Assembly: GCA_035450185.1 (NCBI GenBank)
Contig: DAOTMG010000005.1
Span: forward strand, 1 to 32,000
Direction: 5' to 3'
Length of the DNA stretch: 32,000 nucleotides
Source of the DNA: Syntrophales bacterium
GTDB lineage: Bacteria; Desulfobacterota; Syntrophia; Syntrophales; UBA2192
Below are positions 1 through 32,000 of this stretch, one piece after another (positions within the stretch are counted from its first letter, which is position 1; each line of letters starts with the position of its first letter). The notes beneath the pieces are model-generated. The model ran no database searches, had not been told where the DNA came from, and was given only the letters and a program-made list of their open reading frames with translations. A program made the position numbers and the translations under genes.

Positions 1-339
<339 letters not shown>

Positions 340-822
340 CTAGGAGTCGTGATTCCGTATATAATATTTCTTCCCGTTCAGGTCGAGGAAGAAGTCCTCC
401 CTCCCCTCTTCCTGCGCGAAATAATCGGCGATCTGGTAATAGCTCGCCCTGAGAAAACGCGCCGGAAAACGCTTTTCCTTGACGTCGCAGTAAAGAACAT
501 TCTCCCGGCCGATGCGGACGGTCTCCGGTGCGAGCTCCTCACATGTTTCGTCGCTCAGGAAAAGAAGGAGTTTCTCGTCACCGTCTTCAGCCGAACCGGC
601 GTGGTACACGGCGCGAACCACGAAGGCCGTGTCTTCCACCTCCACGGATGCGATATCATTGGCATATTCGATATAGTACCCCCCTGAATCATCCCGGTGG
701 AGGTTCTGGTAGAAGAGGTTGACGATTTCCTTTCGGAACATCTCAGCCCCTTTATAGTACCACACGCCTTCTTTGTCGATCCGGATGAAGCTTGGGGGCA
801 GATCCTGGGCCTTGACTGTCAT
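340..822 (-). CDS. hypothetical protein, DUF1285-like
   Basis: 160-aa ORF. The N-terminal pattern IRIDKEGVWYYKG...IVNLFYQNLHRDDSGGYYIEY...VEVEDTAFVV matches my recollection of the DUF1285 family. The family call is from memory and not searched. Confidence 0.55.
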   Translation of the reverse strand: MTVKAQDLPPSFIRIDKEGVWYYKGAEMFRKEIVNLFYQNLHRDDSGGYYIEYANDIASVEVEDTAFVVRAVYHAGSAEDGDEKLLLFLSDETCEELAPETVRIGRENVLYCDVKEKRFPARFLRASYYQIADYFAQEEGREDFFLDLNGKKYYIRNHDS

Positions 823-902
823 GCGGGGATACTCTGGGAGTCCTTTTTTTTTGAAATATCGCTCTTGAGTCCGGTGGAATTCGTAGGGACCTGCGAAAGG
901 AA

Positions 903-1376
903 TCAGCCGGCGGGCCGCAGACCGCCGACCCGGAGCGCTTCGCTGTCGAGCAGGATCGTCACCGGCCCGTCATTGACGAGCCGGACCTTCATCATGGCCT
1001 GGAATTCGCCCTCCCGTACACGGTTCATTCTTGCCCGGGCCGTCTCGACGAAGTATCGGTAGAGATCCCTGGCCGCCTGCGGGTCGGCGGCATCGGTGAA
1101 TGAGGGCCGCCGCCCTTTCCGGCAATCCGCCCAGAGGGTGAACTGGGATACAACCAGCAGCTCACCGCCCGTCTCGAGGAGGGAGAGGTTCATCTTGCCT
1201 TCGGCGTCTTCGAAGATTCGAAGGTGGATGATTTTGTCCAGCAGGTATTCGGCATCCTCCCGGGTGTCCCTTCTTCCCACACCGAGCAGGACGAGGATCC
1301 CCTTTCCGATCCGGGAGATCTCCTTTTGATCCACGGTGATGGAAGCCTCTCCGACGCGCTGGATGAGCGCTCTCAT
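903..1376 (-). CDS. dtd: D-aminoacyl-tRNA deacylase
   Basis: MRALIQRV...GKGILVLLGV...LLVVSQFTLWAD..KGRRPSF is the typical Dtd signature (SQFTL). The ORF track starts at 1418, but the conserved N-terminus begins at ATG 1376..1374. Confidence 0.9.
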   Translation of the reverse strand: MRALIQRVGEASITVDQKEISRIGKGILVLLGVGRRDTREDAEYLLDKIIHLRIFEDAEGKMNLSLLETGGELLVVSQFTLWADCRKGRRPSFTDAADPQAARDLYRYFVETARARMNRVREGEFQAMMKVRLVNDGPVTILLDSEALRVGGLRPAG

Positions 1377-1510
1377 GGGTGACCCTGTCCGCTGCGGTTT
1401 GGGGGATGTTAGCAACAAACCTGTTTCCCTTCAAGCCTTTTCTCTCTTCGCACCGAAGGCCCGATCGCTTTTCCCTTGTTCGGCGAAACGCAACTTGCTA
1501 TATCTTATCC

Positions 1511-2869
1511 GTGTCTGCAAAAAAGAAAACATGTCTCCTGATCAACCCCTGGATTCAGGATTTTGCCGCCTATGACTTCTGGTTGAAACCGCTCGGCATC
1601 CTGTACATCGCCTCCTTCCTCAGGGCCTGCGGTTACGGCGTCGCCTTTCTGGACTGCCTGAACATCCTTCACCCGGCTCTCCCCTCACAGATGCAGGTCG
1701 GGGGTTTCAAAAGACATCCCTCGGGTCGGGGAAGCCTCCCGAGGGAAATCATCCCACGCCCGGCGGCTCTGGCGTCGGTTCCCCGCAGATACAAGCGATA
1801 CGGCATCACCCCACGCATGTTCCGGGATGATCTCCGGGCACTCCCCCGGCCGGATCTCATCCTTGTGACCTCCATGATGACCTACTGGTATCCCGGCGTG
1901 TCGGAAGCCATTCGGTTCATCCGCGACGTCTTCCCCGGTGTGCCGGTGATCCTCGGTGGAATTTACGCGACACTTTGTCCTGACCACGCCGTTCGCGCGA
2001 GCGGCGCCGACTGGGTGCTGCCCGGCGAGGGAGAAGCGGCCCTCGCCGGCTGGATCAGGGATCATTTCGGCGATCGGTCCGTCGCGGAAACCGGAAGCCC
2101 AAACCTGGACGCCCGTCCTTATCCCGCTTTTGATCTTCTGCCCGTCAAAGACCAGCTTCCGATCATGACCTCCAGGGGCTGCCCCTTCCGCTGCAGTTAC
2201 TGCGCATCGCACCTCCTGAGAAAAGACTTCCGGTGCAGGGATCCCATCCGAGTCGTCGACGAGATCGATCACTGGCACCGGCTCTACGGCATCCGGAACT
2301 TCTCCTTTTACGACGACGCCCTCCTGGTCGGGGCGGGGCAGCGGGCCGTCCCGATGATGCGGGAGATCATACGGCGGGGTCTCGACTGTGATTTCCACTG
2401 CCCGAACGGCCTGCACCTGCGGGAGGTCACCGCCGAGGTCGCAGGACTCCTCCATCGGGCCCGTTTCCGGACCATCCGCTTCGGCCTTGAAACGGCCTGC
2501 GAGACGCGTCAGGAGACAACGGGAGGCAAGGTGACCAACGAGGAATTCCGCCGCGCCATCGCCTACCTGAAAGAGGCGGGTTATCGCCCGGAGGACATAG
2601 GGGTTTATATCCTCTGCGGTCTTCCGCACCAGGAGGCGCGAGAGATCCGGGAGTCTATCGATTTTGCGAAATCCTGCGGGGCAAGACCCGTCCTTGCCGA
2701 GTTTTCACCGATCCCCGGTACGCCGGTCTGGGAAGAGGCCGTCGGCGCATCGTTCTACCCCATTGCCGAGGAGCCTCTCTTCCACAACAACACCCTGCTG
2801 CCCTGCCGGAGCGAAAGCCTGACACCGGAGGTCTACCAAGAGCTGAAGAGGCTCTGCCGGAACCGCTAG
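1511..2869 (+). CDS. B12-binding-domain radical SAM protein
   Basis: N-terminal cobalamin-binding-like segment (KKTCLLINPW...LGILYIASFLRACGYGVAFLD ... VPVILGGIYAT), followed by the radical SAM cluster motif SRGCPFRCSYCAS. The track start at 1379 would abut the divergent dtd start. GTG 1511 (VSAKKKTCLLINPW) fits the family N-terminus, but the start remains uncertain. Confidence 0.8.
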   Translation: MSAKKKTCLLINPWIQDFAAYDFWLKPLGILYIASFLRACGYGVAFLDCLNILHPALPSQMQVGGFKRHPSGRGSLPREIIPRPAALASVPRRYKRYGITPRMFRDDLRALPRPDLILVTSMMTYWYPGVSEAIRFIRDVFPGVPVILGGIYATLCPDHAVRASGADWVLPGEGEAALAGWIRDHFGDRSVAETGSPNLDARPYPAFDLLPVKDQLPIMTSRGCPFRCSYCASHLLRKDFRCRDPIRVVDEIDHWHRLYGIRNFSFYDDALLVGAGQRAVPMMREIIRRGLDCDFHCPNGLHLREVTAEVAGLLHRARFRTIRFGLETACETRQETTGGKVTNEEFRRAIAYLKEAGYRPEDIGVYILCGLPHQEAREIRESIDFAKSCGARPVLAEFSPIPGTPVWEEAVGASFYPIAEEPLFHNNTLLPCRSESLTPEVYQELKRLCRNR

Positions 2870-2883
2870 ACGCGGTTTTCCTC

Positions 2884-2912
2884 TTGCATCGACGGCGAAA
2901 AGCCATTATATA
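2884..2912 (+). promoter_or_regulatory. sigma70-type promoter (TTGCAT-17 nt-TATATA) for the small-membrane-protein/M16/M16/M20 operon
   Basis: TTGCAT at 2884-2889, a 17-nt spacer, then TATATA at 2907-2912. It lies about 30 nt upstream of ATG 2944. Confidence 0.45.
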
Positions 2913-2943
2913 GAAACCCTTGCATTGCCATGGGTGGATTTTT

Positions 2944-3165
2944 ATGACACACATCTTCTGGATCAGGCAAATCACCATCGCTCTTTTGTCCCTGTTGTTC
3001 CTGCTGTTCGGCGTCTATCTCCTCTTTTCGGCCTATGGCATGAAAAACCCCCACGAGTTCATCATGACTTTCTTCGCGTCGAACCTCATCATCCTGATCA
3101 GCTTGGTGGGACTCTCCTACCCGGTGTTCAAGATCTTTTCGCATCTGAAATCCCTCAAGACCTGA
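2944..3165 (+). CDS. small hydrophobic protein (two predicted TM helices)
   Basis: MTHIFWIRQITIALLSLLFLLFGVYLLFSAYG...FFASNLIILISLVGLSYPVF. GGGTGGA SD lies 6 nt upstream of ATG 2944. The track start at 2920 is a TTG at the predicted transcription start. The ORF ends 7 nt before the M16 gene. Confidence 0.5.
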   Translation: MTHIFWIRQITIALLSLLFLLFGVYLLFSAYGMKNPHEFIMTFFASNLIILISLVGLSYPVFKIFSHLKSLKT

Positions 3166-3172
3166 GGACGGA

Positions 3173-4702
3173 ATGAAACCGATGTCCCTCATCGATAAAA
3201 GGACGCTCCTCCGTACCTGGCTCCCTCTCCTGGCACTGATGGCAACGTTTGTTTTCGCGCCGTCGTCTGCGCCTGCCTGCGATCTCGAGAAAAAGGTCCG
3301 GAAATACGAACTGGAAAACGGTCTCGTCGTCCTTCTCCTGGAGAGGCACGTCAACCCCACCGTGTCCTTCTATATCCGCCACCGGGTCGGAGCCCTCGAA
3401 GAGGGTGAAGGATTGACGGGAACGGCCCATCTCCTCGAACACATGCTCTTCAAGGGGACGAAGACGATCGGGACGAAAGACTACCGCAGGGAGAAGAAAG
3501 TCCTGGACGAAATCCGCAAGACGGGAAACGCCCTCGATCTGGAGCGTCTCAAGGGCGAGCAGGCCGACAAAAAGACCGTCGAGCGTCTGTCTGCCGAACT
3601 TCGCGAACTCCAGACCCGGGCCAAGGGCCTGATGGTCGATAATGAAATCGACAGACTTTACACCGAAAACGGCGCCGTCGATCTCAACGCCTCGACGGGC
3701 CAGGACCTGACGACCTATCATGTGAGTCTGCCGGCCAACAAGGTGGAACTGTGGGCCCGGATCGAGTCCGACCGGATGGAGAACACGGTTTTCCGCGAGT
3801 TCTACTCTGAGCGGGACGTCGTCAATGAGGAAAGAAGGCAGACCGTCGAATCGGTTCCCAAGCGGAAACTCATGGAGCTTTTTCTGGCCACGGCCTTCAA
3901 GGCCCATCCTTACCGGCGACCGATCATCGGGTGGCCCTCGGACGTTTCTTCGCTCCCCATCGACTACGTCGAGCGGTTTTTCAAGACCTACCATGCACCG
4001 AATAACACCGTCATCGCCGTCGTCGGCGACATCGATCCGGCCGCGACCCTGAAGGTTGTGAAGAAATACTTCGGCGCCATCGGCCGGGCGCCGCTCCCTC
4101 CTCTCCGCGTGACGACGGAGCCGCCGCAGGCGGGCGAGAGGCGCGTGGAACTCCTGGCCGACGCGAACCCCTACCTCCTGATCGGCTATCACAAACCCGC
4201 CCTCCCCGCTTTCGACGACTACGTCTTCGACGTCATCGACGCTCTTCTGACCCGGGGCCGGACGTCCCGGCTTTACAGGGCTCTGGTGGAGGAGCGGGGT
4301 CTCGCGGAGAGCATCGACACGGCAAACGGCTTCCCGGGCTCCAAATATCCCAACCTCTTCGTCTTCATGGCCGCGCCGCGGCACCCGCACACGGCAAAGG
4401 AGCTCGAAGATGCGATTTATGAGGAGATCGAAAAGTTGAAGCGTGAGCCGGTGACCGCCCGGGAGCTCGAAAAGGTCCTGAACCAGTTCCGGGCCGACCT
4501 GGTCCGTGACCTCGACTCCAACAGAGGACTGGCGAGCAAGCTGTCCTATTACGAGGCGATCGCCGGCGATTTCCGTTACATCACAGGGCACCTCCAGGTC
4601 GTCGAGTCGATCCGGCCCGAGGACATCATGAAGACCGCCCGGACCTATCTCACCTCCGAAAACAGGACCGTCGCCACGGTGGTCCGAAAGGAAAAACCAT
4701 GA
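3173..4702 (+). CDS. M16 (pitrilysin/insulinase) family zinc peptidase, active subunit, secreted
   Basis: Inverted zinc motif HxxEH in GTAHLLEHMLFKGT. N-terminal signal peptide (LLRTWLPLLALMATFVFAPSSAPA). 509 aa. Confidence 0.9.
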   Translation: MKPMSLIDKRTLLRTWLPLLALMATFVFAPSSAPACDLEKKVRKYELENGLVVLLLERHVNPTVSFYIRHRVGALEEGEGLTGTAHLLEHMLFKGTKTIGTKDYRREKKVLDEIRKTGNALDLERLKGEQADKKTVERLSAELRELQTRAKGLMVDNEIDRLYTENGAVDLNASTGQDLTTYHVSLPANKVELWARIESDRMENTVFREFYSERDVVNEERRQTVESVPKRKLMELFLATAFKAHPYRRPIIGWPSDVSSLPIDYVERFFKTYHAPNNTVIAVVGDIDPAATLKVVKKYFGAIGRAPLPPLRVTTEPPQAGERRVELLADANPYLLIGYHKPALPAFDDYVFDVIDALLTRGRTSRLYRALVEERGLAESIDTANGFPGSKYPNLFVFMAAPRHPHTAKELEDAIYEEIEKLKREPVTARELEKVLNQFRADLVRDLDSNRGLASKLSYYEAIAGDFRYITGHLQVVESIRPEDIMKTARTYLTSENRTVATVVRKEKP

Positions 4703-6114
4703 GCGCCGGGCGGCTGTTCTTCATCTTCCTGATCGCGGTCCTCCTGTTGCCCCCGGGTGACGGGAACGGAGCTCCGCCCCTGCCGGACCCGCAAAAGCTG
4801 AAATACCCCGCTCTTACTTTTTCTCCCCCGGAGCCGCAGCGCGTCGAGCTCGAAAACGGCATGGTCCTTTACGTGCTCGAAGACCGGGAATTGCCCGTGG
4901 TCAACATTTCGGCCGTCATCCGGACCGGGTCCGCCTACGACCCGGAGGGGCGGGAGGGGCTCGCCGACCTCACGGCCCGTGTCATGAGGACGGGCGGCAC
5001 GCGGAGCATGACCGGGGACGAAGTCGACAATCTCCTCGAATTCACCGCCGCGACCCTGTCGCTCTCGGCGGGGACCGACGCCGCCACGGCCGATTTCTTT
5101 GTCCTGAAAAAGGACTTCGACCGCGTCTTCGGGGTCTTTGCCGACATCCTGATGGCCCCCGCTTTCAATGAAAAAAAGCTCGAACTGGCCAAGAACCTCA
5201 AGATCGAGGAATTGCGGCGAATTGCCGACGTCCCTCAGAAACTGGCTTTCCGGGAGTTCCGGAAAGTGCTCTACAGCGGAAATCCGCGGGGGCGGCTGTC
5301 GACCGTAGAATCCATCGGCCGCATTGAAAGGGAGGATCTGGAAGGATTCCACCGTCGGTTCTTCTCCCCCCGCAACGTCATGATGGCCGTCTCCGGCGAT
5401 ATCGACGGCAGGGAGATCGTAGAGAAATTCCGCCGTCATTTCGGGTCCTGGCGGGGTGACGGGCCCGTCAGGGATGTCCCGCCGCCGGGAGAAAAACTCT
5501 CCGCTTCGATCCACTATCTCCAAAAGGAGGGGCCTCAGTCGACGATCATCATCGGGTTTCTCGCCCCCGAGAAAAAGAGCGACGATTTTTATCCCTTCAC
5601 TCTTCTCGACTTCATTGTCGGAAGCGGCGGGTTCCGGTCCCGGATCTTCAGCGAAATCCGCAGCAACCTGGGGCTCGCCTACAGCGCGGGCAGTTACTAC
5701 GAGGGCCGGACGGGGTACGGTGTCTTCGGTTCCTATGCCATCACGAAATCCGATGCCACAGGCAGGGTTTTCGCCCGGCTGCAGGAAATCCTTAAGGACG
5801 TCACCCGCCGGAGGGTCGGGGAAGAGGAGCTCCTCTGGGCCAAGCGCTCGATCGTCAACAGCTTTATCTTCTCCTTCAGCTCGACCGACATGATCGCGAC
5901 ACAGCAGATGATGATCGAATTCCTCGGCCTCCCGCCCGGTTATCTCCGCGATTATCGCGGCCGCATCGAGGCTGTGCCGCCGGAAGACCTCCTCCGGGTC
6001 GCGGTGCGATACCTCCGCGGCGATCGAGCAACCGTCCTGATCGTCGGCGACGAAAAAAATTTCGACCGTCCCCTTTCCTCCTTCGGGGACGTGAGGAAAA
6101 TAGAGGCAAAGTAG
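4699..6114 (+). CDS. M16 family peptidase, non-catalytic partner subunit, secreted
   Basis: M16 fold-like length and sequence, but the HxxEH position reads LADLTARVMRTGGT, so there is no zinc motif. Signal peptide LFFIFLIAVLLLPP. ATGA start/stop overlap with the upstream M16 gene. Confidence 0.85.
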   Translation: MSAGRLFFIFLIAVLLLPPGDGNGAPPLPDPQKLKYPALTFSPPEPQRVELENGMVLYVLEDRELPVVNISAVIRTGSAYDPEGREGLADLTARVMRTGGTRSMTGDEVDNLLEFTAATLSLSAGTDAATADFFVLKKDFDRVFGVFADILMAPAFNEKKLELAKNLKIEELRRIADVPQKLAFREFRKVLYSGNPRGRLSTVESIGRIEREDLEGFHRRFFSPRNVMMAVSGDIDGREIVEKFRRHFGSWRGDGPVRDVPPPGEKLSASIHYLQKEGPQSTIIIGFLAPEKKSDDFYPFTLLDFIVGSGGFRSRIFSEIRSNLGLAYSAGSYYEGRTGYGVFGSYAITKSDATGRVFARLQEILKDVTRRRVGEEELLWAKRSIVNSFIFSFSSTDMIATQQMMIEFLGLPPGYLRDYRGRIEAVPPEDLLRVAVRYLRGDRATVLIVGDEKNFDRPLSSFGDVRKIEAK

Positions 6115-6117
6115 ACC

Positions 6118-7359
6118 ATGATCGATCGTTCCCTTTATCAGAGAATCGCGGGACGTATCGACTCCTACCGTGATGACATGGTCCGGATGCAGATCGAACT
6201 GACGGCCATCCCGGCTCTGGCCCCCGAAAACGGGGGGGACGGGGAGGAGAGAAAAGCCGCCTATCTCGCGAAGCGGCTCCGATCCCTGGGTTTCGACGGC
6301 ATCGAGGAGCATCGGGTTCCCGACGACCGGGTGTCCTGCGGATACCGTCCGAACATCGCCGTTCATATCCAGGGGAAACGGCCGGACGGGAAGGTCTGGA
6401 TCCTGACCCACCTGGACATCGTCCCGCCGGGGGAGCGGACAGCCTGGGAGAACGATCCCTACCAGGGTTTCGAGCGCGACGGCCGCGTTTACGGCCGCGG
6501 CACGGAAGACAATCAGCAGGACATGGTGGCCTCGATCTTCGCCGTCAAGGCCTTCCTCGACGAGGGAATCCGGCCCGAACGCCCGATCGGGCTCGTCTTT
6601 GTCGCCGATGAGGAAACGGGAAGCAAATGGGGCATCGATTATCTGGTCACGAACGGCAGGATTTCCGTCCATGAAACCGATCTCGTGGTCATCCCCGATT
6701 TCGGAAACGACGACGGCTCCATGATCGAGGTGGCGGAAAAGAGCGTGCTCTGGGTCCGTTTCCAGACGAAAGGCAGGCAGTGCCACGCGAGCAAACCCTC
6801 CCTCGGGAACAACGCCTTCCTGGCGGCCTCGAACCTCGTCGTCAGGCTTCAGACGCTGCACACCCTGTTCGACGCCGTGGACCCGCGCTACGACCCCCCC
6901 GGGAGCACTTTCGAGCCGACGAAAAAAGAGGCCAATGTTCCGAACGTCAACACGATCCCCGGCGACGACATTTTCTACCTGGACTGCAGGATTCTGCCGG
7001 ACTATTCTCTGGACGACGTGCTCGGGCGGATGCGGACCATCGCCGATGAAGTTGAAACCGCTTTCGGCGTCCGCATCGAAATCTCGACGATCCAGAAGCT
7101 TCAGGCCCCGCCGCCGACTCCGGACAACGCACCGGTCGTCCGGGCCCTCCAGGAAGCCGTCAGGGAGGTGTACGGCGTCTCGGCATCTCCCGTGGGGATC
7201 GGCGGCGGAACGGTGGCCGCCTTCTTCCGCAGCGGGGGGTTTCCGGCCGCCGTGTGGAGCCGGATCGGCCAGAACGCCCATCAGCCCAATGAAAGCTGCC
7301 TCATCGAAAACATGATCGGAAACGCCAAGGTCTACTGCCGCCTTTTCCTCCAGCCCTGA
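6118..7359 (+). CDS. M20 family metallohydrolase (DapE/ArgE-like)
   Basis: THLDIVPPGE..W..DPY, GRGTEDNQQ and VADEETGS are the M20 metal-binding and catalytic motifs. Starts 3 nt after the M16 partner. Confidence 0.85.
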   Translation: MIDRSLYQRIAGRIDSYRDDMVRMQIELTAIPALAPENGGDGEERKAAYLAKRLRSLGFDGIEEHRVPDDRVSCGYRPNIAVHIQGKRPDGKVWILTHLDIVPPGERTAWENDPYQGFERDGRVYGRGTEDNQQDMVASIFAVKAFLDEGIRPERPIGLVFVADEETGSKWGIDYLVTNGRISVHETDLVVIPDFGNDDGSMIEVAEKSVLWVRFQTKGRQCHASKPSLGNNAFLAASNLVVRLQTLHTLFDAVDPRYDPPGSTFEPTKKEANVPNVNTIPGDDIFYLDCRILPDYSLDDVLGRMRTIADEVETAFGVRIEISTIQKLQAPPPTPDNAPVVRALQEAVREVYGVSASPVGIGGGTVAAFFRSGGFPAAVWSRIGQNAHQPNESCLIENMIGNAKVYCRLFLQP

Positions 7360-7376
7360 GGAGACCGTAAAACCGG

Positions 7377-7405
7377 TTGCAATGAAAGGGCTAACATGTT
7401 AGCAT
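7377..7405 (+). promoter_or_regulatory. candidate phoH promoter (TTGCAA-17 nt-TGnTAGCAT)
   Basis: TTGCAA at 7377-7382 and TAGCAT at 7400-7405, preceded by TG at 7397-7398 (extended -10). It lies 37 nt upstream of the TTG start at 7442. Confidence 0.35.
7390..7403. promoter_or_regulatory. perfect 14-bp palindrome GCTAACATGTTAGC overlapping the candidate phoH -10
   Basis: Read directly. Its position overlapping the -10 suggests an operator. Confidence 0.35.
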
Positions 7406-7441
7406 CCTTATGAAAATCAGACGGAAAAACCGGGTCTTTTA

Positions 7442-8437
7442 TTGAAGGCACAGCTGGAAGATTTATCCCTTCGCAAGTTAAGCTTTCCCAACAACAGCGT
7501 CCTGCGCCTTCTTTTCGGCGAACGGGACCAGCACATCAAACTCATCGAAAAGCTTCGGAAGGTGAAGATCTCCGTCCGGGGGAACCAGGTCTCCCTCTCG
7601 GGGGACCGCTTCGACGTCGACCTCACCGAACGGCTCCTCGTCCAGCTCTACGGCCTCATCGAAAAGGGCTACCCCGTCTTTTCGACCGATATCGATTTCG
7701 CCCTCCGGATTCTGACGGAAAACAGATCCACCCACCTCGAGGATATCTTCCTCGACCGGGTCTTCATCTCCTCGAAGAAACGGATCATCACCCCCAAGAG
7801 CATCGCCCAGAAACAGTACATCGACGCCATCCGGAAGCACGACATGGTGTTCGGGATCGGCCCGGCGGGCACGGGAAAGACCTACCTCGCCATGGCGATG
7901 GCGGTGGCCTACCTCATCGACAAGAAAGTGAACCGCATCGTCCTGACGAGGCCGGCGCTGGAGGCCGGCGAAAAACTGGGCTTCCTCCCCGGCGATCTGG
8001 CCGACAAGATCAACCCCTATCTCCGGCCGCTCTACGACGCCCTGTACGACATGATGGATTTCGACAAGGCCATGGATCTCACGGCCAAAGGCGTCATCGA
8101 GGTCGCTCCGCTCGCCTTCATGAGAGGGCGCACGCTCAATGACTCGATCGTAATCCTCGACGAAGCGCAGAACACCACCTCCGAGCAGATGAAGATGTTT
8201 CTCACGAGACTCGGGTTCGGCTCGAAGGCGATCATCACGGGGGACGTGACCCAGACCGACCTGCCCTCCGACAGGACCTCGGGCCTGATCGAGGTGGAGG
8301 GCATCCTGGGACAGACACCGGGTATCAGCTTCATCTATTTCACCGAGATCGACGTGGTACGGCATCCCCTGGTTCAGGACATCATCCGCGCCTACAACCA
8401 CATCGACCGGAAAAAGGCGCGGCCCAGGGAAACCTGA
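7442..8437 (+). CDS. ybeZ: PhoH-like ATPase (YbeZ)
   Basis: Walker A GPAGTGKTYLAMA, Walker B IVILDEAQN, and the PhoH C-terminal region ITGDVTQTDLP. TTG start. Confidence 0.9.
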   Translation: MKAQLEDLSLRKLSFPNNSVLRLLFGERDQHIKLIEKLRKVKISVRGNQVSLSGDRFDVDLTERLLVQLYGLIEKGYPVFSTDIDFALRILTENRSTHLEDIFLDRVFISSKKRIITPKSIAQKQYIDAIRKHDMVFGIGPAGTGKTYLAMAMAVAYLIDKKVNRIVLTRPALEAGEKLGFLPGDLADKINPYLRPLYDALYDMMDFDKAMDLTAKGVIEVAPLAFMRGRTLNDSIVILDEAQNTTSEQMKMFLTRLGFGSKAIITGDVTQTDLPSDRTSGLIEVEGILGQTPGISFIYFTEIDVVRHPLVQDIIRAYNHIDRKKARPRET

Positions 8438-8476
8438 CCTGCCGTCGCTTTCCACGAAAAAAATCCGGGATCATCC

Positions 8477-8926
8477 ATGGCCGTCATCATTCAGAACAGG
8501 CAGGCGTCCCCAAAAGTCGATATCCCGGCCCTTCGTCGTTCCGCCCGGACGGTCCTGAGATACCTGGGCCGCCCCCGGGACGAAGTCAGCATCCTGCTCG
8601 TGGACGACCGGGAGATCCGGGACATGAACAGGACCTACCTCAAGCGGGACCGTCCGACCAATGTCATCGCCTTCCCCATGCACGAGGGCCCCTTCCGGGA
8701 TCTTCACCCGCGGTTGCTGGGCGACGTCGTTATTTCCATAGAGACCGCCGCCCGTGACGCGGCAAAGGAAGGGGTGACCCTCGAGGATGAAATTCTATTT
8801 CTTATGATCCACGGCGTGCTCCATCTCCTCGGCTACGACCACGAGGGAACCGGGGCCGACGGCCGACGCATGAGGGACCAGGAGCGGAGGGTCTTCGACG
8901 CCGTGAAAAACACCGCCGGGAAATAA
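8477..8926 (+). CDS. ybeY: rRNA maturation endoribonuclease YbeY
   Basis: 149 aa with the zinc-binding motif HGVLHLLGYDH. Located directly downstream of phoH, as in the conserved ybeZ-ybeY pair. Confidence 0.9.
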   Translation: MAVIIQNRQASPKVDIPALRRSARTVLRYLGRPRDEVSILLVDDREIRDMNRTYLKRDRPTNVIAFPMHEGPFRDLHPRLLGDVVISIETAARDAAKEGVTLEDEILFLMIHGVLHLLGYDHEGTGADGRRMRDQERRVFDAVKNTAGK

Positions 8927-8931
8927 AAAAA

Positions 8932-8954
8932 GCGACGCCGGTTCCCGGCGTCGC
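8932..8954. terminator. bidirectional hairpin terminator between convergent ybeY and the transglycosylase gene
   Basis: GCGACGCCGG-ttc-CCGGCGTCGC gives a perfect 10-bp stem. An A-run lies on its 5' side (8925-8931). Confidence 0.6.
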
Positions 8955-8980
8955 CCGATCGTGCGATCTTCAGGATCGGA

Positions 8981-10762
8981 TCACCCCCCCGCATCGATCT
9001 TGGCGGTCTTGATCCTGATGACCTGCCCTGCTTTCAGTTGATCGCTTTTCAACTGGTTCAGCTTACGGATCTCCGACGTCGTCGTGTTGTACCGCGATGC
9101 AAGCGCGTAGAGCGTGTCGCCTTTCTTCACCGTATAGGTGACAACGCCCTGACCGGCCGCAGGGGCCTGCCCCGTCTTCCTGGCCTGCACCTTCTTGGGC
9201 GCCTTCGTTTTCTTCGGCGACGCGGCCAGAGGCACCCGGATGACCTTGCCCGATTTCAGCTTCGCATCGGCACCCAAGCCGTTGTAGGCGAGAATGGTCC
9301 TCGCCGGCACGCCGTACTGCTTCGAGATCGTCTGGGCCGTCTCGCCCGGTCGGACACGGTGCTTGACATATCTTTTCCCCTTCACCCGCTCGTAAAGGGG
9401 CGGCTTGGCCTCCGCGATCTGATTCTCCACCATGGCATACTGTCTGCCGAGTCCGACGGGAATCTTCAGGCTGTACTCCTTGTCGGGGGTCTGCTGGTGG
9501 CGCAGCTCCGGGTTGAGAAGCGTCAGGGTCTCTTTCGGAATGTTGAGGTTCACCGCGACATCCTGAAGGCGCATGCTCTTGCCGGTCTTGACGGTTTCAT
9601 ATTCGATCGGGCAGGCCATGTCCCCCTCGAGGTCCATGCCGTATTTCTTGGGGTTCCTGATGATGTGCAGGGTGGCGAGGAAGCGCGGGACGTACCGTGC
9701 CGTCTCATAGGGAAGCATGTGATAGAGGTCCCAGAACCGGTCGAGATAGTTGATCTGCTGCGTCGAGATAACCTTCAGCACCCTCCCCTCCCCGCAGTTG
9801 TAGGCGGCCAGAACGGTGAGCCAGTCCCCGAAGATGCCGTGGAGATCCTTCATGTAAGCGATGGCCGCCCGGGTGGATTTCTCAACGCTCATCCGCTCAT
9901 CCACCCAGAGGTCACGATTCAGCCCGTACTTGTACCCCGTCGAGGGAATGAACTGCCACAGGCCGAGGGCTCTCGCCCTCGAAAGGGCGTGGACCTGGAA
10001 GCCGCTTTCCACCAGAGGAAGCCAGGCCAGCTCCTGGGGCAACCCCGCGTCCTTGAGATAGCCCTTGACGGTGGGCAGATAAAAGCCGGAGCGCTGGTAA
10101 GACCGGATGAAGAAACTCCTCTCGATCGTCTGAAAGGACCGGATCTCCTTTTCCACGTCCTCATTCATCAGGAGGGGTATTTCGCTGCGCCGGCCGTTCG
10201 TGAGACCGCTCTTGGAGGTGTAGATCTGCACGATGCGCATGGAGATCATCAGGCGGAGGTCATCCTTCTGGCGGGCCAGGGTCGATTCCCCGTTGACATC
10301 CAGAAGAAGCCCGTAAGCCTGGTCGAGGGTTTTGAGCGCCCGCTCGATATCCCCCTTCCGGCGGTACTCCTCCGCCTGCTTGAGAAGGATGAGGGCATCG
10401 TCCGTCTCGTCGTCCGGTTCGTCCGTTGCGACGTCCGCCGAATCGACCTGGTGGTCCCGTCCCGTCTCCGTTCTGACCTGGGAAAGACCGTTTCGATGAT
10501 CCGCCTCGCCAAGCACCTTTTTGATCGCTTCTTCAGGGGGACAGTCTGCTCTGTTCCCGGCCGCCGGTGCCGGGACGCCGCCAGACGTGGAGAGCTGAAC
10601 GGGCTTCTCGGACGAACCCTCTCTCACCAGCCGGCTTTTCTTTTTCGTCTGGACGGTCTTCGAGTCCGGACTCCCGGACGCCGTGACGGGGGGCGTGGTA
10701 TGGGCACAGGAGATCAGGAATAGAAGGAGGATCGGGAAAATCAACCGCTTCGCAAACGACAT
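8981..10762 (-). CDS. mltD: lytic murein transglycosylase lipoprotein with LysM repeats (MltD-like)
   Basis: Lipoprotein signal MSFAKRLIFPILLLFLISC. SLT catalytic region LPLVESGFQVHALSRARALGLWQFIPSTG. C-terminal LysM repeats include HRVRPGETAQTISKQYGV and YTVKKGDTLYALASRYNTT. AAGGAG SD lies upstream of ATG 10762, so the track start at 10831 was rejected. Confidence 0.85.
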   Translation of the reverse strand: MSFAKRLIFPILLLFLISCAHTTPPVTASGSPDSKTVQTKKKSRLVREGSSEKPVQLSTSGGVPAPAAGNRADCPPEEAIKKVLGEADHRNGLSQVRTETGRDHQVDSADVATDEPDDETDDALILLKQAEEYRRKGDIERALKTLDQAYGLLLDVNGESTLARQKDDLRLMISMRIVQIYTSKSGLTNGRRSEIPLLMNEDVEKEIRSFQTIERSFFIRSYQRSGFYLPTVKGYLKDAGLPQELAWLPLVESGFQVHALSRARALGLWQFIPSTGYKYGLNRDLWVDERMSVEKSTRAAIAYMKDLHGIFGDWLTVLAAYNCGEGRVLKVISTQQINYLDRFWDLYHMLPYETARYVPRFLATLHIIRNPKKYGMDLEGDMACPIEYETVKTGKSMRLQDVAVNLNIPKETLTLLNPELRHQQTPDKEYSLKIPVGLGRQYAMVENQIAEAKPPLYERVKGKRYVKHRVRPGETAQTISKQYGVPARTILAYNGLGADAKLKSGKVIRVPLAASPKKTKAPKKVQARKTGQAPAAGQGVVTYTVKKGDTLYALASRYNTTTSEIRKLNQLKSDQLKAGQVIRIKTAKIDAGG

Positions 10763-11000
10763 CAGGGAAAACTCCTTGAGATGAATTCTATGGTTTGCTG
10801 GCGGGACTCGCGCGGATCCCGCAATCCTCATACCGGCGGCAAGGCCGGCCGCGGCCCCAAGCCCTTTCTTTTCTTCTCCGCTTCCGATGTTCTCGGTGCA
10901 TCTACCAGACCTCCGCGCGGAATGTCAAAGATTATTTGCCTTTTACCGGCGGGTCGGCAGCGCAAGACCGCGATTTTATTACCCGGCGCCTATTCTATGC

Positions 11001-11026
11001 AAAAAAAGAGCCTTTCGGGGGCTTCC
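11001..11026 (-). terminator. candidate intrinsic terminator after prfB
   Basis: The minus strand reads GAAGCCCCCGAAAGGCTC followed by T7. The stem is weak (4-5 bp) but the U-tract is good. It lies about 45 nt after the prfB stop. Confidence 0.4.
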
Positions 11027-11067
11027 GGCGGTTAAATGAACCCCGCCAATGAAAAAACAAGAGGATT

Positions 11068-12175
11068 TCAACCCGATGCCGCCGCTTCACTCAAAAGGTA
11101 AGCCTCGATGAAGCCGTCGATATCCCCGTCGAGCACCCGCTGGACGTTTCCGACCTCAAGGTTGGTGCGGTGATCCTTGATCAGTTTGTAGGGGTGGAGC
11201 ACGTAGGATCGGATCTGGCTTCCCCAGGCGATGTCTTTCTTCGACGAGTGCAGCGTATCCATCTTTTCTTCCTGCTCTTTTTTCTTGAGCTCGAAAAGTC
11301 TGGACCGGAGCACCTTCAGGGCCATCGCCTTGTTTTTGTGCTGTGAGCGTTCGTTCTGGCACTGCACGACGAGACCCGTGGGGAGATGGGTGATCCGGAC
11401 GGCCGAATCGGTCTTGTTCACATGCTGTCCCCCCTTGCCGCCAGCCCGGTAGGTGTCGATCTTCAGGTCTTTTTCATCGATATCGACGACGATTTCCTCA
11501 TCGACCTCGGGATAGACGAAAACAGAAGCGAAGGATGTGTGCCGGCGGCTGCCGGCATCGAAGGGAGAAATGCGGACGAGCCGGTGGATGCCCGACTCGG
11601 CCTTGCTGTACCCGAATGCGTATTCCCCCTCGATGTGGAGGGTGACACTCTTCACCCCGGCTTCCTCACCGGACTGGTAATCCAGAATCCGGGTCTTGAA
11701 GCCCTTCTTTTCCGCCCACCGCAGGTACATCCGCAGGAGCATCTCCGCCCAGTCCTGCGCCTCCGTGCCGCCGGCGCCGGCATGGACGGTCATGATGGCG
11801 TTCTTCCCGTCTTCGGCCTGTCCCAGGATGGCCTTGATCTCTTCGTCCCTGACCGCCTCCAGCAGCCTGTCGCCGTCGTCGTCCATCTCCGCCAGGGCCT
11901 TTTCATCGTCCTCCTCCCGGGCGATCTCGAAAAGCTCCTCGAGGTCCCGCGCGTCTCCTTCGAGTCCGGCAAACCGTGCGAGGGTGGCCTCCAGCCGGTT
12001 CTTTTCCTTCAAGAGTTCTCTGGCCTTTTCAGGCTGATCCCAGAGATCCTGCCTCGCGGTGACCTTTTCCAGTTCCCCCAGCCTCTTCCGCCGGTTTTCT
12101 ATTTCAAAGATAGCCTCGAAGGGTTTCCAGTTTTTTTCGGATCTCTTTGATTTTGCCCGGTAGATCTTCAAACAT
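11068..12175 (-). CDS. prfB: peptide chain release factor 2, requires programmed +1 frameshift
   Basis: SPF and GGQ motifs (RISPFDAG, GKGGQHVNKT). The true start is ATG 12175..12173, giving MFEDLPGKIKEIRKKLETLRGYL followed by an in-frame TGA at 12106..12104. The remaining 11068..12105 is in the +1 frame (EIENRRKRLGELE...). The first 22 codons of the ORF-track product (TTG 12171, MKIYRAKSKRSEKNWKPFEAIF) are out-of-frame artefact. Confidence 0.95.
12104..12121 (-). other. RF2 autoregulatory +1 frameshift site CTT CGA GGC TAT CTT TGA
   Basis: Slippery CTT-TGA with an upstream SD-like GAGG (12117..12114). This has the same architecture as the E. coli prfB site CTT AGG GGG TAT CTT TGA. Confidence 0.85.
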
Positions 12176-13543
12176 TTATGCGCTCCTCCCTCTTTTCATA
12201 ATGCCTATCATAACGAAAAAAGCCATGCAGAGATAGACAAAAAGATCCCCGAATCGGGAATAAAAGGTTCGAACATCCATGACACCAAAGACGCCATCCA
12301 GGGTCGTCGTTTCAAAAAGGCCGGTCTGAGAGAGGATCTCTCCCGTCGGCGCGATGAAGGCACTGATCCCGGTATTGGCCGCCCGGATCACGAAGAGCCG
12401 GTTCTCCACCGCCCGGAACGTGGTGATCGCCAGATGCTGGTATGGGGCTGATGACGTCCCGAACCAGGCATCATTCGTCAGGTTGACCAGCAGAGAGGCA
12501 CCCTTCTGCCGGTAGGTCCGGCTGATCTCCGGGAAAATCGCCTCGTAGCATATCAGAATCCCGGCCCTGGCACCGTCCAGGGCAAGGGGCTCGAGGTTCT
12601 CACCGGGCAGAAAGTCCCCGATACCGACGGCCAGTTTCTCGATAAAGGGGAAAAAGGGCCTCAGGGGCACGTATTCGCCGTAGGGGACCAGGTGGACCTT
12701 GTCATACCTGCCGAGCACCTCCCCCCCCGGCGACAGGAGATAGGCGCTGTTCTGATAGTGCAACCGTCCGTCGACCTGCCGGTGGCTGGGGCTCCCGAAG
12801 ATGAGAAAAGCCTGCGTGCTTTCGGCCACGGAAAGGACTTCCCTCTGTTTGTCATCGGTCTGCTGGAAGAAGAAAGGCGTGGCCGTCTCCGGCCAGACGA
12901 TCAGGTAAGGACTTCTCGCGGCGGCTTTCCCGGAATACTCCACATATCTGCGAATCGTTTCCTCCTGGAAACGGGGATCCCACTTGACGCTCTGATCGAT
13001 GTTTCCCTGCACGATCGAGGCGGCTTTCGCCGGGGTGTTCTTCACTTGGGCGTCCGTGTCGGCGAGGCGGTACACCCCGTAACCGTAGACGGCCGAAACA
13101 AGGAGGCCGCCGAGAGCGAGCTCCGCGATGGTGAAAAACCGGCTTTCTCTTCTCGTGACCAGGTCGTAGAGCACGGCGTTCACGAAGACGATGAGGAAGG
13201 AGATCCCGTAGGTGCCGGTGAGGTCGGCGATCTGGATCATGGGAAGGTTCAGATACTGGCTCTGGGCGAGGGCTCCCCAGGGAAAGCCCGTCAGGAGGTT
13301 CGCCTTCCCGTACTCCAGAAGGACCCAGAGGACGGGCGCCGCGACGGCGAGGGGGACCTGCTTTCTCCCGAAATAGGTGACACCGGCGGCAAAGAGAGAG
13401 ACGTAGAGGCTCATGTAAAGAGCCAGGAGAAGCATGACGACCACACCGAGAAGAAAAGGGAGATGGCCGTACCGGACGACAACACCGGAGACCCAGTAAA
13501 GGAGCCCGACATGGAAGACAAGGCCGCCGGCAAGACCCAGCAT
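12176..13543 (-). CDS. lnt: apolipoprotein N-acyltransferase (coordinates from the first ATG; true N-terminus probably extends to about 13684, see findings)
   Basis: Multi-TM N-terminal half plus a CN-hydrolase domain (IVWPETA, YDKVHLVPYGEYVP, ILICYEAIFPE). The TAA stop at 12178..12176 directly abuts the prfB ATG. Confidence 0.9.
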   Translation of the reverse strand: MLGLAGGLVFHVGLLYWVSGVVVRYGHLPFLLGVVVMLLLALYMSLYVSLFAAGVTYFGRKQVPLAVAAPVLWVLLEYGKANLLTGFPWGALAQSQYLNLPMIQIADLTGTYGISFLIVFVNAVLYDLVTRRESRFFTIAELALGGLLVSAVYGYGVYRLADTDAQVKNTPAKAASIVQGNIDQSVKWDPRFQEETIRRYVEYSGKAAARSPYLIVWPETATPFFFQQTDDKQREVLSVAESTQAFLIFGSPSHRQVDGRLHYQNSAYLLSPGGEVLGRYDKVHLVPYGEYVPLRPFFPFIEKLAVGIGDFLPGENLEPLALDGARAGILICYEAIFPEISRTYRQKGASLLVNLTNDAWFGTSSAPYQHLAITTFRAVENRLFVIRAANTGISAFIAPTGEILSQTGLFETTTLDGVFGVMDVRTFYSRFGDLFVYLCMAFFVMIGIMKRGRSA

Positions 13544-13743
13544 CAGGGCGCCGGCGATATCCCGCCCCCGCAGGGAAGCGAAGAGGGGGACCAGGCAGAC
13601 CCACGCCAGGGCCCCCTGCCCGAATTTCGGGAAGGAGAGGAAAAGGAGAAGCCCGGATACTGCGGCAAGGAGCAGCGCCTTCAGCGGACGGCCCCTTTCT
13701 CCGGCCGATGCGCGGCGGGATTCCCGGGTCTTCGATGCCCTTT

Positions 13744-14583
<840 letters not shown>

Positions 14584-14589
14584 CGACTC

Positions 14590-15465
14590 TCACAATCCCC
14601 GCATGAATTCCGGTCTCAAATAGTCCGGGCGCCGTTTCGCGATCACGGCATCGAGAACCTGAAGGAGGCTCTCCCGGTCGGCCGGCAGCCTCGCCCGGAC
14701 GGGCAGGTAGTTCGAGGCGTGATTGGAGGTGAAGAAGCAGTCCGTGAAGTTCGAGGCCTCGACGATGGTGCGGAGTTCCCCCAGAAGGGCAAACACATCC
14801 GGCAGGACGAAGGTCCCGCTGCGCCAGGCCTCGTAAAGAGGTGTGCCGGCAATGAGCATGACCGTGAGGATGCCGGCGTATTCCGGGTCGATGTCCGTCA
14901 GGATCCGGGCGGTCTCCCTTGCGTGCTTCGCGCTCAGCTCGACTCCCCCGATGCCCAGGAGGGCCGTGACCGAAAGCGTGATGCCGGCCTCCTTCACCCG
15001 CCGGCCGGCCTCGACCATCTGATCATAGGTGACCCCCTTCCGAACCCTCCGGAGAACCTCCTCGCTCCCGGTCTCCACGCCCAGGTAAACGATCTTGAGC
15101 CCTTCCTCCCTCAGGGCGGCAAGTTCTTCCCTGTTTTTTCGGAGGATGCTCTTCGCATTGGCGTACGTTCCGACTCGTTCCACCCCGCCGATGTTCTCAC
15201 CGATGGACTTCAGGATCCCCAGAAGCCTCTTCTGGGGGATGATGAGGGCATCCCCGTCGCAGAGGAAGACCCGCTTCGCCGATCGCAGCCTCGTTCCGGC
15301 TTCCCGAAGATCCTCCTCGATCTCACCCTGCGAGCGGATCCTGAATCTCTTCTGCTTGTAGGCGGAGCAGAAGGTGCACCGGTTGTGGGAACAACCGACG
15401 GTCGCCTGCAGGAGCAGGCTCCGTGCCTCGCTGGGAGGACGGATGATCGTGCCTTCGTACCTCAT
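14590..15465 (-). CDS. compact radical SAM enzyme, unknown function
   Basis: CSHNRCTFCSAY (CxxxCxxC) at residues 25-32. SAM-binding-like FLCDGDAL. TIM-barrel-like YLGVETGSEEVLRRVRKG. No second Cys cluster, so no SPASM/twitch domain. 6-nt gaps to both neighbours. Confidence 0.8.
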   Translation of the reverse strand: MRYEGTIIRPPSEARSLLLQATVGCSHNRCTFCSAYKQKRFRIRSQGEIEEDLREAGTRLRSAKRVFLCDGDALIIPQKRLLGILKSIGENIGGVERVGTYANAKSILRKNREELAALREEGLKIVYLGVETGSEEVLRRVRKGVTYDQMVEAGRRVKEAGITLSVTALLGIGGVELSAKHARETARILTDIDPEYAGILTVMLIAGTPLYEAWRSGTFVLPDVFALLGELRTIVEASNFTDCFFTSNHASNYLPVRARLPADRESLLQVLDAVIAKRRPDYLRPEFMRGL

Positions 15466-15471
15466 GCCGTC

Positions 15472-15681
15472 CTAATCCAGGTTGCCGCTGTACGGGTTGA
15501 TCCTGCCATCGTGAAAACACTTGCGGCAGAAGGCTTTCGGGTCCACGTGCCCGCAGCCGTAACCCCAGAGATCGATGGTCCGGCATCCCGAGCACAGCGG
15601 GATGGCGCATCCATCACAGAGAACAACCGAGTTTTTTGTCTTGCAGACTCCGCAGAGCTCCGTTCCGTCTGTCACGATCAT
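15472..15681 (-). CDS. 69-aa Cys-rich zinc-finger-like protein (B-box-like spacing)
   Basis: Nine Cys and two His. The spacing is C10-x2-C13-x8-C22-x2-C25-x4-C30-x2-C33, then C43-x-H45 and C52-x2-C55-x-H57. GGAG SD lies 8 nt upstream of ATG 15681. Confidence 0.6.
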   Translation of the reverse strand: MIVTDGTELCGVCKTKNSVVLCDGCAIPLCSGCRTIDLWGYGCGHVDPKAFCRKCFHDGRINPYSGNLD

Positions 15682-15714
15682 CGTCGCATCTCCTTTCCCG
15701 ACCGTCGCGGGTAA

Positions 15715-15741
15715 TTTATATCATGCTCCGGTAAAACGCAA
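15715..15741 (-). promoter_or_regulatory. candidate promoter of the Cys-rich/rSAM/corC/lnt/prfB operon (extended -10 TGaTATAAA)
   Basis: The minus strand reads TTGCGT (15741..15736), a 15-nt spacer, then TGaTATAAA (-10 at 15720..15715). It lies about 34 nt upstream of ATG 15681. The short spacer lowers confidence. Confidence 0.4.
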
Positions 15742-15831
15742 GCTGCCCGCGTGGAGTTTTAAAAAGGTTTTTCAAGCGTAAAAAACGAGAATGGCAGACA
15801 TCTTGCAAAAAAATTTCTCGCTTCGATGTGC

Positions 15832-15858
15832 TCGAAAAAAATTTTTTCTCTTTTTCGA
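15832..15858. promoter_or_regulatory. A/T-tract inverted repeat TCGAAAAA-N11-TTTTTCGA upstream of the kamA -35 (UP-element-like or activator site)
   Basis: Read directly. It sits in an A/T-tract region running roughly 15760-15930, within otherwise GC-rich DNA. Confidence 0.3.
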
Positions 15859-15877
15859 CGTTTTTTACAAATATCAC

Positions 15878-15905
15878 TTGACATTATGCAAACATTCTTT
15901 ATAAC
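15878..15905 (+). promoter_or_regulatory. sigma70-type promoter of the kamA/ATP-grasp operon (TTGACA-16 nt-TATAAC)
   Basis: Consensus -35 TTGACA at 15878-15883 and TATAAC at 15900-15905. This leaves a leader of about 100 nt containing a 6-bp hairpin, TCGATC-acg-GATCGA (15934-15948). Confidence 0.55.
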
Positions 15906-16011
15906 GGTTCTCAACTCGAAGGAATTTTTTTCATCGATCACGGATCGAAAGAGATCGTCGTCGCAAAGATGGACACAGGGCGACCGATAAAGCAGAAAAG
16001 GAGAGCGTTGA

Positions 16012-17352
16012 ATGGAAGACAATGTCTGTCTAACCCAGGAGGCGGAGCCTCCCGGTAGACACGCCGGCCCCGCCGGTTCGGCTCTGGATGAGCTGAAGGA
16101 ACAACACACCTCCCCTTCCGTGGCAATCACCACGACCAGGAAGAACAGATCCCTGTTTCTCTTTCCCACCCGCGGCATCAGCACCTGCAAACCCAGCGCA
16201 CGGTCCAAGGCTTTTCAGAAACGCTTTTACCCCGGCATCTCGTCCGTCGAATGGAATGACTGGCAATGGCAGCTGAAGAACCGCATCACAGGCCTGGAAA
16301 CGCTCTCGCGGATGATCTGGCTCTCCGATGACGAGACCAGCACCATCATCCGACGGGGAGGCAGCATCCCCCTGAGCATCACTCCCTATTACGCCAGTCT
16401 CCTGGACGCGATGGATCCCGAACAACCCGTCCGCAGGACCGTGATCCCCCGGAGCCTCGAATTCCATCACTCCTGGGAGGAATCCGACGACCCTCTCGGC
16501 GAAGAAAGCGACAGCCCCGTTCCGGGCCTGGTCCACCGATACCCGGACCGTGTCCTCTTCCTCGTGACGAATTTCTGCTCGACCTACTGCCGGTACTGCA
16601 CCCGCTCCCGCATCCTCGACCACGGCAACGGAATCCCGCCCGGCAAGGAGAGATGGGAGCAGGCCATCGATTACATCGCATCGACGCCCCAGGTCCGCGA
16701 CGTCCTCCTGTCCGGCGGTGACCCCCTGACCATGAGCGACGAGAGCATCGACTGGCTCCTCCAGAAACTGCGGGCCATCCCCCATGTGGAGCTTTTGCGG
16801 ATCGGGACCAAGGCGCCCGTCGTGCTCCCCCAGCGCATCACGGCGAAGCTGACTTCCGTTCTGAAGCGTTACCATCCTCTGTGGATGAGCATCCACTTTA
16901 CCCACCCCGAAGAGCTCACCCCCGAGGTGGGGCAGGCCTGTGCCCGGCTCGCCGACGCCGGCATCCCCCTGGGCAGCCAGACGGTTCTCCTCGCGGGCAT
17001 CAACGACGACGTGGAGGTGATGACCCGGCTGGTCCACGGCTTGATCAAGATCCGGGTGAAGCCCTATTACCTTTACCAGTGCGATCCCATCTCGGGATCC
17101 TCGCACTTCCGGACATCGATCGAAAAAGGACTCGAGATCATCCGCGGCCTCCGCGGGCACACGACGGGTTACGCCGTCCCGACCTACGTGATCGACGCGC
17201 CGGGCGGGGGCGGGAAGATTCCCCTGCTGCCGGAGTACGTTGTCGGTCGGGACGATCATCACCTGCTCCTCCGGAACTACCAGGGGCAGCTATACCGCTA
17301 CCCGGACGTGCGACAGTCGAACGATCCCGGACCGTTCTCCCCGTGTATCTGA
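16012..17352 (+). CDS. kamA: lysine 2,3-aminomutase (KamA family radical SAM/PLP enzyme)
   Basis: WNDWQWQLKNRI, SPVPGLVHRYPDRVLFLVTNFCSTYCRYCTRS (CxxxCxxC), LLSGGDPL, GINDD, YYLYQCD, HFRTSIEKGLEII (PLP lysine) and VIDAPGGGGKIPL. It aligns colinearly with B. subtilis and C. subterminale KamA as I recall them. AGGAG SD lies 8 nt upstream of ATG 16012. Confidence 0.9.
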   Translation: MEDNVCLTQEAEPPGRHAGPAGSALDELKEQHTSPSVAITTTRKNRSLFLFPTRGISTCKPSARSKAFQKRFYPGISSVEWNDWQWQLKNRITGLETLSRMIWLSDDETSTIIRRGGSIPLSITPYYASLLDAMDPEQPVRRTVIPRSLEFHHSWEESDDPLGEESDSPVPGLVHRYPDRVLFLVTNFCSTYCRYCTRSRILDHGNGIPPGKERWEQAIDYIASTPQVRDVLLSGGDPLTMSDESIDWLLQKLRAIPHVELLRIGTKAPVVLPQRITAKLTSVLKRYHPLWMSIHFTHPEELTPEVGQACARLADAGIPLGSQTVLLAGINDDVEVMTRLVHGLIKIRVKPYYLYQCDPISGSSHFRTSIEKGLEIIRGLRGHTTGYAVPTYVIDAPGGGGKIPLLPEYVVGRDDHHLLLRNYQGQLYRYPDVRQSNDPGPFSPCI

Positions 17353-17379
17353 GGATTCAGGACGCCGGGGTGCCGAGCA

Positions 17380-18495
17380 GTGCCGGAATCGACGTGCGTG
17401 AACCCTTATCCATCAGAGAGCGTCTCTTTGCACAACCCGGCCCCCCCCGCCCGAAGACCTCGTCGTGACTCGAGGAACAGGGGCAAGACGATTGTCGGTA
17501 TCACCTACGATCTCCGGGAGGACTACCTCCGGGAGGGTTACAGTGAAGAGGAAACGGCGGAGTTCGATCAACCTTCCACGATCGACGCCATTGATCAGAC
17601 CCTGCGGTCTCTCGGATTCCGGACGGACCGCATCGGCCATGTCCGGAACCTGACGCGGCGCCTCGCGCGTGGAGAGCGCTGGGACATCGTCTTCAACATC
17701 GCCGAAGGCATGTACGGTCTCGGGAGAGAGGCGCAGGTCCCGGCCCTGCTGGACGCCTACGGCATCCCCTACACCTTCTCGGACGCGCTCGTCCTTGCCC
17801 TGACCCTCCACAAAGGGCTGACCAAGCACGTGCTGCGGGATCTCGGCATCCCGACGGCGGACTTCGCCGTCGTCACCCGTGACGCCGACGTCGAGCGTGT
17901 CCGCCTCCCCTTGCCGCTCTTCGTCAAGCCTGTCGCCGAAGGGACGGGGAAGGGCGTCACCGTGGCATCGAAGGTCCGCCACCGGCGCGAGCTGCGACGG
18001 CTGTGCCGGGAGCTGATAAAGCGTTACAGCCAACCCGTCATCGTGGAGACCTTCCTCCCCGGCCGCGAGTTTACCGTGGGGATCATCGGAACGGGAAAGG
18101 ATGCCAGGGCCGTCGCAGTGCTCGAAATCGCTCTCCGGGCCGAGGCGGAACGGGGGGTCTATTCGTACCTCAACAAGGAACACTGCGAAACCCTCGTGGA
18201 TTACTTCCTGGCCCATGATGCCGAGGCCCGGCGGGCCGCGGACGTGGCCCTCGCCGCATGGCGTGCGCTGGGTTGCCGGGATGCCGGCCGGGTGGATCTG
18301 CGATCGGACGGCAGGGGTGAACCGAACTTCATCGAGGTCAATCCCCTGGCGGGGCTCCATCCCACACACTCGGACCTGCCCATTCTGTGCAACCTGGCCG
18401 GTCTGAGCTATCGGAAGCTCATCCGCGCGATCATGGACTCGGCACTGAAGAGGATTCCCCGGACGCCGACGGGCGGTGCCGCCGGGAACATATGA
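17380..18495 (+). CDS. ATP-grasp ligase, D-Ala-D-Ala-ligase-like family (paralog 1)
   Basis: Ddl-like architecture: NIAEGMYGLGREAQVPALLDAYGIPYTFSD, LFVKPVAEGTGKGV, IVETFLPGREFTVGIIG and AGRVDLRSDGRGEPNFIEVNPLAGL (Mg/ATP site). It lacks the canonical Ddl N-terminal GGxSxE. The start is uncertain: GTG 17380, GTG 17398 or TTG 17428. Confidence 0.8.
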   Translation: MPESTCVNPYPSESVSLHNPAPPARRPRRDSRNRGKTIVGITYDLREDYLREGYSEEETAEFDQPSTIDAIDQTLRSLGFRTDRIGHVRNLTRRLARGERWDIVFNIAEGMYGLGREAQVPALLDAYGIPYTFSDALVLALTLHKGLTKHVLRDLGIPTADFAVVTRDADVERVRLPLPLFVKPVAEGTGKGVTVASKVRHRRELRRLCRELIKRYSQPVIVETFLPGREFTVGIIGTGKDARAVAVLEIALRAEAERGVYSYLNKEHCETLVDYFLAHDAEARRAADVALAAWRALGCRDAGRVDLRSDGRGEPNFIEVNPLAGLHPTHSDLPILCNLAGLSYRKLIRAIMDSALKRIPRTPTGGAAGNI

Positions 18496-18541
18496 CTTTC
18501 CGGTCCTTTCTCCGGATGGACCGGCCGATGATCACCGGATT

Positions 18542-19528
18542 ATGAGAATCGCCGTTCTCCACAATGACGTTCCGGACACAGCCCCCCCGGACGAAAAAGA
18601 CGCCCTTCTGCAGGCGGAGGCTGTCCGTTCCGCCCTGCTGACACTCGGTCACGAGACCGTCCTGATCCCCTTTCCGATGGATATCCGGGAGGTCGTCGAA
18701 AGATTCTCCCGGCAGAGGCCCGACGGGGTCTTCAACCTCGTCGAGTCCGTCGGCGGCCAGGGACGGTTCATCCACCTGGCACCGGCGGTGCTGGACGCCC
18801 TATCGACACCCTATACGGGATCGCCGACATCAGCCGTTTTTCTGACTTCCCACAAACTCGAAACCAAAAAGCGTCTCCGATCGGCCGGTCTGCCCACCCC
18901 TCCGTGGCACTCGACAGACGATGCTTCGGCCGACACCCCTGTTTCCGGCGTTCCCTTCATCATCAAATCGGTCTGGGAACACGCCTCCATCGGGCTGGGT
19001 GACGATTCCATCATCGTACCCGCGGACGCAGGGGAGTTGCAGGTTGAACTGGAAAAAAGGAAGGAACAGCTGGGCGGCGAGGCCTTTGCGGAACGCTATA
19101 TCGACGGCCGCGAGTTCAATCTCTCCCTCCTCGAAAGAAAGGAGGGGGTTTCGGTCCTGCCGCCGGCGGAGATCCTGTTCAGGGATTTCCCGGCCGACAA
19201 GCCCCGGATCGTCGGATACCGTGCGAAATGGGACGAGGGGGCGCACGAATACCACAACACCCCCCGCAGTTTCGACTTCCCCGCGGGGGACCGGGAGCTG
19301 CTCGAGAGGCTCAAGACCCTTTCGAGATCCTGCTGGGATCTCTTCGGACTCAGGGGGTATGCCCGTGTGGATTTCCGGGTGGATCGCAAAGGCGTTCCCT
19401 GGATTCTGGAAATCAACACCAATCCCTGCCTGACGCCGGACAGCGGCTTCGTGGCGGCCGCGGCGGAAAGCGGTCTTGATTATACCGATCTCATCGCCGA
19501 GATTGTTGCCGGGGCTTTTCGTCGGTGA
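18542..19528 (+). CDS. ATP-grasp ligase, D-Ala-D-Ala-ligase-like family (paralog 2)
   Basis: MRIAVLHND..., NLVESVGGQGRFIHLAPAVLDALSTPYTGS, PFIIKSVWEHASIGL, AERYIDGREFNLSLL and YARVDFRVDRKGVPWILEINTNPCL. The track start at GTG 18476 would overlap the upstream gene by 20 nt. ATG 18542 matches the family N-terminus. Confidence 0.8.
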   Translation: MRIAVLHNDVPDTAPPDEKDALLQAEAVRSALLTLGHETVLIPFPMDIREVVERFSRQRPDGVFNLVESVGGQGRFIHLAPAVLDALSTPYTGSPTSAVFLTSHKLETKKRLRSAGLPTPPWHSTDDASADTPVSGVPFIIKSVWEHASIGLGDDSIIVPADAGELQVELEKRKEQLGGEAFAERYIDGREFNLSLLERKEGVSVLPPAEILFRDFPADKPRIVGYRAKWDEGAHEYHNTPRSFDFPAGDRELLERLKTLSRSCWDLFGLRGYARVDFRVDRKGVPWILEINTNPCLTPDSGFVAAAAESGLDYTDLIAEIVAGAFRR

Positions 19529-19676
19529 AATGCCGGTTTCAAAAAAGGCGGTCGCTTCACATTCACGATCAGGAAACAGGGGGAGACTGCGTCGGGTGGG
19601 ACGACGGTCGGGGTTGACGTCCCGAAAGGGTATTTCGAGGTCTTTCTCTTCGATGGCGCAGACGCCTGTGACACCC

Positions 19677-19868
19677 TCAGGGGCCGGTGTACTTCAGTTC
19701 GTTGCCGAGATCGTTTTTTTCAGTGATCACGCCATCGGGACTGTCGATCTCGAAATGATACGCCGTGATGAATCCGTCCGATCTCAATTTTTTGCCGATC
19801 GCCAGAAGAATACGCTGGGCATCCGTGGGGGTCGCCGCCAGCACATCCAGCTGCATTGTCGCTTTCAT
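19677..19868 (-). CDS. 63-aa hypothetical protein
   Basis: MKATMQLDVLAATPTDAQRILLAIGKKLRSDGFITAYHFEIDSPDGVITEKNDLGNELKYTGP. GC-rich third positions match neighbouring genes. No family recognised. The track start at 19913 was trimmed to ATG 19868. Confidence 0.45.
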   Translation of the reverse strand: MKATMQLDVLAATPTDAQRILLAIGKKLRSDGFITAYHFEIDSPDGVITEKNDLGNELKYTGP

Positions 19869-19920
19869 GAAAAGGTTCCCCCGTAAATGATTCGCCGGGC
19901 CGACAACGGGCAAAGCGCAA

Positions 19921-19950
19921 AAGGGTTTCGGTCCGCGGACCGAAACCCTT
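19921..19950. terminator. perfect 30-nt palindrome hairpin, terminator after the tRNA-Val/tRNA-Asp pair
   Basis: AAGGGTTTCGGTCCG|CGGACCGAAACCCTT. It lies 10 nt downstream of tRNA-Asp on the minus strand. T-rich flanks on both sides (TTGCGCTTTG on minus, TGTTATTTTC on plus). Confidence 0.55.
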
Positions 19951-19960
19951 TGTTATTTTC

Positions 19961-20038
19961 TGGCGGGGCCGATGGGATTTGAACCCACGCCCTCCGACGT
20001 GACAGGCCGGCGTTATAACCAAGCTTAACTACGACCCC
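19961..20038 (-). tRNA. tRNA-Asp (GUC)
   Basis: The minus strand reads GGGGTCGTAGTTAAGCTTGGTTATAACGCCGGCCTGTCACGTCGGAGGGCGTGGGTTCAAATCCCATCGGCCCCGCCA. Acceptor GGGGTCG/CGGCCCC, anticodon loop CT-GTC-AC, T-loop GGTTCAAATCC, and an encoded CCA. Confidence 0.9.
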
Positions 20039-20053
20039 GCATTTCAAGCCATA

Positions 20054-20129
20054 TGGTAGGCGGAACAGGACTTGAACCTGTGACATCCACGGTGTAAGCG
20101 TGGCGCTCTCCCAGCTGAGCTATCCGCCC
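20054..20129 (-). tRNA. tRNA-Val (UAC)
   Basis: The minus strand reads GGGCGGATAGCTCAGCTGGGAGAGCGCCACGCTTACACCGTGGATGTCACAGGTTCAAGTCCTGTTCCGCCTACCA. Anticodon loop CT-TAC-AC and an encoded CCA. The acceptor has a G1-U72 wobble. Confidence 0.9.
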
Positions 20130-20271
20130 CTGTGAATGCATTCGCCTGAGAAAAAGTGTGGACTCTTTAACCATTCCGGCGGTGAATTGTCAAGCCGTAA
20201 ATGCTTCGCGGCACCGGCAGGCAAATCCATCGGACGCTGTTTTGCGCTCCGGCACGACGACAGGGACCCCC

Positions 20272-22689
20272 TCAGGCGTGGATCGGGACCCGTTTCGCCA
20301 CCGGCTCCCGCTCCGGTCTGTCTTCCTGAGGCTCAGGGGCCGGTTTCTCCATGAAGGCCACCTTCAGCACCTCGTCTACATTTTCCACATACACGATTTC
20401 AAGAGCTTTCAGCACGTTGCCGGGAATGTCCACCATGTCTTTTTCATTCTCCCGCGGGATAATGACGGTCTTGATGTTCCCCCGGTGGGCCGCCAGGAGT
20501 TTTTCCTTGACGCCGCCGATGGGCAGGACGCGACCCCTCAGGGTGATCTCGCCGGTCATGGCAAGGTCTCCCCGGACCTTGCGCTTGAGAAGCGCCGAGG
20601 CGATGGATGTGGCGATGGCGATCCCGGCCGAGGGTCCGTCCTTCTGAATGGCCCCTTCGGGCACATGAACATGGATGTCCCTTTCTTTGTATGAGCTCTC
20701 GTCAATGCCGAGCACGTCGGCTCTCGAGCGGACATAGGTGAGGGCCGCCTGCGCCGATTCCTGCATCACGTCGCCCAGCTTGCCCGTCAGGGTCAGTTTC
20801 CCCGACCCGGGCATCGTGGTGGCCTCCACCGTCAGGAGTTCCCCGCCCACCTCGGTCCAGGCCAGTCCGATCGTCAACCCCACGGAATCCTTCCCCTCGG
20901 TTTCGCCAAAACGGAATTTCGGAACCCCCAGATATTTTTCAACGGATTTCGACGAGATCTTGATCGTCCCCTTGTGACCGTTGGTGACGATCTCGCGTGC
21001 CACCTTCCGGCAGATGGAAGCGATCTCTCTCTCGAGGTTGCGGACACCCGCTTCCCGCGTGTAGCGCCGGATGACCTCCAGAATGGACCCGTCGGTGAAG
21101 AGGATGTCGTTGGACGTCAGCCCGTTGGCCTCCAGCTGTTTGGGAACGAGAAACTTCTTGGCGATGTTGAGCTTCTCGGGCTCCGTGTACCCGGCGATCC
21201 GGATCACCTCCATCCGGTCCTGAAGGGCCGCCGGGATGGTCTGGAGGATGTTGGCTGTCGTGATGAACATCACGTCGGACAGGTCATAGTCGACCTCCAG
21301 GTAGTTGTCGTTGAAGGCCGTGTTCTGCTCGGGATCCAGAACCTCCAGGAGCGCCGCCGAGGGGTCCCCCCGGAAATCGGAGCTCAGCTTGTCGATTTCG
21401 TCGAGGCAGAAGACGGGATTGCTCGTCCCGGCCTTCTTCAGAAGCTGGATGATCTTGCCGGGCAGGGCGCCGATGTAAGTTCGCCGGTGACCCCGGATCT
21501 CCGCCTCGTCCCTCAATCCACCCAGGGACAAACGGACGAAACGCCGGTTGGTGGCCCGGGCAATGGACTTGGCGACGGAGGTCTTGCCGACACCGGGAGG
21601 TCCGACAAGGCAGAGGATCGACGCCTTGTTCTTCTTGACCAGCGACTGCACCGCCAGGTACTCGAGGATCCTCTCCTTGACCTTCTTCAGACCGTAGTGA
21701 TCCTCTTCCAGGATCTGCTCCGACTCTTTCAGGGTGTGCTTGTTCTCCGTTTTCTCCGCCCAGGGCATGTCGAGCAGCCAGTCGATGTAATTCCTCACGA
21801 CCGTGGCTTCGGCCGACATGGGGGACATCATCTTGAGTTTCTTGATTTCGTGCCTGACTTTCTTGTGCGCCTCCTCGGAGAGCTTCTTCTGCTTGAGGCG
21901 CTTCTCGAGCTCCTCGATCTCGCTGCTCAGGTCGTCCTTGTCGCCGATCTCCTTCTGGATGGCCCTCATCTGCTCGTTGAGGTAATAATCCTTCTGGGTC
22001 TTCTCCATCTGCTTCTTGACCCTGCGCTTGATCCGTTCCTCCAGCTCGAGGATTTCCGTCTCCGAGAGGATCTGGGCGTAGATCTTCTCCAGTCGCTCGG
22101 CCACGTCGACGATCTCCAGGATGTTCTGCTTCTGGTCGAGCTTGACGTTGAGATGGGAGGCGACGACATCGGAGAGCTTGCCGGGCTGATCGATGCCGGC
22201 GATGGTGTCCAGCATTTCCGGCTGAATCTTCTTGCTGAGTTTCGCGTAGGCCTTGAAGGCGTCGACGACCAGGCGGATCAGGGCCTGCAGGTCCGAAAGG
22301 GACTTGCTGGAGGACTCCTCCACCTCCGATACGTTCACCAGAAAGTGGGTGTCATGCGCCAGATATTCGCGGATGACCCCGCGCTTCTTCCCCTCCACCA
22401 GGGCCTTCACGGTCCCGTCGGGCAGGCGGAGGAGCTGGATGATCACCCCGATGGTCCCGATGCGGTAGATGTCGCCCTCGTCCGGGTCGTCCTTCTGGGC
22501 GCTTCTCTGCGCGACGAGAAATATCTCGTTTTCGTGTTTCATGGCCGACTCGAGGGCGCTGATGGACTTCTCTCGGCCCACAAAGAGGGGGACGATCATG
22601 TAGGGGAAGACCACCACATCCCTCAGCGGCAGGAGCGGCACCTTGTATATCTTGTCCGTTTTCTTTCCGTCTTTCATAAAATCGAACAT
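20272..22689 (-). CDS. lon: ATP-dependent Lon protease
   Basis: N-terminal LON domain ([23 protein letters not shown]), Walker [10 protein letters not shown] and catalytic Ser in KDGPSAGIA. 805 aa. Confidence 0.95.
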
Positions 22690-22713
22690 GAGTATCTTTC
22701 TTCTCCGTTCAGC

Positions 22714-23970
22714 TTACGCCGTTTCCGACTTGGACTCGAATAAGAGGATGGGTTTCCCCTTGGAGACGACCACATCTTCGTTGATCACACATTCCTTCAC
22801 ATCCGTCCGCGAGGGGATATCGTACATGATGTCCAGCATGGTGTTCTCCAGTATGGCCCGCAGACCCCGCGCGCCGGACTTTCGCTCGACGGCGAGCCGG
22901 GCGATGGCCCGGACGGCCCCGTCGGTCAGTTTCAGTTTGACGTTTTCCATTTCAAAGATCTTCTGGTACTGCTTGACGATCGAGTCCTTGGGTTCCACCA
23001 GCACGCGCATGAGGCTCTCCTCATCGAGCTCGTCCAGCGTGCTGATGACGGGAAGACGGCCCACGAATTCCGGGATGAGTCCGTATTTCAGGAGATCTTC
23101 CGGCTGAACCTCCTTCAGGATCTCGCCGATCCTTTTTTCCTTCTTGCTCTTGATGTCGGCTCCAAACCCCATGAGACTGGAGCCGATCCTTTTCTGGATG
23201 ATGTCCTCGAGGCCGACAAAGGCGCCGCCGCAGATAAACAGGATGTTGGTCGTGTCGACCTGGATGAACTCCTGCTGCGGGTGCTTTCGCCCGCCCTTCG
23301 GCGGGATGTTGGCGAGGGTCCCCTCGATGATCTTCAGAAGGGCCTGCTGAACGCCCTCCCCCGACACATCTCTCGTTATCGACGGGCTGCCTGATTTTCT
23401 TGAGATCTTGTCGATCTCGTCAATGTAAACGATGCCCTTGGACGCCTTTTCCACGTCATAGTCGGCGTTCTGCAGCAGACTGAGGATGATATTTTCCACG
23501 TCCTCTCCGACGTAACCGGCTTCCGTCAGGGAGGTCGCATCGGCGATCGCGAAAGGCACATTCAGGATTTTTGCCAGCGTCCTGGCGAGGAGCGTTTTTC
23601 CCGATCCCGTCGGGCCGATCAGGAGAATATTACTCTTCTGGAGCTCGACGCCGCCCAGGTCGATGTCCGTGAAAAGACGCTTGTAATGGTTGTAGACGGC
23701 GACGGACAGAACCTTCTTCGTCCTCTCCTGAGCGATGACGTACTGGGCCAGGAACTTCTTGATGTCCCTCGGTTCGGGGATTCTCTTCTTGCCCTCCTCG
23801 ATGCCCGCAATCTCTGTCTCTTCCTGGATGATGCAACGGCACAGTTCGATGCACTCATCGCAGATATACGCCGACGGGCCGGCAACGAGCTTTTTCACCT
23901 CATTCTGCGTCTTGCCGCAGAATGAGCAGAAAAGGATCCCCCCTTCGCCGTCCTTGTTCTTCTTGGCCAT
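22714..23970 (-). CDS. clpX: ATP-dependent Clp protease ATP-binding subunit ClpX
   Basis: Zinc-binding N-terminus CSFCGK...CDECIELC, Walker A GPTGSGKT and IYIDEIDK. Confidence 0.95.
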
Positions 23971-23982
23971 GACTGCTCCCTT

Positions 23983-24579
23983 CTATTTCTTGACCATTTG
24001 CCGTTTGGAAATGACCTCGTCGATGATGCCGTAGGACCTCGCCTGTTCTCCGCTCATATAATAATCACGTTCCGTGTCTTTTTCAATCTTCTCGATCGAC
24101 TGTTTTGTATGCAACGCCAGGATATGATTCAGTTCCTGACGGAGCCGCAAAATTTCTTTCGCCTGGATCTCCACATCCGTCGCCTGTCCCTCGAACCCGC
24201 CGAGAGGCTGGTGGATCAAGATCCTCGAATGTGGCAGGGCATATCTCTTGCCGGCCTCTCCCGCCGCAAGGATAAGCGCTCCCATGCTCGCGGCCTGGCC
24301 CATGCAAACGGTGCAAACGGCCGGTTTGATGTACTGCATGGTGTCATAGATGGCGAGCCCCGCGCTTACGATCCCCCCGGGGGAATTGATATAAAAATAG
24401 ATGTCCTTGTCGGGGTCCTCCGATTCGAGGTACAGCATCTGGGCAATGATGAGATTCGCCACATCATCGTTGATCGGTACACCCAGGAAAATGATACGGT
24501 CCTTGAGCAGCCTCGAGTAAATATCGAAGGCTCTTTCACCCCGTCCATCCTGTTCTATGACGATCGGTATCAGCGGCAT
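23983..24579 (-). CDS. clpP: ATP-dependent Clp protease proteolytic subunit
   Basis: [19 protein letters not shown], catalytic Ser in GQAASMGA and His in LIHQP. 198 aa. Confidence 0.95.
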
Positions 24580-24585
24580 GTCCCC

Positions 24586-25893
24586 TCAAGCTTCCTTTTT
24601 CATGATAATATTAGCCCTGCTCTCGATAAAATCAAGGGTTTTTTCTTCCAATAATTTCAACTTGAAAGACTCCAACAAATTTTGTTGTTCGTACGATTGT
24701 CGGATGGATTCATAGTTTTGTCTGTATCTCTGTCCAATTTCCTTTAACTTTTCTTCAACCTCTGCGTCATCTACCTGAATAGACTCTTTTTCGGCTATTT
24801 TATGCAGCAGGAGGGTCGATTTGACGATTCGAACGGCATCCTCCTTGAACCGATCATGCAAATTCACCGCCATGCTTGCTGCCTGCTCGGGGTCCATGCC
24901 CCCATAGACCATCCTCTTCTGGGCATCGACCATCATGTTCAGGATCTGTCGCTCCACATAGGCGGAAGGGACTTCAAAAAGATTGTTCTCCAGGAGTTTG
25001 TCCACGAGGCTTTTCCTCAACCCCGAACGGGCTTCCGACTCCTTCTGCTCCTGAGTCGACTTGCGAATGTCCTCTCTCAGGGCCGCCAGCGAGTCGTACT
25101 GATCAAAATTTTTGATGAAATCCTCATTCAGTTCCGGAAGAACCCTCACCTTGATGTCCTTGAGCAAGACCCGGAAGGTTGCCTCGCTGCCGGCCAGTTC
25201 CTTCGTGGGATAGTCCGACGGGAAGGGAATCGTAAATTCCCTGGAGTCTCCTTTCTTCATGCCGATCAGATGCTCCTCGAAACCGGGCATCAGCTTCCCG
25301 GCTCCGACCGTCAAACCATAGTTGTCTTCCGTCAATTCCTTCCGGAGTTCCCCGCCGATCCTCCCCTCGAAATCGACAAGAACATAATCCCCGCTGATCA
25401 CGCCCCTTTCCTCTTCCAGATCCTTCACCGAGCTGTACATGGACCTGAGATCCTGAAGCCTCAAATCCACGTCCTCGTCGGTTACGGACACGGCTCTTTT
25501 CTCGAGCGTGAGTTCCGTGTAGCCCCGGGGGTCAATGATCGGTTCGATTTCCACGGTGGCTTCGAAGCTGAAGCTCTTGTTCTCCTCGATCCCGTGCTGA
25601 TCGATCTCGGGGTCCGCAACGGCGGTGATGCCGTTCTCCCGCAGCGCCTCCACGTAGGTATCATTCACCAGTTTTGTGATGGCCTCCCCTTCGGCCTGGT
25701 CTTTGAAGTAGGTTTCGAGAATCCTCCTCGGGGTTTTGCCCGGTCTGAACCCCTTGACCCTCGCTTTCCTGCCGACCGATTCATAGGCCCTGTCGAGCGC
25801 TTTTTTTACTTCCTCCCAGGGGATCTCAAAGGACAGTTTCTTCCTGACAGAACTGATCTCTTCAATTCTCACTTCAGCGGTTTTCACGACCAC
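24586..25893 (-). CDS. tig: trigger factor
   Basis: Ribosome-binding signature VKGFRPGKTPRRILE and a central FKBP-like segment. Conserved tig-clpP-clpX-lon order. Confidence 0.95.
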   Translation of the reverse strand: MVVKTAEVRIEEISSVRKKLSFEIPWEEVKKALDRAYESVGRKARVKGFRPGKTPRRILETYFKDQAEGEAITKLVNDTYVEALRENGITAVADPEIDQHGIEENKSFSFEATVEIEPIIDPRGYTELTLEKRAVSVTDEDVDLRLQDLRSMYSSVKDLEEERGVISGDYVLVDFEGRIGGELRKELTEDNYGLTVGAGKLMPGFEEHLIGMKKGDSREFTIPFPSDYPTKELAGSEATFRVLLKDIKVRVLPELNEDFIKNFDQYDSLAALREDIRKSTQEQKESEARSGLRKSLVDKLLENNLFEVPSAYVERQILNMMVDAQKRMVYGGMDPEQAASMAVNLHDRFKEDAVRIVKSTLLLHKIAEKESIQVDDAEVEEKLKEIGQRYRQNYESIRQSYEQQNLLESFKLKLLEEKTLDFIESRANIIMKKEA

Positions 25894-25921
25894 CCTCTTT
25901 TTCTTGAGTTATGTCCTGACC

Positions 25922-26008
25922 TGGTGCGAGAGAGGGGAGTCGAACCCCTACCCGCGCAAGCGGGCTGGATCCTAAGTCCAGTGCGTCTTCCAGTTCCGCC
26001 ACTCTCGC
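25922..26008 (-). tRNA. tRNA-Leu (UAG), class II with long variable arm
   Basis: The minus strand reads GCGAGAGTGGCGGAACTGGAAGACGCACTGGACTTAGGATCCAGCCCGCTTGCGCGGGTAGGGGTTCGACTCCCCTCTCTCGCACCA. Anticodon stem-loop CTGGA-CTTAGGA-TCCAG. Acceptor GCGAGAG/CTCTCGC plus ACCA. Confidence 0.9.
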
Positions 26009-26027
26009 CGCCGTCAGTCCTGGCGTT

Positions 26028-26056
26028 TATATAGTAACAACCCCTTCCGATGTCAA
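26028..26056 (-). promoter_or_regulatory. sigma70 promoter for tRNA-Leu-tig-clpP-clpX-lon (TTGACA-17 nt-TATATA)
   Basis: On the minus strand, TTGACA at 26056..26051, a 17-nt spacer, then TATATA at 26033..26028. The tRNA 5' end at 26008 lies about 20 nt downstream. Confidence 0.6.
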
Positions 26057-26082
26057 CATGGATTCTGATGGCAGTATGATAT

Positions 26083-26107
26083 AAAAAAACCGCCATTCCG
26101 GCGGTTT
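26083..26107 (-). terminator. intrinsic terminator after tRNA-Pro
   Basis: The minus strand reads AAACCGCC-ggaat-GGCGGTTT running into T7 (plus-strand A-run 26083-26089). It lies 10 nt after the tRNA-Pro 3' end. Confidence 0.6.
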
Positions 26108-26116
26108 AGAGCAAAA

Positions 26117-26193
<77 letters not shown>

Positions 26194-26201
26194 ACGGGGA
26201 G

Positions 26202-26230
26202 TTTGTACCATTCAATAAAAGCGCTGTCAA
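26202..26230 (-). promoter_or_regulatory. sigma70 promoter for tRNA-Pro (TTGACA-17 nt-TACAAA)
   Basis: On the minus strand, TTGACA at 26230..26225, a 17-nt spacer, then TACAAA at 26207..26202. The tRNA starts 9 nt after the -10. Confidence 0.6.
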
Positions 26231-26377
26231 GGGCTATCCGCCCGCTTACACCTGTAAAAGGCTGAAAAAAGCGCGGAAAACCCCGGGAGCGGCTCGGGCT
26301 GGGAAAGGGATGTCCGGCGATGTCTGAATGGTAACCTCTGACAGACCGTGCGGAGCCCTGATCGAGCTCCCTTGCTC

Positions 26378-26836
26378 TCAGGTCAGGTAGTCACCCCGGT
26401 TGAACTTGATCGACTCCACGGAGACCGTGACGAGAATCCGGTTGATCAGATCCCGTGCGGCGTCGCTTTCCGGGAGTGATTCCATGAGGGGAAGAAGTCG
26501 GTCTTTTTCGGTTTCCATCCCGACGACGAGCTCGTGAATATCCCTGAGGGAGTATCGCGGGTCGGCCAGCTTCGACGAGTAGTCATCGAGGACGGCGAGT
26601 AGTTTCTCGGCACGGCCGATGGTTTCCATCCGGCTGACCGCGCCGGGGTGCAGGATTCCCGAGACGGCGGGAAAGATCGTGTTATTCAAGGCCTTTGCGG
26701 GTACATCGGCGCCGGTTTCGCCAACGGCCTTCCTCAATAGCGTCTCAAAAGCGCTCTCTGACGACGACCCGGAATCTTTCCTCTTTTCCGCGGCGATTTC
26801 AGCTGTGACGATGGAACCCGTCGGTGATACTTTCAT
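26378..26836 (-). CDS. 152-aa hypothetical protein
   Basis: Strong SD GGGAGGAAAG lies 5 nt upstream of ATG 26836. Soluble and probably helical (…LLAVLDDYSSKLADPRYSLRDIHELVVGMETEKDRLL…IKFNRGDYLT). It vaguely resembles DUF327/YaaR-type proteins, but I cannot support that assignment. Confidence 0.65.
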   Translation of the reverse strand: MKVSPTGSIVTAEIAAEKRKDSGSSSESAFETLLRKAVGETGADVPAKALNNTIFPAVSGILHPGAVSRMETIGRAEKLLAVLDDYSSKLADPRYSLRDIHELVVGMETEKDRLLPLMESLPESDAARDLINRILVTVSVESIKFNRGDYLT

Positions 26837-26855
26837 CGCTCTTTCCTCCCTGTCC

Positions 26856-26869
26856 CGGGGTCTCTGACC
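26856..26869. repeat. left arm of 14-nt inverted repeat (CGGGGTCTCTGACC)
   Basis: Exact reverse complement of 27076-27089. It lies 19 nt upstream (minus sense) of the 152-aa ORF start. Confidence 0.8.
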
Positions 26870-26897
26870 ATACTATCGGACGAAGGGCCTTCGCGGT

Positions 26898-27074
26898 TTA
26901 GTCGTCCTGACCGGTAGTGCTCCCCTCGGGGCCCGTTGCTGCGATCGGTTTTTCCGGCTCCTTCTTGTATTTAATGCAATCTCTGCACCAGATTTCGTAT
27001 CCGCATGCACCCCGGCAAGTATCGAAATCATCAGGGATATCGGGTTTTTGCTGCGTCTTTTTTTCTTCGTCCAT
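26898..27074 (-). CDS. 58-aa four-Cys ORF (below the ORF-track length cut-off)
   Basis: Manual translation gives MDEEKKTQQKPDIPDDFDTCRGACGYEIWCRDCIKYKKEPEKPIAATGPEGSTTGQDD, then TAA at 26900..26898. Spacing is C20-x3-C24-x5-C30-x2-C33. There is no clear SD, because the inverted-repeat arm occupies that position. Confidence 0.35.
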   Translation of the reverse strand: MDEEKKTQQKPDIPDDFDTCRGACGYEIWCRDCIKYKKEPEKPIAATGPEGSTTGQDD

Positions 27075-27075
27075 C

Positions 27076-27099
27076 GGTCAGAGACCCCGTTCCGGGGTC
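27076..27099. repeat. right arm of the 14-nt inverted repeat (GGTCAGAGACCCCG, 27076-27089) overlapping a local hairpin GACCCCG-ttc-CGGGGTC (27083-27099)
   Basis: Read directly. On the minus-strand transcript the arm ends 1 nt before the ATG of the 58-aa ORF. Confidence 0.8.
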
Positions 27100-27163
27100 C
27101 GCAGGTCTTCTCTTCAGTGTGATCCTGTTTCCCGTCGGCGGCGAGACCCTGAAGGCCCTTCGC

Positions 27164-30367
<3,204 letters not shown>

Positions 30368-30441
30368 AGACGGACCCTTGATCGTTTCTGTCGGTTGAAC
30401 GGCGAATGGATTACAGACCACACCGCCTTAAAAGCTGCTGG

Positions 30442-30470
30442 AATATAAGGGAGCGCCGGGGGATTGTCAA
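30442..30470 (-). promoter_or_regulatory. sigma70 promoter for carB (TTGACA-17 nt-TATATT)
   Basis: On the minus strand, TTGACA at 30470..30465, a 17-nt spacer, then TATATT at 30447..30442. The leader to ATG 30367 is about 70 nt. Confidence 0.55.
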
Positions 30471-30700
30471 GGCGAATTGTCTCTGTTTTTGCCGATCGAT
30501 GCAGCCCCTCACCGGTACCGAACGCAACCAGGTATTGCCGGGGATGTCTCGAAACACGAAATTACAATCGTCTTCCCATACAGCAAGATGCACGAATGGC
30601 CTGAAGCATCGGATTCCACTTCCGGGAAGCCTGCGGGCCTTGCGCATAGAGGTCGTTAGAAGGGAAGGTCCGGGCATCCCGGCAGAGGCAAAAGGTTCTT

Positions 30701-31279
30701 TCATTCAACGCAGAAATAACGTCGGAGAGCATCGTATTTCTTTTCCTTGATCCCCTTGACGTTCCGGAGATCGGAAACGGTCCTAAAAGGGCCGTTTCCC
30801 CGCCGGTAGTCGATGATCCGCAGCGCCGTCTTTTCGCCGATTCCGGGCACGACTTCGAGATCGGCCTGTGACGCTGAATTCAGGTCGATCGGAAGACCCA
30901 GTGCATACCGCATCGAACCGGTCATTCCGCCGACGGTGACCGACGATGCCCCTGCGGGGCCGGCGGCCCGGACGGTCACCACGGATGCATTCTTCAGACG
31001 TTCTTTCGATACGGCTGCCGCCGGCATCCGGTCCGCGTCGACGCCGGCCACGGCCAAGAAATCCCGCAGACTCGACCCGCGGGGGATGAAGTAAACGCCC
31101 CGGTGCCCCGCCTCCCCCGCGAGCGCGACGACCCAGTCGCCGCTTTTTCCGTTGCTGTGAGGCGGCCGCTCGCCCGTCGCGCCGGGGGACAGCACAGGGG
31201 CCGCCAACCTGAAAAAACAGAAGGCGACCGCTATCATGACGATAACCGCCGCCCCGCGTATTGGATCCCGATTTTTCAT
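30701..31279 (-). CDS. comEA: ComEA-family helix-hairpin-helix DNA-binding protein
   Basis: N-terminal TM anchor (GAAVIVMIAVAFCFF), SLBB-like segment (GVYFIPRGSSLRDFLAVAG) and C-terminal tandem HhH (DLNSASQADLEVVPGIGEKTALRIIDYRRGNGPFRTVSDLRNVKGIKEKKYDAL). Confidence 0.8.
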   Translation of the reverse strand: MKNRDPIRGAAVIVMIAVAFCFFRLAAPVLSPGATGERPPHSNGKSGDWVVALAGEAGHRGVYFIPRGSSLRDFLAVAGVDADRMPAAAVSKERLKNASVVTVRAAGPAGASSVTVGGMTGSMRYALGLPIDLNSASQADLEVVPGIGEKTALRIIDYRRGNGPFRTVSDLRNVKGIKEKKYDALRRYFCVE

Positions 31280-31311
31280 GGCGCGATGAGAGTGTCCCCC
31301 GCTGCAGCCGA

Positions 31312-32000
31312 TTACTTCAAATTTTCGAGCCCGAAAGCGTCATGAAGAACCATGACGGCCAGTTCCGTGTATTTCGCCTCGATGACGCAGGAGATCTTGA
31401 TCTCCGATGTGCTGATCATGAGGATGTTGATGCCCTCGCTTGCCAGGGCGGAGAACATCCTCGAAGCCACACCGGCATGACTTCTCATCCCCACCCCGAC
31501 GATCGACACCTTGGAAATGTTCTCGTCGTATTCGACGCCCTGGGCCCCGACCTCCTTGGCCGCAACCTCGATCATCTGCCTCACCTCCCGGATATCCTTC
31601 CTCGAAACCGTGAAGGAAAGGTCCGTGTAGGCATCGATGCTGGCGTTCTGGATGATCATATCCACGGGGATGTTCTTGTCGGAAATCGGGGTGAACAACC
31701 GCGCGGCGATGCCGGGTCTGTCCGGAACCCGGACCACCGTCACCTTGGCCTGGTCCCTGTCATAACTCACACCCGAAACGACGACCTTTTCCATTTCGCT
31801 ATCCTCCTTTGTCACCAGTGTTCCCGCATTATCATTGAAGGACGATCTCACGAAGACGGGGACGTTGTATTTCTTGGCCAGTTCCACCGATCTGGGGTGA
31901 AGGACCTTCGCCCCCGCGCTCGTCATCTCGAGCATCTCATCGTAGGAGATCCTGGAGAGTTTGACCGCCTTGCTGCAGAGATTGGGATCGGTGGTATAGA
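31312..32000 (-). CDS. lysC: aspartate kinase, C-terminal part (5' end beyond the right edge)
   Basis: The frame stays open upstream of the track ATG and reads [54 protein letters not shown]. This is followed by two ACT domains ([17 protein letters not shown]..., [26 protein letters not shown]). Confidence 0.9.

Follow-up and report, generated by a model that had tools for sequence, protein, structure and literature searches.

The window analysed here is a stretch of 32,000 nucleotides of DNA from a Syntrophales bacterium (contig DAOTMG010000005.1). Three open reading frames on the same strand (+), at 16012-17352, 17380-18495 and 18542-19528, correspond to kamA and to two genes coding for ATP-grasp ligases, here called AG1 and AG2. 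The features of the locus are the following:

15792..15807, + strand: sigma-54-type element TGGCAG-ACATC-TTGCA (GG and GC 12 nt apart), read in the sequence and conserved in relatives
15878..15905, + strand: sigma-70-like promoter (TTGACA, 16-nt spacer, TATAAC) with an A/T tract 5' of it, read in the sequence and kept in the relative L005
16012..17352, + strand: kamA, coding for a lysine 2,3-aminomutase-type radical SAM/PLP enzyme of 446 aa (2A5H match, NCBIfam, invariant residues, SD)
17380..18495, + strand: AG1, Ddl-fold ATP-grasp ligase and near-universal partner of kamA (Pfam/NCBIfam, predicted structure, conservation, KamA-AG1 fusion)
18542..19528, + strand: AG2, second Ddl-fold ATP-grasp ligase and paralogue of AG1 (Pfam/NCBIfam, predicted structure, AG1-AG2 and AG2-GNAT fusions)
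19509..19944, no strand: segment replacing the GNAT gene of L005 and non-homologous to it (blastn)
19920..19951, + strand: GC-rich hairpin with a T-rich tail, a possible operon terminator (consensus match only)

The initial annotation had described the three genes as co-directional with gaps of at most about 46 nt, and its coordinates hold: 27 nt separate the kamA stop codon (17352) from the GTG of AG1 (17380), and 46 nt the AG1 stop codon (18495) from the ATG of AG2 (18542). The SD sequence AAAGGAG precedes the kamA ATG. The start of AG1 is ambiguous (GTG at 17380 or TTG at 17428), with a conserved core from about 17485; its residues 1-34 are predicted to be disordered and its homologues start near residue 38. 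AG2 has an alternative GTG start at 18476. Pfam domains are Radical_SAM and LAM_C for the kamA product and Dala_Dala_lig_C for each of the ligases. The neighbours of the operon are housekeeping genes and, as previously remarked of the ligases, the context is not that of a dcw cluster, the window containing no cell-wall (dcw) genes.

KamA is about 65% identical to the lysine 2,3-aminomutase (LAM) of Clostridium subterminale (2A5H) over 360 residues (E 4e-140); its N-terminus is extended by about 60-70 aa, and at the C-terminus about 40 aa of the clostridial enzyme are missing. Its best NCBIfam match is AblA, at 498 bits slightly below the equivalog cut-off of 525.4, and the Glu-, Arg- and EpmB-type enzymes rank lower; it scores 380 bits to the KamA family. 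A grouping with EpmB, which had been named as a possible outcome, is not observed (256 bits for a cut-off of 369). Residues C189/C193/C196, R198, D358, D395 and K402 are invariant among 65 orthologues, and the radical SAM cluster CSTYCRYC noticed earlier is found at residues 189-196. Alignment to 2A5H shows that the equivalents of LAM Arg134, Asp293, Asp330 and Lys337 are kept, and it relocates two of the motifs. The PLP lysine had been placed in EKG (371-373), while the residue aligned with Lys337 is K402, in VIDAPGGGGK. Of the two aspartate motifs first proposed, YQCD was correctly chosen (D358, equivalent to Asp293), but GINDD (329-333) aligns with LAM residues 264-268 (GVNDC) and does not hold an epsilon-amino aspartate, the second one being D395 in VIDAP (Asp330). 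Both true positions are conserved despite the misplaced motif. We take LAM Asp293 and Asp330, and thus D358 and D395, to contact the epsilon-amino group of lysine, and the role of Arg134 is likewise assumed from the LAM structure papers. The first step of the pathway is well supported: KamA would convert free L-lysine to beta-lysine by the LAM-type radical SAM/PLP mechanism.

The two ligases are 26% identical to each other, and both are annotated publicly as D-alanine-D-alanine ligase (Ddl), which is also their top match in Pfam, NCBIfam and PDB. Their predicted structures are confident (pLDDT 82 and 90.5), and what they share with DdlA/DdlB and VanA is the fold, Ddl being the nearest solved one (TM 0.65-0.8), and every ATP/Mg/catalytic residue of DdlB. 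Indeed, the equivalents of K97, K144, E180, E187, K215, R255, D257, E270 and N272 are invariant in the two sets of 54 and 57 sequences, and the acyl-phosphate mechanism is presumably common to all of these enzymes. They differ from Ddl in being only 23-28% identical to it, in their linkage to kamA and in the substrate pocket, where DdlB S150 is replaced by T or A, L282 by D or G, and Y216 is either missing or W. Both ligases were said to lack the GGxSxE loop of Ddl; the loop is indeed rebuilt, but an invariant Glu is retained there (E61 in AG1, E18 in AG2). Against the NCBIfam Ddl subfamily they reach 157.6 and 123.5 bits, well short of the cut-off of 243, and profile classification therefore does not make them Ddl orthologues. 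In the N-terminal substrate region of AG1, the acidic residues D44, E57, E61 and D63 are invariant, as is an Asp at the position of DdlB L282, which fits cationic substrates such as beta-lysine. The equivalent of DdlB S281 is an invariant Ser in AG1, and Ser is the commonest residue there in AG2.

The survey of operon conservation covered 82 loci in anaerobic bacteria belonging to at least 12 phyla. The adjacency of the trio, which had been proposed as a test, is conserved: kamA lies immediately 5' of AG1 in 77 loci, and AG2 comes after AG1 in 69. The commonest architecture is KamA-AG1-AG2-GNAT (45/82), followed by the same set with a deacetylase (14/82), KamA-AG1 with no further operon genes (11/82) and KamA-AG1-AG2 alone (7/82). 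As a point against the proposed pathway, AG1 is without a kamA within 8 kb upstream at two loci whose flanks are untruncated (L015 and L059) and stands alone at another (L071), where the contig is cut. Proteins fusing KamA to AG1 (P0273), AG1 to AG2 (P0264 and P0265), AG2 to GNAT (P0147, P0178, P0187 and P0211) and the deacetylase to GNAT also occur. AG1 identity across phyla is 57-82% with an invariant gene order, and AG1 has matches at E <= 1e-30 in 785 clusters built at 50% identity.

The small GNAT acetyltransferase is encoded 3' of AG2 in 60 of the 82 loci. It carries the acetyl-CoA motif and is a member of the family of the orphan structure 2R7H; it has no AblB-family match, its best matches being RimI-like. 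The deacetylase bears an extra N-terminal GNAT-like domain and is nearest to acetylpolyamine amidohydrolases (E 1e-70; structures 6PHR and 3Q9B), which suggests a small molecule with an N-acetylated aliphatic amino group. Judged by gene content, the trio is thus a reduced version of an operon that usually has four or five genes, including the GNAT and sometimes the deacetylase. No GNAT match was found anywhere in the window. By blastn, homology to L005 ends at position 19508 and restarts at 19945; the segment in between holds a 63-aa ORF (19677-19868, minus strand), and this gene is also annotated, again on the minus strand, in the relative L085. On this comparison the GNAT is lost from the window's lineage at the operon locus, where the deacetylase is absent too, so the product would retain a free amine there unless an enzyme encoded elsewhere acetylates it.

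Taken together, we give a probability of roughly 60% to the operon being responsible for the biosynthesis of a small amide compound containing beta-lysine. After KamA, AG1 would spend ATP on an acyl-phosphate and then form an amide bond involving beta-lysine, as its near-invariable adjacency and fusion to KamA suggest, and AG2 would add a further amide bond, so that the product has three units. In most genomes, the GNAT beside or fused to AG2 would then acetylate an amine left free, most likely that at the epsilon position of the beta-lysine unit, and in some the amidohydrolase-like enzyme could take the acetyl group off again. The initial annotation had the ligases probably joining beta-lysine to another unit, and the conserved kamA linkage, the fusions and the non-Ddl pockets argue for this; its other options, oligomerisation and attachment to the C-terminal end of a protein, are conceivable but less likely. 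The predicted di- or tri-amide is probably a cytoplasmic solute or a polyamine-like compound. Its role is the weakest step: by analogy with N-epsilon-acetyl-beta-lysine and N-acetylglutaminylglutamine amide, it would probably be a nitrogen-rich cytoplasmic solute, although many of the loci come from freshwater sediments, peat and digesters, which speaks against a classical salt-stress osmolyte.

One of the closest known systems is AblA/AblB, which makes N-epsilon-acetyl-beta-lysine in methanogens and some bacteria; the mutase subfamily is the same, and most relatives have an acetyl-CoA-type GNAT in the same operon. Here, however, two ATP-grasp ligases stand between mutase and acetyltransferase, KamA is just under the AblA cut-off, and the GNAT, absent from the window, is of the 2R7H family. 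N-acetylglutaminylglutamine synthetase (Ngg), of the NAGGN osmolyte pathway, combines a GNAT and an ATP-grasp domain in one protein. By this domain make-up it resembles the pairing of acetyltransferase and ligase seen here, sometimes as an AG2-GNAT fusion, which would likewise lead to a small N-acetylated peptide solute; it differs from the present operon, which has two ligases, beta-lysine from a radical SAM mutase and no AsnO-type amidotransferase. The kamA gene of Bacillus is adjoined by a beta-lysine acetyltransferase gene. The B. subtilis kamA-yodP(-yodQRST) genes and clostridial lysine fermentation (kamA, kamDE, kdd, kce) share the KamA-type mutase, but are catabolic or sporulation systems without ATP-consuming ligases, and their other genes are absent here. 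A full-text search of a literature library found no description of the cluster.

A less probable, though still tenable, alternative is a polyamine-like polycation, in which AG1 and AG2 would join the beta-lysine carboxylate to amines like putrescine, cadaverine, spermidine or another beta-lysine, with the GNAT and amidohydrolase as a homeostatic acetylation/deacetylation pair. The likeness of the deacetylase to polyamine deacetylases agrees with such a cation no less than with a neutral solute, and its pairing with a GNAT recalls polyamine acetylation by SpeG/SSAT-type enzymes and acetylpolyamine amidohydrolase. Glutathionylspermidine synthetase, which joins glutathione to spermidine, is similarly an ATP-grasp enzyme forming an amide to an amine. 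The acidic cluster and invariant Asp of AG1 are also in agreement with this, and the KamA-AG1-only loci imply that a single ligation already yields a useful product. However, the tight coupling of GNAT to AG2, including fusions, looks more like a biosynthetic than a detoxification step, and the retained carboxylate-binding Ser for the second substrate (DdlB S281) suggests an amino-acid nucleophile over a plain diamine. The system would also depart from known polyamine ones in the GNAT-like domain of the deacetylase, in the beta-lysine-derived amine unit and in the absence of the module from the window.

It is improbable that the product is a specialised metabolite, such as a beta-lysine-containing antibiotic or signalling peptide. 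Pairs of aminomutase and ligase are known from antibiotic pathways such as that of blasticidin S, and the patchy phylum distribution suggests horizontal transfer, but the very high conservation of AG1 across phyla (57-69%), the invariant gene order and the housekeeping surroundings in the window argue against it, and genes for export, resistance or tailoring are not a recurrent feature next to the operon in the surveyed loci. Modification of a macromolecule is also unlikely, whether the target is EF-P or some other protein that becomes beta-lysylated, a polymer or a component of the cell wall (oligo-beta-lysine, altered peptidoglycan stem or bridge). EF-P beta-lysylation does employ a KamA paralogue, and there are ATP-grasp enzymes, of the Ddl fold and otherwise, whose substrates are cell-wall precursors or, in some cases, proteins or polymers (RimK, cyanophycin synthetase). 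Nevertheless, KamA is far under the EpmB cut-off and nearer to AblA/LAM, no efp gene is present in any of the 82 loci or in the window, mur, dcw and carrier-protein genes do not recur beside the operon in the surveyed loci, neither ligase has the scores or pocket residues of a D-Ala ligase, and the deacetylase is closer to enzymes acting on small molecules than to protein deacetylases. Finally, that AG1 and AG2 are housekeeping D-Ala-D-Ala ligases lying by chance beside a lysine-fermentation or osmolyte kamA, as their annotation and best matches would have it, is contradicted by the sub-cut-off scores, the replaced S150, Y216 and L282, the kamA linkage and fusions kept across phyla and the lack of kamDE, kdd and kce near the operon, so that this reading, already doubted beforehand, is rejected.

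As for expression of the beta-lysine amide operon, the promoter announced earlier was partly recovered: the consensus -35 hexamer TTGACA (15878-15883) and the upstream A/T tract are present, but the -10 (TATAAC) is imperfect, lacking the final T, because of which a strict scan gave no sigma-70 site. The sigma-54-type element lies 205 nt 5' of the kamA ATG, just before the point at which the annotated region had begun (15832). The close relatives L005 and L085 keep it, and counterparts precede kamA both in Desulfovibrio mangrovi (L088) and in the genome of the 2R7H protein (L089), where a sigma-54 activator gene adjoins. In some lineages, and probably also in that of the window, a sigma-54 promoter would thus drive expression of the operon.

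Open reading frames were found exactly where the initial annotation had placed three co-directional genes, a lysine 2,3-aminomutase-type gene (kamA) followed by two Ddl-fold ATP-grasp ligase genes (AG1 and AG2), and the gaps between them, expected to be at most about 46 nt, measured 27 nt (kamA–AG1) and 46 nt (AG1–AG2).

Elements of the operon and its flanks in the window
15792-15807, upstream of kamA: sigma-54-type element TGGCAG-N5-TTGCA, about 85 nt further upstream than TTGACA
15878-15883, upstream of kamA: TTGACA of a sigma-70-like promoter, followed by a 16-nt spacer and TATAAC
16012-17352, plus strand: kamA, with Pfam Radical_SAM and LAM_C
17380-18495, plus strand: AG1, with Pfam Dala_Dala_lig_C
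18542-19528 (from 18476 if an upstream GTG is used), plus strand: AG2, with Pfam Dala_Dala_lig_C
19509-19944: 435 nt of unrelated sequence in place of the acetyltransferase gene of a close relative
19677-19868, minus strand: 63-aa open reading frame within that segment

The consensus –35 hexamer and the A/T tract previously described are both present; the –10 element is imperfect, which is why a strict promoter scan was silent on this site. The sigma-54-type element lies just outside the region delimited by the initial annotation. The operon is surrounded by housekeeping genes, with dtd, two M16 peptidases, an M20 peptidase, phoH, ybeY, a lytic transglycosylase, prfB, lnt, corC and a radical SAM gene on one side, and tRNA-Asp, tRNA-Val, lon, clpX, clpP, tig and carB on the other.

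KamA matches the clostridial lysine 2,3-aminomutase of C. subterminale (LAM, PDB ID: 2A5H) with an E-value of 4e-140 over residues 72–432. The radical SAM cluster CSTYCRYC (residues 189–196, CxxxCxxC) is kept, as had been reported, and other active-site assignments had to be corrected. The lysine of the EKG motif, previously taken to bind PLP, does not lie at the PLP site; it is K402 (in VIDAPGGGGK) that aligns with LAM Lys337, the PLP-binding lysine. As for the two aspartates sought in GINDD and YQCD, the latter (D358) does correspond to Asp293, while GINDD corresponds to LAM residues 264–268 and the second aspartate is D395 (VIDAP), which aligns with Asp330. R198 aligns with Arg134 in the same alignment. 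In LAM, Arg134 binds the substrate carboxylate, and Asp293 and Asp330 the epsilon-amine. K402, R198, D358, D395 and all three cluster cysteines are invariant across 65 orthologues from related loci, and the predicted specificity for lysine holds despite the two mislabelled motifs. KamA passes the family model TIGR00238 (379.9 bits, cut-off 199.2) and falls narrowly below the AblA equivalog TIGR03820 (498.4 bits, cut-off 525.4), which is nevertheless its top-ranked mutase type in NCBIfam; it is far under the glutamate (435 vs 650 bits) and arginine (402 vs 600 bits) types.

The KamA subfamily has an architecture of its own. It carries an N-terminal extension of about 60 residues that is absent from clostridial LAM, and its tail after GGGGK is about 40 residues shorter (about 39 vs 79 residues). 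The position of LAM Cys268, which forms the inter-subunit zinc site together with C-terminal cysteines, is occupied by Asp, Asn or Ser, never by cysteine. Within the extension (residues 1–73, window 16012-16230), a short E-x-E-P-P-G motif recurs in the window and in three related loci (L011, L023 and L039).

AG1 and AG2 are paralogous to each other (26% identity, hhalign probability 99.9). In both sequence and structure they match D-Ala-D-Ala ligases best, at just 23–28% identity, a fold search of the PDB returned Ddl and no other family, and all public names of these ligases are either ‘D-alanine-D-alanine ligase’ or ‘ATP-grasp domain-containing protein’. A housekeeping Ddl role, which these matches and names would favour, is contradicted by profile scores, pocket residues and gene context. 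Both proteins score well under the Ddl cut-offs (NF002378: 157.6 for AG1 and 123.5 for AG2, cut-off 243; TIGR01205: 123.1 and 101.2 bits, cut-off 245.65), consistent with the earlier view that they are not Ddl orthologues, and the absence of a cell-wall (dcw) context, also noted earlier, was observed both in the window and in 82 related loci. Orthologue sets (n = 54 for AG1, n = 57 for AG2) were aligned to E. coli DdlB, the sequence of which was checked against 2DLN. The DdlB residues K97, K144, E180, E187, K215, R255, D257, E270 and N272, involved in ATP and Mg binding and in catalysis, are invariant in both ligases. The substrate pocket differs. In AG1, S150 is replaced by Thr, Y216 by a gap and L282 by an invariant Asp; in AG2, the replacements are Ala, Trp and an invariant Gly, respectively, and G276 is Cys. 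S281 is retained in all AG1 sequences and in 34 of 57 AG2 sequences, where it is the most frequent residue. The N-terminal GGxSxE motif of Ddl had been described as missing from both proteins. Its GGxS part is indeed gone, but the glutamate remains and is invariant (E61 in AG1, E18 in AG2); the N-terminal loop of AG1 holds the further invariant acidic residues D44, E57 and D63. The retention of the ATP, Mg and catalytic residues together with the altered pocket argues that AG1 and AG2 should be active ligases that form acyl-phosphates and act on substrates other than D-Ala.

The AlphaFold models of both ligases are confident (pLDDT 82 for AG1 and 90.5 for AG2). The start of AG1 (window 17380-17490) is uncertain because residues 1–34 are disordered in its model and homologues begin near residue 38. 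These homologues start with MK[IV]GITYDL, and the counterpart codon in the window is ATT (I38), which is not a standard start codon; about 10 nt ahead of it is a strong GAGGAA Shine-Dalgarno sequence. Because that codon is non-standard, the annotated AG1 begins at an upstream GTG or TTG and so gains a disordered leader of 34 residues.

Scanning one genome per species yielded 283 relatives of AG1, and the best 80 of these were surveyed. They share 57–82% identity and come from Syntrophia and other Desulfobacterota, Myxococcota, Moduliflexota (KSB3), Bacteroidota, Verrucomicrobiota, Planctomycetota, Spirochaetota, Fibrobacterota, Bacillota, Omnitrophota, WOR-3 and others. In most relatives AG2 is followed by an acetyltransferase (GNAT) gene.

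Gene architectures in 82 distinct loci
KamA-AG1-AG2-GNAT: 45 loci
KamA-AG1-AG2-GNAT with a histone-deacetylase-family gene: 14 loci
KamA-AG1 only: 11 loci
KamA-AG1-AG2, the type of the window: 7 loci
Other, mostly truncated at contig ends: 5 loci

The adjacency of kamA and an ATP-grasp gene, on the conservation of which the original reading depended, is thus found across genomes (KamA-AG1 in 45 + 14 + 11 + 7 of the 82 loci), and over these loci GNAT never occurs without AG2. When all open reading frames of the 82 loci were clustered, no conserved neighbours emerged beyond GNAT, the deacetylase and a sigma-54 activator (next to the operon in 14 of 82); the remaining recurrent neighbours reflect synteny inside Smithella/Syntrophaceae only. 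An exhaustive search placed the AG1 family at 785 clusters at 50% identity (E ≤ 1e-30), and its matches include a KamA-AG1 fusion protein (P0273) and many AG1-AG2 fusions (e.g. P0264 and P0265). AG2 is fused to GNAT in four proteins (P0147, P0178, P0187 and P0211) and the deacetylase to GNAT in one locus (L060). Together, the adjacency and this chain of fusions tie KamA, AG1, AG2, GNAT and the deacetylase into one pathway. Cultured hosts of the operon number at least two, Desulfovibrio mangrovi and D. psychrotolerans, and complete genomes with it include CP104208.1, OY762941.1 and CP070680.1.

The GNAT protein of the relatives has about 160 residues and an acetyl-CoA motif, and its NCBIfam matches are solely RimI-like and general GNAT models. 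It belongs to the family of PDB entry 2R7H, deposited as ‘putative D-alanine N-acetyltransferase’. One metagenomic locus (L089), on a contig which we take to derive from Oleidesulfovibrio alaskensis, encodes at 9001-9531 a protein (P0414) that is 99% identical to the 2R7H chain, within an operon of the form sigma-54 activator-KamA-AG1-AG2-GNAT; the same five-gene form with activator is present in cultured D. mangrovi (L088). Judged from sequence, 2R7H is the acetyltransferase of a kamA–AG1–AG2 operon, and its deposited name seems to trace solely to the adjacent mis-annotated ‘Ddl’ genes. The deacetylase has a GNAT-like N-terminal domain and a catalytic domain closest to acetylpolyamine amidohydrolases (6PHR and 3Q9B, E-values of 1e-70 to 1e-64).

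The GNAT gene is absent throughout the 32-kb window, and a search of the window for a pseudogene remnant found none. In comparison with the close relative L005 (KamA 90% identical), homology ends at 19508 and restarts at 19945, and this GNAT-less arrangement is common to the window and three relatives (L085-L087). The 63-aa open reading frame in the replacing segment has no Pfam match and is probably a real gene, since the same small gene is called in L085.

The best-supported step of the proposed pathway is the first, in which KamA would convert free lysine to beta-lysine. AG1 would then use beta-lysine as substrate, as its near-invariable adjacency to kamA and the fusion protein suggest, and AG2 would add a second amide bond. 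GNAT would acetylate a free amine, and the epsilon-amine is the likeliest target given the resemblance of the partner deacetylase to enzymes whose substrates are acetylated aminoalkyl chains. A small soluble compound is the probable product; N-epsilon-acetyl-beta-lysine and N-acetylglutaminylglutamine amide are its closest working parallels. The arrangement differs from AblAB, where an AblB-type acetyltransferase stands beside the mutase, whereas the GNAT of the relatives is set apart from kamA by the two ligase genes.

A serious alternative is that the product is a polyamine-like cation. A secondary metabolite is less likely, as export and tailoring genes are missing and the high conservation is a poor fit. 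It is improbable, though worth stating, that AG1 and AG2 form a template-independent system that oligomerises beta-lysine into a polycation or attaches it to protein or envelope, with its charge switched by the acetyltransferase and deacetylase; such an activity would be cyanophycin- or RimK-like, but with Ddl-fold enzymes as the catalysts and with hosts among the anaerobes of more than 10 phyla. Modification of EF-P by an EpmB/EpmA-type route, which uses a KamA paralogue, is contradicted by the EpmB model (256.1 bits, cut-off 369.3), by the lack of an efp match in any of the loci and by the lack of a tRNA-synthetase-like gene in the contexts carrying Pfam labels. A defence role has no support, the PADLOC models giving no match for KamA, AG1 or AG2.

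Regulation of the operon appears to vary between lineages. Near-consensus, textbook sigma-54 promoter elements lie upstream of kamA in D. mangrovi (L088, 5457-5472) and in L089 (5488-5503), and both loci have an adjacent response-regulator-type sigma-54 activator gene and palindromic upstream sites of the form CGGAACAT..ATGTTCCG. The vicinity of the operon in the window has neither an activator gene nor a palindrome of this type. A strict sigma-54 motif precedes kamA in 10 of 79 loci, compared with 4 of 79 for the opposite strand, which indicates that sigma-54 regulation is lineage-specific. As a general feature of the operon a sigma-54 promoter was rejected, the strict motif being present in only those 10 loci. 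A published sigma-54 survey lists lysine 2,3-aminomutase for Bacilli only, and the genes of the operon go unmentioned in the sigma-54 regulome paper on Desulfovibrio vulgaris, supplements included.

No description of the cluster was found in full-text literature searched for aminomutase or beta-lysine with ATP-grasp, ligase, acetyltransferase or 2R7H; apart from the sigma-54 survey, the papers returned dealt with predictions of AblAB osmolytes or with unrelated natural products. The enzyme families are already known, as is the logic of combining a mutase, ligases and an acetyltransferase, while neither the gene combination nor its product appears to have been described. Re-assignment would move thousands of public ‘D-alanine--D-alanine ligase’ proteins, annotations which feed metagenome counts of cell-wall and vancomycin-resistance genes, to a different pathway, and 2R7H, an orphan structural-genomics entry, would gain one. 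A beta-lysine-derived metabolite would also join the biology of syntrophs, sulfate reducers, Bacteroidota, Planctomycetota, Spirochaetota and candidate phyla, groups that dominate anoxic sediments and digesters. The compact operon of three to five genes, the cultured hosts and the predictable product of the first step make the question directly testable.

Three further observations concern neighbouring genes, all on the minus strand. The prfB gene opens with a short open reading frame (window 12175-12104), MFEDLPGKIKEIRKKLETLRGYL, ending in CTT TGA, after which the main RF2 frame continues at +1, as is usual for release factor 2 with its programmed frameshift. At about 15472-15681, a 69-aa cysteine-rich open reading frame (MIVTDGTELCGVCKTKNSVVLCDGCAIPLCSGCRT...) lies directly upstream of the radical SAM gene at 14590-15465, which has no assigned function and to which it is apparently translationally coupled, and the pair is also called in L085-L087; the small protein may serve as a zinc-ribbon partner or be a peptide substrate. 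Finally, the reading frame of lnt stays open and homologous (13544-13741) for about 60 codons upstream of its first ATG/GTG/TTG (13543), and the protein is called at 518 residues in a relative against 455 in the window. The gene may have a non-canonical start codon, or its start may have been set wrongly.
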